Origin: Candidatus Latescibacterota bacterium
GTDB lineage: Bacteria > Latescibacterota > UBA2968
Assembly: GCA_965204375.1 (NCBI GenBank)
Contig: OZ241986.1
Location: 5,024,001 to 5,088,000 of the forward strand
DNA length: 64,000 bases
Direction of reading: 5' to 3'
Shown: positions 1-64,000 of the stretch, one piece after another
How the letters are laid out: each line of letters opens with the position of its first letter
How positions within the stretch are numbered: position 1 is the first letter of the stretch
Position numbers and translations under genes: made by a program
The notes under the pieces: model-generated
Databases searched by the model: none
What the model saw: only the letters and a program-made list of their open reading frames with translations
Told to the model about the DNA's origin: nothing

Positions 1-2
1 TG

Positions 3-938
3 TCGCGGTTATCAGTCGTATTATTCGCCGGCATCCCAACAGCAGATGGCGGCATACGCGTCGCGGTTTACAGTTCCCTGGGCGATACGTCTATGCAAGG
101 CATGGCCAATTTGTTCATCCCCATTCTGGTCGCCGCGCTGATCGTACTCAATACTATGATGGGATCTGTGTACGAGCGCTTCCGCGAAATCGGCATCTAT
201 TCCTCCGTGGGATTAGCACCTGTACACATCGCCTTCTTATTTATCGCCGAGGCATGTGTTTACGCTGTTTTGGGAACTGTTGCCGGATATCTTTTGGGAC
301 AAAGCGTCGTCAAAATTTTACTGTGGCAAGATGCCCTGCAAGGGCTTACCGTGAACTATTCGGCGCTCTCGACCGTGACCTCCTCCATGCTGGTTATGCT
401 GGTGGTTTTGCTATCGTCGCTCTATCCCGCGCGTCAGGCATCCATGATGGCCGTGCCCGACGTAACGCGCCGCTGGAAGTTCCCCGAGCCTGAAGGTGAC
501 CGCTGGCATTTTGAATTTCCATTTACCGTGGGCGGCAAAGACGTATTTGGCCTTTCCGTATTCCTCGTCGATTATTTCCAGGCACATGCAGGAGAGAGTC
601 TGGGCACATTTTACACCGATGGCGCGCGGTTTGGCGCGATTGAAACCGAAACCGGACAGGGACATACCATTGACACAACAATCTGGCTGGCACCTTATGA
701 TCTGGGCGTAAGCCAGCAGGTGCATTTTGAAGCTTTACCCACGGGTGAGCACAATATTTTTGCCATGGCATTGACCATAGATCGGCTCTCGGGCGATGCC
801 TCGTCATGGCGGCGAGTCAACCAGAACTTTATGAACGCGCTGCGCAAACAATTTCTGATCTGGCGCACCGTGGCACCAGAAGATAAAGCGCAGTACACGG
901 AAAAAGGACAGATGATGCTCGCCGGGGCTACAGTTTAA
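3..938 (+). CDS. FtsX-like ABC transporter permease, C-terminal part (5' end outside window)
   Basis: Frame is open from base 3; SVYERFREIGIYSSVGLAP is the FtsX-family motif, followed by TM helices. Confidence 0.8.
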   Translation, partial: SRLSVVLFAGIPTADGGIRVAVYSSLGDTSMQGMANLFIPILVAALIVLNTMMGSVYERFREIGIYSSVGLAPVHIAFLFIAEACVYAVLGTVAGYLLGQSVVKILLWQDALQGLTVNYSALSTVTSSMLVMLVVLLSSLYPARQASMMAVPDVTRRWKFPEPEGDRWHFEFPFTVGGKDVFGLSVFLVDYFQAHAGESLGTFYTDGARFGAIETETGQGHTIDTTIWLAPYDLGVSQQVHFEALPTGEHNIFAMALTIDRLSGDASSWRRVNQNFMNALRKQFLIWRTVAPEDKAQYTEKGQMMLAGATV

Positions 939-1157
939 TATGGAACTTTTTTTCTGAAAAAACGTTGACTTCTGAGATGATAAAGGGTATCTTTGCCCTT
1001 GTATAAAGGGTATTTGTGCCCAGGTGTTAAAGAATGTGTTGTTTTGTTTCCTGTACAATCGGCCTGAAAAGACGGTATGGCAAGAATCGAAACTTCTGAT
1101 TCTTGCCTTTTTTCGTTCTGATGTGCAATTTTCGATGTAGAAAGGTGGTGAAGTACG

Positions 1158-1358
1158 TTGGCAGAAGGAAGAGTTAAGTGGTTTAACGACGCCAAGGGGT
1201 TCGGTTTTATCGAGCAAGAAGGCGGCGAAGATGTTTTTGTCCATTTCTCTGCGATTCAAGCAGAAGGCTTTAAGTCTTTGTCCGAAGGTGACCTGGTCGA
1301 ATTTGACATTACCCAGGGTCCTAAAGGGCTCCAGGCGGCGAATGTCACCAAGCAATAA
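1158..1358 (+). CDS. cspA: Cold-shock protein (TTG start)
   Basis: [15 protein letters not shown] and DVFVHFSAI (RNP1/RNP2), 66 aa; AGGTGG-type RBS upstream. Confidence 0.95.
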
Positions 1359-1383
1359 TCTGAAATAAATTCAGAGTTAACCA

Positions 1384-1419
1384 AAAAGCACCACCTCTTT
1401 TGAGATGGTGCTTTTTTTA
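1384..1419. terminator. Bidirectional intrinsic terminator
   Basis: AAAAAGCACCA-cctcttttgaga-TGGTGCTTTTTTT between convergent genes. Confidence 0.8.
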
Positions 1420-1977
1420 TACGCGCTTAATACAAAAATCCGAAAACCGTATCCAGTGATCGCCTTCTTCCGGACCATTATAGCACTGAATACTCACCTG
1501 ATCATCGCCCGGAGGAGGCAACTCACCCGAAGCCGCAGTCTGAAATACGGTCTCACCCTCAGCGCGAAACTGCGCTTCCCAGGTGCTCGCAGTGACAATA
1601 AGCCGCAAACGAACGCTCTGCGTCGGCATCGGCTGCTTCCCGGGAATAATGTACAAATCGCCGTCAATGAGTTCCTTCACTTCTTTGAATACCGGTTCCC
1701 CATTGTGATACCACGTAATACCCGCCTGTTCGTATTGCTGCGTCGGCTGGCTGTGATTGGTAATCGTAACCTCGACCGCATACGCACCCTCACCGCGATC
1801 TGGCGCGGACCGAAGCAAAGCGTTCTGTACCGTATCTTTCACACCGGGACGCACGCAAATCTCCAGACCCCCATCCCGAATCCGCCAATCATCGGGATGT
1901 TCCCGCAACCACGACCAGCCACTGTCCAGCCCGCCGTCGAATGTGTCCTGAAAAATGATTTGTCCATCGCTCATCAT
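1417..1977 (-). CDS. Concanavalin A-like / DUF1349-like beta-sandwich protein
   Basis: Likely start MMSDGQ after AGGAGA; DTFDGGLDSGWSWLRE and QQYEQAGI resemble DUF1349/GH43 C-terminal domains. Confidence 0.6.
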   Translation of the reverse strand: MMSDGQIIFQDTFDGGLDSGWSWLREHPDDWRIRDGGLEICVRPGVKDTVQNALLRSAPDRGEGAYAVEVTITNHSQPTQQYEQAGITWYHNGEPVFKEVKELIDGDLYIIPGKQPMPTQSVRLRLIVTASTWEAQFRAEGETVFQTAASGELPPPGDDQVSIQCYNGPEEGDHWIRFSDFCIKRV

Positions 1978-2173
1978 AAATCTCCTATTCAGAATTGTCA
2001 GATGATTTCCCGCGCTCATGGTCGAGAAATTCCAGACGGACTTCAAGTATTTTTTTTGACCCCTTCCCGGGATACCGATTTTGAAGAAGTTACTTTTTGC
2101 GTATAATTTATACGTAAAAACGCCATTGCAAATCGCGACCTGCCAGAACTTTAATAAGGACCTGACAATTAAA

Positions 2174-3127
2174 ATGAAAAAATACTTTTTACTCTTCACT
2201 CTCCTATTGTTATTCGGTTGCCGACCACAGGTCTCTGACGAACAAATCACAGTCTGTTCTTTCAACATCAAATTCGTCGGACTGTACAAAAAGAAAGACA
2301 ACGAAGCACTTGCCCGATTGGTCGGAAAATACGACATGGTCATCGTCCAGGAACTCGTTTCCCCACCTGATAACGGTCAATACTGCGATGGCACACCCTA
2401 TAGTGAAGACCCTGAAGCCGATGCATTCTTCGATGCCATGAGCGCACAGGGCTTTGATTACTCCCTATCTTGTGAAGACACGGGAAGAGGCGAAAAAATC
2501 CACAACAGAGGATCGAGCACCGAATGGTCCGTCGTCTTTTACAAACCCGACAAGCTGAAAATTGCCAATGACCTGCCCCACGGATTCCTATCAGAAGACC
2601 GCTCTGCCCATCCCGTATATCCCCGCGTGCCACACGCCCACGGCTTCCGCACTATAGATGGCAAAATGGACTTTGTCGTCATCAACGTCCACTTATCCCC
2701 CGGCAAAAACAAAAAAAACGCACGCAAAGCCGAACTTTTGAGCATCGCCCAGTGGATCGATCTCAATGACGCGCAAGAGCAGGACTTCTACATCGTAGGG
2801 GATATGAACATCGAAAACGCCGCGGAACTTCAAGCAGCAACACCGCGAGGATTTGTATCGCTCAACGACGAATGCCGAAAAACGAACACATCGGTCAAAA
2901 GCAGCAAACCCTATGACCACGTCATGTACCGCCCGGCCAGGTTAGACGAGATAGACGAGGCATTTGATTTTCAAGTCATCAACCTCATCGACCAGATGCG
3001 CAGCACCTGGCGAGGCTCCGAAACCTATCCCGGCGACCCGTACAATGGGAATCTATTTGCACAGCACTACTCGGACCACCACCCCGTGTTATTCCGCCTC
3101 AACATCCCGAGCAAAGATGACGACTAA
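2174..3127 (+). CDS. Endonuclease/exonuclease/phosphatase (DNase I-like) lipoprotein
   Basis: Lipobox LLFGC; SFNIK, VQEL, GDMN, YDHV and SDHHPV catalytic motifs. Confidence 0.85.
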   Translation: MKKYFLLFTLLLLFGCRPQVSDEQITVCSFNIKFVGLYKKKDNEALARLVGKYDMVIVQELVSPPDNGQYCDGTPYSEDPEADAFFDAMSAQGFDYSLSCEDTGRGEKIHNRGSSTEWSVVFYKPDKLKIANDLPHGFLSEDRSAHPVYPRVPHAHGFRTIDGKMDFVVINVHLSPGKNKKNARKAELLSIAQWIDLNDAQEQDFYIVGDMNIENAAELQAATPRGFVSLNDECRKTNTSVKSSKPYDHVMYRPARLDEIDEAFDFQVINLIDQMRSTWRGSETYPGDPYNGNLFAQHYSDHHPVLFRLNIPSKDDD

Positions 3128-3135
3128 GGACAGAA

Positions 3136-3477
3136 TCATGCATCTTCCGACAGCGCTGGAACCCGGGACTCGAAGAAATCGGACGCGAGCATAATTTGAT
3201 CTTGCTGGTGCACCACAAGCCCCTTAACGCGAGGCAGATAGTCATTGACCCATCGAGGATCGCTACGGACAGCCTGCCGCGCCTGATCAAAATGGGTATA
3301 ATCGCGATATGCCCAAATGTGAACAACGCGATTTAATTTTCCAATATCGGTATAATACCACCCGGCAAGTTTGACGCCGTAGTCTTCGCGCAGCGGAAGT
3401 GCCACCTCGCGCACTGCATCCATATAGGCTTGCAAAGCACCGGGATTCAGGTCGTAGGTCCGCATGTCGTAAATCAT
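3136..3477 (-). CDS. NIPSNAP family protein
   Basis: MIYDMRTYDLNPG...GKLNRVVHIWAY...DPRW pattern. Confidence 0.9.
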   Translation of the reverse strand: MIYDMRTYDLNPGALQAYMDAVREVALPLREDYGVKLAGWYYTDIGKLNRVVHIWAYRDYTHFDQARQAVRSDPRWVNDYLPRVKGLVVHQQDQIMLASDFFESRVPALSEDA

Positions 3478-3491
3478 AGGAAATCTCCAGG

Positions 3492-3530
3492 AGAAGTGTG
3501 AAGTAGGAAGTGTGAAGTGTGAAGTGTGAA
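3492..3530. repeat. Heptamer tandem repeat (GAAGTGT)n, single arm of a dispersed element family
   Basis: agaagtgtg aagtagg aagtgtg aagtgtg aagtgtg aa; reverse complement of the CTTCACA/CTTCCTA arms at 16580 and 42760. Confidence 0.85.
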
Positions 3531-3734
3531 TAAGAAAAGGAATTATTCATAACATATAACACGAGAATCATTGACATCATAATTTAGTAGAAAAATCCCA
3601 CAAATACTCAGCTTTTTTATACCTCTCCATATTTTTGTACCGAGATCCATTTTTTTCTCTCGAAATTTGACACCAAAAACGTTTGCAGCCCGTCTAAGTG
3701 TTCGATTAGCTTAATACAGATCCCCATGAACACA

Positions 3735-3826
3735 ACGACCGGGCCGAGATATCCCTTCACTCCATGCCCGGTCTTCGGGGGCGGCAAGGTAAATGGTATC
3801 CCTCCCTGCCGTCCCCTCATTTTTTA
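3735..3826 (+). ncRNA. Candidate two-hairpin sRNA with TATCCCT in both loops
   Basis: GACCGGGC/GCCCGGTC and GGGGGCGGCA/TGCCGTCCCC stems, followed by a T-run, in an intergenic region. Confidence 0.4.
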
Positions 3827-4087
3827 GGCAACAACGCCCACATTATCCGTTGAGATAATATCAGAAAAAATTTACAGACGCTATATTGCCCCATGTACTC
3901 AATTTCCGTATATTGATTTGGCTCAGGCAAGTTATTTCTCTGTCCCGCTGATTGGACGATGGATAAAACGGTCATTGAGGAAAACCTGTGAACACCACGA
4001 TACATACGATTCACACGGTACGGATGCCTAAATCGTTACCTGATTGTTAGAATTGACAACGCACTACGTTTTTATAGGAAATTTGGG

Positions 4088-4537
4088 ATGGATGAGTATC
4101 AGTTGTTGAGTAAATGGAGCCTGAATTATCACACTCGAGAAGTCGCGATCCGAGAAGCATCTATCATTGCCTGGTACATGGGCTTTCAACGGACAAAGAC
4201 CCTCACCCAGGATGATCTCGGGGCACTGATTGCCCACGCTGACACTTCGGGCATTCCCACAAACGAGTTGAGAAGCTTCCGACGTGCCGACCTGATTATA
4301 AAGGCTACGGATCCGAATGGCGCAACGTGCTATATCGCCGTGGAAATCTCCTTCACCGTTAATGGTCGAGATACCACGCGTGCGCGCCGCAACGCTGCGT
4401 TCCTGACTAAGTTCACTGGTGATCGGTCCTATCCCGCCGTTGCCGGCCTGCGCCGAGATGACCGGATCCATGATCTTATCGACTCTGGCGAGGTGTTCTG
4501 GTATCAACTGGATGCGGAAGTTCTGGAAGTGGAATAA
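4088..4537 (+). CDS. Hypothetical protein, PD-(D/E)XK-like fold
   Basis: ADLIIK...IAVEIS...D..RARRNA pattern resembles restriction-endonuclease-like proteins. Confidence 0.55.
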   Translation: MDEYQLLSKWSLNYHTREVAIREASIIAWYMGFQRTKTLTQDDLGALIAHADTSGIPTNELRSFRRADLIIKATDPNGATCYIAVEISFTVNGRDTTRARRNAAFLTKFTGDRSYPAVAGLRRDDRIHDLIDSGEVFWYQLDAEVLEVE

Positions 4538-4587
4538 TCACCTGATAGAATTGACCTCGACTATTGAACTACAAAAAGAATGCCCCA

Positions 4588-4629
4588 GTGTCAAAAATAA
4601 TTGACACTATTTTTATATTCCTATATATT
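4588..4629 (+). promoter_or_regulatory. Sigma70-type promoter with overlapping palindrome
   Basis: TTGACA (4601-4606), 17 bp, TATATT (4624-4629); GTGTCAA-aaataa-TTGACAC inverted repeat over the -35. Confidence 0.6.
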
Positions 4630-4635
4630 TTTAGC

Positions 4636-4775
4636 ATTGCCCCTTCAGACATTCAGTGCTGAAGCCCCCGGACTTGTTAGTGGGTCCGGGTTGAATTTGT
4701 AAATAATTAACCACCCCTGTTGCTTCGGGAGCAGGGCGCGAAGCCGTATAGAATTCTATACGGCTTCTGCATTTT
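4636..4775 (+). ncRNA. Candidate four-hairpin ncRNA; 3' half is an orphan copy of the NYN-leader RNA
   Basis: Hairpins CTTCAG/CTGAAG and CCCGGAC/GTCCGGG, then 4701-4770 nearly identical to 24847-24917; no ORF follows on this strand. Confidence 0.6.
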
Positions 4776-4785
4776 GGAAATCGTG

Positions 4786-5047
4786 TCACTCATCTAACAG
4801 ATGCTGAAATGCTTCAAGACTGGACACCTGGACCGCCGCGCGGAGCAACTGCTTGAGGCGTTGCAAATCTTCAATGGCCGAAATGCGAGCAGATAGAGGG
4901 TCAGTCTCGCGGAGATCAAATCGAATCTCCAATACGTCAAGTATGTCTGTCTTCAAGAGCGCGTTCTCTAACCCCCTGCTCAAAGCTTTCCTCTCTGCTT
5001 TGTTGGGTAAGGGATTGAAAAAGGGATGATTCGCGGATGAGGTCCAT
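4786..5047 (-). pseudogene. Stand-alone Rpn C-terminal (RpnS-like) module with a 4-bp frameshift
   Basis: Starts MDLIRESSLFQ like the internal ATG of Rpn at 56862; AGAC duplication at 4945-4952; C-terminus ILDVLEIRFDL...QRLKQL..AAVQVSSLEAFQ matches the Rpn C-terminus. Confidence 0.8.
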
Positions 5048-5077
5048 GTGGGATTCTCTTTGTAAAGTATTTTATAC

Positions 5078-5509
5078 TCACTGACCGTTTGTTGTACTCC
5101 CATTTTGATCTTCTAAGGCAGCGCGTATGGCTTCTATGTCAATATCCGGATGCATTTTTTTAACGATAGCAATGGTTTCCTCATGTCCTTTTCTTTGCCC
5201 ATCTTGGAAGCGTTTTTCAAGATATCTTTCAGTCTCAGCACGGATTTTTTGAACTGGGACGATCATGAGATTTACCCCCTCTATAATGAAGAATGATAGA
5301 GTGATAGCAGAGAGACCTATAGATCCTATAATACTGATTATCGCAATAATTGCATCGTAATCAGGTTTAGTAATTTTGCACCAATTGTACCAAAGGACCA
5401 GTGCCAGAGAAGAGACAAAGAACAGTACTGCTAAAGCTATCAGCCATGTTCTTTCTGTGTCTCCAGTGCTCCAAATCGACACCCTTTCTTCGTCTGTTTT
5501 CTCCGTCAT
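5078..5509 (-). CDS. Two-TM hypothetical protein with charged C-terminal tail
   Basis: Two hydrophobic helices; ERVSIWS...WYNWCK resembles 41146..41556; internal GAGGGGG+ATG at 5266. Confidence 0.65.
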   Translation of the reverse strand: MTEKTDEERVSIWSTGDTERTWLIALAVLFFVSSLALVLWYNWCKITKPDYDAIIAIISIIGSIGLSAITLSFFIIEGVNLMIVPVQKIRAETERYLEKRFQDGQRKGHEETIAIVKKMHPDIDIEAIRAALEDQNGSTTNGQ

Positions 5510-5791
5510 TCTGTTGTGCCTTTTCACTTCAATATACTTTCCCTATATAAGTATAGAGAAAATAGATTTCTAATGCAATTTCGGCCTGGGTATGGTTTCA
5601 ATGTCTGCCATAAGAGAGGCCTCAGGTCTGAGAGTTGGTCGTACTTTGGACGAACTCAACAGTCAGAACCCAAGCAAATATCAGGCCAATGTCACAAAAT
5701 TGAGTGATAAAAGGAGACTCGACAGAAACGCAGGCACCTCATTATGCTTTCAATATGCAGTATTGGGCTTTTGTTCACAACTTGAATTTAA

Positions 5792-5828
5792 ATCCGCAGA
5801 TGGGCGCAGATGGGCACAGATGAAAGGC
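5792..5828. repeat. Decamer-unit dispersed repeat (CAGATGGGCG-type)
   Basis: atccgcagatgggcgcagatgggcacagatgaaaggc; near-identical inverted copy at 50259-50295. Confidence 0.75.
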
Positions 5829-6062
5829 AAAAGTGTATATTTTGATCGATGAATGAATGGTATGGTGAAAGAATTGTTCCCTGGATCGCGGCTTAACACC
5901 CTGTCGCGATGACAGCGATGTTGATGCAAATCTAAAACAAAAGGCCGCAAGTATTGCTCAATTGCAACAAAAACTTACGACCTAAAAAAAATTGGTTGCC
6001 CGACTGATGCACTCACTGAATTTTTTACCGTATAGGTCTTCTTTCCCATCGACACCTGTTAT

Positions 6063-8960
6063 TTAAACGTCAATCCGCGTCGATTTACCGCCATGAACGC
6101 TCGGCTCGGCGCACCATTGGTCGCGCAAAATGGAGAGGGGTTCAAGAGTTGCTTCGGGCAGGCGCAACAGGTCCACCAGGACCGCACGGTCAAGAGCTTT
6201 CCGAGTTTCGTCCCGATACGCTTCGTTGGCTGGTAGAAACTCCGCTTCCTCGAATGCTTCAAAGATGTCCTCGGCTTGAGCGATCTGCTCCTCACTGAGG
6301 GAGCGTGGGTCCAACACCGTTAGACGAGGTAGTTGAGTGATTGTGAGAATCGCACGGCCCTGTTGCTGTCGAGATCCAATCCACCAGAAGGCGAGGAGGC
6401 CCAATGTTGTATTGGACCACAAGACCAGGGGTACGGTCCACTCGTCTTGTGCCGGGATAAAGTTAGGCCATGCTCGACCACCAATCGTTTTGGCTGGCGT
6501 GAGACAAGCAGTGAGGCTTTGCGAGTTGATCCGAAAATCGAGGTTGAAGTGTAGCCGTGAGGCAGTTGTGTTCCACACCTCAATAGCGTGAGCGTCACAG
6601 TCGGGGCGGACTTCTCCCTCGCTATCGGGGAGGACGACGAGGCTCCGTTCACGCTGGGCATCGTGGCCCCATAAAACCGGATACTGCGGCACGCCTTGAA
6701 TGGGGATGATTTCAAACGGTCCTCGCGGTGCTCCATTGGTAGTTCCGGAGATGTCGCGGTGAAGCAGACCTGTCTTGCCGATAGCTCCGAGGTGAATTGT
6801 GGAAAGTGGCGTGGAGTAGCCTTGGGGTAGCCGAAGCCTTCCTGCTTCCAGCCCAAGAGCGGTATCGGCGAGTGTGGTTTCACGGAGGGACGCACAACCG
6901 CCCTGGCTTAAAGGTGCCCGAATGTACGTGCCGATGGTCTGGTGATTTCCTACATTCAGCCGCCCTTGCCGATCTTGAGGTGAGAGGTGACTTACCGCCC
7001 GCGCTGTCTCAAAGGCTTCCGCGAGGTTGTGTGGCCGGTGATAGAGATTGACAAACAGCGTTTCCCCACATCCCTGTTGTCCACCGCGGCACTTGTTGGC
7101 CACCACGAGGGCTTCGGCCATGCCTGTATCGGCTGAAAAGGCTCGATCTGTCTGACCGTGCGCTGCAATAGTCAGCACGACCAAGTCCTTGTACTTGCTT
7201 TCCAGCAAGCGACGGGCGTCCTTCCAAGAACTACCGCTCACACACGCCGCTGGCAGGACCAGCGCGAGGACACCGCCGGGCTTAGTCTTGATGTGGGCGA
7301 GGTCAATGAAGTTGGACGCCAGCCCTGCGTTACCGTGGCCGACCGGATTGACTAACTGCCGACGGATCTGAGCTAGCCGTTTGGACATGGCCTGTTGTTC
7401 ATCTTCACTTGTACCCAACCCGGCAAAAGACGGTACTGGCACCTCGGCCTTCTCATGGTTGGTTGGTCGTGTGAAGGGGGGATTCATAATTACCAGATCA
7501 GCCGTTCCGGAGGGGAGGATCATGTCCTGGCTTCCCTCGGCTTCCACATCTGCACCCGTACCGCGTGCCACATGGATGCCTGTTCCAAACAGCGATGGTG
7601 CTGTGTCATCCTCAATGAGGTCGAGAGCACCCAGGGCCATGGTATGCCGCTTTTCTTGGCTCTGCTGTCCATAGGGCAAAGTGTGGACACGAGTGTTACC
7701 AAAGGTTGTGCCCGGATGAGTGCTCGATAGCATGGATGCGGTAAGATGCGTTGCGGCTGGCATGATGTCGGCAGCGATGAGGGCGTGTTCCATCATCTTA
7801 GTGTGCAGCACCTGATCGTCACCGCCAATTCGCCGATGACGCGAGGCCAAGGCACGGTACGCCGCCGAGAGCAGAGTGCCGGTTCCGCAGGCAAGGTCGG
7901 CGACCTGGAGACGGGTGAGGGCATCGGGGTTGGACCAATCCGTTACCGCGTCGAGGCGTGATACGGCCAACTCACCGAGTAGCGCAGCAGATGTCGGTAG
8001 CGTGTAGAATGTGGCGAGGAACTTCCGATCAGCAATAAGCCTCTGGAACATGCGCCCAGAGAGGTCGTGTAAGGTGGTAGCTCCTAAGCCAGCTAAATCA
8101 CTGGCTGCCTGAGCGAGACGATTGAGAACTACATGCGCGGTGCTGTCGGCGATAGGCAGGAGCAGGTCGGAGGCAATGCGGAAGATCGGATAGTAATTGA
8201 TATTGTCGAGGATATGCTGCCAGCAGGCGAGCAAGCGGCTTTTACTGACATCGTTGCGGCCAGGAATACGCAATTCGTCGATGGTTTCGATACCGTGCGC
8301 GTCAACAATAGCGGTGTGGAAGACGAGGGCGTTGGCGACAATGGCCATGGCCATACGCGAGGTTTGCTCACCATCTTCTTGATGGAGGGACTGCGCCATT
8401 CTCTCCAGCGCATGGATGCTGGCTGTTTCGCGTAGCTTGCCAGCGGCTTCGCCTATGCTCTGTTCCAGAATTTGCGTTCCCTCAGCAAGCAGCCGTTCAG
8501 ACAGTGCGACGTTTTCAATGCAGGCAGCAAGATCAGCAATACTACCGGTAAGCCAACCCTCAGACGGCCAGCGCACGACAGTATCCTTTTCTTGCAGTGA
8601 GAAGGTACAGTAACGGAACTCAGCGGTTTCGATTTGCCGCTTTAGGTCTCCCTGTGGCGCACGACTCAGTTCTTGTGGGACCTGGACAGCTATGGTCTGC
8701 TCTATCAAGTCGCCGTTGTACTCCAAGAATTTTCCCAAACGAGCCGTAGCATCTGCTTCGACGCTACGCGCTGGTATAAACTCTGTCTCGATAATGACTG
8801 GTACACCGCCTGGAGGACGAATGACAATATCCGGTTGCAGGACGGTCTCTCGGAGGACATCCCGTTGCTCCACACCGACGTGATCGCGCCAGCGTGGATG
8901 CTTGGTCTGTAGTACATCTAATAGCCGGACATTGAAGGCGATTTCGTTGGTTTTGGGCAT
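6063..8960 (-). CDS. Type IIG-like fused restriction endonuclease / N6-adenine methyltransferase
   Basis: Motif I DLACGTGTLL, motif IV NPPF, N-terminal PD..IIETE nuclease-like motif, 965 aa. Confidence 0.8.
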   Translation of the reverse strand: MPKTNEIAFNVRLLDVLQTKHPRWRDHVGVEQRDVLRETVLQPDIVIRPPGGVPVIIETEFIPARSVEADATARLGKFLEYNGDLIEQTIAVQVPQELSRAPQGDLKRQIETAEFRYCTFSLQEKDTVVRWPSEGWLTGSIADLAACIENVALSERLLAEGTQILEQSIGEAAGKLRETASIHALERMAQSLHQEDGEQTSRMAMAIVANALVFHTAIVDAHGIETIDELRIPGRNDVSKSRLLACWQHILDNINYYPIFRIASDLLLPIADSTAHVVLNRLAQAASDLAGLGATTLHDLSGRMFQRLIADRKFLATFYTLPTSAALLGELAVSRLDAVTDWSNPDALTRLQVADLACGTGTLLSAAYRALASRHRRIGGDDQVLHTKMMEHALIAADIMPAATHLTASMLSSTHPGTTFGNTRVHTLPYGQQSQEKRHTMALGALDLIEDDTAPSLFGTGIHVARGTGADVEAEGSQDMILPSGTADLVIMNPPFTRPTNHEKAEVPVPSFAGLGTSEDEQQAMSKRLAQIRRQLVNPVGHGNAGLASNFIDLAHIKTKPGGVLALVLPAACVSGSSWKDARRLLESKYKDLVVLTIAAHGQTDRAFSADTGMAEALVVANKCRGGQQGCGETLFVNLYHRPHNLAEAFETARAVSHLSPQDRQGRLNVGNHQTIGTYIRAPLSQGGCASLRETTLADTALGLEAGRLRLPQGYSTPLSTIHLGAIGKTGLLHRDISGTTNGAPRGPFEIIPIQGVPQYPVLWGHDAQRERSLVVLPDSEGEVRPDCDAHAIEVWNTTASRLHFNLDFRINSQSLTACLTPAKTIGGRAWPNFIPAQDEWTVPLVLWSNTTLGLLAFWWIGSRQQQGRAILTITQLPRLTVLDPRSLSEEQIAQAEDIFEAFEEAEFLPANEAYRDETRKALDRAVLVDLLRLPEATLEPLSILRDQWCAEPSVHGGKSTRIDV

Positions 8961-9078
8961 CTTTTTTCTCTTTTTATTGCAAAGTCTATTCCGTTGAGGG
9001 AGTTGTGGTTATTGGGCATTGAAAATTGCAACATCCTATATTAAACCGTTTCATCCACCGCCTGTGCCGCCCTTTGGA

Positions 9079-9258
9079 TTACGCGGTCTCCAAAAAGTTA
9101 AGGCCAGAGGCATGTTGACCTCCGGCCAGAATTTCATCTATTACAGCGGATGGTGCAATAACTCGAGAATACAATCTGGGCAATAGATTGAGTCGGTTCA
9201 CACCAGCCAACGCAATGAGTGGACTGGAATCTGCGATTAGAAACACGTCATTTATAAC
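9079..9258 (-). pseudogene. Truncated DUF3368-type PIN toxin
   Basis: IADSSPLIALAGVNRLNLLPRLY..VIAPSAVIDE is a PIN N-terminus that stops after about 60 aa; start position approximate. Confidence 0.7.
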
Positions 9259-9499
9259 CAAATTCTGTATCGAGTTGATCATCATCCAGATCAACAACAG
9301 AGATATTCAATGCACTGACCTTTGTGAGAAACTCGGGCTTGCTTAAACTGGATAACTCCGCTGCTTTTCCAGCAGAAATCCGGCGGAGTTCAAAAAATTT
9401 CAACGCCAATAGAAAGCGTGCTTCTCGTTCAAAGACTTCGGGTTCTTGCCCGGTGATCAAGAGCAGGTCTTCAGAATATGGGATATTTAATGTTTTCAT
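9248..9499 (-). CDS. UPF0175 family antitoxin
   Basis: LALKFFELRRISAGKAAELSSLSKPEF; coupled to the DUF3368 remnant. Confidence 0.85.
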   Translation of the reverse strand: MKTLNIPYSEDLLLITGQEPEVFEREARFLLALKFFELRRISAGKAAELSSLSKPEFLTKVSALNISVVDLDDDQLDTEFGYK

Positions 9500-9547
9500 A
9501 TTTTACCCCATCAGAGTGCGGGTAGAATCAAAGCTCAGCAAAAAAAT

Positions 9548-9621
9548 TGGTTGCCCCCCAGGGATTCGAACCCCGATTCTACGGTCCAGAGCCGCATGTC
9601 TTGCCATTAGACGAGGGGGCA
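9548..9621 (-). tRNA. tRNA-Gln(CTG)
   Basis: TGCCCCC acceptor stem, anticodon loop ct-CTG-ga, GGTTCGAATCC T-arm, encoded CCA. Confidence 0.95.
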
Positions 9622-9658
9622 AAAATATATAATTAAAGTTTCGGAATAGCACGCACCA

Positions 9659-11080
9659 TTATGAACCCAAAACCTCCAGTGCCTTTTTCAGCCGGCGAAT
9701 ACAGGTTTCCCGCCCGAGCACAGCCATCAGTTCAAACAACCCCGGTCCAAACCCAACGCCGCAAAGCGCGAGCCGCGTGGGATGAATGAGCCTGGAAGCC
9801 GAAATCCCCAATTCACCAGATAGTGTGCGCGTCACACCCTCGATATCGCCTTCACCAAACGAATCCAAATCCTGCAAGCGTTCAATCATCAACTGAACGC
9901 GCTCGGGGGTATCCGTCTTCCAGTTCTTCTTAGCCGTCTTTGCATCATACGCCTCCGGATCCACAAAAAAATAACCCGTATGCTTCAAATCCTGAAGCGT
10001 ATGCAACCGCGGCTGCAACAACGCCGCAATCTTCATCAACTCATCCCGCCGCTCAGAAGCCTCTGCCTCCGTAAGCCACCCCTCCGCAACCCAAATCGGT
10101 ATCGCATCATCCAGAACCGCATCCACCGGACGAAGACGCATATGCTCGCCATTGAGCCAGACCAACTTCTTCTCATCAAAAATCGCATCTCGCTTGAGCA
10201 ACCCCGCAACAGAAAACGCCCCGGTCAGTTCATCTTGCGCAAACACTTCGCGCTCATCCCCGGGTGCCCATCCCAACAGCGCGAGATAATTGAACATCGC
10301 ATCCGACAAAAACCCCCGCTCACGATACTCCGAAATCGTCGTCGCGCCGTGACGCTTGGACAACTTGCTGCCATCGGGACCCAAAATCAGCGTCGAATGT
10401 CCATACTCCGGCACCATCCACGAAAGCGCCTCAAACAGCATAATCTGCTTCGGTGTATTCGACAAATGATCCGCAGACCGCAACACCAGATTCACGCCCA
10501 TATCGTGATCATCCACCACCACCGCGAGATTGTAAACAGGCGAACCATCGGGCCGCAACAAAACAAAATCTTCCACCTCAGCATTATCCCAACGCTGCAC
10601 ACCCCGAATGCGATCGTGCCAGACCGTCTCACCCGCAGGCACCTTAAACCGCACGACCTTTGGCCGTTCCTCGGCCTCATAAGCCGCCTGCTGTTCGGGC
10701 GTCAAATCCCGATTATAGCGTACGCGCCGCTTCTCTATCTGCGCCTGCCTGCGCATCGCATCGAGTTCTTCGGCAGTCTCATAGCCGTAATACGCATGAC
10801 CCGTCTCCACCAGACGCTCCGCGGCCTGCTTATGCGCCTCGGCATTGCGCGACTGAAACACTGGCTCGGCGTCAAAATCAACACCGAGCCAGTTCAAACC
10901 GTCCAGAATCGTCTGAAGCGACGACTCTGTAAAACGCTCTCGATCTGTATCTTCCACGCGCAACAGCAACTTTGCCTTATAGTGCTTCGCGTAAAGATGA
11001 TTAAAAATCGCCGTTCGCGCATTCCCCACGTGAAACCCACCAGTGGGAGACGGCGCAAAACGCAAAACCGTGTCTGACAT
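9659..11080 (-). CDS. gltX: Glutamate--tRNA ligase
   Basis: RFAPSPTG.FHVGN (HIGH) and KLSKRHG (KMSKS). Confidence 0.97.
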   Translation of the reverse strand: MSDTVLRFAPSPTGGFHVGNARTAIFNHLYAKHYKAKLLLRVEDTDRERFTESSLQTILDGLNWLGVDFDAEPVFQSRNAEAHKQAAERLVETGHAYYGYETAEELDAMRRQAQIEKRRVRYNRDLTPEQQAAYEAEERPKVVRFKVPAGETVWHDRIRGVQRWDNAEVEDFVLLRPDGSPVYNLAVVVDDHDMGVNLVLRSADHLSNTPKQIMLFEALSWMVPEYGHSTLILGPDGSKLSKRHGATTISEYRERGFLSDAMFNYLALLGWAPGDEREVFAQDELTGAFSVAGLLKRDAIFDEKKLVWLNGEHMRLRPVDAVLDDAIPIWVAEGWLTEAEASERRDELMKIAALLQPRLHTLQDLKHTGYFFVDPEAYDAKTAKKNWKTDTPERVQLMIERLQDLDSFGEGDIEGVTRTLSGELGISASRLIHPTRLALCGVGFGPGLFELMAVLGRETCIRRLKKALEVLGS

Positions 11081-11113
11081 CTAAAATAACCTATTAATTA
11101 ACCGCTTATTTTT

Positions 11114-11205
<92 letters not shown>

Positions 11206-11253
11206 GCTCTAAAAAAGAACCACCGAAAAGTAACAAAGGACGTGTGTAAATGC

Positions 11254-11338
11254 AAGTTAGAAGTGAGAAGTAAGAAGTGAGAAACCCCGCCCAACCGCCC
11301 AAAGGCGGGTGCTTCTTCACCCTTCATCCTTCACACTT
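11254..11338. repeat. Heptamer-armed palindromic element
   Basis: (AAGTGAG)n-like arm, core CCCCGCCCAACC..AAAGGCGGGTGC, degenerate (CTTCACA)n arm. Confidence 0.8.
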
Positions 11339-11342
11339 AATA

Positions 11343-11430
11343 TGGCGGTGGGGGTGGGATTCGAACCCACGGACCCGCGAGGGTCAACGGTTTTCAAGAC
11401 CGCCCGATTCGACCGCTCTCGCACCCCACC
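11343..11430 (-). tRNA. tRNA-Ser(TGA)
   Basis: GGTGGGG acceptor stem, ct-TGA-aa anticodon loop, long variable arm, CCA. Confidence 0.95.
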
Positions 11431-11624
11431 ACATCGCCCGAAAAGTATAGACAAGCGCCCCATCTGTGTCAAGCGGTTTGTATCAACTCATCGCAACCAC
11501 ACTTAAATTCTGTTTTTCTTTTATTTATCAATCAAACATCCAATAATCTCCGCTGCTTACATCCGCCAAAAAAGGGTTTGCGTTGCCCGTGCCCTTCCTG
11601 TATTTTTAGGCACAAACTTGTAAC

Positions 11625-13244
11625 ATGACCCAGAAAATCTCACACCGCGCGTACGACCTCGCATCCTCCCCTATGATTGAGCTTATCACCGGCTCCCAGA
11701 TGGCATCCATTGACCGTCGGGCAATTGACAGTGGTGTGCCGGGCATAGAACTCATGGAAGCCGCAGGTCAGGGTGTAACCCGGGTAGTAGAAAACCTGTT
11801 GGGCGAACTCCAAAACCGGCACATCGTCATCCTGTGTGGCAAAGGCAACAATGGTGGCGACGGTTTTGTCGTTGCCAGACAAGCTGCCCAAAGCGGTGCA
11901 AAAGTCCAGGTATTCACAGCCACATCCGCCCGGGAAATAACAGGCGATGCAAAAACCAACCTCGACCGACTGTCTCCGGACATCGTGCAGCCGGTTGATC
12001 GCATCGCAACAGTACAAAACGCGTTGACCAATGCCGACATCGCCGTTGACGCGCTTTTAGGCACGGGTATTCAAGGACCTCCTCGCGGCATATACGCCGA
12101 ACTTATAGACGCACTCACCCGCGCCAAATGCCCCATCGTCGCCGTGGATATACCCTCTGGACTCGACGCCGATACGGGCCAAATCGAAGGACCCTGTGCA
12201 ACCGCAACGTGCACGGTCACATTTGCACTGCCCCGCATTGGACACTTCTTCTATCCCGGACGCGCCCGGTGCGGCAAATTGCACCTCATCGACATCGGGA
12301 TACCCCCCTCGGCGATTGAGCGCGAACGCATCAGTACCTACCTGATCGACAACCGCCGCTGCGCTCACCTGCTCCCCCAACGGGAACCCGACGCACACAA
12401 AGGAGATTGCGGCAGAGTATATATCCTCGCCGGATCTGTGGGACTCACAGGCGCGGCGGCACTCTCGGCAAACGCGGCACTCAAAGGAGGCGCGGGCCTC
12501 GTCACACTCGGCGTACCCAAAAGCCTCAACGACATACTCGAAACCAAAGTCACAGAAGCAATGACCCACCCGTTACCCGAAGTCAAAAAAGTCAGATGCC
12601 TGTCCCTGCGCGCCCGGGGCGAAATACAACGCGCCTGTCGCACAGCAGACAGCATGGCCATTGGACCGGGCTTAGGGACCCATCGAGAAACCGTCGAACT
12701 CATCCGCCGCCTCGTGCGCGACTGCGTTTGTCCCGCAGTCATCGACGCCGACGCCCTCAATGCCCTCGCCGGAGACCTCGATGTGATCCGTGCCTGTGAA
12801 ACATCCCTGGTACTCACCCCGCACATCGGGGAATTTGCGCGCCTGACCGGATACAGCATTGCCGAAATACAACGCGACCCCATAGTACGCGCCATAGAAT
12901 TTGCCTCCGATGTCGGAGCTACCATCGTCCTGAAAGGCGCGCCAACCATCGTCGCAACGCCAGAAGGCGAAACGCACATCAACCCGACCGGCAACCCGGG
13001 AATGGCCACCGGCGGCACAGGAGACGTACTCACGGGCCTACTGGCCGCACTCATCGGTCAGGGACTCAACACCTCAGACGCCGCATGCACAGCTGTCTAT
13101 CTCCACGGCCTTGCCGCTGACATCGCAGAGAAAAAAACGGGACACATAAGCCTCATCGCCAGTGACATCATCGAAAACTTTGCCGCTGCTATACATCAGA
13201 TACGCAGCAGCACAGGCTGTTTTGATTTGCACCTTACCACCTGA
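11625..13244 (+). CDS. nnr: Bifunctional NAD(P)H-hydrate epimerase/dehydratase (start may be 11673)
   Basis: LMEAAG, CGKGNNGGDG, DIPSG, HKGDCG, GPGLG, TPHIGE, ATGGTGDVLTG. Confidence 0.95.
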   Translation: MTQKISHRAYDLASSPMIELITGSQMASIDRRAIDSGVPGIELMEAAGQGVTRVVENLLGELQNRHIVILCGKGNNGGDGFVVARQAAQSGAKVQVFTATSAREITGDAKTNLDRLSPDIVQPVDRIATVQNALTNADIAVDALLGTGIQGPPRGIYAELIDALTRAKCPIVAVDIPSGLDADTGQIEGPCATATCTVTFALPRIGHFFYPGRARCGKLHLIDIGIPPSAIERERISTYLIDNRRCAHLLPQREPDAHKGDCGRVYILAGSVGLTGAAALSANAALKGGAGLVTLGVPKSLNDILETKVTEAMTHPLPEVKKVRCLSLRARGEIQRACRTADSMAIGPGLGTHRETVELIRRLVRDCVCPAVIDADALNALAGDLDVIRACETSLVLTPHIGEFARLTGYSIAEIQRDPIVRAIEFASDVGATIVLKGAPTIVATPEGETHINPTGNPGMATGGTGDVLTGLLAALIGQGLNTSDAACTAVYLHGLAADIAEKKTGHISLIASDIIENFAAAIHQIRSSTGCFDLHLTT

Positions 13245-13262
13245 TTTTGGACCCTATTCCCA

Positions 13263-14711
13263 ATGCCCAAGCGAACCGACCTCAAAAAAATAATGCTCAT
13301 CGGCTCTGGTCCCATCGTCATCGGACAAGCCTGTGAATTTGACTACTCCGGCACGCAAGCCTGCAAAGCCCTCAAAGAAGAGGGATACGAAGTCGTACTG
13401 GTCAACAGCAACCCCGCCACCATCATGACCGACCCCGAAATGGCTGACCAGACTTATGTCGAACCCGTCACACCCGAAGTATGCGCGGCAATCATCGAAA
13501 AAGAACACCCGGATGCCCTCCTCCCAACCCTGGGCGGACAAACGGGCCTCAACACCGCCATGGCCCTGCACGAACAGGGAACACTCGAAAAATTCAATGT
13601 CGAAATGATCGGCGCAAAACCACACGCCATTGAAAAAGCGGAAAACCGCGAAGCCTTTCAAAAAGCCATGAATAAAATTGGCCTCGACTTTCCCAAAGGC
13701 CGATTCGCCTACACCCTCAAAGAAGCACTCGACATCACGGCTGAAATCGGATTTCCCGCCATCATCCGCCCATCCTACACCCTGGGCGGCACAGGCGCTG
13801 GCACCGCGTACAACATCGAAGAATTCAGACACGCTGCTGCACACGGACTAAGCCTATCGCCCACCTCTGAGATCCTCGTAGAAGAATCCATCATCGGCTG
13901 GAAAGAATTCGAGCTCGAAGTCATGCGCGACCAAAACGACAATGTCGTCATCATCTGCTCCATAGAAAACTTCGACCCCATGGGCGTACACACGGGCGAC
14001 TCTATCACCGTGGCACCGGCGCAAACGCTTACCGACAAAGAATATCAGGAAATGCGCGATGACGCCATCGCCTGCATCCGCGAAATCGGCGTGGAAACCG
14101 GCGGCTCCAACATCCAATTTGCTGTAGATCCCAACACGGGCCGGCGCGTCGTCATAGAAATGAACCCCCGCGTATCCCGCAGTTCTGCACTCGCCTCAAA
14201 AGCCACGGGCTTTCCCATAGCCAAGATAGCCGCCAAGCTCGCCATTGGATACACCCTGGACGAAATACAAAACGACATCACGCGCGAAACACCCGCCTCT
14301 TTTGAACCCACCATCGACTATTGCGTCATCAAAATCCCGCGCTGGACATTTGAAAAATTTCCCCAAACCGCTGATCTGTTGGGCACACAAATGAAATCAG
14401 TAGGTGAAACCATGGCCATAGGTCGAACGTTTAAAGAAGCATTGCAAAAAGGCTTGCGCTCTCTCGAAACTGGGCGCGCGGGATTTGGCGCCGACGGCAA
14501 AGACATCCATCCCAACACCCTCTCGCGCGAAGCCCTCGAACGCGGCCTGCGCGAACCCAACTCGCAGCGATTGGCCTATCTCAAAACGGCTTATGACGCG
14601 GGACTATCCGTACAGGAAATTTTTGACGCAACCAAAATTGACCCCTGGTTTCTCGACAACATGCGACAACTCGTCGAAGTAGAAAAAGAACTCGCCGCCC
14701 TGATGGACTAA
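13263..14711 (+). CDS. carB: Carbamoyl-phosphate synthase large subunit, N-terminal section
   Basis: [48 protein letters not shown]. Confidence 0.95.
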
Positions 14712-14713
14712 CC

Positions 14714-16537
14714 ATGACAAAACAGCACACACTCAACGACTTAAAATCGCGCATCACGCGCGCAGACCTGCTCAAAGCCAAACGATATGGCTTTTCCGAC
14801 CGCCAACTGGCACACCTGTGGCGCAGTGACGAATGGGCTGTTCGCGCCCTGCGAAAAGAACTCGGCGTCGCACCCGTATTCAAAACCGTAGATACCTGCG
14901 CGGCCGAGTTTGAAGCCTATACACCGTATCACTATTCGACTTATGAGACAGACAACGAAGCCATCCGATCCGACCGCCAAAAAATCATGATCCTGGGCGG
15001 CGGTCCCAATCGCATTGGACAGGGTATTGAATTCGACTATTGTTGTTGCCACGCCTCCTATGCCCTCAAAGAAGACGGATTTGAGACCATCATGGTCAAC
15101 TCCAACCCCGAAACTGTCTCCACCGACTACGACACATCCGACAAACTCTACTTTGAACCGCTCACTGCCGAAGACGTACTCAGCATTGCCGACGTTGAAC
15201 AACCCGACGGCGTCATCGTTCAATTCGGCGGACAAACACCGCTCAACCTCGCGCGCGACCTCGAACGCGGGGGCCTCAACATCGCCGGCACATCGCCCGA
15301 CGCCATCGACCTGGCCGAAGACCGCAAGCGCTTTGGCGCACTCATCAAAGAACTGGGCATACGACAACCCGAAAACGGCACCGCAGTAAGCACCGACGAA
15401 GCAATCGCCATAGCCGAACAAATCGGATATCCGGTCCTCGTGCGCCCCTCTTACGTACTCGGTGGCCGCGCAATGGCAATCGTATATGACCGCGAAGCCC
15501 TCATCGCCTATATGCGCAATGCCATAGAAGCCTCTCCCGAGCGGCCCATCCTCATCGACCGATTTTTAGAAGACGCACACGAATTTGACGTCGATGCCGT
15601 AGCAGATCCAACAGCAGTCGTCATCGGCGGCATCATGCAACACATCGAAAGTGCGGGCGTACACTCTGGCGACAGCGCCTGCGTCTTGCCCCCTTATCAG
15701 ATCTCCAACACCAACCTCAATGAACTGCGAAATCACACCCACGCCCTGGCCAGAGCACTCAATGTCGTTGGCCTCATGAACATTCAGTTTGCCATTCAAG
15801 GCGAAGACGTATTTATTATAGAAGTCAACCCCAGAGCATCGCGCACAGTGCCCTTTGTCAGCAAAGCCATTGGCGTGCCCCTTGCCAAAGTCGCTGTCCG
15901 CGCAATGGTCGGGCGCACACTTGTAGAACAGGACTTTACCCGGGAAGTACCCATCAACCACATTGCCGTCAAAGAAGCCGTCTTGCCCTTTAACAAATTT
16001 CCCGGCGTTGACACCGTTCTCGGTCCCGAAATGAAATCCACCGGCGAAGTCATGGGCATAGACACCGACTTTGGCCTCAGCTTCCAAAAAGCGCAACTCG
16101 GCGCAGGTGTGCGCTTGCCCCAGGAGGGAACCGTATTTTTAAGCGTCAATGACCTCGACAAAGAAGGACTTGTACCCATTGCCCAACAACTATCCGACAT
16201 GGACTTTCGCCTCATTGCCACAGGGGGAACCTGCGCATTTCTAAAAAGTCACAACATCGCCTGTAATCGGATCTTCAAAATTCAGGAAGGGCGCCCAAAC
16301 ATCCTCGACGCCATCAAAAATGGCGAAATATCTCTCATGATCAACACGCCCGCAGGAGAACAATCCCAGGCCGCCGACCCTGAAATCCGCAAAGCCGCCG
16401 TTCAATACGGCCTGCCCTACACAACCACCTTATCGGGAGCCGCCGCCGCTGTTGCCGGCATCCAATCGCTCAAAAACAACAGCGCAATTCGCATCCGTTC
16501 ACTCCAGGACTTTCATAAAGTAAGAAGTAAGAAGTGA
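14714..16537 (+). CDS. carB: Carbamoyl-phosphate synthase large subunit, C-terminal section
   Basis: AKRYGFSD, KTVDTCAAEF, GGGPNRIGQGIEFDY, EVNPRASRTVPF, MGS domain. Confidence 0.95.
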   Translation: MTKQHTLNDLKSRITRADLLKAKRYGFSDRQLAHLWRSDEWAVRALRKELGVAPVFKTVDTCAAEFEAYTPYHYSTYETDNEAIRSDRQKIMILGGGPNRIGQGIEFDYCCCHASYALKEDGFETIMVNSNPETVSTDYDTSDKLYFEPLTAEDVLSIADVEQPDGVIVQFGGQTPLNLARDLERGGLNIAGTSPDAIDLAEDRKRFGALIKELGIRQPENGTAVSTDEAIAIAEQIGYPVLVRPSYVLGGRAMAIVYDREALIAYMRNAIEASPERPILIDRFLEDAHEFDVDAVADPTAVVIGGIMQHIESAGVHSGDSACVLPPYQISNTNLNELRNHTHALARALNVVGLMNIQFAIQGEDVFIIEVNPRASRTVPFVSKAIGVPLAKVAVRAMVGRTLVEQDFTREVPINHIAVKEAVLPFNKFPGVDTVLGPEMKSTGEVMGIDTDFGLSFQKAQLGAGVRLPQEGTVFLSVNDLDKEGLVPIAQQLSDMDFRLIATGGTCAFLKSHNIACNRIFKIQEGRPNILDAIKNGEISLMINTPAGEQSQAADPEIRKAAVQYGLPYTTTLSGAAAAVAGIQSLKNNSAIRIRSLQDFHKVRSKK

Positions 16538-16705
16538 GAAGTGAGAAGGCCCCGCCCAACCTCTCAAAGGCTGGTGCTCCTTCACACTTCCTACTTCACA
16601 CTTCACACTTCACACTTCACACTTCACACTTCACACTTCACACTTCACACTTCACACTTCACACTTCACACTTCACACTTCACACTTCACACTTCACACT
16701 TCACT
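16518..16705. repeat. Heptamer-armed element with an expanded (CTTCACA)n arm (15 perfect copies, 16594-16698)
   Basis: Directly visible tandem repeat; core CCCCGCCCAAC..AAAGGCTGGTGC. Confidence 0.95.
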
Positions 16706-18826
16706 ATGTCTCGTCTCATCTACATCGCGTCCCTCTGCTTCCTCTGTCTGGCATCCTGCAAAAGCGTGTATTACAACACCTTTTACAATGCCAAACAACA
16801 GTACAATATCGCCGAGCAAAAACGCGTCGAATCCCAAACCCCCGGCAGCCGGATAACGCCTGCGACCTATAACGCGCTCTACCAGCGGGCCATTGTCAAA
16901 GCATCCATCGTGCTCAAATACTTTCCCGATAGCAAATGGTTCGACGACAGCTTGCTACTCATCGGCAAAGCGTCTTATTGGCGCGAAGATTACACCGAAG
17001 CACTGACCAAATTTCAAGAACTGCAACAACTCTTCCCCCAAAGCGAACTAATCCCCGAAACGCGCTACTGGCAGGGCCTCGCACTCTGGGCAATGAACCG
17101 CACCAATGAAGCGCGGACTACATTTTCTCTTTTTGATAAAAAAATCAATCCCGAATTGTACGGTCTATCAAATCTGGCACTCGCGGAAATGGAAGCCTCA
17201 CAGGGCAATAAAGAAGAGGCGATCATATCCTATAAAGCACTGCTCGAAACACTCGACAAAAAGCACAAATTGCGCGCGCGCGCCTGGCAAGGCGTGGGCA
17301 ATAACCTTCTCGAATTGAACCGATACGACGAAGCACTTGAAGCCTACGAAAACGTGCTAAAATCAAAACCCGATACCAGGACAAATTTTGAAACCCGCGT
17401 CAAAATTGGCGAAACCCTCGAGCGCCAGCAGAAATACGATGAGGCACTGGACGCGTACCAAAAAATATTAAAAATCAAACGGCTTCGCATTTACGAAGCC
17501 GAAATCCGCCTCAAACAGGCGCGTATATATCAACTGAAAGATCAGGTTGAAACTGCGGAAGAAATCTACAATGACGTCGGGAAAAAATACCCCCGCAGCG
17601 AATACAGCGCAGCAGCTTTTTATCGTCTGGGCCTCATCGAACAAAAATCGCGTAAAAACCTGGAAACAGCCAAAGAACTATTCGAAAAAGCCGTTCGCGA
17701 AGATCGAAGTTCAGATGAGGGCACACTGGCTTTACAACGGCAAAAAGATCTCGTAGCACTCGAACGCTATACCAAACAAGCCGAGAAAGTCGAAGACCCG
17801 CAAAAAGCACTGGGCCCGCTTTTTGATCTCGCCGAATTATACCTCTTTAATCTCGGCGAACCCGATTCTGCCCTGAGTATTTATCAGCGCGTATTGAGCC
17901 TGACCGACACGACTGACCTGGCACCCAGGGTGCGTTATGCCATTGGACTTATTTATGCCGACAGCCTGAAAAATGAAACCGCAGCGCGCGAACAATTCCA
18001 ACTGCTCCTCGACCAATATCCCAATACCTCTTATGCCGTTGAAGCTCGGACGCGCCTCAATCAAAAACACGCCGATGATGCCCTGGCAGAAACGCGATTT
18101 TTAGACGCTGAAAACCGCATCGCAGAAGGCACACCCACACGGGATATTTTACCCATCTATCAACAAATAGCCGACGAATATCCCAACAGCCTCTTTGCCC
18201 CAAAGGCACTTTTTGCCCTCGCCTGGACCTACGAAAATGACCTGGACCAACGCGAACAGGCAAAAACTGTTTACGAACAAGTGCAGGAGCGATATCCCCT
18301 CACACAATACGGCAAAATTGCAACCGACAAACTCAAGGGCAAATTTCTCGACCCTCCGCCCGAGCCAGCAGACTCCACCCAAACACAACCGTCTGATACC
18401 CAGTCAGATACAACGCGGTCAGATACAACGGAGATTCAACCCGACACAATACAGACGAGAACACAAAAAATAACCCGAACACAAAAAACAGTCTCCCCAA
18501 AACCCGCCTTCAAACCCGATGTCATTATCGGAGGCGGTATCATGGAAGCCGTAGATGCCGATGAAGAACCTCAAATTTTAGAAGAAATCGAACCCGAATA
18601 CCCCGAAGAAGCCAGAGCCGAAGGCAAACCCGTCACTGTCTTCTTGCGCTTGCTCATCTTAAAAAACGGCAACGTGGGCGAAGTCCACGTAATTTCGGGA
18701 CCCGAACTATTTCACAGCGCCGCAGTGGAAGCAGCAAAACAATACACCTTTGAACCCGGCATACACGAAGACGCGCCGCGCGACATGTGGATAGACATAT
18801 CCATCTACTTTGAACCGCCAGAGTAA
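16706..18826 (+). CDS. TPR-repeat lipoprotein with C-terminal TonB domain
   Basis: Lipobox CLASC; YYNTFYNA and many TPRs; PEYPEEARAEG..V....LI..GNV..V...SG....AAVEAAKQYTFEPG is a TonB_C signature. Confidence 0.8.
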   Translation: MSRLIYIASLCFLCLASCKSVYYNTFYNAKQQYNIAEQKRVESQTPGSRITPATYNALYQRAIVKASIVLKYFPDSKWFDDSLLLIGKASYWREDYTEALTKFQELQQLFPQSELIPETRYWQGLALWAMNRTNEARTTFSLFDKKINPELYGLSNLALAEMEASQGNKEEAIISYKALLETLDKKHKLRARAWQGVGNNLLELNRYDEALEAYENVLKSKPDTRTNFETRVKIGETLERQQKYDEALDAYQKILKIKRLRIYEAEIRLKQARIYQLKDQVETAEEIYNDVGKKYPRSEYSAAAFYRLGLIEQKSRKNLETAKELFEKAVREDRSSDEGTLALQRQKDLVALERYTKQAEKVEDPQKALGPLFDLAELYLFNLGEPDSALSIYQRVLSLTDTTDLAPRVRYAIGLIYADSLKNETAAREQFQLLLDQYPNTSYAVEARTRLNQKHADDALAETRFLDAENRIAEGTPTRDILPIYQQIADEYPNSLFAPKALFALAWTYENDLDQREQAKTVYEQVQERYPLTQYGKIATDKLKGKFLDPPPEPADSTQTQPSDTQSDTTRSDTTEIQPDTIQTRTQKITRTQKTVSPKPAFKPDVIIGGGIMEAVDADEEPQILEEIEPEYPEEARAEGKPVTVFLRLLILKNGNVGEVHVISGPELFHSAAVEAAKQYTFEPGIHEDAPRDMWIDISIYFEPPE

Positions 18827-18828
18827 CA

Positions 18829-19629
18829 ATGCCCGAAATCCCAAACTTCATCTCCGAAACAGCTATTGTCAAAAAAAATGAACCCATCGCACAGGGCATC
18901 TACCTCATGCGCCTGCACGCGCCCCGGCTTGCAACCGCCTCTCGCCCGGCGCAATTTCTGCAAATCCTGACTGATCCCGGCCTATCGCCATATCTTCGCC
19001 GACCCTTCAGCGTATTGCGCGCAGACCGCAAAGCCGGATGGCTCGACCTCATCTACGACGTCATCGGTCCCGGCACCGAGCGCTTATCCCATGCCCAATG
19101 CGGCGACCAATTTGACGTCAGCGGACCGCTGGGCAACCCTTTTGCCCCCCCGAAAACCAAACGCATCCTCCTCGTCGCCGGTGGCGTCGGCCTCGTCCCC
19201 CTCGCATTTTTGGCGTGGGAACACCCCGACCGCCGTCCCGACATGATCTACCTCATGGGCGCGGCAAATGCCGCGCGCCTGCCCGACATGTCCGCACTCT
19301 TACCCGCAGATCTACCCCTCCACATCGCCACTGATGACGGTAGCGTGGGACACCGCGGATTTGTCACAGAACGCATTGCCGAACACACCCTCCCAAACCA
19401 CACCACCATCCTCACCTGTGGTCCCCATCCCATGATGGCGCGCGTAGCCGACATCGCCGCCGAATTAAACACCCCCTGTTTTGCCTCCCTCGAAAACCAC
19501 ATGGCCTGCGGTTTTGGCGCCTGTGTCGGATGCGTGGTCGAATACAAAACCTATCCCACCGAAGACCGCCGCTATCGCTGCGTCTGCCTCGAAGGACCCG
19601 TCGTCAACGCCCACGAAATTGTGTGGTAA
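18829..19629 (+). CDS. pyrK: Dihydroorotate dehydrogenase electron transfer subunit
   Basis: LRRPFS, GPLGN, VAGGVG, TDDGSVG, CGPHPMM, MACGFGACVGC, VCLEGPV. Confidence 0.92.
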   Translation: MPEIPNFISETAIVKKNEPIAQGIYLMRLHAPRLATASRPAQFLQILTDPGLSPYLRRPFSVLRADRKAGWLDLIYDVIGPGTERLSHAQCGDQFDVSGPLGNPFAPPKTKRILLVAGGVGLVPLAFLAWEHPDRRPDMIYLMGAANAARLPDMSALLPADLPLHIATDDGSVGHRGFVTERIAEHTLPNHTTILTCGPHPMMARVADIAAELNTPCFASLENHMACGFGACVGCVVEYKTYPTEDRRYRCVCLEGPVVNAHEIVW

Positions 19630-19801
19630 AAGCGGGTATAGTCCATTGACTTTTTGCTGTGATCGCATATCTTCATCACAAGAAGCCAATCCCTATCCGG
19701 AACACCTGAATCTCAAGCGACCACACCTTCGGATAATATCCATTGGGGCATTGCTTATCTGCGCGAAGACCTGCGCCTGCTGACAAAATACAGAGGGAAC
19801 C

Positions 19802-21349
19802 ATGAACAAACGCAGACTGCCCATCGGCATCCAGACCTTCAGCAAAATTCGGGAGGAAAACTACTACTATGTCGATAAAACAGACCACATTCGACGGCTG
19901 CTCGACGAGGGCACGCACTACTTTTTATCGCGTCCACGTCGCTTTGGCAAAAGTCTGTTTCTGGATACGCTGAAGGAACTGTTTGAGGGCAATGAACCGC
20001 TGTTTGAGGGGCTTCATATCTACGATCATTGGGACTGGAGCGTTCGTTATCCTGTTGTGCGCTTGAGCTTTGGCAGGGGCAATTTCAAAGAAGCGGGATA
20101 CCTGCTGGCGAATGTGATGGCGCAACTGCACACCATAGCGGAAGAAGCCGGTATTGCACCGCGTTACGATACGGCGCCGGAGTGCTTTAGCGATCTGATT
20201 CGGGTATTGCATCGGCAGGCTGGGCAGCGCGTGGCTGTTCTCATTGACGAATACGACAAGCCGATCCTTGATGCTCTGGAAGTACCGGAGGTTGCACGTG
20301 CCAACCGCGATTTTCTGCGCGGTCTATACGCGACCATCAAGGATAGCGATGCTCATATCAAGTTCACATTCCTCACGGGCGTCAGTAAATTCTCCAAGGT
20401 ACATCTGTTCTCTGGTCTCAACAACCTCACAGATATTACCATTGATCCGCGATATTCCGCCTTATGCGGCTACACCGAAGAGGACCTCGACACGGTATTC
20501 GCGCCAGAACTGCCTGGTCTGGATCGAAACGAGATCCGCGACTGGTACAACGGCTATAGTTGGCTGGGCGAAGATAAGGTGTACAACCCCTTCGACATCC
20601 TCCTGCTCTTTGACAAGCGCACCTTCGGCACGTACTGGTTCGAGACTGGCACGCCCACCTTCCTCATTGAGACCCTGTTCAAACACCGTGTCAGTTCCTT
20701 GAAACTCGACGAAATGATCGGCAGTAGCGACTTGTTATCCACCTTCGATGTAGATGAAATCGCGACCGAGGCTCTGTTGTTTCAAACCGGGTATCTGACC
20801 ATTACAGGTGAGGAGAACCTCGGCGGCGAATCCCTGTACCGACTGGGTTATCCCAATCGGGAGGTGCGCCAGAGCCTCAACCGAAGCCTATTGCGCTATC
20901 TGGTAAAAGACGCCACGCGCCAGATGGCGAACAGTGTCCAACTCTACCGCCTGATAGAAGCCAATGACTTTGCCGGTCTCGAGACCTTATTCCACGCCTT
21001 CTTTGCCAGTATTCCCTACGAGTGGTACACCAACAACGACATCGCCAGTTTTGAAGGCTACTATGCCAGCGTGTTCTATTCCTATTTCGCGGGCCTGGGT
21101 CTCAATATCACCGTAGAGGATAGCAGCAGCTATGGGCGTGTGGATATGGCTGTTCACTTCAACGATAACATCTACCTGTTCGAGTTCAAGGTGGTGGAAC
21201 TGGCGTCTGAGGGCGCGGCAATGGCGCAATTGAAGGAGAAGGGATACGCGGACAAATACCGGAGTCTGGACCAGCCGATATACCTGATCGGGGTAGAGTT
21301 CAGCAAGGATACCCGCAATATAACGGCCTTTGAAGTCGCACGCGCCTGA
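19802..21349 (+). CDS. AAA-ATPase-like protein with C-terminal PD-(D/E)XK nuclease domain
   Basis: LPIGIQTF, YVDKT, SRPRRFGKSL, LIDEYDKP; GRVD...FEFK. Confidence 0.9.
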   Translation: MNKRRLPIGIQTFSKIREENYYYVDKTDHIRRLLDEGTHYFLSRPRRFGKSLFLDTLKELFEGNEPLFEGLHIYDHWDWSVRYPVVRLSFGRGNFKEAGYLLANVMAQLHTIAEEAGIAPRYDTAPECFSDLIRVLHRQAGQRVAVLIDEYDKPILDALEVPEVARANRDFLRGLYATIKDSDAHIKFTFLTGVSKFSKVHLFSGLNNLTDITIDPRYSALCGYTEEDLDTVFAPELPGLDRNEIRDWYNGYSWLGEDKVYNPFDILLLFDKRTFGTYWFETGTPTFLIETLFKHRVSSLKLDEMIGSSDLLSTFDVDEIATEALLFQTGYLTITGEENLGGESLYRLGYPNREVRQSLNRSLLRYLVKDATRQMANSVQLYRLIEANDFAGLETLFHAFFASIPYEWYTNNDIASFEGYYASVFYSYFAGLGLNITVEDSSSYGRVDMAVHFNDNIYLFEFKVVELASEGAAMAQLKEKGYADKYRSLDQPIYLIGVEFSKDTRNITAFEVARA

Positions 21350-21405
21350 ATAAATGACAGGCGCATTATTTCTATTGTGTCTTTGCGTAACAAAAGGAAT
21401 AGGAA

Positions 21406-23028
21406 ATGCGATTTGGTACCATGTTGTTGGTATTAACAGTCTCAATGATAACGCAATCGTGCAGAATTGAGTCTCCATTTTTTGTTAACATCGTTGCAAG
21501 CCAGGTAGTGTATGGCTATACTCTTGGGGAAGGACCATCTCCATTCAAACTTCAAAGCAGCATTGCACTCAGAATGCAAAACGGTTTTAAGGACACCCTC
21601 ATCATTGGAGATGATTCAGGAACCCGTCATGGAGTACGCATGAGAAATGTCATGCATAATAATGTGGGCATCCCTCTTAAGAATCTTGTGTTCTTCAGTA
21701 AATTTGGGTATATCGATTGGGATGTGGGCACCAGAGAAAATCGTGGATTACGTCTCCTTACCTCGGGGAGGTATGAAATGTTACGAAAAGCAACTCGAGT
21801 AGTGCATGTACCGAAATTCACACCGTTTGAGTCCTCACACAATGTGCCAAGAATACGAGAAAACACCATACTGTTTGTTGTGGGAGTTGGTAACATGATA
21901 GGTTCATTTAATGAAGACCGGGATATGTACAACATTAACCATGTGGTATGGAATGATAGGGGTCTTGGACCATACTACACGCCAAGAGAAAACTACAAAG
22001 ATGTCCTGGAGGCATATAATACCGGCAAAGTCATTGCAGCAACATCTGCGCTGATAACAGATGCAGGGACAGTCAAGCCGTATAAAGAGGTAGTATCCTG
22101 CGGGGATATCAAAGAATCATGTTTTACTGTACTAGAATCATTTTATACTTCCAGTGCTTCAGCTCATCTTGCCGGAATATCCTTTTATCTGGCACAGTTT
22201 TGGGAAACACCGGAAGAGATAGTTGATGTGTTGAAGTCCTGTGCAATAGATATTGGAGAACCAGGAGTTGATCGTGAATTTGGTCAAGGAGCGGTAAATC
22301 TCTGGTGTCCCAGGGTCCTGAAAAAAGAAGTGGAGATGGTTTCAGAATATCTGGGAAATACAGGAGAAAGAGGGGAAACATTGCAAGGAGGAAATCTTGA
22401 AGGTCTCTGGAGAGCTGACAGCACTACTCTGCAGGTATATATCCCAAGATCGCTAAAAGAAACCACGAGGGCTGAATATCAAGGAGGAACGGTAAATGGC
22501 ACAGTGGAGTTTGCGGGTGGTATGGCAACAGCAGATTTCACCGCAAGAGGGGTGATAAAGGCAGGATTCCTCATGCTCACTCGACCCATTGAAGCAACCG
22601 CTGAAGATGTGATTCGGTTTGAAGAGGCATACACCGTTGATCAGGAAAAGATAGCAGCTGGTGATCAATCCTTTAGCTACACAGCAACAAGAGATTCTCT
22701 GCATTTGGTGCGAACTTTCTCGCTGAATGAAGCGCTGTCCTTGTTACCAGATCCTCTGGGAAGCATGGTAGACATGGCATCACCTGATTTCTTTGCTGAT
22801 GACCCCATACAACTGAGAATGAGTTTTTTGAGAGAAAAATCTTTTCTTCTTGGTGACTTTAACGAAGACGGCAGGGTTGATACTGCTGATTTCTTACTGT
22901 TCGTTGATACCTTTGGATCATCCCGAGGAGATATATCATTTGATGAAACCATGGATCTCGTCCCTGACGGCATCATCAATGTTGCTGACTTCATCATCTT
23001 TATTGATCAATTCGGCAAAACAGCATAA
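21406..23028 (+). CDS. Divergent subtilase-like lipoprotein with C-terminal dockerin/EF-hand pair (paralog 1)
   Basis: TQSC lipobox; TSSASAHLAG; DIGEPGVDREFGQG; GDFNEDGRVDTADF...DGIINVADF. Confidence 0.6.
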   Translation: MRFGTMLLVLTVSMITQSCRIESPFFVNIVASQVVYGYTLGEGPSPFKLQSSIALRMQNGFKDTLIIGDDSGTRHGVRMRNVMHNNVGIPLKNLVFFSKFGYIDWDVGTRENRGLRLLTSGRYEMLRKATRVVHVPKFTPFESSHNVPRIRENTILFVVGVGNMIGSFNEDRDMYNINHVVWNDRGLGPYYTPRENYKDVLEAYNTGKVIAATSALITDAGTVKPYKEVVSCGDIKESCFTVLESFYTSSASAHLAGISFYLAQFWETPEEIVDVLKSCAIDIGEPGVDREFGQGAVNLWCPRVLKKEVEMVSEYLGNTGERGETLQGGNLEGLWRADSTTLQVYIPRSLKETTRAEYQGGTVNGTVEFAGGMATADFTARGVIKAGFLMLTRPIEATAEDVIRFEEAYTVDQEKIAAGDQSFSYTATRDSLHLVRTFSLNEALSLLPDPLGSMVDMASPDFFADDPIQLRMSFLREKSFLLGDFNEDGRVDTADFLLFVDTFGSSRGDISFDETMDLVPDGIINVADFIIFIDQFGKTA

Positions 23029-23061
23029 TGTTCTTTTCTTTTTTTTTCCTTTGAAGGTTCA

Positions 23062-23098
23062 TACTCACCCCCACTCTATGAGTGGGGGTTTCTTTTTT
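23062..23098 (+). terminator. Intrinsic terminator
   Basis: ACCCCCACTC-tat-GAGTGGGGGT followed by a T-rich tail. Confidence 0.75.
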
Positions 23099-23195
23099 GT
23101 GTTTTTGCAAAAACCATATCTTATGACATAATATACAGTGATACCGCAGTGTATCACTGTGGACCTTTACAATTAAAAAAGAAAGGAGTTACACC

Positions 23196-24773
23196 ATGCA
23201 TACTGCTAAGGTGTTTGCGGTACTTGCTGCAGCAATGCTGCTGCAATCCTGCAGGATTGAAATGCCTTCGTTGATTCATATTATTAGTAATTATGTACCG
23301 AATGCTCTGGAGCATCCGAATATGTATAACTTTAGTACAAGTAAAGCGGTTACACTGCAAGGTGGCTTCAAAGATACGCTCATTCTTGGTGATCCATGGG
23401 AGTGGCATGCATCGCTTATGCATAATGTGTTAACCAGGTGGCGCATTCCTGAAGAAAGTATTCTTCTCTTTGGAGATTTTGGATTTTCTGCTGGAGACGG
23501 TAATGAAGGATTACGCCTCCTCATATCAGGTGATTACGAAGAACTGCGCAAAGCGACACGCGTTGTTGCTCTGCCGATGTCTCCTCCTTTTACAGAGCCA
23601 GTGGATGTGCCGAGGGTACTGCGTACGAACACACTGTTTGCCTTAGCAGCCGATAATATGGATGATTACCATGAAGGGGATCGTGATTTCTACAACATTA
23701 ACCATGTCGCCTGGAGTCACCGCAACCCTGAAGTAGATCAGATGTTTAAGATATACTACCAGGCCATTCTGGATGTCTACAACACGGGTAAAGTCATAGC
23801 GGCAACTTCAGCGCGTGTGACTGAGGCAGGGGAGGTTAAGCCGTTTGAGCATGTCGTGCAGTGCGGAGACATTAAAGAGTCTTGTTTCACGATGATTCCA
23901 GAGCAAACCACCTCAAGCACTTCCACCCGCCTCGCCGCCATGTCCTTCTACCTTGCACAGTTCTATGCAACACCTGAGGAGATCATTGATGTTCTCAAAG
24001 AATGTGCGATAGATGTCGGAGAACCCGGAGTAGACAGAGAATACGGCAGAGGTGTCGTAAATCTTCTGTGTCCCCGTGTACTGCACAAAGAGTTAGAGAT
24101 TGTCGGAAAGCACCTGGAACGAGAAGCAACAAAGGAAATGTTCACAGGAGGAGATCTTGTCGGCACCTGGGAAGCAAAAGAAACAGACCTGCAGGTACAT
24201 ATACCTCAGGTACTCAGAGAAACTGTGGAGACCACGTATACAGGTACCGTCACCGGTACGCTTGCGTTTACAGAGGAAACAGTGCAAGCAGACATCAGTC
24301 TGCAGGCATCCATTGCCGCTCACTTCCTTCTTCCCCTCAAAGCGAAAGCAGAAGATGTGATTAAAACAGAAGGCATCTACACCACTGAAGACCATCAGGT
24401 TACTTTTCCGGAGGGAAGAGTATTCACCTACCATGCGACCGATGATTCTCTCTCGTTAACCCGGCACCTCTCTTTAACTGATATCCTCCGTCTTCTTCCA
24501 GGACACTTCGGTTCCATGGCAGAGCAGCACGGAAAAGAGTTACTCAGTGATCCTGTGGCAATCACCTTGCGTTTCAGGAAAGCACGAATACCCGGTGACT
24601 TTGACAACAATGAGGTTATCGACTTCGCCGACTTCCTCCTCTTCATTCAGGCATTCGGATCTGTTCGGGGAGATGCAGTGTTTAACGAAAGAATGGATTT
24701 GGTGCCTGACGATATGATTAACTTTGCCGATTTCATCATATTTATTGAAAATTTCGGGAATTATGTAGGATAG
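23196..24773 (+). CDS. Divergent subtilase-like lipoprotein with C-terminal dockerin/EF-hand pair (paralog 2)
   Basis: LQSC lipobox; TSSTSTRLAA; DVGEPGVDREYGRG; GDFDNNEVIDFADF; collinear with paralog 1. Confidence 0.6.
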   Translation: MHTAKVFAVLAAAMLLQSCRIEMPSLIHIISNYVPNALEHPNMYNFSTSKAVTLQGGFKDTLILGDPWEWHASLMHNVLTRWRIPEESILLFGDFGFSAGDGNEGLRLLISGDYEELRKATRVVALPMSPPFTEPVDVPRVLRTNTLFALAADNMDDYHEGDRDFYNINHVAWSHRNPEVDQMFKIYYQAILDVYNTGKVIAATSARVTEAGEVKPFEHVVQCGDIKESCFTMIPEQTTSSTSTRLAAMSFYLAQFYATPEEIIDVLKECAIDVGEPGVDREYGRGVVNLLCPRVLHKELEIVGKHLEREATKEMFTGGDLVGTWEAKETDLQVHIPQVLRETVETTYTGTVTGTLAFTEETVQADISLQASIAAHFLLPLKAKAEDVIKTEGIYTTEDHQVTFPEGRVFTYHATDDSLSLTRHLSLTDILRLLPGHFGSMAEQHGKELLSDPVAITLRFRKARIPGDFDNNEVIDFADFLLFIQAFGSVRGDAVFNERMDLVPDDMINFADFIIFIENFGNYVG

Positions 24774-24798
24774 TGACCAAAGGAAAAACTAAAAACCA

Positions 24799-24836
24799 TT
24801 GACATTACTGTCCTATTGTTGTATTGTGTATATAAT
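24799..24836 (+). promoter_or_regulatory. Sigma70-type promoter of the RNA-NYN unit
   Basis: TTGACA (24799-24804), 17 bp, TATTGT; additional TATAAT at 24831-24836. Confidence 0.65.
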
Positions 24837-24846
24837 GTTGAATAAA

Positions 24847-24922
24847 AAATAATTTACCACCCCTGTTGCTTCGGGAGCAGGGCGCGAAGCCGTATAGATT
24901 TTCTATACGGCTTCTGCTTTTT
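24847..24922 (+). ncRNA. Two-hairpin leader RNA (cUUCGg hairpin plus terminator-like hairpin), putative antitoxin RNA
   Basis: CCCTGTT-G-C(TTCG)G-G-AGCAGGG, then GAAGCCGTATAG/CTATACGGCTTC and TGCTTTTT; duplicated at 4701-4770. Confidence 0.65.
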
Positions 24923-24932
24923 AGGAGATTTG

Positions 24933-25592
24933 ATGAAAACCTATATTTATATTGATGGGCTTAATTTATATTATAGAGCCGTGCGAGGGACGCCTTATAA
25001 GTGGTTAGATATAGCTACATTATTTCAAACAATGTATCCCCACAACAACATTTGTAAAATCAAATACTTTACTTCAATTGTAAAATCGCGCCCTGATGAT
25101 CCAGGGAAACCAGGACGCCAACAGATGTTCTTGCGGGCTTTAAGAACTTTTCCACATATTGAAATCATTGAAGGAAAATTTCAGATGAACAAAGCCAGAA
25201 TGCGATTGGTTTCGCCAGACCCTAATGGCCCTAATACCGCAGAAGTTTGGAAAACAGAAGAAAAAGGATCAGATGTCAACATAGCTGTCCATTTATTAAA
25301 CGATGCTCATAGTAAAAATTTTGATGTTGCTGTTCTTGTATCAAATGATTCTGATTTCGCCGAGGCTATACGAATTGTAACCCAAGATTTAAACTTGCAG
25401 GTAAGCGTGGTATCTCCTACTGGCGCAATCAATCCTAATACAGGTGATCGAGAACCAGCCAGAACTTCAAGAACCCTTCAACAATATGCTTCATCTGTAC
25501 GTCGAATTCGGTCGGGTATTCTCGCAAGCAGTCAGCTTCCTAATGTATTGACTGACTCTAAAGGGACTTTTCGCAAACCACCGGAATGGTAA
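24933..25592 (+). CDS. NYN domain (LabA/DUF88, PIN-fold) ribonuclease
   Basis: YIDGLNLYY, EEKGSDVNIA and VSNDSDF acidic residues intact; AGGAG RBS. Confidence 0.9.
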   Translation: MKTYIYIDGLNLYYRAVRGTPYKWLDIATLFQTMYPHNNICKIKYFTSIVKSRPDDPGKPGRQQMFLRALRTFPHIEIIEGKFQMNKARMRLVSPDPNGPNTAEVWKTEEKGSDVNIAVHLLNDAHSKNFDVAVLVSNDSDFAEAIRIVTQDLNLQVSVVSPTGAINPNTGDREPARTSRTLQQYASSVRRIRSGILASSQLPNVLTDSKGTFRKPPEW

Positions 25593-25777
25593 TAAAACCA
25601 CAAACCTTTGGTCACTATCCTACATAACTCCCCAATATAACTACCTTTGAGGTCATATCTGCGTAACTCGCCTGGTGTTCATCCAGGCACCACAACTACC
25701 TTCCTGCATGCCCTGTGTTCTTCAGGGCATTTTTTGTGTACTTTTTCCAATAATCCCCCTATTTCATTCCAATCCCA

Positions 25778-25816
25778 ACTGTTTCATTTGAAACACTTAC
25801 TGTGTCATTTGAAACA
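25778..25816. promoter_or_regulatory. Tandem palindromic operator pair (21-bp period)
   Basis: ACTGTTTCATTTGAAACA and ACTGTGTCATTTGAAACA. Confidence 0.55.
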
Positions 25817-25961
25817 GTTGGCCGCATGCTCAATTTTCGGCATTTTCTAAAAATGCGCTCTCCTGCAAGCAGTTACGGATTTTTCGGGTTTTTGGCACGC
25901 TTTTTGCGCTATATAAAGGACACGAAGTTTCAATTTCAAACCATACAGGAGGGCGTTTCTC

Positions 25962-26807
25962 ATGATACACCAGTCCGTAGAACGCAAAGAAAAACTCCAT
26001 CTGCTTAAAGAAAACCTATCAAAACGCATCGACACCCTGCTCATCGGTCCAATCGGCATAGGCAAAAGCCATCTCCTCGCGCAAGTCGATGCAGACCATG
26101 TACTCAAAGTAAAAACCCTATCCCCAATAAAAGAAGCCCTCATAAATATTGCGGAAGAACTTCACAAAAGTGGAAAACTTTATCCGCATATTGAGGACTT
26201 TGAAAAAATCAAAAAACGACACACCCGCGAAACCATTCAAGCATGGACAGACATAGTACTCGACTCAGTGACAAAAAACGAATGCGTATTAATCGTAGAT
26301 GACTTATCCGACATAACGCCCTCTGTCGGGCGACTAATCGACAAACTCAACCGCAAATACATCATCATAGCCGCCCTGCGCGAAATCAAAAAAACGTACG
26401 AAAAACACTTCTGGAAATTCGACCGCATAGAAATAGAACCCTTATCCACCCCCGAAGCAAAAAACCTGATCTGGCAATGTACTGCTGGCGCCGACATAGA
26501 AGATTACCACATGACCGAAACATCCATATTACAACAAAGTGCTGGCAACCCGCGCGCCATCATCGAAATCGTCGAAAGACTCCGCAAAGAACCCGCCGTA
26601 ACCCGATCCGTCGTGCAACATGTATCTCACACAGGCGCCCGAAACCAGATTGACCTCACCTTCATAGTCGTCCTCCTCTTACTCGCAGTCGTCGCAGCGC
26701 GATTCTTCATGCGTGGCATCGGGAGCATGGAAGGCTATGTGCTCGCTGGCATCGGCAGCGCGATCCTCGTAGGCATTCGATTCTTCATGTACAGGTTCAA
26801 ACGATGA
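25962..26807 (+). CDS. P-loop ATPase with C-terminal TM hairpin
   Basis: GPIGIGKS (Walker A), LIVDDL (Walker B), SAGNPRAI, two C-terminal TMs. Confidence 0.75.
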   Translation: MIHQSVERKEKLHLLKENLSKRIDTLLIGPIGIGKSHLLAQVDADHVLKVKTLSPIKEALINIAEELHKSGKLYPHIEDFEKIKKRHTRETIQAWTDIVLDSVTKNECVLIVDDLSDITPSVGRLIDKLNRKYIIIAALREIKKTYEKHFWKFDRIEIEPLSTPEAKNLIWQCTAGADIEDYHMTETSILQQSAGNPRAIIEIVERLRKEPAVTRSVVQHVSHTGARNQIDLTFIVVLLLLAVVAARFFMRGIGSMEGYVLAGIGSAILVGIRFFMYRFKR

Positions 26808-27985
26808 CCGCACCGACACACATAGCATTTGGACTGCTCACCGTGGCGGGATCCTTTTCGTTCTTCTCCATGCCCCTTCACCGCAACCTCCCCGCTGTCG
26901 CCTGCGCCATCATAGGAAGCGTGCTCCCGGATATAGATTCGCCAAAGAGCTATATCGGTCGCGTGCTCCCTTATGCATCCATCCCCATTGAGAGGCAATG
27001 GGGACACCGCACAATCACACACTCGCTACCTTGCCTGATCGCCCTATCGGTTATGATCTGGCCCCTGCTCATTTGGCAAACCCCGTGCTATGCGGCCCTA
27101 CTCCTGGGCTATATGAGTCATTTAATCGCCGATTGCGCCACCAGGAGCGGCGTACCCCTATTTTATCCCCATTCAGCGGCCTGTGTCTTCCCCGGCAGCG
27201 CGAAATACAGAATCAAAACCGGATCTGTGGGAGAACGCTACCTGTTAATCGGGCTCGTATTCATGCTCCTGATATTCCTGCCCATATTGCACATGGGAGG
27301 CATCTGGAAATCATTCAGATACCTCATGGCCACGCCCTCTGCTGCATACGCAGATTACCGACAAGCCGACACAGAAACCATCTTAACCTTTGAAGGACGC
27401 TGGCGACACACGCGGGAGCACGTACGCGGAGAAGGTGTGATCCTCGATGCCAGATCCACCATGTTCTGGATCGTAGTCAAAGGACAGGTTCAAACATGCG
27501 GAGAACACGGCGCCATCTTACCGGGCAAAGTGCGCGTGCGCGAAACAGATCGCCCCGTACAAATACAGACGCTCCAGTTGAAAAACGAAACATGGGAGCA
27601 ACTGGTAAATCAGATCCCCAAAAACAGTTTTGTATCTGGACAACTCAAAGCAACTGAAACATTCTCCCCCAGGCGCGAAACTCCCAATGCCATCACCGTC
27701 ACCTCCCGGTCATTGAAATTTCAATTTGCCCGAAAAGGGGACATCACGCGGCTTCAGCCCGTCTCTCAAAATTTATCAGAACGCGTAAAAAATCTATCAG
27801 AGGAAATATTGAGAATTTGTGAAAAACTGGAAATCGCAAAAATGGCTTATCCGCCAGTTCACTACCTCGAACTGAGTCGAATGGAACAAGAAATTACAGA
27901 AAAAAGAAAAAAAATCGAAAAACTGAAACGCGCCCAGGTACGATTCAGTGGCACATTACACATTCGCATACCGGGAGAGACATAA
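26804..27985 (+). CDS. Membrane metal-dependent hydrolase (YdjM-like) with extended C-terminus
   Basis: TH, GSVLPDID, GHRTITHS, SHLIAD..T.SG motifs; ATGA overlap with the ATPase. Confidence 0.85.
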   Translation: MTAPTHIAFGLLTVAGSFSFFSMPLHRNLPAVACAIIGSVLPDIDSPKSYIGRVLPYASIPIERQWGHRTITHSLPCLIALSVMIWPLLIWQTPCYAALLLGYMSHLIADCATRSGVPLFYPHSAACVFPGSAKYRIKTGSVGERYLLIGLVFMLLIFLPILHMGGIWKSFRYLMATPSAAYADYRQADTETILTFEGRWRHTREHVRGEGVILDARSTMFWIVVKGQVQTCGEHGAILPGKVRVRETDRPVQIQTLQLKNETWEQLVNQIPKNSFVSGQLKATETFSPRRETPNAITVTSRSLKFQFARKGDITRLQPVSQNLSERVKNLSEEILRICEKLEIAKMAYPPVHYLELSRMEQEITEKRKKIEKLKRAQVRFSGTLHIRIPGET

Positions 27986-28040
27986 TGCGCGAAAAATGCA
28001 GAACATCCCCTATTCGCTCGCGCAACGGCGACAAATGTTT

Positions 28041-30500
28041 TCAGGCATTTCGGAAAAACTCAATACGCCTGTTAATATCCCTCGCCACCTCAAGAACCTC
28101 CACAGGTGCACGAACCATCTCGCCGGAACGCTGTCGTAAGGCAACAATAAGAGGTTCCAACGCATCGGATTTCCCCCTGGACAGGAGAATATCGACAAGA
28201 TCAGGCTCCGAGGCACCGTTTGCGATCAAATCGGGCACGAGTTGTAGTATCTCGTACATCATCGTCTCATTGTCAGGTAGGAACACCGCATACGCCGACT
28301 GAAACACATCCATAGCCATCCGTAGTCTGTTCCTTAGCAGCAGTGCCAAAGCATGGACATACTTTGCTCGCCATACAAACACCACCTTCTCATCGTCAGC
28401 CAACGCACCGAGTCTTCCCTCAAGCTCTTCACTTATGAGCATAGCTTCTTTCATACGCCCTACCTTAATTTGTATCATACCCTTTTGGGACAATGCCCAG
28501 GCGATCAGAACCCGGATCGCTGGCACATCGCTGGTACCAAAACGCTCGATCACTTCCTCATACGCAGATACTGCCAGCCCCAACTCTCCCAGTTGGGCTT
28601 GCAAATCTCCCTTTTGGGACAACGCATAGGCGACCATAAGCTGAATCCCCGATGCATCGCTGGAGCCAAAACGGGCAATCACCTCTTCATATACAGACAC
28701 CGCCAAACCCAACTCTTTCTGTTGGACTTGCAAATCTCCCTTTTTTAACAGCGCCAGAGCGACCGGAAACTGGAAATCGGGAGCGTCGCTGGTACCAAAA
28801 CGCTCAATCACCTCCTCATATGCCGACATCACCAACCCCAACTCTCCGAGTTCATATCGCGCTCTTGCCCCGTGGATCAATACGCGGGCCATCCGCGCCA
28901 GGAGTGTATGGTCGCTCGCGTCGTCGAAACGCTCAACCGTCTCATCGCAAACCGCGACCACCCTTTGGAAATCCTCCAATTTTTCATAAGCAATAGCCCT
29001 CATATGCAATATGTAGGCGACGAGAGACTCTGGCATCAGAGATGCATCCACGCTTCCTGAAGCGATAAAATGGTCCCCAATCTCGATAACCCTCTCGTAT
29101 TCTCTCTCATCGAGTGCCGTTTGGATCTCCTCTTTTAAACGCAGTTCCGCCGCAAATGGCGAATTTGCTGTCGCCCTGTCCGATATGTGTTCGATGGCCG
29201 ACCAGGCCACGCGCAAAAAATTGTCCTCAACCTGCGGTTGTTCGGCGAGCGCACGCTCAATACCCTCGCGAATAACCTTTGACTCCGCCGCCGCCAAACT
29301 CAGCCGACCAGACATCTGGTACAACTCGCCTATCCCGTAGAACGCCATCATGAAATGGATCAGATTCCTCATATCTGTCGCCTCGTCGCGCTCGCGCCGC
29401 AACTTGTAATAGATGCTATAGAGAGGTTCCCCTGCGGCGTACAATCGCTTCCTTCCAGCCCCCTCCACGACGACCGCACCCCGGTTGACAAGCCGACCGA
29501 GCATAGTCGATACGGGCCGAACCCCCATACGCGCCCGCGCCGCGATCTCGCTCGTACTCGACGGTCGCCAAAAATCAATCAACGCGAGATACACGCGGCG
29601 CTCGCTCCTGGGCAAAGCCTCCAGATAACCGCGAAAATACTCGGTATGCTCATCAACCAGCGTCACCAGTTCTTCCATCAACTGGCGCAACGACCTGTGC
29701 TGCGCGAACTCGGCAACCATAATCAGGAGGCGGGGATTGCCACCGGTCAGAATCTCGAGCGGCCTGATCTCCTGTTCAGTCACCGCATCGCCGCTGACCA
29801 CCTGCCACAGACGGCAACAGTCCTCGGTACTCAGCGGTTCCAGATCGACAATTCGGAACAACTCAAAAAACGGCTCCGCCGCATTTTCCAGACCCTCAAA
29901 GCGACTCGTCGCAGTAGCGATCAGCACGATCCGAGGCTCGGACTCCAATGCGCCGCGCAACTGCCAGCCAAAATCGTCATCTATATCTTCGCAGAGCGTT
30001 TGCAGGTTTTCGACCATAAGAACGAGTTTTTTGCCCAACCGGTCCGCCGCGTCCAGAACAGCGGCACGGGCGCGATCCGCGAGCGCATCCTCATCCCAGT
30101 GATCGGTCAGATCGGCATGCGCCTCTCGCAACTCCTGTGCGAGCGCGGAATCGTACTTGACGCTCTCCCGCGCAAGATAGAACAGCGTCTCGAGCCAAAA
30201 ATCTGCAAGATTGAATATCTCGTGACTCTCCTCCATAAACCGAACCGACAAAAAACACATAGAGAGTTCCTTATCAGCATTCAACTCCGCCGAGACGCGC
30301 GCGAGCAACATCGTCTTTCCCCGCCCCCGAGGCGCGACCACCAGAACGTGCTGGCACGATGGTGAACCGATATTTCTGCGCAGCACCCCAAGCACCGTAT
30401 CGAGTTCGTGTTTCCTCACCGCGAACTGATCAATCACCTCTTCGTCGGACTGGAACGTCCCCGGATTGAACTTGCGGATTGGACGATCAGACTTGTTCAT
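28041..30500 (-). CDS. AAA/STAND-like ATPase with wHTH and 43-aa TPR-like repeats
   Basis: APRGRGKT, MVENL, TGGNPRL, HTH (TSEIAARAR), three ELGL...YEEVI.RFG.SD repeats. Confidence 0.8.
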   Translation of the reverse strand: MNKSDRPIRKFNPGTFQSDEEVIDQFAVRKHELDTVLGVLRRNIGSPSCQHVLVVAPRGRGKTMLLARVSAELNADKELSMCFLSVRFMEESHEIFNLADFWLETLFYLARESVKYDSALAQELREAHADLTDHWDEDALADRARAAVLDAADRLGKKLVLMVENLQTLCEDIDDDFGWQLRGALESEPRIVLIATATSRFEGLENAAEPFFELFRIVDLEPLSTEDCCRLWQVVSGDAVTEQEIRPLEILTGGNPRLLIMVAEFAQHRSLRQLMEELVTLVDEHTEYFRGYLEALPRSERRVYLALIDFWRPSSTSEIAARARMGVRPVSTMLGRLVNRGAVVVEGAGRKRLYAAGEPLYSIYYKLRRERDEATDMRNLIHFMMAFYGIGELYQMSGRLSLAAAESKVIREGIERALAEQPQVEDNFLRVAWSAIEHISDRATANSPFAAELRLKEEIQTALDEREYERVIEIGDHFIASGSVDASLMPESLVAYILHMRAIAYEKLEDFQRVVAVCDETVERFDDASDHTLLARMARVLIHGARARYELGELGLVMSAYEEVIERFGTSDAPDFQFPVALALLKKGDLQVQQKELGLAVSVYEEVIARFGSSDASGIQLMVAYALSQKGDLQAQLGELGLAVSAYEEVIERFGTSDVPAIRVLIAWALSQKGMIQIKVGRMKEAMLISEELEGRLGALADDEKVVFVWRAKYVHALALLLRNRLRMAMDVFQSAYAVFLPDNETMMYEILQLVPDLIANGASEPDLVDILLSRGKSDALEPLIVALRQRSGEMVRAPVEVLEVARDINRRIEFFRNA

Positions 30501-30529
30501 TACACATTCCTCAGTATTTATTAAATCGT

Positions 30530-30635
30530 TGTCAACGAAACTGTTGACAAAATAATATTTGGAAAAAAAATGTCAACCAAATTGTTGACAAAAATAATAT
30601 AAGAAAAACTTTTGTCAACCAAATTGTTGACAAAA
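30530..30635. repeat. Three 20-bp palindromes TGTCAAC-N6-GTTGACA at 41-42 bp period
   Basis: Copies at 30530, 30571 and 30613, between divergent genes. Confidence 0.85.
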
Positions 30636-30786
30636 ACTAACCTGCTATATAAATCATTCTCTACCATTAAGATACGACATGAAATACCGCGCATTGCCAT
30701 TGCGCGAGCACTATACAAAATCGGCCTTGATAAATTCCAAGTCTCCATGTATCTTCATTGTATCTACTATTCAAAGGAGAAAAGAT

Positions 30787-31029
30787 ATGGAAACCCGTGT
30801 GCAGAAATGGGGCAATAGTTTAGCCCTGCGAATTCCCAAACCACTCGCTGTCCAAATCGGGCTTGAACCCAATTCACCGGTCGAATTATCGCTGCGTGGT
30901 AAGGAGTTGGTCATTGAACCTGTAAAGCCATCTGACTTGAAATTGGACGACCTTTTATCCCAGGTAACGGAACATAACTTACACGGTGAAGTAGATACTG
31001 GACCTGCGACAGGCGGTGAAATATGGTGA
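30787..31029 (+). CDS. mazE: AbrB/MazE antitoxin
   Basis: METRVQKWGNSLALRIPK...LDDLL..VT..NLHGEVDTG. Confidence 0.92.
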   Translation: METRVQKWGNSLALRIPKPLAVQIGLEPNSPVELSLRGKELVIEPVKPSDLKLDDLLSQVTEHNLHGEVDTGPATGGEIW

Positions 31030-31382
31030 CGCCAGACGAGTACGTTCCACAGCGCGGCGATGCGGTCTGGATCAACTTCAATCCACAAGCAGGACATGAG
31101 CAAGCCGGCCGTCGCCCCGCCGTTGTGCTCTCACCGGGAGCTTATAATGGCAAAACTCATTTGGCTATACTCTGCCCAATTACCAATCAAGTGAAGGGGT
31201 ATCCCTTTGAGGTCGTCATTCCCGCCGGGTTAAACGTGACGGGTGTTATTCTGTCAGATCAGGTCAAGAACATGGATTGGCGGACGAGGAATGCAACGCT
31301 GATATGTCCTTTGCCCGCAGAGATAGTGGATGCGGTTTTACAAAGAGTCGGAACGCTCCTATCAAGGGAACATGGACCGTGA
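31023..31382 (+). CDS. mazF: MazF endoribonuclease toxin
   Basis: YVPQRGD...NPQAGHEQAGRRPAVVLSP..YN, CPIT, KGYPFEV, DQVK.MDWR.R. Confidence 0.95.
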   Translation: MVTPDEYVPQRGDAVWINFNPQAGHEQAGRRPAVVLSPGAYNGKTHLAILCPITNQVKGYPFEVVIPAGLNVTGVILSDQVKNMDWRTRNATLICPLPAEIVDAVLQRVGTLLSREHGP

Positions 31383-31394
31383 TGGAAATACCAT

Positions 31395-31640
31395 TTGACC
31401 CATTTGTGCGAGACTGGCTATGTCGTAGATAGATGGGAAGCCGCTGGAAGAATCGGAACGCTCATACCTCTGGACTATATCCAATGGCTAAAGAGCCTGC
31501 ATATAAACTGGATCGGCCTATCCGTCGCGCTGCATTACGACGACAGCATGGACAGCACGGTCGAGTGCGTGTACGCATCAGATGTAGATATTCGCACTTT
31601 TACCGATGACGCACTCAGACGGCGTATGTGTCCTATATAG
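31395..31640 (+). pseudogene. Probable fragment of a larger gene
   Basis: Protein-like YIQWLKSLHINWIGLSVALHYDDSMDSTV, but short, TTG start and no clear RBS. Confidence 0.4.
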
Positions 31641-31646
31641 AAACCC

Positions 31647-34600
31647 CTACTCCTCCTCCACCGGCAACATCACCCTGAACGTCGTCCCCACGCCCTGTTC
31701 ACTCTCCACAGCGATTTGCCCATTGTGCTTGCGAACAATAGCATAAATAATCGACAACCCCAAACCCGTACCTCGGTCTGCATCCTTAGTCGTAAAAAAA
31801 GGCTCAAAAAGACGTTGCCGGGTCGCCCCATCCATCCCAACCCCATTATCCTCCACCTCGATAACAACCGCATCGTCCTCAGCCCGCGCCCGGATCCAGA
31901 TCCACTTATCGTAACCTATCCCCTCCATCTCAGCACGCTCATCCACTGCATCCCGAGCATTTGACAGCAAATTGAGAACCACCTGCTCGAGCGGATGCGG
32001 ATGTCCCCAGACCTCTGGGAGCGCATCAGAAAGATCCAGCACCAGATCAACCCCGTGATTCTCAAGCTGCGAACCCATCAACTTCAGACTGCTCTCAATC
32101 ACCGCATTCACATCCATCGCCTGGCGCGGCTCCTCGGACACATCGCGCGAGAACACGCGCAAGTGATCGACAGTACCCGCCATCCTGTTGACCACGCCTC
32201 GAACATCCTCCATCATCTCCCTCAACTCGTCCGTCTCAAACGGCACGCCCTCCATCAGCCGCAGGGAAATATCCCCAGTAGTTGTCTCGACAGCCGTCAG
32301 TGGCTGGTTGAGTTCGTGCGCCACACCCGCAACCATTTGCCCCAGCGACACCAGACGCGCGGACTGCAAAAGCTGCGTCTCGTTAGCAGATGCAAGATCT
32401 TCATTTGCTTTCCGCAATCTCCGATCCCTGACAATAATCCGCGAGACCAGAAAGCCCGTGAGAATCACAAACCCCGCAATCAACCCAATAAACCACGGAC
32501 GGCGCCACACCAGCGGAACAACATTGAATTGCACCAGCGACGGCACAGGATCTTCATTAAACGCCAGATCGCGCGCTTTAACCTCAATCGTATGCGCCCC
32601 CACATCCAGATTCTCAAAAGAACGGACCGTATTCCCGCCATAAGGCGACCACTCCCCGCCATCCAAACGATAGGCGAATTGCAAATCTTCGCGCAATGTG
32701 CTTCGCCAGAGATCTGTCCCTGTCCACGCAAAAGTTATCTCTCCATCCTCAGACACTTCATCCGGAGCAAGGGTCATCAGGGTCTCAGGTGGATCGGTCT
32801 CTGGCATATATCGGATAGTACGCAGAGTACAGGGTGCTACTATATCCCGAGATTCCGACCGTCTGTGCCAGGCATCTACATCAGATACAGAATTGAGCCA
32901 GAGTGTCCCGTCTCGAGACTGGAGAATCGGATCATAAAACTCTGTACGCGGAAAGTCAGGAGGCAAGGCATGTGGTACCCACGTACGCCCATCAAATCGG
33001 CTGACCCCCTCTGCTGTCCCCACCCAGATCGCACCGTCCCGATCCTGAAAAATGCTTCGCACCCTATTGTCCGCCAGCCCGTCTCCGTAATCGAACCGCA
33101 GCCACTCCGTCCCGTCATACCGAAACACCCCATAAGTTCGAGAACCCAACCACAGATCGCCCCGTGGCGTAGTATAAACGGCATCAATAAAATCTTCAAC
33201 CAACACCCCTGGACCCGTGAACGGCACTCTTCGCACCCCATCAAAGCCGAACAACTGCCCCCCAAACCACAAAATCCCATCAGAACTCTGCCCGATCCCA
33301 CGAGCATAATGCGTCATACCCGGAGCAGTGTGATGTGTCCAACTCGTCCCATCGAAAACCACGACCCCACCGAGAAAGCCATATAACCACCAATCCGCAG
33401 CCGCGGCAAACCACAAAGAGCCATCAAACGCTTCATAAACCGAACGCGGATCAACACTCCAGGAAAGCTGGGGATGGCGTTTAAGAATCCATACAGAACC
33501 ATCCAGCCGGGCTGTAGCCGCGACATGCTCATGGCTGCCTGCAGCCCAAAGCGCGCCATCTCGCGTCGCGATAAGCTTACTCGGCGTATCCATCAAGCCA
33601 TCTTCCAGGCCAAACCTCGTCCACCCCTGCTCATCGTAACGCACAACACCGTTATCCTGTGAGATAAACCACTGTGCTCCAGGCGTATCGCACTGAAAGA
33701 TGAGACCCTCATAAGTCTGCGTCTGGTTCTCACTCAAATCCAGACGCACAGCTTCCTCTCCCCTTCCCATAATCCAGAGCGCGCCGTCCGTGGCTTCGTG
33801 GAGTTCCGTGTGATGCGAAGACACGCTCGAATCATAGACGCGCCACGCACCATCCTTATGGGCAATCAAACGGCTACCACCAATCCAGAGCGTCCCATCC
33901 CCACTTTCCACAATAGACGTATAATGGTGATCGCGACCCAGACCACCAATTTCGAGCGCTTCCCACTTCTCGCCATCAAACCGGTTGACGCGCTTGCTAT
34001 TATCGCCATACACGGCCCAAACAACGCCATCTGTTGTCACACAGATCCTCGGATACATCCCCTGATCGATCCCATCTTCCCTACTGAAACGCCGATAGCC
34101 CGATGCAAAATCAAACCGAATCAAATCGCCATAATACGTCCCAAACCAGATCGCTCCGTTGGACCCTTCACACACATCATAAACCATCAACCTTCGATTG
34201 TCCAAAACGCGCTCTGGAACAGCAACAAAAGTCACGGCATCGGATACCATCTCCCGAACATCCGTTGTATCCTCCGCAGCCACATACAGCCTTGCCCCCT
34301 CAAGCGTCAACCTGAGCGCACCCCATTCCGTACCCGCCCACAAGCTCCCATCCTGGGCCTCCATCAAATCATAGGTATTCCATTCTCCCCCCGATGGAAA
34401 TACCCGTTCCCACGTCCCATTCTCAAAACGACTAATACCCCGGTCAGATCCCACATAAACACTTCCATCCCGAGCGACATAAAGCGCGTTGATCTGCGCC
34501 CCAACCATCCCCTCATCAAACGGAAAGAGATGCCAGTTCATCCCGTCGTAGCGATAAATACCATTATCCGTCCCAAATAAAAAATTGCCATCTCCATCCT

Positions 34601-34766
34601 GCGCCAAACACGACGCCCCTTGCCCCTTCAATTCTGGAAAAGATCGCCAGCGCCAGGACTCATGCACCGGATCTGCATGACGAGGTGTAAAAGGCTCTGC
34701 CGCAAAACACGCACTCGCGCCCACGAGCATCAGGAGAATCAGACATCTTGCGTATTGATCAATCAT
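31647..34766 (-). CDS. Sensor histidine kinase with periplasmic beta-propeller and Y_Y_Y domain
   Basis: Reg_prop repeats (DGSLWAGT, DGL), AYRLDGGEWS, TM, HELNQPL H-box, N/G1/F/G2 boxes. Confidence 0.92.
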   Translation of the reverse strand: MIDQYARCLILLMLVGASACFAAEPFTPRHADPVHESWRWRSFPELKGQGASCLAQDGDGNFLFGTDNGIYRYDGMNWHLFPFDEGMVGAQINALYVARDGSVYVGSDRGISRFENGTWERVFPSGGEWNTYDLMEAQDGSLWAGTEWGALRLTLEGARLYVAAEDTTDVREMVSDAVTFVAVPERVLDNRRLMVYDVCEGSNGAIWFGTYYGDLIRFDFASGYRRFSREDGIDQGMYPRICVTTDGVVWAVYGDNSKRVNRFDGEKWEALEIGGLGRDHHYTSIVESGDGTLWIGGSRLIAHKDGAWRVYDSSVSSHHTELHEATDGALWIMGRGEEAVRLDLSENQTQTYEGLIFQCDTPGAQWFISQDNGVVRYDEQGWTRFGLEDGLMDTPSKLIATRDGALWAAGSHEHVAATARLDGSVWILKRHPQLSWSVDPRSVYEAFDGSLWFAAAADWWLYGFLGGVVVFDGTSWTHHTAPGMTHYARGIGQSSDGILWFGGQLFGFDGVRRVPFTGPGVLVEDFIDAVYTTPRGDLWLGSRTYGVFRYDGTEWLRFDYGDGLADNRVRSIFQDRDGAIWVGTAEGVSRFDGRTWVPHALPPDFPRTEFYDPILQSRDGTLWLNSVSDVDAWHRRSESRDIVAPCTLRTIRYMPETDPPETLMTLAPDEVSEDGEITFAWTGTDLWRSTLREDLQFAYRLDGGEWSPYGGNTVRSFENLDVGAHTIEVKARDLAFNEDPVPSLVQFNVVPLVWRRPWFIGLIAGFVILTGFLVSRIIVRDRRLRKANEDLASANETQLLQSARLVSLGQMVAGVAHELNQPLTAVETTTGDISLRLMEGVPFETDELREMMEDVRGVVNRMAGTVDHLRVFSRDVSEEPRQAMDVNAVIESSLKLMGSQLENHGVDLVLDLSDALPEVWGHPHPLEQVVLNLLSNARDAVDERAEMEGIGYDKWIWIRARAEDDAVVIEVEDNGVGMDGATRQRLFEPFFTTKDADRGTGLGLSIIYAIVRKHNGQIAVESEQGVGTTFRVMLPVEEE

Positions 34767-35476
34767 CTCAACGAATTTGAAGCGTATGACTTTCTCCTCG
34801 AAAACGGAATAAACAGCACGTAAAATAACACCAGCGCCATGCTATCGAGGAAAAGGAGATACCACGGCCAGGGCAAAAAGAAAAAAGGCGATTTTGTAAT
34901 GGGTGGTTGGCAGAGGAACATATAATTACTCCCCAGCATCAAATTGACGCCAATCAAAACAACAGCCAGAACATTCAGCAAAACAAAAACGCGCAAAACC
35001 GATCTCGCTGTCGGCCGCATGCCCAGGCCCCATGTGGCGAACAGCGCAGCAGCGACAATACCGCCATGCGCGATAAAATATTGAAAAAAGCGATACTGCG
35101 GAAAGCCGAACTCAAGCTGCGGCGTCACAACCGCATTCGTCGCGCCCACAAGCCCCCAGAAATACGCGATCTCATAAGCTGTCTGCCGCCGAAAAACGAG
35201 CATAACCACAACGGCAAAAACAGTAATACCGCACACATGCAACGGCATATACTCCCGCACGAACTCGTGCACCCCAACCGTCGCTATGCGATGGCTCCAG
35301 TTCAGCACCTCGTTGACCGCAATCACCCCTGCAAACCCATAGCAGATCGCCTGGATCGCCTTCGCCGAATCCAGCCACTTAACAACAAGCGTCAAAACAA
35401 TCGGCACGGCGAGAATGACGCCCATCGCGGCGATGTGGGCAAAACCAAAAAATTCAAACTGGCTTGAAGGCATCAT
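34763..35476 (-). CDS. YwaF/TIGR02206-type integral membrane protein
   Basis: MPLHVC, FFQYFIAHG, NYMFL..PP, PWPWY. Confidence 0.85.
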   Translation of the reverse strand: MMPSSQFEFFGFAHIAAMGVILAVPIVLTLVVKWLDSAKAIQAICYGFAGVIAVNEVLNWSHRIATVGVHEFVREYMPLHVCGITVFAVVVMLVFRRQTAYEIAYFWGLVGATNAVVTPQLEFGFPQYRFFQYFIAHGGIVAAALFATWGLGMRPTARSVLRVFVLLNVLAVVLIGVNLMLGSNYMFLCQPPITKSPFFFLPWPWYLLFLDSMALVLFYVLFIPFSRRKSYASNSLR

Positions 35477-35488
35477 TTCTCCATCTAT

Positions 35489-36306
35489 CTATTTCACATT
35501 CACAGTCACCCGGTTATTCACCCGCGTAATCTCTTCCAATTTTTCCTCGGGATCGAGAACCACGGTAACAGCATCCGGCATATCAGAACCCATCGAAAAC
35601 GCGACTGCCCGGGTCACATCCCCTGTGTACATCGCCAGCAAATGCTCAGCCCCTCGCACAAACACGCGATCCGTACAAAATCGGGATCAACCGGCTCTAA
35701 ACGACCACCCACCCGTTGAAACAAATGGGGATAGCTGAGGCGCAACGCCACGCACATCAACCCCACCCGCTGCGACTCATAGAGCTTGCCACTGCCCACA
35801 CCCTCAACGCGAATCAGCACAGAATCTCCCGACACAGACACCGGAAAACGCAACAGTGCCGGTGGCGTTTGATCCCACCCCCTCTGGCGCATCGGGTTAT
35901 CCCTGGTACGCGCCGCAAAAACGCCATTCACATAAACCTGTAGCGACCGCGCATCCGGACCATCGGGCACACCGACTTCAGCCATATAATACCCCGCTGG
36001 CACATCCACTCGAAACACCAGCCCCTCTCGCGCATAGTCTCGACGCCCGTAACGCCCACCAACACCATCCGTCAACAACGCGCCAAACCGGGAAAACGCC
36101 TGGTCAACTTCAACCGAACCGGAAACCCGCGAGATAAACCCATACCCGCGTTCGGCTGTATAAACATCCTCTGGCGTCACCCTTATATAGCCCGATACCA
36201 CCTTTGAATCTGCAGCACCCATATCGAACAAATAGTTCTTCAACTCATCGGCACTCGCCAAACCTGTCCCGATCACAATACCTGTAAACAGAATTAAAAT
36301 CCACAT
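35489..36306 (-). pseudogene. Frameshifted/deleted secreted carbohydrate-binding-like gene
   Basis: Signal peptide plus FDMG..DS....GY..VT....YT.ERGYGF; an out-of-frame tail VVLDPEEKLEEITRVNNRVTVNVK ends at 35489. Confidence 0.55.
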
Positions 36307-36374
36307 ATATTACCTCTGTTAAACTGAGTGTTTAAGCCCCTTTTCTTCAAAATATGAAAAAATTGAACAATCAT

Positions 36375-36403
36375 TAAAACTTTTCGCCCCAACCAAACGT
36401 CTT
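36375..36403 (+). promoter_or_regulatory. Putative ECF-type autoregulatory promoter
   Basis: AAAC-N17-CGTC upstream of the ECF sigma gene. Confidence 0.45.
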
Positions 36404-36446
36404 GAAAGGTGAACATCACACAAAACCCCAACACGGTCTCTCATTG

Positions 36447-37007
36447 ATGAACGATGCGGAATTGATTGCCCAGTTCCGAGCCGGGCAAATCGCGGCCTTT
36501 AACACCCTGGTCAAACGCTGGGAGTGCCCGATCTACAACTTTGTCCTGCGCTATGTGGGCAATCGAGACGACGCGCGCGACCTGTGTCAGCAAACCTTTA
36601 TTCGCGTGTACAAAAACATGCGGCGTCTGCGCGACCCCGACAAATTCACTTCCTGGATCTATCAAATCGCGCTCAACGCCTGCCGAGATGCTGGCCGCCG
36701 TCGCAGCCTCGTCTCCCTCGACACACTCGACATCCCCATAGCAGACACAACATCTCCCCCAGACGCGCTGATACACGAACAAAGCGTTCGGGACTTGCTC
36801 AACCGCGCACTGCAAAATCTGCCTGAGGAACAGCGCGTCGTCATCATCATGAAAGAATATCAGGGACTCAAATTCACCGAAATTGCCGAAACACTCAAAG
36901 TGCCCCTCAACACCGTCAAATCCAGAATGTATTACGGCCTCTCTGCCCTGAAGAAAATTTTTGACCGCTGGCACATCAGCGAGGACATGGTGCGTTATGA
37001 ACTGTGA
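36447..37007 (+). CDS. ECF RNA polymerase sigma factor
   Basis: DARDLCQQTFIRVY, FTSWIYQIALN, EIAETLKVPLNTVKSRMYYG. Confidence 0.93.
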   Translation: MNDAELIAQFRAGQIAAFNTLVKRWECPIYNFVLRYVGNRDDARDLCQQTFIRVYKNMRRLRDPDKFTSWIYQIALNACRDAGRRRSLVSLDTLDIPIADTTSPPDALIHEQSVRDLLNRALQNLPEEQRVVIIMKEYQGLKFTEIAETLKVPLNTVKSRMYYGLSALKKIFDRWHISEDMVRYEL

Positions 37008-37752
37008 CATCACCCGCGAACAACTCATCGCCTACCTCTACGACGAAGACATCCGTCCAAACGAGCGTGAACGCCTCAAAGTTCACATCGAAACCTGCCC
37101 GTCATGCAGCCAAACCCTTGAAGAACTGGGCAGCACATCCCGCATCCTCAATGCCTGGGGCGACGAAAAACCCAGCCTGGATCTCGTCTTCGTACAGGAG
37201 CGCCAACCCCTCTGGCAAAACCTGCTTCCCACGCGATATCCCAAAACCTGGGTGGGCGTAGCCATTGCCGCAATCCTCATCTTCACTTTTCTCAACATCG
37301 AATTTGCCATACGAGACGGCGCATTCCACGCCGCCATTGGCCTGCGGTCCAGTGATCCACCTGAACAAATCGCCATCGCCGACACCTCTGAAGTCATCTC
37401 ATTGGACGCCCCCATCACGCGCGGTGAATTTATCATCCATCAACAAAATCTGATCGACTACACCAATCGCCTCGTCCAAACATCGCAAAACCAGCAGCGC
37501 GCTGAAGTCAACAACACCTTCATCCGCCTCGTAGGCGAACTCGAAACCCAGCGCCAACAGGACCTCTTGCGCATTGACCGCGGGCTACAGATCCTCTACA
37601 ACGCGCAGGAAAACCGCTATGGACATATCCTGACACAGATGGACTCTGTTAAAAAACAACTGTTCTTCTATGATAACGCAGCTGAAGTTCTCATCGTACC
37701 TGAAGATAACCGACCATACCGCACGATTCCCACAGGAAGAAAAACCCCATGA
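36997..37752 (+). CDS. Zinc-finger (HxxxCxxC) transmembrane anti-sigma factor
   Basis: C...LIAYLY...HIETCPSC, TM helix, overlaps the sigma stop codon. Confidence 0.85.
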   Translation: MNCDITREQLIAYLYDEDIRPNERERLKVHIETCPSCSQTLEELGSTSRILNAWGDEKPSLDLVFVQERQPLWQNLLPTRYPKTWVGVAIAAILIFTFLNIEFAIRDGAFHAAIGLRSSDPPEQIAIADTSEVISLDAPITRGEFIIHQQNLIDYTNRLVQTSQNQQRAEVNNTFIRLVGELETQRQQDLLRIDRGLQILYNAQENRYGHILTQMDSVKKQLFFYDNAAEVLIVPEDNRPYRTIPTGRKTP

Positions 37753-38105
37753 AGCGCAAACTCAAAAAACTCACAGTATTGATGACAGCGCCGATCATGC
37801 TATCCCTCGTCTGGAATATTCACGCATCTGACAAAACGCTATCATCGGACACACGGGTAAAAATCGCGCAACCCGATACAATATCAGTGCCTCATACGAC
37901 ACAACTCGATTCCTTAGCCAGGATAATCTCCGATTCTATGCGCGTGAGAATTCTTATCTCAGAACGCCATAACCCCAACACCCGCGACCTGCTTCTCCGG
38001 CCGGCTGACAAAGCCATCTACACCACAAGCGACCTGCTTTTAAGACCCAATGACAACATAAATTCTATATTTATCTTGCACCATACCATGCCTGTACAAC
38101 ACTAA
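37749..38105 (+). CDS. Hypothetical secreted protein
   Basis: Signal peptide, coupled start, internal DLLLRP duplication. Confidence 0.55.
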   Translation: MKRKLKKLTVLMTAPIMLSLVWNIHASDKTLSSDTRVKIAQPDTISVPHTTQLDSLARIISDSMRVRILISERHNPNTRDLLLRPADKAIYTTSDLLLRPNDNINSIFILHHTMPVQH

Positions 38106-38119
38106 AAGGAGATATTTCA

Positions 38120-39337
38120 ATGTATAACCCTCATCTACTGAAAATCGCAATAATTATTCAGATATTTGCTACAAGTGTAATAGCGCAAGAGAGCACGACT
38201 AATCAGGCTAAAGTTTTAGTTATGAATGTAATGGGAAAGGAAAGCCTGATTGGGCAGACTGCTCCAAAATTGAACATTGAAAAATATCTGCAAGCACCAG
38301 AAGGTGAAAAAAGTTTATCCACATTAAAGGGCAACGTTGTCGTCCTGGAATTTTGGGCAACCTGGTGCGCCCCCTGTGTGGCAGCAATCCCACACCTGAA
38401 CCAGTTAAGCGAGGAATTTCGCGATAAGCAAGTGCAATTTATCTCAATAACAGATGAAGGTGAAGACGTAATTGCGCCATTTCTGAAACGGCAAGAAATG
38501 AAATCGTGGATTGGACTGGACACGGATCGGTCGGCTTTCGAAGCTTATGGTGTTAAAGGAATCCCACGGACATTTTTGATCAATCAAAAAGGCATCATCG
38601 CCGCATCGCTTCACCCAGTCGGGCTTTCATCTGACACAATCGAAAAGGTCATCAAGGGAGAAAAAATAGAGCGTCCCAAATTGCCAAAACCAAAAACTGT
38701 CGAAAACGAAGGCACCGATCCCATCTTCAAAATTTTGATCGCACCTACAGAAAAGAGAAAGTGGCCGTCATTCAGTACAGGTAGCTCAAAAGGATATAGA
38801 AAGTTGGACGCAGAGGGCATTACATTGCACCAGGCTTTAAGCTCGGCTTACGATGTCCCTAAAACGCGGATTATAGGTCCAGAAGCACTTTTAGACTCGT
38901 GGTACACAATTTCAGCCAAATTGCCGAGAAATCAATTCGATTTGCTATTCCAACAAGCGTTGACAACATCGCTACAGTTGCGCGTGTCCAACGAAAAAAA
39001 ATCTGTTGAAGTCCTCGTACTCACGGCTGGAGAAGACAGCGCAGAAAAGTTGAAACCCTCAGTAATGGGTTCAGGGGGATCTATGACAAGCGGTGGACGT
39101 GGTAAGATAAAGACAATCAACGGTGAAATCAGTATGCTGGCAAACTCATTGGAGTCCGTTTTAGAGCGTATCGTAGAGGATGGTACTGGGATAGAAGGAA
39201 AATACGATTGGGAAATCACCTATGAAGAAGACGATCCCAATTCCGTGCTCACGGCTCTGAAAGAACAACTCGGTTTGCGAATTCGAAAAGAACAGCGGGA
39301 AATTGAATTCCTGGTTGTAAATGATGCCAATAATTGA
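38120..39337 (+). CDS. TlpA-like redoxin fused to a TIGR03435-like domain
   Basis: VVLEFWATWCAPC; C-terminal VEDGTGIEGKYD...LKEQLGL. Confidence 0.85.
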   Translation: MYNPHLLKIAIIIQIFATSVIAQESTTNQAKVLVMNVMGKESLIGQTAPKLNIEKYLQAPEGEKSLSTLKGNVVVLEFWATWCAPCVAAIPHLNQLSEEFRDKQVQFISITDEGEDVIAPFLKRQEMKSWIGLDTDRSAFEAYGVKGIPRTFLINQKGIIAASLHPVGLSSDTIEKVIKGEKIERPKLPKPKTVENEGTDPIFKILIAPTEKRKWPSFSTGSSKGYRKLDAEGITLHQALSSAYDVPKTRIIGPEALLDSWYTISAKLPRNQFDLLFQQALTTSLQLRVSNEKKSVEVLVLTAGEDSAEKLKPSVMGSGGSMTSGGRGKIKTINGEISMLANSLESVLERIVEDGTGIEGKYDWEITYEEDDPNSVLTALKEQLGLRIRKEQREIEFLVVNDANN

Positions 39338-39371
39338 TTCAGGTATCCCCCAAACGGAAGGAGAAATCAAA

Positions 39372-40598
39372 ATGAGACATATAAAGAAAAAAATCGCGCA
39401 AACCGTCCTCTTTGCGGGAATAGCTCTCTTTACATTTTGCACTTCGACCTTTGCGGATATGGACTGGAAACGCATGAAACGCGACCTCGCCATTCAGGAA
39501 AGCATACTCGACCAATTTTTTGACGAAAAAAATGTTTCCACAACAGGTCTTTACATCGAAAACCACGGCGTTTTGCTCATTGCCAGCGGTGGGATAAAAT
39601 ACGGTGAAATAAATAGGCTTCAAGTGCAGGTAATCCGTAAAGGCGAAAGCAGTGACATTGCTACACCCGCTAAATCCGCCAGGGGTGTTTGGCGAATACA
39701 GAAGAGTAGAGGCGACAAAAGCAGTGAAAATGAAGAGGAAACAATCTTCAAATTTTCCATGTTCGCAAAGAAACCAGAAGCCTCTAAAAGTCAAAATGAA
39801 GCCATAGAAAAACAAATCACTGAATTTTTAGGCCTCTATGGAAATGCCATTGGACAACTCAAAGATGACGATCGCGTAACCGTTCTCTTGAACTCATCAG
39901 AACGTGACTTCCACAGCTTTCTATCTCCATCCATAGAATTTATCGCCTCCATCCAATCCGACTCAATACGCATCAAAAAACACGTAATGGAAACTTTTAA
40001 AAAATCTGAAAGCTTCAAAAACCTGGCGTTCAAAATTACCCGTGTCCTCCTTGAAGCCACCGTCATCAAACGCGATATCGAAGCATACAACCGGGGGAAA
40101 ATTGACGAACAAACCTTCCGTGATCGAATCACCTTTCGCGAGCACGAACCAGAGCGTGTACGCAGCAACTCAATCGACATGATGGCCGACATTTTGACCA
40201 ATACACTCAAAAAGGATACGGATCTCCGCTTTCTGAGTGGCACCAAAAGCACGGGTCTCTATCAAAAGGGCATAGGCGCACTCTTTCTCGTCTCGCAAAA
40301 GGCCGATCCGTTACACCTCGAAACCAGGAACACCGACGCATTCAAAGCCGAGGTCCTGGCAACTCTCGCCTACTACAGTGCAACTCTGCGCGGCTTATCA
40401 TCAGAGGAATCCATCATCGTTCACACCAACCTCATCGGACAGAGCCACTTCAAAATCGGTCACAAAGACAAAACAACCGATATAAAACTTCCCAGTCGCA
40501 TCCTCTTTCGCGTTGCCCAAAGCGACATTGAAGCCTACGCCAGTCAAAAAATCGACCTCGACATATTGAAAAAAAGAGTTGTAGTTACTGAAATGTGA
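39372..40598 (+). CDS. Hypothetical secreted protein
   Basis: GAAGGAG RBS, signal peptide, internal duplication (GLY..HGVLL / GLY..GIGALF). Confidence 0.7.
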   Translation: MRHIKKKIAQTVLFAGIALFTFCTSTFADMDWKRMKRDLAIQESILDQFFDEKNVSTTGLYIENHGVLLIASGGIKYGEINRLQVQVIRKGESSDIATPAKSARGVWRIQKSRGDKSSENEEETIFKFSMFAKKPEASKSQNEAIEKQITEFLGLYGNAIGQLKDDDRVTVLLNSSERDFHSFLSPSIEFIASIQSDSIRIKKHVMETFKKSESFKNLAFKITRVLLEATVIKRDIEAYNRGKIDEQTFRDRITFREHEPERVRSNSIDMMADILTNTLKKDTDLRFLSGTKSTGLYQKGIGALFLVSQKADPLHLETRNTDAFKAEVLATLAYYSATLRGLSSEESIIVHTNLIGQSHFKIGHKDKTTDIKLPSRILFRVAQSDIEAYASQKIDLDILKKRVVVTEM

Positions 40599-40621
40599 GA
40601 CACAAGATTGTGAGACAAAGG

Positions 40622-40663
40622 AAAAAATCCCACCCTGAATACAGGATGGGATTTTTTTATTTT
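40622..40663. terminator. Terminator copy 1 (left direct repeat)
   Basis: AAAAAATCCCACCCTGAATACAGGATGGGATTTTTTTATTT. Confidence 0.85.
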
Positions 40664-40723
40664 CAGCAGCAAATTTCCTGTCACTTTCGTATATAATTCC
40701 CCTTTATTTCAATTCGCAGTGCT

Positions 40724-41146
40724 CTAACTTTTCTCTCTGCTTTGTGTTTGTAAATCATCATTGTATTGATTGAGATATTCTTTACCCGATGGGGTTATTT
40801 TTAGCCAGGATCGTTTATACTCCCGTTTCATATCTTCAAAAGAATATAAATGACCTGAATTTCTTAACTCACTGATCATATTTTGTAAATGTTCATTCTT
40901 TGTGTCCTCTACAGTGCCGAGAATCCTCCTTATTATCGGCAAAACATGAGATTCAGGCACTCCTTCTTCATACAATTTCACTACACCTAAAATAACTTTC
41001 TTTTCTTCTGGATTTGGAGACTGAGGAGATACATATTCAAGAGCGATCTCTGGATATTCTTCAGAAAGCCTGTCCAGAATATCCTGACGTCCTTCATTAT
41101 ATTCTGTCTCATAGTATTCCTCTAATACACTTTGCCAGCGTCCCAT
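40724..41146 (-). CDS. Hypothetical AT-rich protein, possible C-terminal wHTH
   Basis: TAATG coupling with the upstream gene; ISELRNSGHL...LKITPSGKEYL. Confidence 0.6.
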   Translation of the reverse strand: MGRWQSVLEEYYETEYNEGRQDILDRLSEEYPEIALEYVSPQSPNPEEKKVILGVVKLYEEGVPESHVLPIIRRILGTVEDTKNEHLQNMISELRNSGHLYSFEDMKREYKRSWLKITPSGKEYLNQYNDDLQTQSREKS

Positions 41147-41556
41147 TATAATTCCCCTTTCAAATTATCACTTAAACGGTTGAGCGTCTCTGGAGGTTGT
41201 TGTGCAAGCCAGTCAAGAATTTCTTTTTTATGTTTTTTCTCGGCTTTTCTCTCACGATGCCTTGCTAACGCAAGTTTTACACGTCCGCGAGCTTCTTTTA
41301 TTTCAAAACCAAGAAAAGTTAGTGTAAACGCAAAAAGACCAGTGGGTACAAAAGCCTGTGCTATACCAACAAATGCGGTTAAAGTAAAACCATTATTTTT
41401 ATGACAAATGTGATACCAACACAACAATCCAAATCCCACAAGAAAAACAAGAGAAAACCAAAATGAAAAATCTAACCTATCCTTCTTATCTATACTCCAA
41501 AAGGATTCTCTTTCTTTTTTACTTTCACTTCCAAGTGGCTGTGGATCAATTGACAT
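41146..41556 (-). CDS. Two-TM hypothetical protein, paralog of 5078..5509
   Basis: ERESFWS...CWYHICHK, two TMs, charged tail. Confidence 0.65.
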   Translation of the reverse strand: MSIDPQPLGSESKKERESFWSIDKKDRLDFSFWFSLVFLVGFGLLCWYHICHKNNGFTLTAFVGIAQAFVPTGLFAFTLTFLGFEIKEARGRVKLALARHRERKAEKKHKKEILDWLAQQPPETLNRLSDNLKGEL

Positions 41557-41830
41557 ATTACGCTTCTTTATCTCATACCTTGAATTTTTCCGTCTGTTCT
41601 TTGCAAACTTCTGGTGTTATTAGTAAGGCAAGTACAACATTTGATATGTGTTGGCTGTTGTATTCAGCAGAGCGGGTCTTGTCCAACAAGTGACAAGGAA
41701 AATATACGAAAAAAATACTTGACAGCAATCCAAAAAATCTGAATCTGGCACTTTTTTTATTTGACTTTCTTATACTTGCACAACTGCGATAGCAGTTCAT
41801 CTTCTACCACCTATTACCTTCAGGGGTAAA

Positions 41831-41870
41831 AGATGCTTCGTCAGCCTGACGGCTTCCTCAGCATGACAGA
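41831..41870. repeat. REP-like element GATGCTTCG...CTCAGCATGACA
   Basis: Resembles a common bacterial palindromic repeat family (recalled); internal CGTCAG/CTGACG hairpin. Confidence 0.45.
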
Positions 41871-41909
41871 AACGCGAGACATGCGTAACGTCAGCTATTA
41901 AGACAAAAC

Positions 41910-41949
41910 AAAAATCCCACCCTGAATACAGGATGGGATTTTTTTATTT
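41910..41949. terminator. Terminator copy 2 (right direct repeat), ending the YceI gene
   Basis: Identical core to 40622-40663. Confidence 0.85.
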
Positions 41950-41962
41950 CAACTTGATCAAC

Positions 41963-42616
41963 TCAATTCCCGCCACCGCCGCGACCACCACGGCCACCTT
42001 GACCACCGCGACGACCCTGCTGGCCTCGAGCCTGTCTCGGCGGACCCGCTTCAATCGTAATATTCACGCGCACCTCATCCCCCAGCACATTGGCAAAATT
42101 CGCCCAGCTATTCACGCCAAAATCCGAACACAACAGCGTCAACTCGGTTTCAAAACCAGCCAGAGGTGTGCCGCGTTGCGGATGCGTACCAATACCGAGC
42201 ACCGTCACCGGCATCGTAATACTCTTCGTCACGCCGTGCATCGTCAAATCACCCGTCACCAGAATTTTTTCCCCTTCTTTCACAGCCGAAGTACTCTTAA
42301 ACGCGATCGTCGGAAAAGTCTCCACCTCAAAGAAATCTGGTCCGCGCAAATGACTGTCGCGACGCTGATTCCCCGTATCGATACTCCGCGCCTGGATCGT
42401 CGTTTCAATCATTGTCTTTTCGGGCGCGCCTGGATCGTAATCAATCGTGCCACCAAACTGATTAAACCGACCCGCCGTGCGGCTCACAAAGTGCCGAATC
42501 GAAAACCCGACCGACGAATGCGATCGGTCAATCTGGTACTTCTCGGCAAAACCCGTATCCGCCATCACAAGTGATGACACCAGTCCCAAACACAACAAAC
42601 GTATGACGCTCAACAT
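41963..42616 (-). CDS. YceI family protein
   Basis: YQIDRSHSSVGFSIRH, SIDTGNQRRDSHLR..DFF, GDLTMHGVTK. Confidence 0.93.
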   Translation of the reverse strand: MLSVIRLLCLGLVSSLVMADTGFAEKYQIDRSHSSVGFSIRHFVSRTAGRFNQFGGTIDYDPGAPEKTMIETTIQARSIDTGNQRRDSHLRGPDFFEVETFPTIAFKSTSAVKEGEKILVTGDLTMHGVTKSITMPVTVLGIGTHPQRGTPLAGFETELTLLCSDFGVNSWANFANVLGDEVRVNITIEAGPPRQARGQQGRRGGQGGRGGRGGGGN

Positions 42617-42631
42617 TACACCCTCCTTAAA

Positions 42632-42792
42632 AGAAGTTAGAAGTTAAAAGTTAGAAGTTAGAAACCCACCCAACACCACCCCATAAAGGCAAGTGAGAAG
42701 AAAGAAGGAAGAAGTGAGAAAGCCCCGCCTTACCACCCTAAAGCTGGTGCCTCATCCCATTTCACACTTCTCACTTCACACTTCCTACTTCA
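42632..42792. repeat. Heptamer-armed element (one partial plus one full copy)
   Basis: (AAGTTAG)n arm, partial core, AAGTGAG arm, CCCCGCC..AAAGCTGGTGC core, CTTCACA/CTTCCTA arm. Confidence 0.85.
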
Positions 42793-45050
42793 TCCATCAC
42801 CACGCGCGACGCCGCCAATCCATCTATCCTGGCGACTCTACCCGTCACGGGATCGATCTGCCCAAACGACAACACACCCGTCGGACAACTCTGCACACAG
42901 GCCGAACACCGCACGCACTCCGGATCCTCCATCGGCAAACCCTTATTCGCAAAATTCATCACATCAATGCCCTGGTGGCACACCGACGTACACACACTGC
43001 ACGAAATGCACTTCTTCTTATCTGCAAAAATCCGAAACCGCGAAAACCGCGCATAAACGTGCATCAGCGCAGCTAAGGGACACGCAAACCGGCACCACAT
43101 CCGCCCGCTAAAATGCCAGTAAAAACCCACCCCAATAATCCCCGCCAAAAACAAATCTACAAACCACTGATAATTCAAAAACGTCAGCGGAAATATCAGA
43201 CCGCCCCAATTCACATCCTTCCCCATAAACAGCCCCATATACCCCGCATTCACCCAGTGGTCATAAGGCAACAACCAGCCCGCAATCCGCAATGCCAGAA
43301 GCACAAAAGCCAGAACCAAAATCACCTGTCCCACCATATTCATCCGATTCCAAACAGGACCGTGCGGCATCTTCTGCCGGTGCATATCCCCCATCGTCTC
43401 TGCCAGTGCCCCACACGAACAAATCCACCCGCAATAAGCTCCCTTGCCCCAGCGCCAGATAATCAACGGAATCACCACAAAAGTCTGCACCAGACTAATA
43501 CCCAACCACCACCCCAGCGGCTGGCTCGTAAACACATTCCAGAAAAACAGGGGCCACGCCAGAATAAAGCCCAAACTCCGCCAGTACTCCCGCCCGTGTG
43601 CATCCCACTCCGTCGCCGGGAATAACGCATCGGCCACAGGCTTCAGAAAAGCACCATCGGAAAACCAACCATTGTGCCCCAACCACGGCAAAAAAATGTA
43701 CGGCAACAAAAACAGGGGCACACACTGAATAACCATCAGCGTCACCGTCTGCACCGTCACATAAGGCGTCTGCCGTCGATTAATCCTGCGAATCCCAAAC
43801 CCCACCACACACGCACAATAAGCCAGCGAATAATAAAAACCCGGCTGCGTCATCGACGTCCACACCGTCCCGAAAAGACCCGACTTATCCTCTGCAGGCA
43901 TCAAATTAAACGGAAACAGCTCAGCCCCCTTAAACCACTCGTAAATCGGAATCCCCGCACCCGTCTTCCAGTGATACACAAACACACACGCCAGCATAAT
44001 CAACCCAAAAGACACCCACGTACCCACGCGCCATTCCCCTCTAATCGGCACACCCGACCGCCTGAAAAAATCCAGCGGAGCCTCGCGCCCGATCATGGAA
44101 AACACCGCGTCATTGGGCACGGCCTCGTCACCCTCACCCGTCGAAAGCACCACCTCTTCCTCACCAATCGCCCGCACCTCACTCGCCAGTGCCATCCGCA
44201 AGTGATCCCCGCCCGACAGCACCTCAATCTTTTCCACATTCTCGGGCTTGGGACGGCTCAGTTCCGCACGCCGATACGACAGCGTCACCCGCCCACCGGA
44301 CTCGGCAATTGCAATCGCGGTCTCCAGCGCACTATCGCCACCACCGACCACGAGCACATCCTGGTCCGCATAATCCTTTGGATCGTGCAACCGGTTCATC
44401 ACCTTATCCAGATCCTCGCCCGGCACATTTAACTTTCTAAAATTGCCCGACCGTCCAATCGCCACAATCACCCGGTGCGCCAGCAAATCCTCCCCATCGG
44501 GAATCACCACCCGCAACACATCCCCCTCTCGCTGCACGCACTCCGCACGCGCAAACACCGGCTCGATATCCGCGGTCCGCTCCTCCAACTCATCCAACAA
44601 CCGCTCCTTCACATCTGCCCGATCGGAAAACTGCAAATCACCTGCGGGAACCATATCCGTCGGATACGTGTAAATCGGCTTTGCCTTTGGAAAATTCACC
44701 ACCGTAGAAAACCGCTCTGACGCCTCCAGCAGCACAAAATCCAATTCCCGATTTCTCGCCTCAATACCCGCCGCCATACCCGACACACCCCCACCAATAA
44801 TCACCAGATCGCGCACCCCGTCCCTCTGCGTCCGACTATCAAACCCCGCATCGTCCGCAATCGTCTGCACTGCCCGCGCCCCCGTATCCGACGAAAACTT
44901 CAACAGCGGAATTCCCGTCAAATCCCCCACAATGTACAGCCCGGGCACCGCCGTTGACCCATCTTCATTCATCTCGGGCAACTTCTCCACCGTGCCCGAA
45001 GGCCACCGCGTGTGCAACCAGTGCATATACCGCTTTAAAAATCCAAACAT
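42771..45050 (-). CDS. Thioredoxin-reductase-like FAD/NAD(P) oxidoreductase fused to a membrane 4Fe-4S (NapH-like) domain
   Basis: IIGGGVSG, VVGGGDSA, CGWICSCG, WCRFACP, two CxxCxxCxxxC motifs. Confidence 0.85.
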   Translation of the reverse strand: MFGFLKRYMHWLHTRWPSGTVEKLPEMNEDGSTAVPGLYIVGDLTGIPLLKFSSDTGARAVQTIADDAGFDSRTQRDGVRDLVIIGGGVSGMAAGIEARNRELDFVLLEASERFSTVVNFPKAKPIYTYPTDMVPAGDLQFSDRADVKERLLDELEERTADIEPVFARAECVQREGDVLRVVIPDGEDLLAHRVIVAIGRSGNFRKLNVPGEDLDKVMNRLHDPKDYADQDVLVVGGGDSALETAIAIAESGGRVTLSYRRAELSRPKPENVEKIEVLSGGDHLRMALASEVRAIGEEEVVLSTGEGDEAVPNDAVFSMIGREAPLDFFRRSGVPIRGEWRVGTWVSFGLIMLACVFVYHWKTGAGIPIYEWFKGAELFPFNLMPAEDKSGLFGTVWTSMTQPGFYYSLAYCACVVGFGIRRINRRQTPYVTVQTVTLMVIQCVPLFLLPYIFLPWLGHNGWFSDGAFLKPVADALFPATEWDAHGREYWRSLGFILAWPLFFWNVFTSQPLGWWLGISLVQTFVVIPLIIWRWGKGAYCGWICSCGALAETMGDMHRQKMPHGPVWNRMNMVGQVILVLAFVLLALRIAGWLLPYDHWVNAGYMGLFMGKDVNWGGLIFPLTFLNYQWFVDLFLAGIIGVGFYWHFSGRMWCRFACPLAALMHVYARFSRFRIFADKKKCISCSVCTSVCHQGIDVMNFANKGLPMEDPECVRCSACVQSCPTGVLSFGQIDPVTGRVARIDGLAASRVVMDEVGSVK

Positions 45051-45125
45051 CTTCCCTTCTCCGATGAAAAAATCGCCCGGATAGGATAAATACTCTATCT
45101 CACATCGTCAATGCCAAAATTTGCG

Positions 45126-46145
45126 TCATCCATAAACATCATCGATCAACGCGCGGATATACCCAATCGCATACGCCTTTCCGTGCAATTGCGTATATGC
45201 GGAATGGGCAAAACTCGGCGTGTGATCCATCATATACGGACCATTGAATCCATTATCGCGATAAACCTCCATCGCGCGCTTCATATCGATATCGCCTTCA
45301 TCCATAAAAACTTCGACAAACCGCGGCAACTGACCCCGTACATTGCGGAAATGCACCCAAACAATTTTATTATTCGAAGCCATCTCGGCAATCGCATCGT
45401 AAACACCCTCACCCAGCAACTCCGTCATACACCCCTGGCAAAATAACATGCCATTGTGCTCGCCCGGCGCAATCTCAAAAAGCGTGCGCCTGAATTGATC
45501 CAGCGAAGAACAAATCTGTGCAATACCGCCCAGAGGCTCAGGAATCGGTGGATCATCCGGATGCAGTGCCATACGCACCCCCGACTTCTCCGCAACGGGA
45601 ATCACCGCCTGTAAAAACGCCTCCATATTTGCCCACATCGTCTCTTCTGAAACGGGCGGATCGAATTGCTCTGGACGATTCTGACCAAAATATTCATAGT
45701 CAAACGTGCTATATCTCACCCCGCCGCGACCCGTATCTGAAGGCGTCCGAAAATTCCCCATCGGCTTGAAATTCCAGCCCAAACACGGAATCCCCGCCCT
45801 GCCCAGCGACGCCAGCATCTGACACCAGAAACCGATCTTCTCGTCTCGATCTTCCATAGCCAGCGCAATCTCCTCCCAGCACGGCATAAAAATATTATTC
45901 AACTTCATGCCATGGGATTCCACCAACTCCCGCGCCTTCTCAAATTCCTCCGTACAATCCTCCCCTGCGCGAAGCCGTTGCGCCAGCGCCGTATTCGCCA
46001 CACCCGTGCCACCGCGCTTAGCCGATTTTGCGGGCGGTCGTCCACCCCGCAACTCGAGGTGAATCGAATCCACGCTAATCGCCCTGTGAAAACTCAAAAT
46101 ATCATCGTCCAAATTGTCGTAATGAACCTGATCTTGAATGTACAT
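45126..46145 (-). CDS. uxuA: Mannonate dehydratase family protein
   Basis: WNFKP, MALHPDDPP, FCQG, VHFRNV, EVFMDEGD, MMDH. Confidence 0.8.
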   Translation of the reverse strand: MYIQDQVHYDNLDDDILSFHRAISVDSIHLELRGGRPPAKSAKRGGTGVANTALAQRLRAGEDCTEEFEKARELVESHGMKLNNIFMPCWEEIALAMEDRDEKIGFWCQMLASLGRAGIPCLGWNFKPMGNFRTPSDTGRGGVRYSTFDYEYFGQNRPEQFDPPVSEETMWANMEAFLQAVIPVAEKSGVRMALHPDDPPIPEPLGGIAQICSSLDQFRRTLFEIAPGEHNGMLFCQGCMTELLGEGVYDAIAEMASNNKIVWVHFRNVRGQLPRFVEVFMDEGDIDMKRAMEVYRDNGFNGPYMMDHTPSFAHSAYTQLHGKAYAIGYIRALIDDVYG

Positions 46146-46203
46146 TTTTACCACCTCTCGCATCCCAATAAACTGCTAAGCAATTATACCGTTCCTTAAT
46201 TTT

Positions 46204-47610
46204 TTAACTCTCAACCTCGGCATCGGATACCCGCCGTTGACCGCCTTGCCGTTCTTCCGCATCGACAATCTCGGGAACATATCCCTCAACATCTCGAATA
46301 TAGCCGAGCAACCGCGCCTTCATTCGGTCTGCAACCGGACGGTGGCTACTATAGCCAATCAAATTGCGCAACTCGTACGGATCTGCCTCCAGGTCGTAGA
46401 GATACGCCTCGTCATAACTTCTCGCACCCTCTGTACCGGACGGCGCCACATCGCTGTGGACCGCGTACTTCCATCGCTTTGTGCGAACAGCGCGACCAAT
46501 ACCACTCTCTGAAATCTGCACAAACACATCATCCGGCCATGGATCTGCGAGCGATTTCCCACCACCGCCCAAAATGGGAAGCACGGAACGCCCCGACATC
46601 TGATCGGGAATCTCCAACCCGGCGCCATCCAACAGCGAAGGCGGCAAATCCACCAGACTCACCACCTCGCCCAACGTACCCCCTCCTGTAAATGGACCAC
46701 CCGTCAACACCGTTGGAACGCGGATAGAACTCTCGTGACACGAACGCTTGTATTCCTTATTGCGGGTGCGGAAATGACAGGCGTGATCAGACGTGAACAA
46801 CACAATCGTATCCTCTAACAGCCCCAGACTCTTCAGCGCATCGAGCAGCCGCCCATAAGCCTCATCTAACCGCTTGATCATCCCCCAGTACCCACCCAAA
46901 TGCTGATGCGTACTCCCCCCCGTGGGAACCGCGTCGGGATACTCGCCTTCTGCCAAAGGATGCGTGGGCAATCCCTCCAGATCGGGCGGAGTCCATCGCC
47001 CCGCATACATCTCGCGATACCCTTCCGGCGGCGGATAATCGTCCAGATGATTCTGGTGATGGGGTTCCAAAAAAGAAATAAACAGATAAAAGGGATCACT
47101 CTGATGTTCATCCACATACCGAATCGCCGCATCGGTCAGCGCATCAACCCGATAACCGGGCAACTTCACCTCCTGATTGTCATGATCGTAAACAACGCAA
47201 TCATACGTATCAGACGTTCCCTCCAGCGCATTTGCCGCGAGCCAGTACTGGTACCCGCCGCGCGCTTTTACGGGCACAAAACCGCGCCCAGTCGTCGCCA
47301 GATGCCACTTGCCAATATACCCCGTGTGATAACCCGCATCATTAAAACACTGTGCAAGCGTCTTGTGATCCGGATTCAGCCCAATCCCATTGCGATACAC
47401 ACCCGTCTCACTCGCGTACATCCCCGTTTGCAAACACGCACGCGCCGGACCGCACACGGGCTGACAGGTAAAACTATTATAAACATGTGTCCCGTGCTGC
47501 GCCGCCCGATCCAGATTCGGCGTAATACCCAATGGATTGCCATGCGCTGCCATGCAATCCCAGCGCTGTTGATCCGTAAAAAAGACAATAACATTTGGTT
47601 TGTTAGCCAT
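46204..47610 (-). CDS. Sulfatase
   Basis: PNVIVFFTDQQR, CGPARA (CxPxR), GKWHL. Confidence 0.93.
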   Translation of the reverse strand: MANKPNVIVFFTDQQRWDCMAAHGNPLGITPNLDRAAQHGTHVYNSFTCQPVCGPARACLQTGMYASETGVYRNGIGLNPDHKTLAQCFNDAGYHTGYIGKWHLATTGRGFVPVKARGGYQYWLAANALEGTSDTYDCVVYDHDNQEVKLPGYRVDALTDAAIRYVDEHQSDPFYLFISFLEPHHQNHLDDYPPPEGYREMYAGRWTPPDLEGLPTHPLAEGEYPDAVPTGGSTHQHLGGYWGMIKRLDEAYGRLLDALKSLGLLEDTIVLFTSDHACHFRTRNKEYKRSCHESSIRVPTVLTGGPFTGGGTLGEVVSLVDLPPSLLDGAGLEIPDQMSGRSVLPILGGGGKSLADPWPDDVFVQISESGIGRAVRTKRWKYAVHSDVAPSGTEGARSYDEAYLYDLEADPYELRNLIGYSSHRPVADRMKARLLGYIRDVEGYVPEIVDAEERQGGQRRVSDAEVES

Positions 47611-47625
47611 AACATCTCCTTTCAT

Positions 47626-49122
47626 TTATGCACCAGGTGTAATTTTGGGATTATCCATACGCGTACAGCGAATACTTTCCCGCATCAGGCGCGCCAAAAG
47701 CTCTGCCTTCACATCCCGCGCCTCCGAACGATCCCACAAATTTACTTTCTCGTGTGGATCATTTTCCAGATCCACCAGCACATTATGTCCAATACCCGAA
47801 GCATCCACCACAATTTTGTAGCGCTCCGTAATCAGCGTCCGCATGGATCCCATCTCCACAAACGCCGCGCGGTCAGGCATATCCGCACCATCATTAATAA
47901 AAGCACGCAACGAACGCCCGGGCAACTCAAAATCCTCAACAGCCCAATCGTCGCGCCGAAATCGCATAGCAATTTGATCTATCCCCGCATAATCCAGCAC
48001 TGTGGGCACAAAATCTAAATTGCTCACCACATCATCGCAAACACCAGTCTGTCCTCCGGGCACCCGCCAGATATACGGTACGCGCAGCAACTCCTCCCAC
48101 TGATAGGGCGTCTTATGCCATAAATGGTGTGACCCCAGGTACTCCCCGTGATCCGCAATAAACGCAACAACCGTATGATCGTACAAACCCTTCGCCTGTA
48201 AAAAATCAATCGCGCGACCCACATTATCATCAATATGCGAAATCATGCCATAAGTCTGCACCATCACCTGCCGCAAATCCGCCTCATCGCCATTGAACCA
48301 AGCGGGGCCCACTCTCCGCAACAAACTATCAGGAGTTGGGTCTTCGTCAACAACAAATGTCTCCGGCAGCGTTAAAGCCCCGGGATCGTACATCTCGCTA
48401 TACGGCCTGCAAGCCACAAACGGATGATGCGGATCGGGAAAAGAACACCATGCAAAAAAATTTTCACCCGCGTCCAAATCATCTATAAAAGCCATCGTGC
48501 GATCTGCAATCCAGTGATTGTAATGCAACTCAGCCGGAATTTGATCGATCTTCCAGGTCTGATAACCAAAATTTTCATACGCCGAAGACTGAGCATAGGG
48601 AACGCACATTGAAGGACCGTCCTCCGGATGATCCTTTTGCGCGACATCGGGATATTCTTCTTCCAACCAATTTCGATAATCCCCACAAACGTAATTCACA
48701 TGTCCACCCACATAATCCGTCTCGCCAAAACCGTAATATCCCTCGGGCAAATGGGTCACCTCACCGCTGTACCACCGATACCGGTTCTCCCATGAATCAC
48801 CCCCCGAAAAAGGCTGCAAATGCAACTTCCCAGCCGCATGCGTGCGATACCCCGCCCCGGACAGCGTTCCCGTCACAGTCGGCATTTCCTCAGACAGACT
48901 CATGCCATTTTGTATCAACCCGTGTTGCGAAGGCGTCAACCCGGTAATCAGAGAAGCCCGCGACGGCTGGCACACCGGATGCGAGCAATAATTGCGGCGA
49001 AACAAAACGCCATCCTGTGTCAGACGATCCAGATTCGGCGTCTGTACATCCGGATGCCCATTGCACCCCATGCAATAAGCCTGCATCTGATCCACACAGA
49101 AAATCAAAAAATTCGGTCGCAT
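47626..49122 (-). CDS. Sulfatase
   Basis: RPNFLIFCVDQ, CQPSRASLITG, GKLHL, DPHHP, ADHGE. Confidence 0.93.
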   Translation of the reverse strand: MRPNFLIFCVDQMQAYCMGCNGHPDVQTPNLDRLTQDGVLFRRNYCSHPVCQPSRASLITGLTPSQHGLIQNGMSLSEEMPTVTGTLSGAGYRTHAAGKLHLQPFSGGDSWENRYRWYSGEVTHLPEGYYGFGETDYVGGHVNYVCGDYRNWLEEEYPDVAQKDHPEDGPSMCVPYAQSSAYENFGYQTWKIDQIPAELHYNHWIADRTMAFIDDLDAGENFFAWCSFPDPHHPFVACRPYSEMYDPGALTLPETFVVDEDPTPDSLLRRVGPAWFNGDEADLRQVMVQTYGMISHIDDNVGRAIDFLQAKGLYDHTVVAFIADHGEYLGSHHLWHKTPYQWEELLRVPYIWRVPGGQTGVCDDVVSNLDFVPTVLDYAGIDQIAMRFRRDDWAVEDFELPGRSLRAFINDGADMPDRAAFVEMGSMRTLITERYKIVVDASGIGHNVLVDLENDPHEKVNLWDRSEARDVKAELLARLMRESIRCTRMDNPKITPGA

Positions 49123-49221
49123 ATTATAGCTCCGTAGTTATATTCATGCCTACTTTACATCCGTACCAATATACAACTTACACCACGTAGCGCCACCCGT
49201 TTCCCTCAACAGGAGCACGCA

Positions 49222-50088
49222 ATGCGACACTTAGTCACCATCTTTTTCACCATCATCTTCCTCACCCCAACCCATGCAGAAGTAAAACCCTGGGATGACG
49301 CATTCAAAAAACAATGGTACGCCGGACTCGCGGAAATCACGCGCTATGAACTCAAACAGGCGCAATATCGCGATGTTTATGATGGCGATGCCGTCCTCAT
49401 CTTCGTAACCGAAAACTTTCTCACAGACAAACACGTAAAGCACGAACGCGGCGACGGTCCAAGCACCTCCGTACTCAAACTCAACGCTATGCGCCAATTT
49501 ACAACGGGCCTCTATCCCTACTCCATCATGACCTCTGTATTCACACCCGTGGCTCCCGACGAAACGCGCACACTCAAAGTCACCAGCACAGCCCAGGAAT
49601 GGTGCGGACACACCTTTGCCCAAATAAACCAGCGCGACGGCAAATACAAAGCCACACTGCGTTCTTATTTTCAAAGCGATGGCGACCGCGACCTCACATT
49701 GCCCAGCGCCATTCTCGAAGACGAAATCTGGACGCGCATTCGACTGGCACCCGAGCACTTGCCCACAGGTGAAATCCAGATCATTCCGAGCATGCTATAC
49801 CAGCGCCTGACCCACACCCTCCCCGATGTCCAAACCGCCAATGCGGAATTCACCGAAAGCGACACAACTCAGGTCTATACCCTCGCGTACACCTCCATTG
49901 GCCGCAAACTCGCCATAACCTTTGAAAAAAACTATCCCCACGCCATCCTCGGCTGGGAAGAATCCATTCAACGTCGGGGCCGCTGGACTACGACCACAGC
50001 GCGCAAAACGCATACCACAATGATCGACTACTGGAACAAAAACAAAGTTGAAGACATCGCCTATCGCGCACAATTGGGCTTAAAATAG
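49222..50088 (+). CDS. Conserved secreted hypothetical protein
   Basis: Signal peptide; WY.G.AEI.RY.L.Q, IFVTE.F, QEWCGH, SYF. Confidence 0.75.
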   Translation: MRHLVTIFFTIIFLTPTHAEVKPWDDAFKKQWYAGLAEITRYELKQAQYRDVYDGDAVLIFVTENFLTDKHVKHERGDGPSTSVLKLNAMRQFTTGLYPYSIMTSVFTPVAPDETRTLKVTSTAQEWCGHTFAQINQRDGKYKATLRSYFQSDGDRDLTLPSAILEDEIWTRIRLAPEHLPTGEIQIIPSMLYQRLTHTLPDVQTANAEFTESDTTQVYTLAYTSIGRKLAITFEKNYPHAILGWEESIQRRGRWTTTTARKTHTTMIDYWNKNKVEDIAYRAQLGLK

Positions 50089-50258
50089 TTGTTCATATTA
50101 TGAGACTTGTCTATCTTTGTAACTGATATTGGGCAAGCAACCACCGATGAACACCGATGGTTGCTGTATTGCCCATCCCGAACACAGGCAAGGGTTGTCC
50201 TGCGTTAGTAAGGCAACAACTCTTATTTTCAACACACTCAAGATACCAGGCATAAAAC

Positions 50259-50295
50259 GCCTTTCATCTGTGTCCATCTGCGTCTATCTGCGGAT
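50259..50295. repeat. Decamer-unit dispersed repeat (inverted copy of 5792-5828)
   Basis: gcctttcatctgtgtccatctgcgtctatctgcggat. Confidence 0.75.
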
Positions 50296-50316
50296 ACTTT
50301 TTTCATAGAGGTTGAA

Positions 50317-50754
50317 ATGACCACCAAAAAAATAAAATTCATCGCTGGATTTGCCGTCATTATCGCCAGCCTGCTCACCATGATCGTGTACAGCTCTGAA
50401 AAAATGTCGCTGTACTACCTCACCGTCTCCGAACTGGAAGCGCGTGAAACCGAATTTGCCAACACCCGCTTCAAACTCGCCGGCAAAGTCATCCCCGGCA
50501 CCATCATCTCCCGCGATGGCAACCGCACCGTCGAATTTGAAATCTCTGACCTCATTGACCAGGACCCCTCTGCCAGCAAACGCACCATCCACTACACCGG
50601 CGTCGTACCCGACACCTTCCGCGAAGAAGCCGATGTCGTACTCGAAGGCAAAATCGGACCCAACGGCATCTTCGTAGCCGACGACATGCTCGCCAAATGC
50701 CCCTCCAAATACGAAAGCCAGAGCTACGAAGAAATCAAAGCGTCGTATGAATAG
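50317..50754 (+). CDS. ccmE: Cytochrome c maturation heme chaperone, Cys-type (CxxxY)
   Basis: YYLTVSE, YTGVVPDTFRE, LAKCPSKY. Confidence 0.92.
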   Translation: MTTKKIKFIAGFAVIIASLLTMIVYSSEKMSLYYLTVSELEARETEFANTRFKLAGKVIPGTIISRDGNRTVEFEISDLIDQDPSASKRTIHYTGVVPDTFREEADVVLEGKIGPNGIFVADDMLAKCPSKYESQSYEEIKASYE

Positions 50755-50778
50755 ACTAAGACCGCCGGGGAGTCTCTG

Positions 50779-50952
50779 ATGATTAAAGATCCTATTGTTG
50801 AGGAAATTCGTCAGCACCGTAGGGCACATGCTGCTGAACATGGAAATGACCTGGGACGCATTGTTCAAGCACTCCGCAAGCGCGAACGGGAGTCTGACCG
50901 TCCAGTGTTGAATCCGGGACCTAAGAAGCGATTGATCCCAATTGAGCGGTAG
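50779..50952 (+). CDS. Small 57-aa DPIVEEIR-type protein (antitoxin-like), not in the ORF track
   Basis: GGGGAG RBS; MIKDPIVEEIRQHRRAHAAEHGNDLGRI. Confidence 0.65.
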   Translation: MIKDPIVEEIRQHRRAHAAEHGNDLGRIVQALRKRERESDRPVLNPGPKKRLIPIER

Positions 50953-50974
50953 CAACATTGAGGAATGTTTTGAG

Positions 50975-51388
50975 ATGTTAATACAAGACTACTGGGGTGA
51001 TCTCCAGGTTACTACTGAGCAGTTGACGCCTGCCCAGATACTAAAAGAGCAAGCAAGTGTTTTGAATGAAAAAGTCGGCCGGCATATCAGGGCATCGGTT
51101 ATGACAAGTGGGCTTACAAAACAGCAATTCCGATCAACGCTCGCCATCACAGTTCCGGCATTGGATCGCTATCATCTGGATATCGTTACGGTGATTTATC
51201 CACTGAAAGACTATTACCCACTTGCCTTGTCAGATGACCTTGATGAAAGTGATGAACTGTCTGAGGTGAATTGCCACAGTGAACAGGAATTCCGCGATGC
51301 ATTGCACCGAATATTGAGTTCAAGGCGAACAACAGACACGTTGAATAGTTTGCTGTCATTGACCGCAGAAGAATTTCTGTCCCCATAA
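50975..51388 (+). CDS. Hypothetical protein
   Basis: DYWG...TPAQILKEQAS.L..K...VPAL..Y; composition differs from the flanking ccm genes. Confidence 0.65.
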   Translation: MLIQDYWGDLQVTTEQLTPAQILKEQASVLNEKVGRHIRASVMTSGLTKQQFRSTLAITVPALDRYHLDIVTVIYPLKDYYPLALSDDLDESDELSEVNCHSEQEFRDALHRILSSRRTTDTLNSLLSLTAEEFLSP

Positions 51389-51403
51389 CACAAGATCAAA
51401 CAC

Positions 51404-53389
51404 ATGCTCCCACAACTCGGTAACTTCCTTCTCTATCTCGCCCTATTCACCTCGGCTTATGCGGTCATCGCCGCAATTCTCGCTGCCAAAACCCGGCGAA
51501 TGGGCCTTATTCTGAGCACTGAACGCGCAGTCCTCACAGGTTTTGTACTCTGCCTCTCCGCCATGGCCATTCTCGAAGTGCTCTTCCTCACAGACCGCTT
51601 CGACATCTACTACATCGCCACCCACTCCAGCCGCGACCTGCCCACCGGCTACAAATTCACAGCCGTCTGGTCTGGCATGCAGGGATCGCTCTTGCTCTGG
51701 GCATTGATCCTATCCGGATTCATATTCTTTGCCGTCGTCAAAACCCGTGCCTTCCGCGGACCCCTCGCCTCTTATGCCACGGCCATCATGTCCTTCACGC
51801 TGACCTTCTTCCTCGCGCTCATCTGCATCCACGAAAATCCATTTGTCACCATGCCGCGTGCCCTGCCCGATGGAACCGGCATGAATCCCTTGCTCGTCCA
51901 TCCCGTCATGGCCATCCACCCCCCCATGCTCTATCACGGCTACGTCGGCTTTACCGTACCCTTTGCCTTTGCAATGGCCGCCCTCTTATCCAGACAAATC
52001 GACGAAGAATGGATTCGCACTACCCGCCGCTGGACCCTCCTCGCCTGGTTCTTCCTGGGCACGGGACAACTCCTCGGCGGCAAATGGGCCTACGTCGTCC
52101 TCGGCTGGGGCGGATACTGGGGCTGGGACCCGGTCGAAAACGCCGCCCTCTTGCCCTGGCTAACGGGCACAGCCTTCTTGCACTCCGTCATGATCCAGGA
52201 AAAAAAGGGCATGCTCAAAATCTGGAACATGGTCCTTATCATCGCCACCTACACCCTGTGCATCTACGGCACCTTCCTCACCCGAAGTGGCGTCGTATCC
52301 TCTGTACACGCGTTTGCCCAGTCTCCCATTGGGCCCTGGTTTGGCGTCCTTGTCGTCCTGATCGTCATCTTCTCAAGCCTCCTCCTCGTCTCGCGCCTGG
52401 ACCTGCTCAAAACCAAAACACAATACGAATCTCCCATCTCGCGCGAAGGTGGTTTTTTGCTCAATAATCTGCTCTTCCTCACCGCCACATTCGCCGTCTT
52501 CTGGGGCGTCATGTTTCCCGTGATCTCTGAAGCCGTTACCGGTGACAAAATCACCGTAGGTCCTCCCTACTTCAACACCGTCATGGTACCCATTGGCCTG
52601 CTCCTGCTCGTACTCACGGGCATAGGACCCTTGCTCGCCTGGCGGCGCACCTCGGGCAAAAGCCTGAGAAAGCACTTCACGGGATCGAGCATCATGGGAC
52701 TGATTTGCGGCATCGTCGCCATCGCCCTGGGTGTACGCGACATCTACGCCATCATCTCCTTCATCTTCTGCGGCTTTGTCACAGGCACCATCATCACCGA
52801 ATTTCATCGCGGCGCGCGCGCGCGCGGCAGCAGCTCTGGCGAATCCTATCTCCGCGCAATCGTCAACCTCACCCGGCGAAATCGCCGTCGATATGGCGGT
52901 TATATCATCCACTTTGGCGTGGTCCTGCTCTTCATCGGATTTACCGGCAATGCGTTCAACAAAGATTCCCAGGTCGAACTCAAATACATGGAATCCACCG
53001 ACATCGGCCCCTACACACTCACCTATGAAGGCATTACCGAATCCACCAATCCACTCACCTGGGACATCGTCGCCCAGCTCGGCGTCTATAAACACGGACA
53101 GCGATTGGGCACCATGTGGCCCCACCAAAAAGTCTATTACAAACGACAGGATCAACAAAGAACCACAGAAGTCGCCATCCGATCCAACCTGCGCGAAGAC
53201 CTCTACGCGCTCTATCAGGGCGTTGACATGCGAGACGGCGAAGAAATCGCCCTCTTTCACCTGTACATCAACCCCCTCGTCATGTGGGTCTGGATAGGCG
53301 CGTGGATCATCACAATCGGCACCATCATCGTCATGTGGCCCGACAAGCGCGAAAAACAGGTGATGCAAATGCGGGAGGCGATGGCATGA
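51404..53389 (+). CDS. ccmF: Cytochrome c heme lyase
   Basis: GSLLLW, HPPMLY.GY, WGGYWGWDPVEN, GTFLTRSG..SVHAF. Confidence 0.97.
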   Translation: MLPQLGNFLLYLALFTSAYAVIAAILAAKTRRMGLILSTERAVLTGFVLCLSAMAILEVLFLTDRFDIYYIATHSSRDLPTGYKFTAVWSGMQGSLLLWALILSGFIFFAVVKTRAFRGPLASYATAIMSFTLTFFLALICIHENPFVTMPRALPDGTGMNPLLVHPVMAIHPPMLYHGYVGFTVPFAFAMAALLSRQIDEEWIRTTRRWTLLAWFFLGTGQLLGGKWAYVVLGWGGYWGWDPVENAALLPWLTGTAFLHSVMIQEKKGMLKIWNMVLIIATYTLCIYGTFLTRSGVVSSVHAFAQSPIGPWFGVLVVLIVIFSSLLLVSRLDLLKTKTQYESPISREGGFLLNNLLFLTATFAVFWGVMFPVISEAVTGDKITVGPPYFNTVMVPIGLLLLVLTGIGPLLAWRRTSGKSLRKHFTGSSIMGLICGIVAIALGVRDIYAIISFIFCGFVTGTIITEFHRGARARGSSSGESYLRAIVNLTRRNRRRYGGYIIHFGVVLLFIGFTGNAFNKDSQVELKYMESTDIGPYTLTYEGITESTNPLTWDIVAQLGVYKHGQRLGTMWPHQKVYYKRQDQQRTTEVAIRSNLREDLYALYQGVDMRDGEEIALFHLYINPLVMWVWIGAWIITIGTIIVMWPDKREKQVMQMREAMA

Positions 53390-53844
53390 AGCCCGCAATC
53401 CTCATCCCGATATTCTTTCTTCTCTTCGCAATACCCGTCCGCGCCGAAGTGACCCAGGAACAGGTTGATGAAGTGGGCAAAGAACTCGCCTGCTTGTGCG
53501 GGGACTGCCCGCGCCGACCACTGGATGAATGCATTTGTGGGTATGCACTGCAACAGAAAGACCGCATCAAAAAAATGCTGGCCTCCGGTCAAACATCGCA
53601 GGCCATTATCGATGCTTATATACGTGAATTTGGCCTGGAAATCCTCTCCAAACCGCCAGCCAAAGGCTTCAACCTCGTAGCATGGATCATGCCGCCCCTC
53701 GTTCTTCTTCTCGGATTCTTCGCCGTACGCAGCGTGCTCCGAATCTGGTCAAAAACAAAAAGTCCCACCACACCAGCATCACAACCCGCGCGCGATGATC
53801 CGTACCTCGACCGCCTTGAAAGCGACCTCAAGGAGCGCGAGTGA
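53386..53844 (+). CDS. ccmH: CcmH/CcmL-like protein with CxCxxC
   Basis: LACLCGDC, FG..IL..P...GFN..AW..P. Confidence 0.75.
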   Translation: MKPAILIPIFFLLFAIPVRAEVTQEQVDEVGKELACLCGDCPRRPLDECICGYALQQKDRIKKMLASGQTSQAIIDAYIREFGLEILSKPPAKGFNLVAWIMPPLVLLLGFFAVRSVLRIWSKTKSPTTPASQPARDDPYLDRLESDLKERE

Positions 53845-54224
53845 TGATCATTGCCGCTTTTATCCTCATCGCAGCGGGCATCTTGCTCTTTATATTCACA
53901 CCGCTGTTCGACCCCCGCGACACCAGCACCATCAACCAGATCTCCCGCAGAGAAGCGCGGCGGCGAGAACTGATCGAACAGCGCGACATGGTCTATGAAG
54001 CCATCCGCGAACTCGACTTTGACCATCGCATGGGAAAAGTCGAAGAAGACGACTACCGGCAAACCCGCGCCCGTTATACGGCACAAGCAGTAGAACTCAT
54101 CAAATCCCTCGACAAAGCCGCTGAACGCACAGACCGCCCCGCCCCCAAACCGCAGGGAATCTCCGACCAGATAGAAAAAGAAATCGCCGCCATTCGTCGT
54201 ACCAGAAAAAAACGTAACAAATGA
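53841..54224 (+). CDS. CcmI-like N-terminal membrane protein
   Basis: TM followed by IRELDFD...GK....DY...R..Y. Confidence 0.65.
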   Translation: MMIIAAFILIAAGILLFIFTPLFDPRDTSTINQISRREARRRELIEQRDMVYEAIRELDFDHRMGKVEEDDYRQTRARYTAQAVELIKSLDKAAERTDRPAPKPQGISDQIEKEIAAIRRTRKKRNK

Positions 54225-54254
54225 AAGGCGTGAAAAAATTAAAAATATCCACTT

Positions 54255-54575
54255 ATGAAATGGGAAATCATATACTTCAACAGCACAGTAAAAAAATCTG
54301 TTGAAACACTTCCAAAAGGATTATATGCACGTTTCTTGCGCATGGCAACAATGATGCGCGAAAACGGTCCTAATTTGGGAATGCCGCATACAAAGTCCAT
54401 GGGGGATGGGCTGTTTGAGATGCGCTTGAGAGCTATGGAGGGAATTGCCCGAATTTTTTACTGCACTATTATTGGCAACCGAATTTACCTGCTACATAGC
54501 ATAATAAAGAAAACTCAGAAAACACCCCAAATAGACCTGGAGATTGCAAAACGTAGAATGAAGGAGGTTAAGTAA
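54255..54575 (+). CDS. RelE/HigB-type toxin (Gp49-like)
   Basis: GPNLGMPHTKSMGDGLFEMR, RIFY, LHSIIKKTQKTP. Confidence 0.9.
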   Translation: MKWEIIYFNSTVKKSVETLPKGLYARFLRMATMMRENGPNLGMPHTKSMGDGLFEMRLRAMEGIARIFYCTIIGNRIYLLHSIIKKTQKTPQIDLEIAKRRMKEVK

Positions 54576-54576
54576 T

Positions 54577-54897
54577 ATGAAAAGAACTGCCCATAAATTC
54601 GATCCGATTCCACTCGATATAGAAGAAGCGTTGGCAAACAATCCGGATGTAAAAGCAGAATATGATCGCCTTGAGCCAGAGTTTGAGTTGCTCAATACAT
54701 TATTGAAAGCTCGAAAGCGAGCAGGCATGACCCAACTGGATGTTGCAAATGCGATGGGTGTTAAACGTCCGTCTGTGGTACGTTTAGAATCGGCAAACGC
54801 AAGTCATTCGCCAAGCGTAAAGACCTTGCAACAATACGCTGAAGCTGTGGGATGTAAATTGGAAATTAAGTTGATACCGCAACAACGGAAGGCGTAG
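54577..54897 (+). CDS. XRE-family HTH antitoxin (HigA-like)
   Basis: ARKRAGMTQLDVA..MG.....V.RLES, SPSVKTL..YA.A.G. Confidence 0.9.
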   Translation: MKRTAHKFDPIPLDIEEALANNPDVKAEYDRLEPEFELLNTLLKARKRAGMTQLDVANAMGVKRPSVVRLESANASHSPSVKTLQQYAEAVGCKLEIKLIPQQRKA

Positions 54898-54979
54898 TGA
54901 AGATATTGATAATTAGCTGAGGGGTGTGCAGAAAAGACCAGCAAAGAGGAATTATACTACGAGTGTACTGGAGGATATA

Positions 54980-55840
54980 ATGATTCTAATTGATGGTGAA
55001 TGTCCGATCTGCCGTACTACTAAACTACATCTCAATACCAGCGACCTATCGGAGTGTCCAAAATGTAATTTGATGATTGCCATTTTTGGCCCTATAGCAA
55101 CTGTAATGCCGGAAAGGGGAAATGGAAAGTTTAGATTTGAGGATTGTCCGCCAATACATCGAGAAGGTTTAGCTTTAGCACCCTCCAAAGATGATTCTAT
55201 ATTGCCAGATGAGAAAAATCTTTTTAGAGATTTAAATGCGCTTGAAAAGTACCTACCTGTTGTAAAGCAGGAAAATGAAAATACTGATGACTACCATTTG
55301 TGGTTTGAATTTGTAGATCATTTCAACGTTTGTATTGAGAAATGCTCTGATGAACAATTGTGTCAAGCATGGAGCAGCCGCAAAGATCGTACAAAATTCT
55401 ATACTAAGGACCTTCTACCTCAAGTAGCTAAAAATATGAACTTAGAAATAACCAAAGAAAAGTTTAAAGTTGATTTCGTGATGGGGAAAGAAGATTCATC
55501 TGAACATGTAATTCCTAAGATATATATTGAGTCCGAAAATGTTTTCAACAGTGCAGGACAGGAGATTGAGAAACTTTGTTCATTAAACTCGCCTTTGAGA
55601 ATATTGATTACGGTTGATGAATGGCCTAATGATCCTACAAAAAAATTTAGCAAATTGAGAGAATGGCAATCCATAGTTAAAGCGCATAAAAAACAGAATA
55701 AACAGAATTTTTCAGGAACAATCGGGATATTAATTGGGGCTTTCGAATCTGATATTTTAAGATTTCATGCACTTGCATTTTGGCCTGATGGAGACTTAAG
55801 AGATCCAGAGCATGTGATATTTGAAAGAGAGTTAAATTAA
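54980..55840 (+). CDS. Hypothetical AT-rich protein: N-terminal Zn ribbon, putative restriction-endonuclease-like C-terminus
   Basis: CPIC..CPKC; KVDFV...IYIESEN. Confidence 0.55.
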   Translation: MILIDGECPICRTTKLHLNTSDLSECPKCNLMIAIFGPIATVMPERGNGKFRFEDCPPIHREGLALAPSKDDSILPDEKNLFRDLNALEKYLPVVKQENENTDDYHLWFEFVDHFNVCIEKCSDEQLCQAWSSRKDRTKFYTKDLLPQVAKNMNLEITKEKFKVDFVMGKEDSSEHVIPKIYIESENVFNSAGQEIEKLCSLNSPLRILITVDEWPNDPTKKFSKLREWQSIVKAHKKQNKQNFSGTIGILIGAFESDILRFHALAFWPDGDLRDPEHVIFERELN

Positions 55841-55881
55841 GGGGAGGGACTATATAGGATAGTGCCGAAGCAGAGAGTGAG

Positions 55882-55913
55882 AAAAGGCTACGTCTCGAAA
55901 GACGTAGCCTTTG
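55882..55913. terminator. Intrinsic terminator
   Basis: AAAGGCTACGTC-tcgaaa-GACGTAGCCTTT. Confidence 0.75.
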
Positions 55914-56222
55914 TTATTTGCCAGAAGTTATAGATTACGCAAGAATCACCACCACATGGTCAAGCGGTACATATCTTTCACCTGACCACCCATTCACCGC
56001 TCAAAATGTACACGATATTGTTCTGCACCAAACGGGCGAACCACAAATTCAGGTTGTAAAAAAGGGCACAATACAGCATATTGAAGACATAATAAGGGTA
56101 TTTAAGTACTGTCTATACTATTTGTCGTGCGATGCTGTGACATTGGCCTGATATTTGCTTTGGATTCTGACAGTTGCGTGTATTCCAAAAAGACGCTAAC
56201 CTTCAGATCCGGGGCATCTCTT

Positions 56223-57143
56223 ATGGCAGATATTGACACCATCTCCAAATACCTCATTCAACACTATCCCGACCACTTCGCAAATTTTGCCCTCGCACGA
56301 GACGACATCGAGGTCATTGAAGTCATTGACACGGAGCAACTCACGGTTGAAGCACGACAGTCCGATAGCTTCATCCGCGTGAGAATCGGCGACGAAGAGG
56401 CGTTGGTACATAACGAGTTTCAAACCACCGACAGCACCAATCTGCCTATGCCGCGCCGCATGGCTGGCTATATCGGACGCGCCATTGAGCATCACGGTTT
56501 GCCGATATATTCCAATGTCATCTACCTGCGTCCCAATGCTGGGCAACGCGATCCTGGATTCTACGAGCAAGCCCAGCTTGGCTATCGCGTGGTGATTCAG
56601 TACAATGTGATTCGGCTGATCGAAATAGAAGGCCAACGCATCCTAAATACGGGGCATTCGGGTCTGATTCCTTTCACGCCATTGATGAAGCCACCTGAAG
56701 GGATGGCTTCGGATGCGTGGTTGCATCAGTGTATTCACACGGCTCAGACGAGCCGCATAGAACGGACGCGCAAGGCCAATTATCTGGCATGCATGGCGAC
56801 CTTAAGCGAGTTGGTGTATGAATCTGAAGCGATTTCTGAAATCATTATCAAGGAGGGTATCATGGATCTGATCCGCGAATCATCCCTTATTCAATACTTT
56901 AAGCGAGAAGGCATAGAGGAAGGTATTGAGCAAGGTATTGAGCAAGGTATTGAGCAGGGAGGCAGGCAACGTGCCATTGAAGATCTTCTCGATGTGTTGG
57001 AGATCCGATTTGATATGCCCGAGACACACCCCCTATCCACCCACATTGCCGCCATAGACGATTTGCAACGCCTCAAGCAGTTGCACCGTGCGGCGATACA
57101 GGTGCCCAATCTCGAGGCATTTCAGCGCATGTTAGATGCGTGA
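56223..57143 (+). CDS. Rpn/YhgA-like PD-(D/E)XK nuclease (long form)
   Basis: D.ISK.L, RQSDS, HNEFQT, MPRRM..Y, VIYL, EEGIEQGIEQG repeats. Confidence 0.88.
   Translation: MADIDTISKYLIQHYPDHFANFALARDDIEVIEVIDTEQLTVEARQSDSFIRVRIGDEEALVHNEFQTTDSTNLPMPRRMAGYIGRAIEHHGLPIYSNVIYLRPNAGQRDPGFYEQAQLGYRVVIQYNVIRLIEIEGQRILNTGHSGLIPFTPLMKPPEGMASDAWLHQCIHTAQTSRIERTRKANYLACMATLSELVYESEAISEIIIKEGIMDLIRESSLIQYFKREGIEEGIEQGIEQGIEQGGRQRAIEDLLDVLEIRFDMPETHPLSTHIAAIDDLQRLKQLHRAAIQVPNLEAFQRMLDA
56862..57143 (+). CDS. Putative intragenic RpnS antitoxin (93 aa)
   Basis: In-frame AAGGAGG-gtatc-ATG inside rpn; the same N-terminus occurs stand-alone at 5047. Confidence 0.65.
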   Translation: MDLIRESSLIQYFKREGIEEGIEQGIEQGIEQGGRQRAIEDLLDVLEIRFDMPETHPLSTHIAAIDDLQRLKQLHRAAIQVPNLEAFQRMLDA

Positions 57144-57162
57144 CTTGAAACGCGAGAACAAA

Positions 57163-58197
57163 ATGCAACCAATATTCCTCATCGCATTCCTCACACTTCT
57201 TATCACCTCTCCTACCTTCGCGCTTACGGGTCGCGTCGTCAACCAGACCCTCAATCGGCCCGAACCCGATATTGAAGTCTCTTATATCCTCCATGAAGCC
57301 GGAGACGTCACCGTAGTGCGCGACACCACCGACAGCAAGGGCCAATTCACCCTCGACGTCCCCCCAGACCCAGGCGCCGAACCACCGCCCATGCTATTTG
57401 CCCGATACAACGGCATAGACTACCCGGGCAACCCGGCACCTGCGGGCGACACCGTTGACATCCCCGTATTTGAAACCACGGACTCCGACACCGCCATATC
57501 CCTATCTTCACACCACATCCTCCTCGATGCCCAGGCTGGCACAGTCACATATATTTTCATCGTACACAACCACGGCGACCGCACCTACCTCACGGGCGGC
57601 GACGACGGCCACGGCCTGGAAATACCCCTGCCCGACGGCGTAACCGACATTCTTCGCGCACCGCAAGGCGTACACCTGCACGATACATTGCTCGTTGACC
57701 CACGCCCTATCATCCCCGGAAATAGCCAGACCTTTTTCACATTCTCCATACCCCCGTCCAACCGCATCGCACAACGCATCACCTATCCCACCGCGGGCAT
57801 GGACTTGCTCGTCCAGCCGACTGACACGCCCGTCTCTACAACAGTACTTCGAGACCTCGGGGACGTGACATTGGGTACGAATGTCTTTCGACGCTTTGGC
57901 GCCGAACAACTCGCGCCCGGCACACAGATCGACATCGCACTCTCATCGCCCGAGACCACATTCGCATTCAATTCGCAAACCCCAATATGGATCGCTGCTG
58001 CCAGTGTGGTCGCACTCGCAATCCTCGTCCTGTACATGCGCACGCTCAAAACAACGCCCAATCGGCGCACAATACTGCTCGAACAAATCGCCGACCTCGA
58101 CGAGCGATATGAAAACGGCAACCTCTCGGAAACCGATTACAAAAACAGGCGCAATGCCCTCAAAGCCGAAGTCATTGATCTGTCAGATAGCAACTAA
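57163..58197 (+). CDS. ccm-associated membrane protein with carboxypeptidase-regulatory-like domain
   Basis: Signal peptide, GRVVNQT...TTDSKGQF, TM, LLEQIADLDERYENG.L...DY. Confidence 0.7.
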   Translation: MQPIFLIAFLTLLITSPTFALTGRVVNQTLNRPEPDIEVSYILHEAGDVTVVRDTTDSKGQFTLDVPPDPGAEPPPMLFARYNGIDYPGNPAPAGDTVDIPVFETTDSDTAISLSSHHILLDAQAGTVTYIFIVHNHGDRTYLTGGDDGHGLEIPLPDGVTDILRAPQGVHLHDTLLVDPRPIIPGNSQTFFTFSIPPSNRIAQRITYPTAGMDLLVQPTDTPVSTTVLRDLGDVTLGTNVFRRFGAEQLAPGTQIDIALSSPETTFAFNSQTPIWIAAASVVALAILVLYMRTLKTTPNRRTILLEQIADLDERYENGNLSETDYKNRRNALKAEVIDLSDSN

Positions 58198-58904
58198 TGA
58201 ACACGGCCATCGACATACAGAACACAACCCGCCGTTTTGGTCATATCACGGCTCTACAAGACATAAACCTCACCGTACCAACGGGATGTATTTTTGCACT
58301 CTTTGGCCCAAACGGAGCGGGCAAAACAACCCTGTTGCGCCTCATCGCCACACTATCAAAACCATCATCGGGCGACATCTGGGTCAGCAATATAGACACC
58401 CGGCGTAATCCGCATGAAATACGAAAAAATATCGGATTCATCTCGCATCAAACCATGCTCTACGACGACCTCACAGCGCGAGAAAATCTCGCATTCTACG
58501 GACGCATGTACGGCCTCCAAAACCTCAATACCCGCATTGAAGAAGTCCTCCTCGCCGTTGGCCTGAAAGATCGCCAGCGCGACCGGATACACAAATTTTC
58601 CCGGGGCATGAAACAGCGACTGGCCATTGCCCGGGCCATCTTGCACCACCCATCGACCCTCTTGCTCGACGAACCCTTCACCGGCCTCGACACATCGGCA
58701 CAGTCGGTATTATCCAGCATAATCACCGACCTCAAAGCAGAAGGACGCACCATCTTCCTGGTCACACACGACCTCGCGCGGGGCCTCGCGCTCGCAGACC
58801 GCTTTGGCATCCTCTTTCAGGGCCAATTAGTACACGAAGCACCGTCAAAAGACATCAGTGAATCCGAATTGCAAACCCTCTACGAAACCAAAACCATCCT
58901 TTGA
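58197..58904 (+). CDS. ccmA: Heme ABC exporter ATP-binding subunit
   Basis: GPNGAGKTT, FSRGMKQR, LLDEPFTGLD; next to ccmBC. Confidence 0.88.
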   Translation: MNTAIDIQNTTRRFGHITALQDINLTVPTGCIFALFGPNGAGKTTLLRLIATLSKPSSGDIWVSNIDTRRNPHEIRKNIGFISHQTMLYDDLTARENLAFYGRMYGLQNLNTRIEEVLLAVGLKDRQRDRIHKFSRGMKQRLAIARAILHHPSTLLLDEPFTGLDTSAQSVLSSIITDLKAEGRTIFLVTHDLARGLALADRFGILFQGQLVHEAPSKDISESELQTLYETKTIL

Positions 58905-58906
58905 AA

Positions 58907-59578
58907 ATGCCTCTTTTCTTTACACAAACCCTCGCCATTCTTCAAAAAGATCTCAAAACCGAATGGCGCACCAGAGAACGCCTCAGCGCCATGGCCTTTT
59001 TCGCCTTTCTGGTCGTCATCATCTTCAATTTTATATATGAACCCGGATCGCCAATCATAAAAACCGTCGCCCCCGGCATCTTCTGGATCGCCACAGCTTT
59101 TGCAGGGCTACTGGGCCTCAGCCGGTCTTATGCCATCGAACAACAAAACGACTGCCTGATGGGATTGCGCCTCACACCCGTGGATCCGGGTGCGATCTTT
59201 TTGGGCAAAATGCTGGGCAACACCCTCACCATGCTCATACTCCAGGCACTCATCTTGCCCATCATCGTCATCTTTCTCAACCTGGAAATCGCACAGGAAT
59301 TCCCGCGTCTAATCCTGCCCATCTTGCTGGGCACCCTCGGTCTTGCGGCCATTGGCACCCTCTTCTCAGCCATGTCGCTCAACACCCGATTGCGAGAAGC
59401 CTTCTTACCCCTGCTCACACTGCCCATTTTCATCCCGGCACTTCTCGCAGCCATTGAATCCTTTCGCGCTGTTCTCGAAGGCAGTGAAATCACAGACTGG
59501 CTCGTACTCAGCGGTGCTTTCGTCGCGCTCTACATCGCTGCATGCCTGCTCTTATTTGAATATGTTCTGGAGGATTGA
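58907..59578 (+). CDS. ccmB: Heme exporter protein B
   Basis: KDLKTEWR, PGIFWIA..FAG, IFLGK, LPLLTLP. Confidence 0.9.
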   Translation: MPLFFTQTLAILQKDLKTEWRTRERLSAMAFFAFLVVIIFNFIYEPGSPIIKTVAPGIFWIATAFAGLLGLSRSYAIEQQNDCLMGLRLTPVDPGAIFLGKMLGNTLTMLILQALILPIIVIFLNLEIAQEFPRLILPILLGTLGLAAIGTLFSAMSLNTRLREAFLPLLTLPIFIPALLAAIESFRAVLEGSEITDWLVLSGAFVALYIAACLLLFEYVLED

Positions 59579-59580
59579 AC

Positions 59581-60258
59581 ATGCCCCAACGTCCCTACAT
59601 CCTTCCCTTTGTCTTCGGTATTCTCGCGCTCATCTGCTTGGGCATTGCGCCCTACCTGGTGTTCATGTACGCCGGAATAGAAAAAGAAATGGGACTGGCA
59701 CAAAAAATTTTCTACTACCACGTTCCATCTGCTTTCTCAATGTTCCTGGGCAGCTTTCTCTGCTTTGTCTTTAGCGTCTTCTATCTTTGGAAACGCGACA
59801 AAAACTGTGACCTGTGGGCAGCGTGTTCAGCCGAAGTGAGCTTGCTCTTTGGCACCCTGGTCTTAATCACAGGTGCGATCTGGGCAAAACCCATCTGGGG
59901 CGCGTGGTGGGTCTGGGATGCACAACTCACCCTCACCCTCATACTCTGGCTCATTCTCGCGGCGTATCACATGTTGCGCACCTACATCGAAGATCCGGTT
60001 CAAAGCGCACGCTTTCGCGCAGTACTCGGCATAATCGGCTTCCTCAACGTACCCTTCATCCACTACGCCACCAAACTGTGGCGCACGCATCACCCGGAAG
60101 TGGTTCGCGGCGAAGAAATCAGCCTGCCGCCCGACATGAAAATCGCTTTTTTCTTTTGCGTCATCACCTTCTTCGCGCTCTTTTTCGCCCTGCTCTTCAA
60201 ACGCGTATCACTCGCAAAAGCACGGGACGAACTCGAATCGCTCAAAGCTGAAATATAA
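59581..60258 (+). CDS. ccmC: Heme exporter protein C
   Basis: IFYYHVP, WAKPIWGAWWVWDAQLT, WRTHHP. Confidence 0.93.
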   Translation: MPQRPYILPFVFGILALICLGIAPYLVFMYAGIEKEMGLAQKIFYYHVPSAFSMFLGSFLCFVFSVFYLWKRDKNCDLWAACSAEVSLLFGTLVLITGAIWAKPIWGAWWVWDAQLTLTLILWLILAAYHMLRTYIEDPVQSARFRAVLGIIGFLNVPFIHYATKLWRTHHPEVVRGEEISLPPDMKIAFFFCVITFFALFFALLFKRVSLAKARDELESLKAEI

Positions 60259-60277
60259 CTTTTTTTCGGAGGCACTT

Positions 60278-60427
60278 ATGCAACACCTCGAATACATGAC
60301 CGCGGCGTACATCATCATATGGGTCGCCATCCTGCTCTACTTCTTGAGCCTGTCCAAACGCGAAAAAGCGATATGGGAAGAACTGCGTGAACTACGCGCC
60401 ACCATCACCAAAAACAACACCCCATAG
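60278..60427 (+). CDS. ccmD: Heme exporter protein D (49 aa; not in the ORF track)
   Basis: GGAGG RBS; MQHLEYMTAAYIIIWVAILLYFLSL then a charged tail, directly after ccmC. Confidence 0.8.
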   Translation: MQHLEYMTAAYIIIWVAILLYFLSLSKREKAIWEELRELRATITKNNTP

Positions 60428-60430
60428 CCC

Positions 60431-61201
60431 ATGGCCATCAAAAACGCAAAAAAAATCCTGAACCTGAAACGCCGCAAAATGCGTCAGGCAGAACAAAAAT
60501 ACCTCATAGAAGGCATTCGCCTCTGCGAAGAAGCACTCAAAAGCAGCGACACCCTCGAACAACTCATCTTCTGCCGGGAAAGCATCGCCCGCAACACGCG
60601 CCTCGAGACCCTCTATCAGACGGCTCTCGCACAGCGCATCCCCATCCAGCAAACCGACTGGCGCGCCTTCAAACACATGTCAGACACGGACACACCGCAA
60701 GGCGTACTCGGCGTGGTATCAATGCCGACCTATGATCCTAAAACCGTCCTCAATACCAATGGTCCATTCCTCATCCTCGACCGCGTCTCCGACCCCGGCA
60801 ACTTGGGCGTCATCATGCGAACAGCCGAAGCCGCCGGATGCAAAAGCATCTTTCTCACCCGCGGATCCGTCGAAGTCTATAACCCCAAAGTCGTACGCGC
60901 CACTATGGGCGCCATCTTTCGCCTCCCCGTCTTCCCCCTCCAGGACGGACCCGCCCTGTTACACCAGCTTCGCCAGCGCAACATCCAGATCATCGCAGCA
61001 CACACCAGCGGCACATCCTTCCACAATCTCCAAACTCAAAACCCCGCTGCCCTCCTCCTCGGCAACGAAGCCTTCGGCATCGACCCCGCCCTCCTCGCCC
61101 TATCCGATCACACCGTCACCATCCCCATGGCCGCCCCAGTCGAATCCCTCAACATCGCAGTCGCAAGCGGCATCCTCCTCTATCAAATTAATCGCACATA
61201 A
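60431..61201 (+). CDS. TrmH/SpoU family RNA 2'-O-methyltransferase
   Basis: DPGNLG.IMRTA, LGNEAFG, ESLNIAVA. Confidence 0.93.
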   Translation: MAIKNAKKILNLKRRKMRQAEQKYLIEGIRLCEEALKSSDTLEQLIFCRESIARNTRLETLYQTALAQRIPIQQTDWRAFKHMSDTDTPQGVLGVVSMPTYDPKTVLNTNGPFLILDRVSDPGNLGVIMRTAEAAGCKSIFLTRGSVEVYNPKVVRATMGAIFRLPVFPLQDGPALLHQLRQRNIQIIAAHTSGTSFHNLQTQNPAALLLGNEAFGIDPALLALSDHTVTIPMAAPVESLNIAVASGILLYQINRT

Positions 61202-61236
61202 AAAAACCCACCCGCCATCCTCGCGAGTGGGTTTCT
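61200..61236. terminator. Bidirectional terminator
   Basis: AAAAAAACCCAC...GTGGGTTT between convergent genes. Confidence 0.6.
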
Positions 61237-61254
61237 GTCGTAATCATCATCCCA

Positions 61255-62292
61255 TCAATCAAATTCTGAAAGCTTGACCGTGCGCCCCTCCGACGCCGAA
61301 AGATCCGCGGCAAAATTGACGCGGTGGGTCTCAAAAGCAATATCAAAATTCGTACGCTCCATCGGCTCATTCGCATTGATACCATCTACAAAAGCCTGGA
61401 ACTGCGGCTCATAAGGGTGATCTGCCACATCGCCAGAGTCAATCAACGAGGTCTCGAGCGTACTCCACCTCTCTTTGCTCATGCCGTGCAACTTGTGCGA
61501 ATAGATCCGATTGTCCAGCAAGCTACCTTCGGAACCCACGAGATGAATATGAAAATAATAGGGCTGTAAGCAATCGACACACGAAGTGACCTTCGCCGCA
61601 TTGCCATTGGCAAATTTGAGAATAGAAACCGTGGTCGTATCGTATTCATAAGGTTCAAAAATATCGGACCTCGATCTCGTCGCGAGACTGGTCACTTCCT
61701 CCACATCGCCATCCATAAAGAACAGACATGCATCCAGAGCGTGACACCCTGCGGTGAGCAAACTCGATCCGGCAAAATCCTTCTTCACATTCCATTCAAA
61801 TTGACCGTACCAGGGACCAATGCCATGGTAGTAATCAACCTCGCCATAGTGCAACTCGCCGAGCAACCCCTCGTCAATAATCGAGCGAATCATAGAAAAA
61901 TGCGCGCTAAAGCGACACTCAAAACAAACACAGGATTGCACACCGGCTGCTACAATCGCATCGCGCACCCGTTTGAGGTCCTCATAAGACAGACAAATAG
62001 GTTTTTCGATCAGCAGGTGTTTGCCCGCCTCGGCAGCCGCAACCGCCTGATCCGCGTGAAATTTGTGTGGCGTGCAAATATCGATAATATGAATATCGGG
62101 ATCTGCGATCATATCATCGTAATTTTTATACGCCTTCAAAGGCGTGCCGTATTCTGCTGCGAGATCGTCTTCGTTGTGATCCCGGCGAGAACATATCGCC
62201 GTGACATTTGCACCATTGACCGCCTTAAACGTATCAATATGCGCCCCAGCTACCCAGCCAAGTCCAACAATGCCGACATTGAGATCGCTCAT
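61255..62292 (-). CDS. Gfo/Idh/MocA oxidoreductase
   Basis: [29 protein letters not shown]. Confidence 0.92.
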
Positions 62293-62314
62293 GAAAGCCT
62301 CCGTGATTAAATCG

Positions 62315-62500
62315 CTAAAAGGGTTTGGGAATGGGTTTACCCAATTCGCTATAGGCTTGTATCATTTCGTTAAGAGCATCTTGTAGTAGTTCTGTGCATT
62401 CTTGTATTGTCGCCCCTTCCGTCACTACTTCTGGCCAATCCAACAATTGCCCCATGTAACCCGACGGAATTGGCGTATAGCAAGCGTTGTATTGTTTCAT
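62315..62500 (-). CDS. HicB-family antitoxin (orphan, possibly truncated)
   Basis: [22 protein letters not shown]...L.DAL.EM. Confidence 0.75.
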
Positions 62501-62565
62501 TTCAATCACCTGATTTGAGCCGGAGCTTTTCTTGCCCCGGCTCATTTATTTTCAGCATCCCCAAT

Positions 62566-62805
62566 TTAAGAAACGCGACTTTGAATATGCGGTTGAATTT
62601 CCTCGTATTCTGGAAAGCGTTTCTCCTTAAGTTTGGAGAACACCAGTTCCCCATCAACCGTAACCTCAAAGCGACCACCGCTGGACGGAATCAGGGTAAT
62701 AGCTTCGATATCCTGCTTAAACGCATTGACAATTTGATCCGTCATCCCGACGGATTGTGGTTCATAGCCTCAAGATGCACAATATTCAATTTCTACCCGG
62801 GCCAT
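62566..62805 (-). CDS. Rdx-family (SelW/SelT/SelH-like) selenoprotein, Sec at codon 12
   Basis: AAGGAGG RBS; MARVEIEYCAS-TGA-GYEPQ...SSGGRFEVTVDGELVFSK..RFP. Confidence 0.9.
62737..62755 (-). promoter_or_regulatory. Bacterial SECIS-like hairpin
   Basis: ATCCGTC-GGGAT-GACGGAT, 14 nt after the in-frame UGA. Confidence 0.75.
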
Positions 62806-62894
62806 GTGACGCCTCCTTTTGAAAAGAGTGAAAAAAGAGTGAGCGACCTTGTGAAAGAGGCTCTTCGACATATCATGCCTCCTATTATAACCAA

Positions 62895-63653
62895 TTAAAA
62901 AACCGCTTGCCTAAAAAATACACCCGTGCGTTTCGGCAAAAAAGACGCGAGATCTTCGAGATCGAGATCCACATCCAATTCTCTCGCCGCATGGCGTATG
63001 TTATCCCAGCAATCCGCACAGTCATCCCCGGCGAGCATCTCATCAACCTGCCTCGAAAATTCCCTCGCCTCTCCGCGATCCACAGGGAAAGGATAATCAG
63101 CCGTGCGGAAAAAGTCACCAACAAAATCATAGTGCCGCCGACGTTCTTGAGAAAAATTCGCATCCTCGCGATGTACAGAAAGCCATTCCGCCGCCCGGAT
63201 GAGATGATATCCAAAATACGCCATCGCCGGATTGGAAATTCGCGCTTTATTGTGCCTGGTACTCTCCACATGCACACTGCGAATAACCGGACCGGGCCAA
63301 TAAATATCTTTGCGATACCGCTCCGTGCGGCGGTCATAGCCAAAGCCATCGAGTACAAAACCACTCGTCGAGCGAATCGTCAGTGCCAAACGCTTTTGCG
63401 AAAACCGATCGGGCTGCCGCATCAGGGCTTCACGCGTAAAATTGGGAATGCCAAACAGCGCGCTATACGCATAACAGAACACGACATAAGCATGTGACAC
63501 GGGCAACCAGAACAAATCGCCGAGCCGCCGGGACAGGGCATCGAATTTCTCATCCAGAAAAAACCGCCCGTCGGACAGCGCACCAGCCACACACACGGGT
63601 TCTGTTGAAAACGCATCGACAAGGCTCTGGATATCAGCGCGTTTATTACTCAT
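62895..63653 (-). CDS. Hypothetical protein (possibly MpaB/DUF2236 oxygenase-like)
   Basis: 252-aa ORF with host-like codon usage; H...ISN.AMAY weak similarity. Confidence 0.55.
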   Translation of the reverse strand: MSNKRADIQSLVDAFSTEPVCVAGALSDGRFFLDEKFDALSRRLGDLFWLPVSHAYVVFCYAYSALFGIPNFTREALMRQPDRFSQKRLALTIRSTSGFVLDGFGYDRRTERYRKDIYWPGPVIRSVHVESTRHNKARISNPAMAYFGYHLIRAAEWLSVHREDANFSQERRRHYDFVGDFFRTADYPFPVDRGEAREFSRQVDEMLAGDDCADCWDNIRHAARELDVDLDLEDLASFLPKRTGVFFRQAVF

Positions 63654-63667
63654 ACATCATTTTCCGA

Positions 63668-64000
63668 TCATAATCGTTCATAAATCACTCTGCCCTCTCG
63701 CAAACTCCGCGCAATAATGTGATTGATGGAATTTCGCCAGGTATCGACCTCATTCTGACTGTAAACCAGAATATCTTTGGGAACGCGATAGGACGAAAGC
63801 GAACGTCTGATCCGTTTGATCTCTTTGTAACGGCTTCGTTGTGGACCAAATGGCTGTTCTTCTACGACAAGCAAATCCACATCTGAATCTGGTTTCGCAT
63901 TTCCTTTGGCTTGAGACCCAAAAAGAATAATCTGCACGGGATCGACCTCATCCACAATGGCCTTGACCATTTCCGCAATCATATTTTCTGTAGCGACTGC
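63668..64000 (-). CDS. Minimal nucleotidyltransferase (MNT antitoxin), 5' end probably outside window
   Basis: IILFGSQAKG....DSDVDLLVV, EGRVIYE. Confidence 0.88.
   Translation of the reverse strand, partial: AVATENMIAEMVKAIVDEVDPVQIILFGSQAKGNAKPDSDVDLLVVEEQPFGPQRSRYKEIKRIRRSLSSYRVPKDILVYSQNEVDTWRNSINHIIARSLREGRVIYERL

Follow-up and report, generated by a model that had tools for sequence, protein, structure and literature searches.

The systems closest to the locus analysed here are the type III systems, such as ToxIN, CptIN and TenpIN, and AbiF. Known type III antitoxins are tandem repeats that are cut by the cognate toxin. Stem-loop RNA is recognized by Regnase-1. We know of no toxins among the LabA-type NYN proteins. 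Autoregulatory 5′ leaders are found on the bacterial RNase genes rne, rnc and pnp, and the passenger elements of the IS1595 family, or mobile insertion cassettes, are established in the ISfinder literature.

The protein family to which the nuclease of our locus belongs is already catalogued in PADLOC-DB v2 as HEC-09 (Hma-embedded candidate 9), an NYN-domain defence candidate that the main text of the preprint places within Hma (helicase-methylase-ATPase) systems (Payne et al., bioRxiv 10.1101/2024.01.29.577857). HEC-09 is treated there as a single-gene candidate, and the clone used included about 150 bp of native upstream DNA. According to the same text, the one published test gave protection against none of the phages tried and toxicity was not noted; the terms non-coding, ncRNA and small RNA have no mention in that main text.

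We analysed a window of 64,000 nucleotides from a Candidatus Latescibacterota genome, in which an NYN/LabA-type nuclease gene lies directly behind a short structured RNA (copy A; the features are listed in Table 1). A sequence-only reading of this DNA had described a sigma70 promoter, a cUUCGg hairpin, a 12-bp terminator hairpin with a U-tail, and then a ribosome-binding site followed by an NYN RNase with intact catalytic Asp motifs. As can be seen from Table 1, the promoter, the first hairpin (P1) and the ribosome-binding site are where they had been placed, and the second hairpin (P2) is indeed a terminator with a U-tail, only longer than 12 bp. The three copies of the RNA found in the genome have fold z-scores of -4.6, -5.2 and -3.6, and none of 200 shuffles folded equally well. 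Two occurrences of the 23-nt P1 string were counted in the window, as compared with 0 expected from 100 shuffles. No tandem repeats were found at the copy A locus when positions 24700-25000 were examined. In this genus the small RNA seems, judging from the sequence, to have a 5′ A/U-rich extension of ~25 nt. A run recorded as RNA (X1) gave an assembled contig of 588 nt that lies on the NYN gene of a relative with 43 differences and does not cover the small RNA.

Table 1. Features of the RNA–NYN locus, of copy B of the RNA, and of the plasmid, prophage and other loci outside the training set of the model (positions are those of the window)
Feature	Position	Strand	Score or remark
Left terminal inverted repeat, IS1595-type end	24753..24783	.	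31-nt arm
Sigma-70-like promoter TTGACA-17-TATTGT	24799..24827	+	consensus score 10/12
NYN-associated small RNA, copy A	24853..24929	+	fold z -4.6; model R1 75.2 bits, E 4.7e-18
P1 hairpin of copy A, cUUCGg loop	24861-24882	+	
P2 terminator hairpin of copy A	24884-24917	+	13 perfect pairs, 2 outer pairs and a bulged U
U-run after P2 of copy A	24918-24922	+	
AGGAG ribosome-binding site of the NYN gene	24923-24927	+	immediately 3′ of the terminator
NYN/LabA-type nuclease gene, PADLOC HEC-09 family, 219 aa	24933..25592	+	ATG start at 24933
Right terminal inverted repeat	25605..25635	.	31-nt arm
Copy B promoter-leader-RNA module, NYN gene lost	4587..4782	+	R1 72.4 bits
Copy B palindrome over the -35 box	4587-4608		
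Copy B promoter	4601-4629		
Copy B, two extra leader hairpins	about 4640-4690		
Copy B RNA	4707-4782	+	
3,461-bp E. coli plasmid			R1 30.6 bits; RNA directly upstream of NYN
Leptospira plasmid			R1 35.9 bits; RNA directly upstream of NYN
Mycobacterium abscessus prophage			R1 60.2 bits; RNA convergent with NYN, between integrase and repressor
4.6-kb Escherichia plasmid			R1 29.1 bits; RNA directly upstream of NYN
3.5-kb E. coli plasmid			R1 21.6 bits; RNA convergent with NYN
Klebsiella, Xanthomonas and Rhizobium plasmids (3 loci)			R1 E 0.006-0.035; RNA at the expected place
L157, L159			no full-length R1 match; terminator hairpin before the NYN start
L160			no full-length R1 match; hairpin without U-run before the NYN start

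The assignment of the protein as an NYN RNase was borne out. NYN (PF01936) is the only Pfam family it matches (E 9.3e-13, 49.4 bits against a cut-off of 24.2), and the acidic residues of the active-site motifs, D8, D114 and N138-D-S-D141 (D139, D141), are invariant among 15 aligned homologs. A search of the PDB by sequence returned no match. An AlphaFold2 model (pLDDT 87.2), when compared with known structures by Foldseek, gave 2QIP as the best hit (E 6.9e-9) and also the NYN domain of MARF1 (E about 1e-6, TM-score by target about 0.7). A small C-terminal module, residues 165-219, is conserved. The nuclease of this locus is apparently active. Among the PADLOC models, the protein matches HEC-09 and NYN only, the HEC-09 model (PDLC04163) being covered almost end to end (E 5.3e-37, residues 4-219 on profile positions 5-202 of 203). 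Kinship of the protein with those of ToxIN, CptIN, TenpIN or AbiF was not borne out, because Pfam, PADLOC and the fold all point to NYN. When eight other proteins of the window (three beside NYN, one upstream and four in the copy B region) were scanned with PADLOC, no Hma components were found among them.

Seen across its relatives, the small RNA is ~65 nt long and consists of a short C-rich 5′ tail, P1 with a UUCG-type loop, and the P2 terminator hairpin; the NYN (PIN-like) ribonuclease that it accompanies has ~210 aa. We aligned 72 distinct instances (alignment A4). RNAalifold predicted two helices, with a compensatory change at 17 of the 17 predicted pairs. In the 20-pair structure 92.4% of the cells are paired, as compared with 38-47% when the partners are slid, and 223 cells are changed on both sides, as compared with 24-46 in the slid controls; none of 500 shuffles attained any of the observed covariation measures. 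Both helices, therefore, covary strongly. Rfam 15 gave three tRNAs as its sole matches in the window and left the small RNA unmatched, and in a permissive scan of positions 24740-24960 the best score was 20 bits, against gathering scores of 55-216. The RNA thus belongs to no Rfam 15 family at or above its gathering threshold. An antiterminator pairing of the P1 loop with the base of P2, a candidate picked by eye, was dropped since it is absent from copy C.

We analysed how far the RNA accompanies NYN genes elsewhere. A large protein collection contained 4,595 relatives of the protein at E up to 1e-5. The survey set comprised 80 loci with NYN relatives of 44-56% identity (413,614 bases, with flanks of ~5 kb) from Chloroflexota, Acidobacteriota, Gemmatimonadota, Verrucomicrobiota, Actinomycetota, several Proteobacteria and others. 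Iterated nhmmer, seeded solely with copies from the genus, reached loci of other phyla within four rounds. A covariance model, R1, gave 80 matches and covered 78 of the 80 NYN loci, with a single match in 76 of these 78. The contigs of the two loci without a match (L067 and L134) break off on the side expected to carry the RNA. As R1 was built from the surveyed loci, the figure of 78 out of 80 should be read as a census rather than as an independent test; what is independent is the step of nhmmer from the genus seed to the other phyla. A conserved structured RNA is, therefore, present near NYN homologs in many phyla, and this distribution, together with the strong covariation, supports the earlier suggestion that selection acts on the RNA itself.

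The same counts bear on the idea that the element is generic, that is, a shared terminator, a REP-like palindrome or a DNA-level site unrelated to NYN. P2 is a textbook intrinsic terminator and P1 is near-palindromic in DNA, as such an element might be. However, the 6.3-Mb genome contains only three copies, both by BLAST and by the covariance model, and each of them adjoins NYN or occupies a site where relatives have NYN. In the ~5-kb flanks of the 80 loci, just 2 of the 80 R1 matches lie away from NYN, and the promoters are located on the strand that yields the hairpins and the U-run. The genome and locus counts refute a generic terminator or repeat, to which we assign a probability close to nil.

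The orientation of the RNA relative to NYN varies: it is tandem and upstream in 57 loci, divergent and upstream in 13 (Acidobacteriota), and convergent and downstream in 8 (Actinomycetota). A sigma-70 match of at least 10/12 at a fixed distance precedes 39 of the 80 RNA copies, as compared with 0.1% of 2000 control windows, and near-consensus promoters at the fixed distance before the RNA are found in all three orientation classes. The small RNA is thus a gene of its own, near-obligately linked to NYN in three orientations. The type III-like layout of promoter, RNA, terminator and nuclease, which the sequence-only reading had proposed, holds here and at 57 of the 78 loci; at the other 21 it does not, the RNA being a separate divergent or convergent gene. 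In most of the tandem loci no more than about 13 nt separate the end of the R1 match from the start codon of NYN. A second promoter does not fit in between, so that NYN can be transcribed only by read-through of the terminator.

The spacing of the promoter would place the RNA start 2-4 bases before the C-run. It is conceivable that the RNA acts as a type I-like antisense, with its C-rich 5′ tail pairing with the purine-rich ribosome-binding region of NYN and blocking translation. The C-run at the 5′ end is conserved and unpaired, and the RNA resembles the C-rich sRNA RsaE weakly and below threshold (19.2 bits, where the gathering score is 79). However, at the 21 divergent or convergent loci, the duplex of the RNA's first 16 nt with the NYN start had a mean energy of -7.5 kcal/mol, no better than the -8.7 kcal/mol obtained with shuffled start regions, and the RNA does not overlap the NYN coding sequence in any of the convergent loci. 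Antisense pairing of the tail is, therefore, disfavoured, and we consider it very improbable.

Within the genome, the sequence-only reading had noted a recurrence of the RNA at 4701-4770. This copy (copy B) exists, although with slightly different limits (Table 1), and is the same as copy A except for its A/U linker, P2 loop and tail; the genome total, however, is three and not two. On its 3′ side, copy B adjoins the end of a convergent gene. The 195-nt promoter-leader-RNA module of copy B is 97-98% identical in seven related species, where the alignable pieces flanking it are 76-89% identical. In six of these relatives NYN, intact or disrupted, lies directly 3′ of the module, and in the seventh a truncated NYN remnant is found. 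We had considered copies A and B as direct repeats of a 20-kb island, and rejected this since each is a separate NYN module. Copy C lies outside the window, ~178 kb before it; its P1 is unchanged, and its P2 is wholly different but fully compensated. It was at one point taken for an orphan RNA, which was rejected when a genome-wide protein search revealed a second NYN paralog, intact and 61% identical, 160 nt downstream, with two terminators in between.

In the genus as a whole, R1 matched 20 RNA copies in 14 of 21 genomes. NYN is intact beside 10 of these copies, broken beside 4 and missing beside 6, and none of the 10 intact NYN genes of this type lacks the RNA. In two species the broken NYN is split near residue 85-89 by roughly 1.2 kb. 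Orphan RNA copies are perfectly conserved. The asymmetry of decay, with broken NYN beside intact RNA, does not discriminate between explanations, because NYN is a mutational target about nine times that of the RNA, and the chance that six out of six first hits would fall in NYN is ~0.5.

These observations allow one alternative to be weighed, in which P1 is the NYN protein's own recognition hairpin and the RNA serves autoregulation, controlling NYN in cis where it is tandem and acting as a titrating decoy where it is separate, with no toxin-antidote logic. Stem-loop recognition by Regnase-1-type NYN/PIN-like RNases would be in line with this, as would the tandem loci, in which any mRNA for NYN carries the RNA as its 5′ leader and the start codon comes immediately after the terminator. 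Yet 21 of the 78 loci transcribe the RNA apart from NYN, from the other strand and its own promoter; copy C is parted from its NYN by the two terminators and 160 nt; the orphans are conserved; and an independent consensus promoter is kept, which would not be expected for a mere leader. We consider autoregulation unlikely.

The RNA–NYN pair of the window is enclosed by two 31-nt arms, which are 94% complementary and 821 nt apart, making a cassette of 883 bp. An unrelated gene (23196-24773) runs into the cassette at its 3′ end, its last codons and stop being supplied by the left arm. The 8 bases outside the two arms differ, and no target-site duplication is recognisable at these presumed ends. 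The 23-nt core of the repeat has three near-exact copies in the genome, two of which flank this cassette. Elsewhere in the genome the same repeat motif bounds a 4.7-kb element with DDE_Tnp_IS1595 (E 1.5e-38), which interrupts the gene of a histidine kinase. Ends of this kind also enclose, in relatives, a HicA/HicB toxin–antitoxin pair (in one relative), another NYN gene and a second RNA–NYN module. Since these terminal repeats are shared, including with the transposase-bearing element, the RNA–NYN pair is the cargo of a non-autonomous IS1595-type cassette, which is presumably mobilised in trans.

NYN homologs are found on 451 of 72,556 plasmids, including plasmids of 3.4-5.4 kb, and in 3 of 50,697 phage records. 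We tested eleven loci in records outside the training set of R1 for an RNA beside NYN (Table 1). R1 matched with E <1e-4 at 5 of the 11 and with E <0.05 at 8 of the 11. A tandem array of the P1 unit (2.6-3.1 copies, period 29-33) is present on the 4.6-kb Escherichia plasmid, where one terminator and then NYN follow it. Carriage on mobile cassettes, plasmids and prophages, the company of HicAB and the status of the protein as a PADLOC candidate together suggest, from genomic context, a selfish or defence-like ecology.

The RNA differs between NYN subfamilies. A subfamily in the genus with NYN proteins 35-39% identical has its own divergent two-hairpin variant at 5 of 5 inspected loci, and the plasmid subfamilies have longer variants; among the eleven loci outside the training set, it is the distant subfamilies whose RNA is longer or otherwise different. 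Such subfamily-specific RNAs, like the finding that the RNA is almost always linked to NYN whatever its orientation (78 of the 80 loci), would also be expected if the RNA were a positive subunit of NYN, that is, a scaffold, specificity element or sensor in a ribonucleoprotein whose two parts act jointly on an RNA target. The high predicted stability of the RNA and the published test of HEC-09, whose main text notes no toxicity, would also agree with such a cofactor. On the other hand, the alignment of 72 instances revealed compensatory stem changes only and no variable guide-like segment. A strong promoter and a terminator before NYN would lead to a large excess of RNA, which a 1:1 cofactor does not need; the RNA persists with NYN broken or gone at 10 of the 20 genus copies, and the same type of cassette carries a toxin–antitoxin pair elsewhere. 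A cofactor role thus seems to us a minority possibility, on a par with autoregulation.

We favour the explanation that the RNA–NYN pair is a type III-like RNA-antidote/nuclease module, a reading for which we see the chances as evenly balanced. By analogy with type III systems, we infer that the RNA binds and restrains the nuclease, and likewise that the nuclease is toxic and has a trigger. The strong constitutive promoter would provide RNA in excess, and the terminator would let only few read-through transcripts into NYN, so that RNA would greatly outnumber protein. The RNA would bind the nuclease via the conserved P1 and its flanks, and the nuclease would thereby be kept inactive. If transcription were halted, by phage infection or because the plasmid or element was lost, the pool of RNA would drop, and the released nuclease would then cleave cellular or invader RNA, leading to growth arrest. 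Type III-like logic fits because of the dosage layout, the tandem-array variant, the toxin–antitoxin company and the fact that NYN has decayed where the RNA next to it is intact. Counting against it are the single-unit RNA, here and in the 80 surveyed loci, and the negative phage test of HEC-09 as given in the main text of that report. It is also possible that a compact, GC-rich, UUCG-looped RNA is long-lived, which would be a poor fit to a labile antidote.

A wider proposal, which we hold slightly less firmly, is that the module represents an undescribed, phylum-spanning class of RNA-antidote/nuclease systems, in which an NYN RNase is restrained by a mostly non-repetitive two-hairpin RNA. This would be, in effect, a fourth and structurally unrelated family of type III toxin–antitoxin or abortive-infection systems, spreading via IS cassettes, small plasmids and prophages and co-diversifying into cognate subfamilies. 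The sequence-only reading knew of no described NYN-based type III system, and full-text literature searches for NYN together with an RNA antitoxin, type III, an RNA motif or sRNA likewise returned nothing relevant, within a coverage that leaves out many subscription papers. The RNA family is absent from Rfam 15. New here are the census across phyla, in which three orientations occur, the covariation statistics, the recognition of an IS1595 cassette, the members on plasmids and in a prophage, and the tandem-array variant. The RNA partner may explain, in a concrete and testable way, why HEC-09 gave a negative result when tried as a single gene, and the natural versions on Escherichia plasmids make the key experiments easy. 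If the proposal is true, the RNA-controlled toxin systems would gain a nuclease fold and an RNA architecture that are both new to them.

With HEC-09 the locus shares the protein family, as judged by the full-length HMM match, and the NYN fold with MARF1 as structural neighbour; however, the published members are Hma-embedded, according to the main text of the preprint, and the present one is the cargo of an IS1595-type cassette. The catalytic fold and the acidic active site are those of MARF1 and Regnase-1/ZC3H12A, although identity to the eukaryotic NYN/PIN-like RNases is 10-12%, and a bacterial-specific C-terminal module of ~55 aa and a linked partner RNA are found here. As in mobile insertion cassettes and IS1595 passengers, the terminal inverted repeats are short, the cargo is small and there is no transposase inside, whereas a target-site duplication is unrecognised at this copy. 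The leaders of rne, rnc and pnp are likewise structured and lie ahead of a ribonuclease gene, as at the tandem loci, but the NYN RNA has its own promoter and terminator, keeps its linkage from the other strand and survives as an orphan.

In comparison with type III systems, the nuclease has an NYN/PIN-like fold, in contrast to ToxN/AbiQ, CptN, TenpN and Abi_2, and almost all NYN loci have one two-hairpin RNA unit instead of tandem direct repeats. The RNA may also be divergent from or convergent with its nuclease gene, and its complex with the nuclease, its processing and the toxicity are putative here. Nevertheless, the order of elements, from a constitutive promoter through a small structured RNA and an intrinsic terminator to an RNase gene, found here and at 57 of the 78 loci, is the same as that of ToxIN, CptIN, TenpIN and AbiF, the carriage on plasmids, prophages and mobile cassettes is shared with type III systems, and at one homologous locus, on an Escherichia plasmid, the RNA is a ToxI-like tandem hairpin array.

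Two additional hairpins stand in the leader ahead of the RNA in copy B, the second RNA module of the window, which has lost its NYN gene. This finding suggests that a second NYN-linked RNA type exists and that modules recombine, because the same pair precedes a broken gene of a different NYN subfamily in a relative (locus L142), where it has its own U-run and lies inside another IS1595-type cassette. A palindrome of 22 nt that overlaps the -35 box in the promoter of copy B looks like an operator; similar palindromes are duplicated ahead of the RNA in two relatives (L008 and L014). Copy B and three tRNA genes adjoin the gene for a 965-aa protein, which gave no match in Pfam and weak PADLOC matches to mad2, PglX and a type II MTase.

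At locus L149, ~12 kb beyond the window end, the genome of the window encodes one more NYN paralog, the third, which is distant (35% identity). Upstream of it lies a variant two-hairpin RNA, transcribed divergently and conserved in four relatives, which was not detected by R1, the covariance model of the RNA. In two other species (genomes G002 and G006) NYN is split behind an intact RNA, with the break at the same point (~residue 85-89) and roughly 1.2 kb of inserted DNA.

The terminal repeats of the cassette were also found on a 4.7-kb element elsewhere in the genome (locus L143, outside the window), which carries an IS1595-family transposase gene and a leishmanolysin-like peptidase gene and interrupts a histidine kinase gene, with HisKA_3 and HATPase_c on opposite sides of the element. 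As for smaller units, a 645-bp cassette in the relative G014 has the same inverted repeats around genes for a HicA toxin and a HicB-like antitoxin. Mini-cassettes with these repeats seem to specialise in toxin-antitoxin-type cargo.

Plasmid NYN homologs from Xanthomonas and Klebsiella (CP030170.1, OW848835.1 and other records) are labelled 6-hydroxy-3-succinoylpyridine hydroxylase or HspA, apparently a misannotation that has propagated. The Xanthomonas plasmid record also has an IS1595 transposase gene immediately upstream of the NYN homolog.

Features around the RNA modules and related loci
Feature	Location	Description
Palindrome	window 4587-4608	
Leader hairpins, copy B	window 4636-4692	
965-aa protein	window 6063-8960	N6-adenine methyltransferase-like core
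tRNA genes	window 9551-9621, 11117-11205, 11346-11430	
Tandem paralogous genes	window 21406-23028, 23196-24773	540 and 525 aa; EF-hand/dockerin-like C-terminal repeats
Cassette neighbour	window 25962-27985	P-loop NTPase with membrane tail
Cassette neighbour	window 28041-30500	convergent STAND-type AAA_16/TPR protein
4.7-kb element	G000:C1:1314631-1319335	
645-bp cassette	L045:1501-2162	
Split NYN	G002:C1:597738-599599	
Split NYN	G006:C1:6058127-6060011	
Third NYN paralog	G000:C1:5100542-5101144	
Hairpin pair	L142:300-365	

On its left, the cassette's repeat replaces the final few codons of the second tandem paralog, whose product has no Pfam match. On the other side, the P-loop NTPase gene overlaps that of a YdjM-family membrane hydrolase. 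These P-loop NTPase, YdjM and STAND-type surroundings matched no known system, and could be a defence-like neighbourhood.
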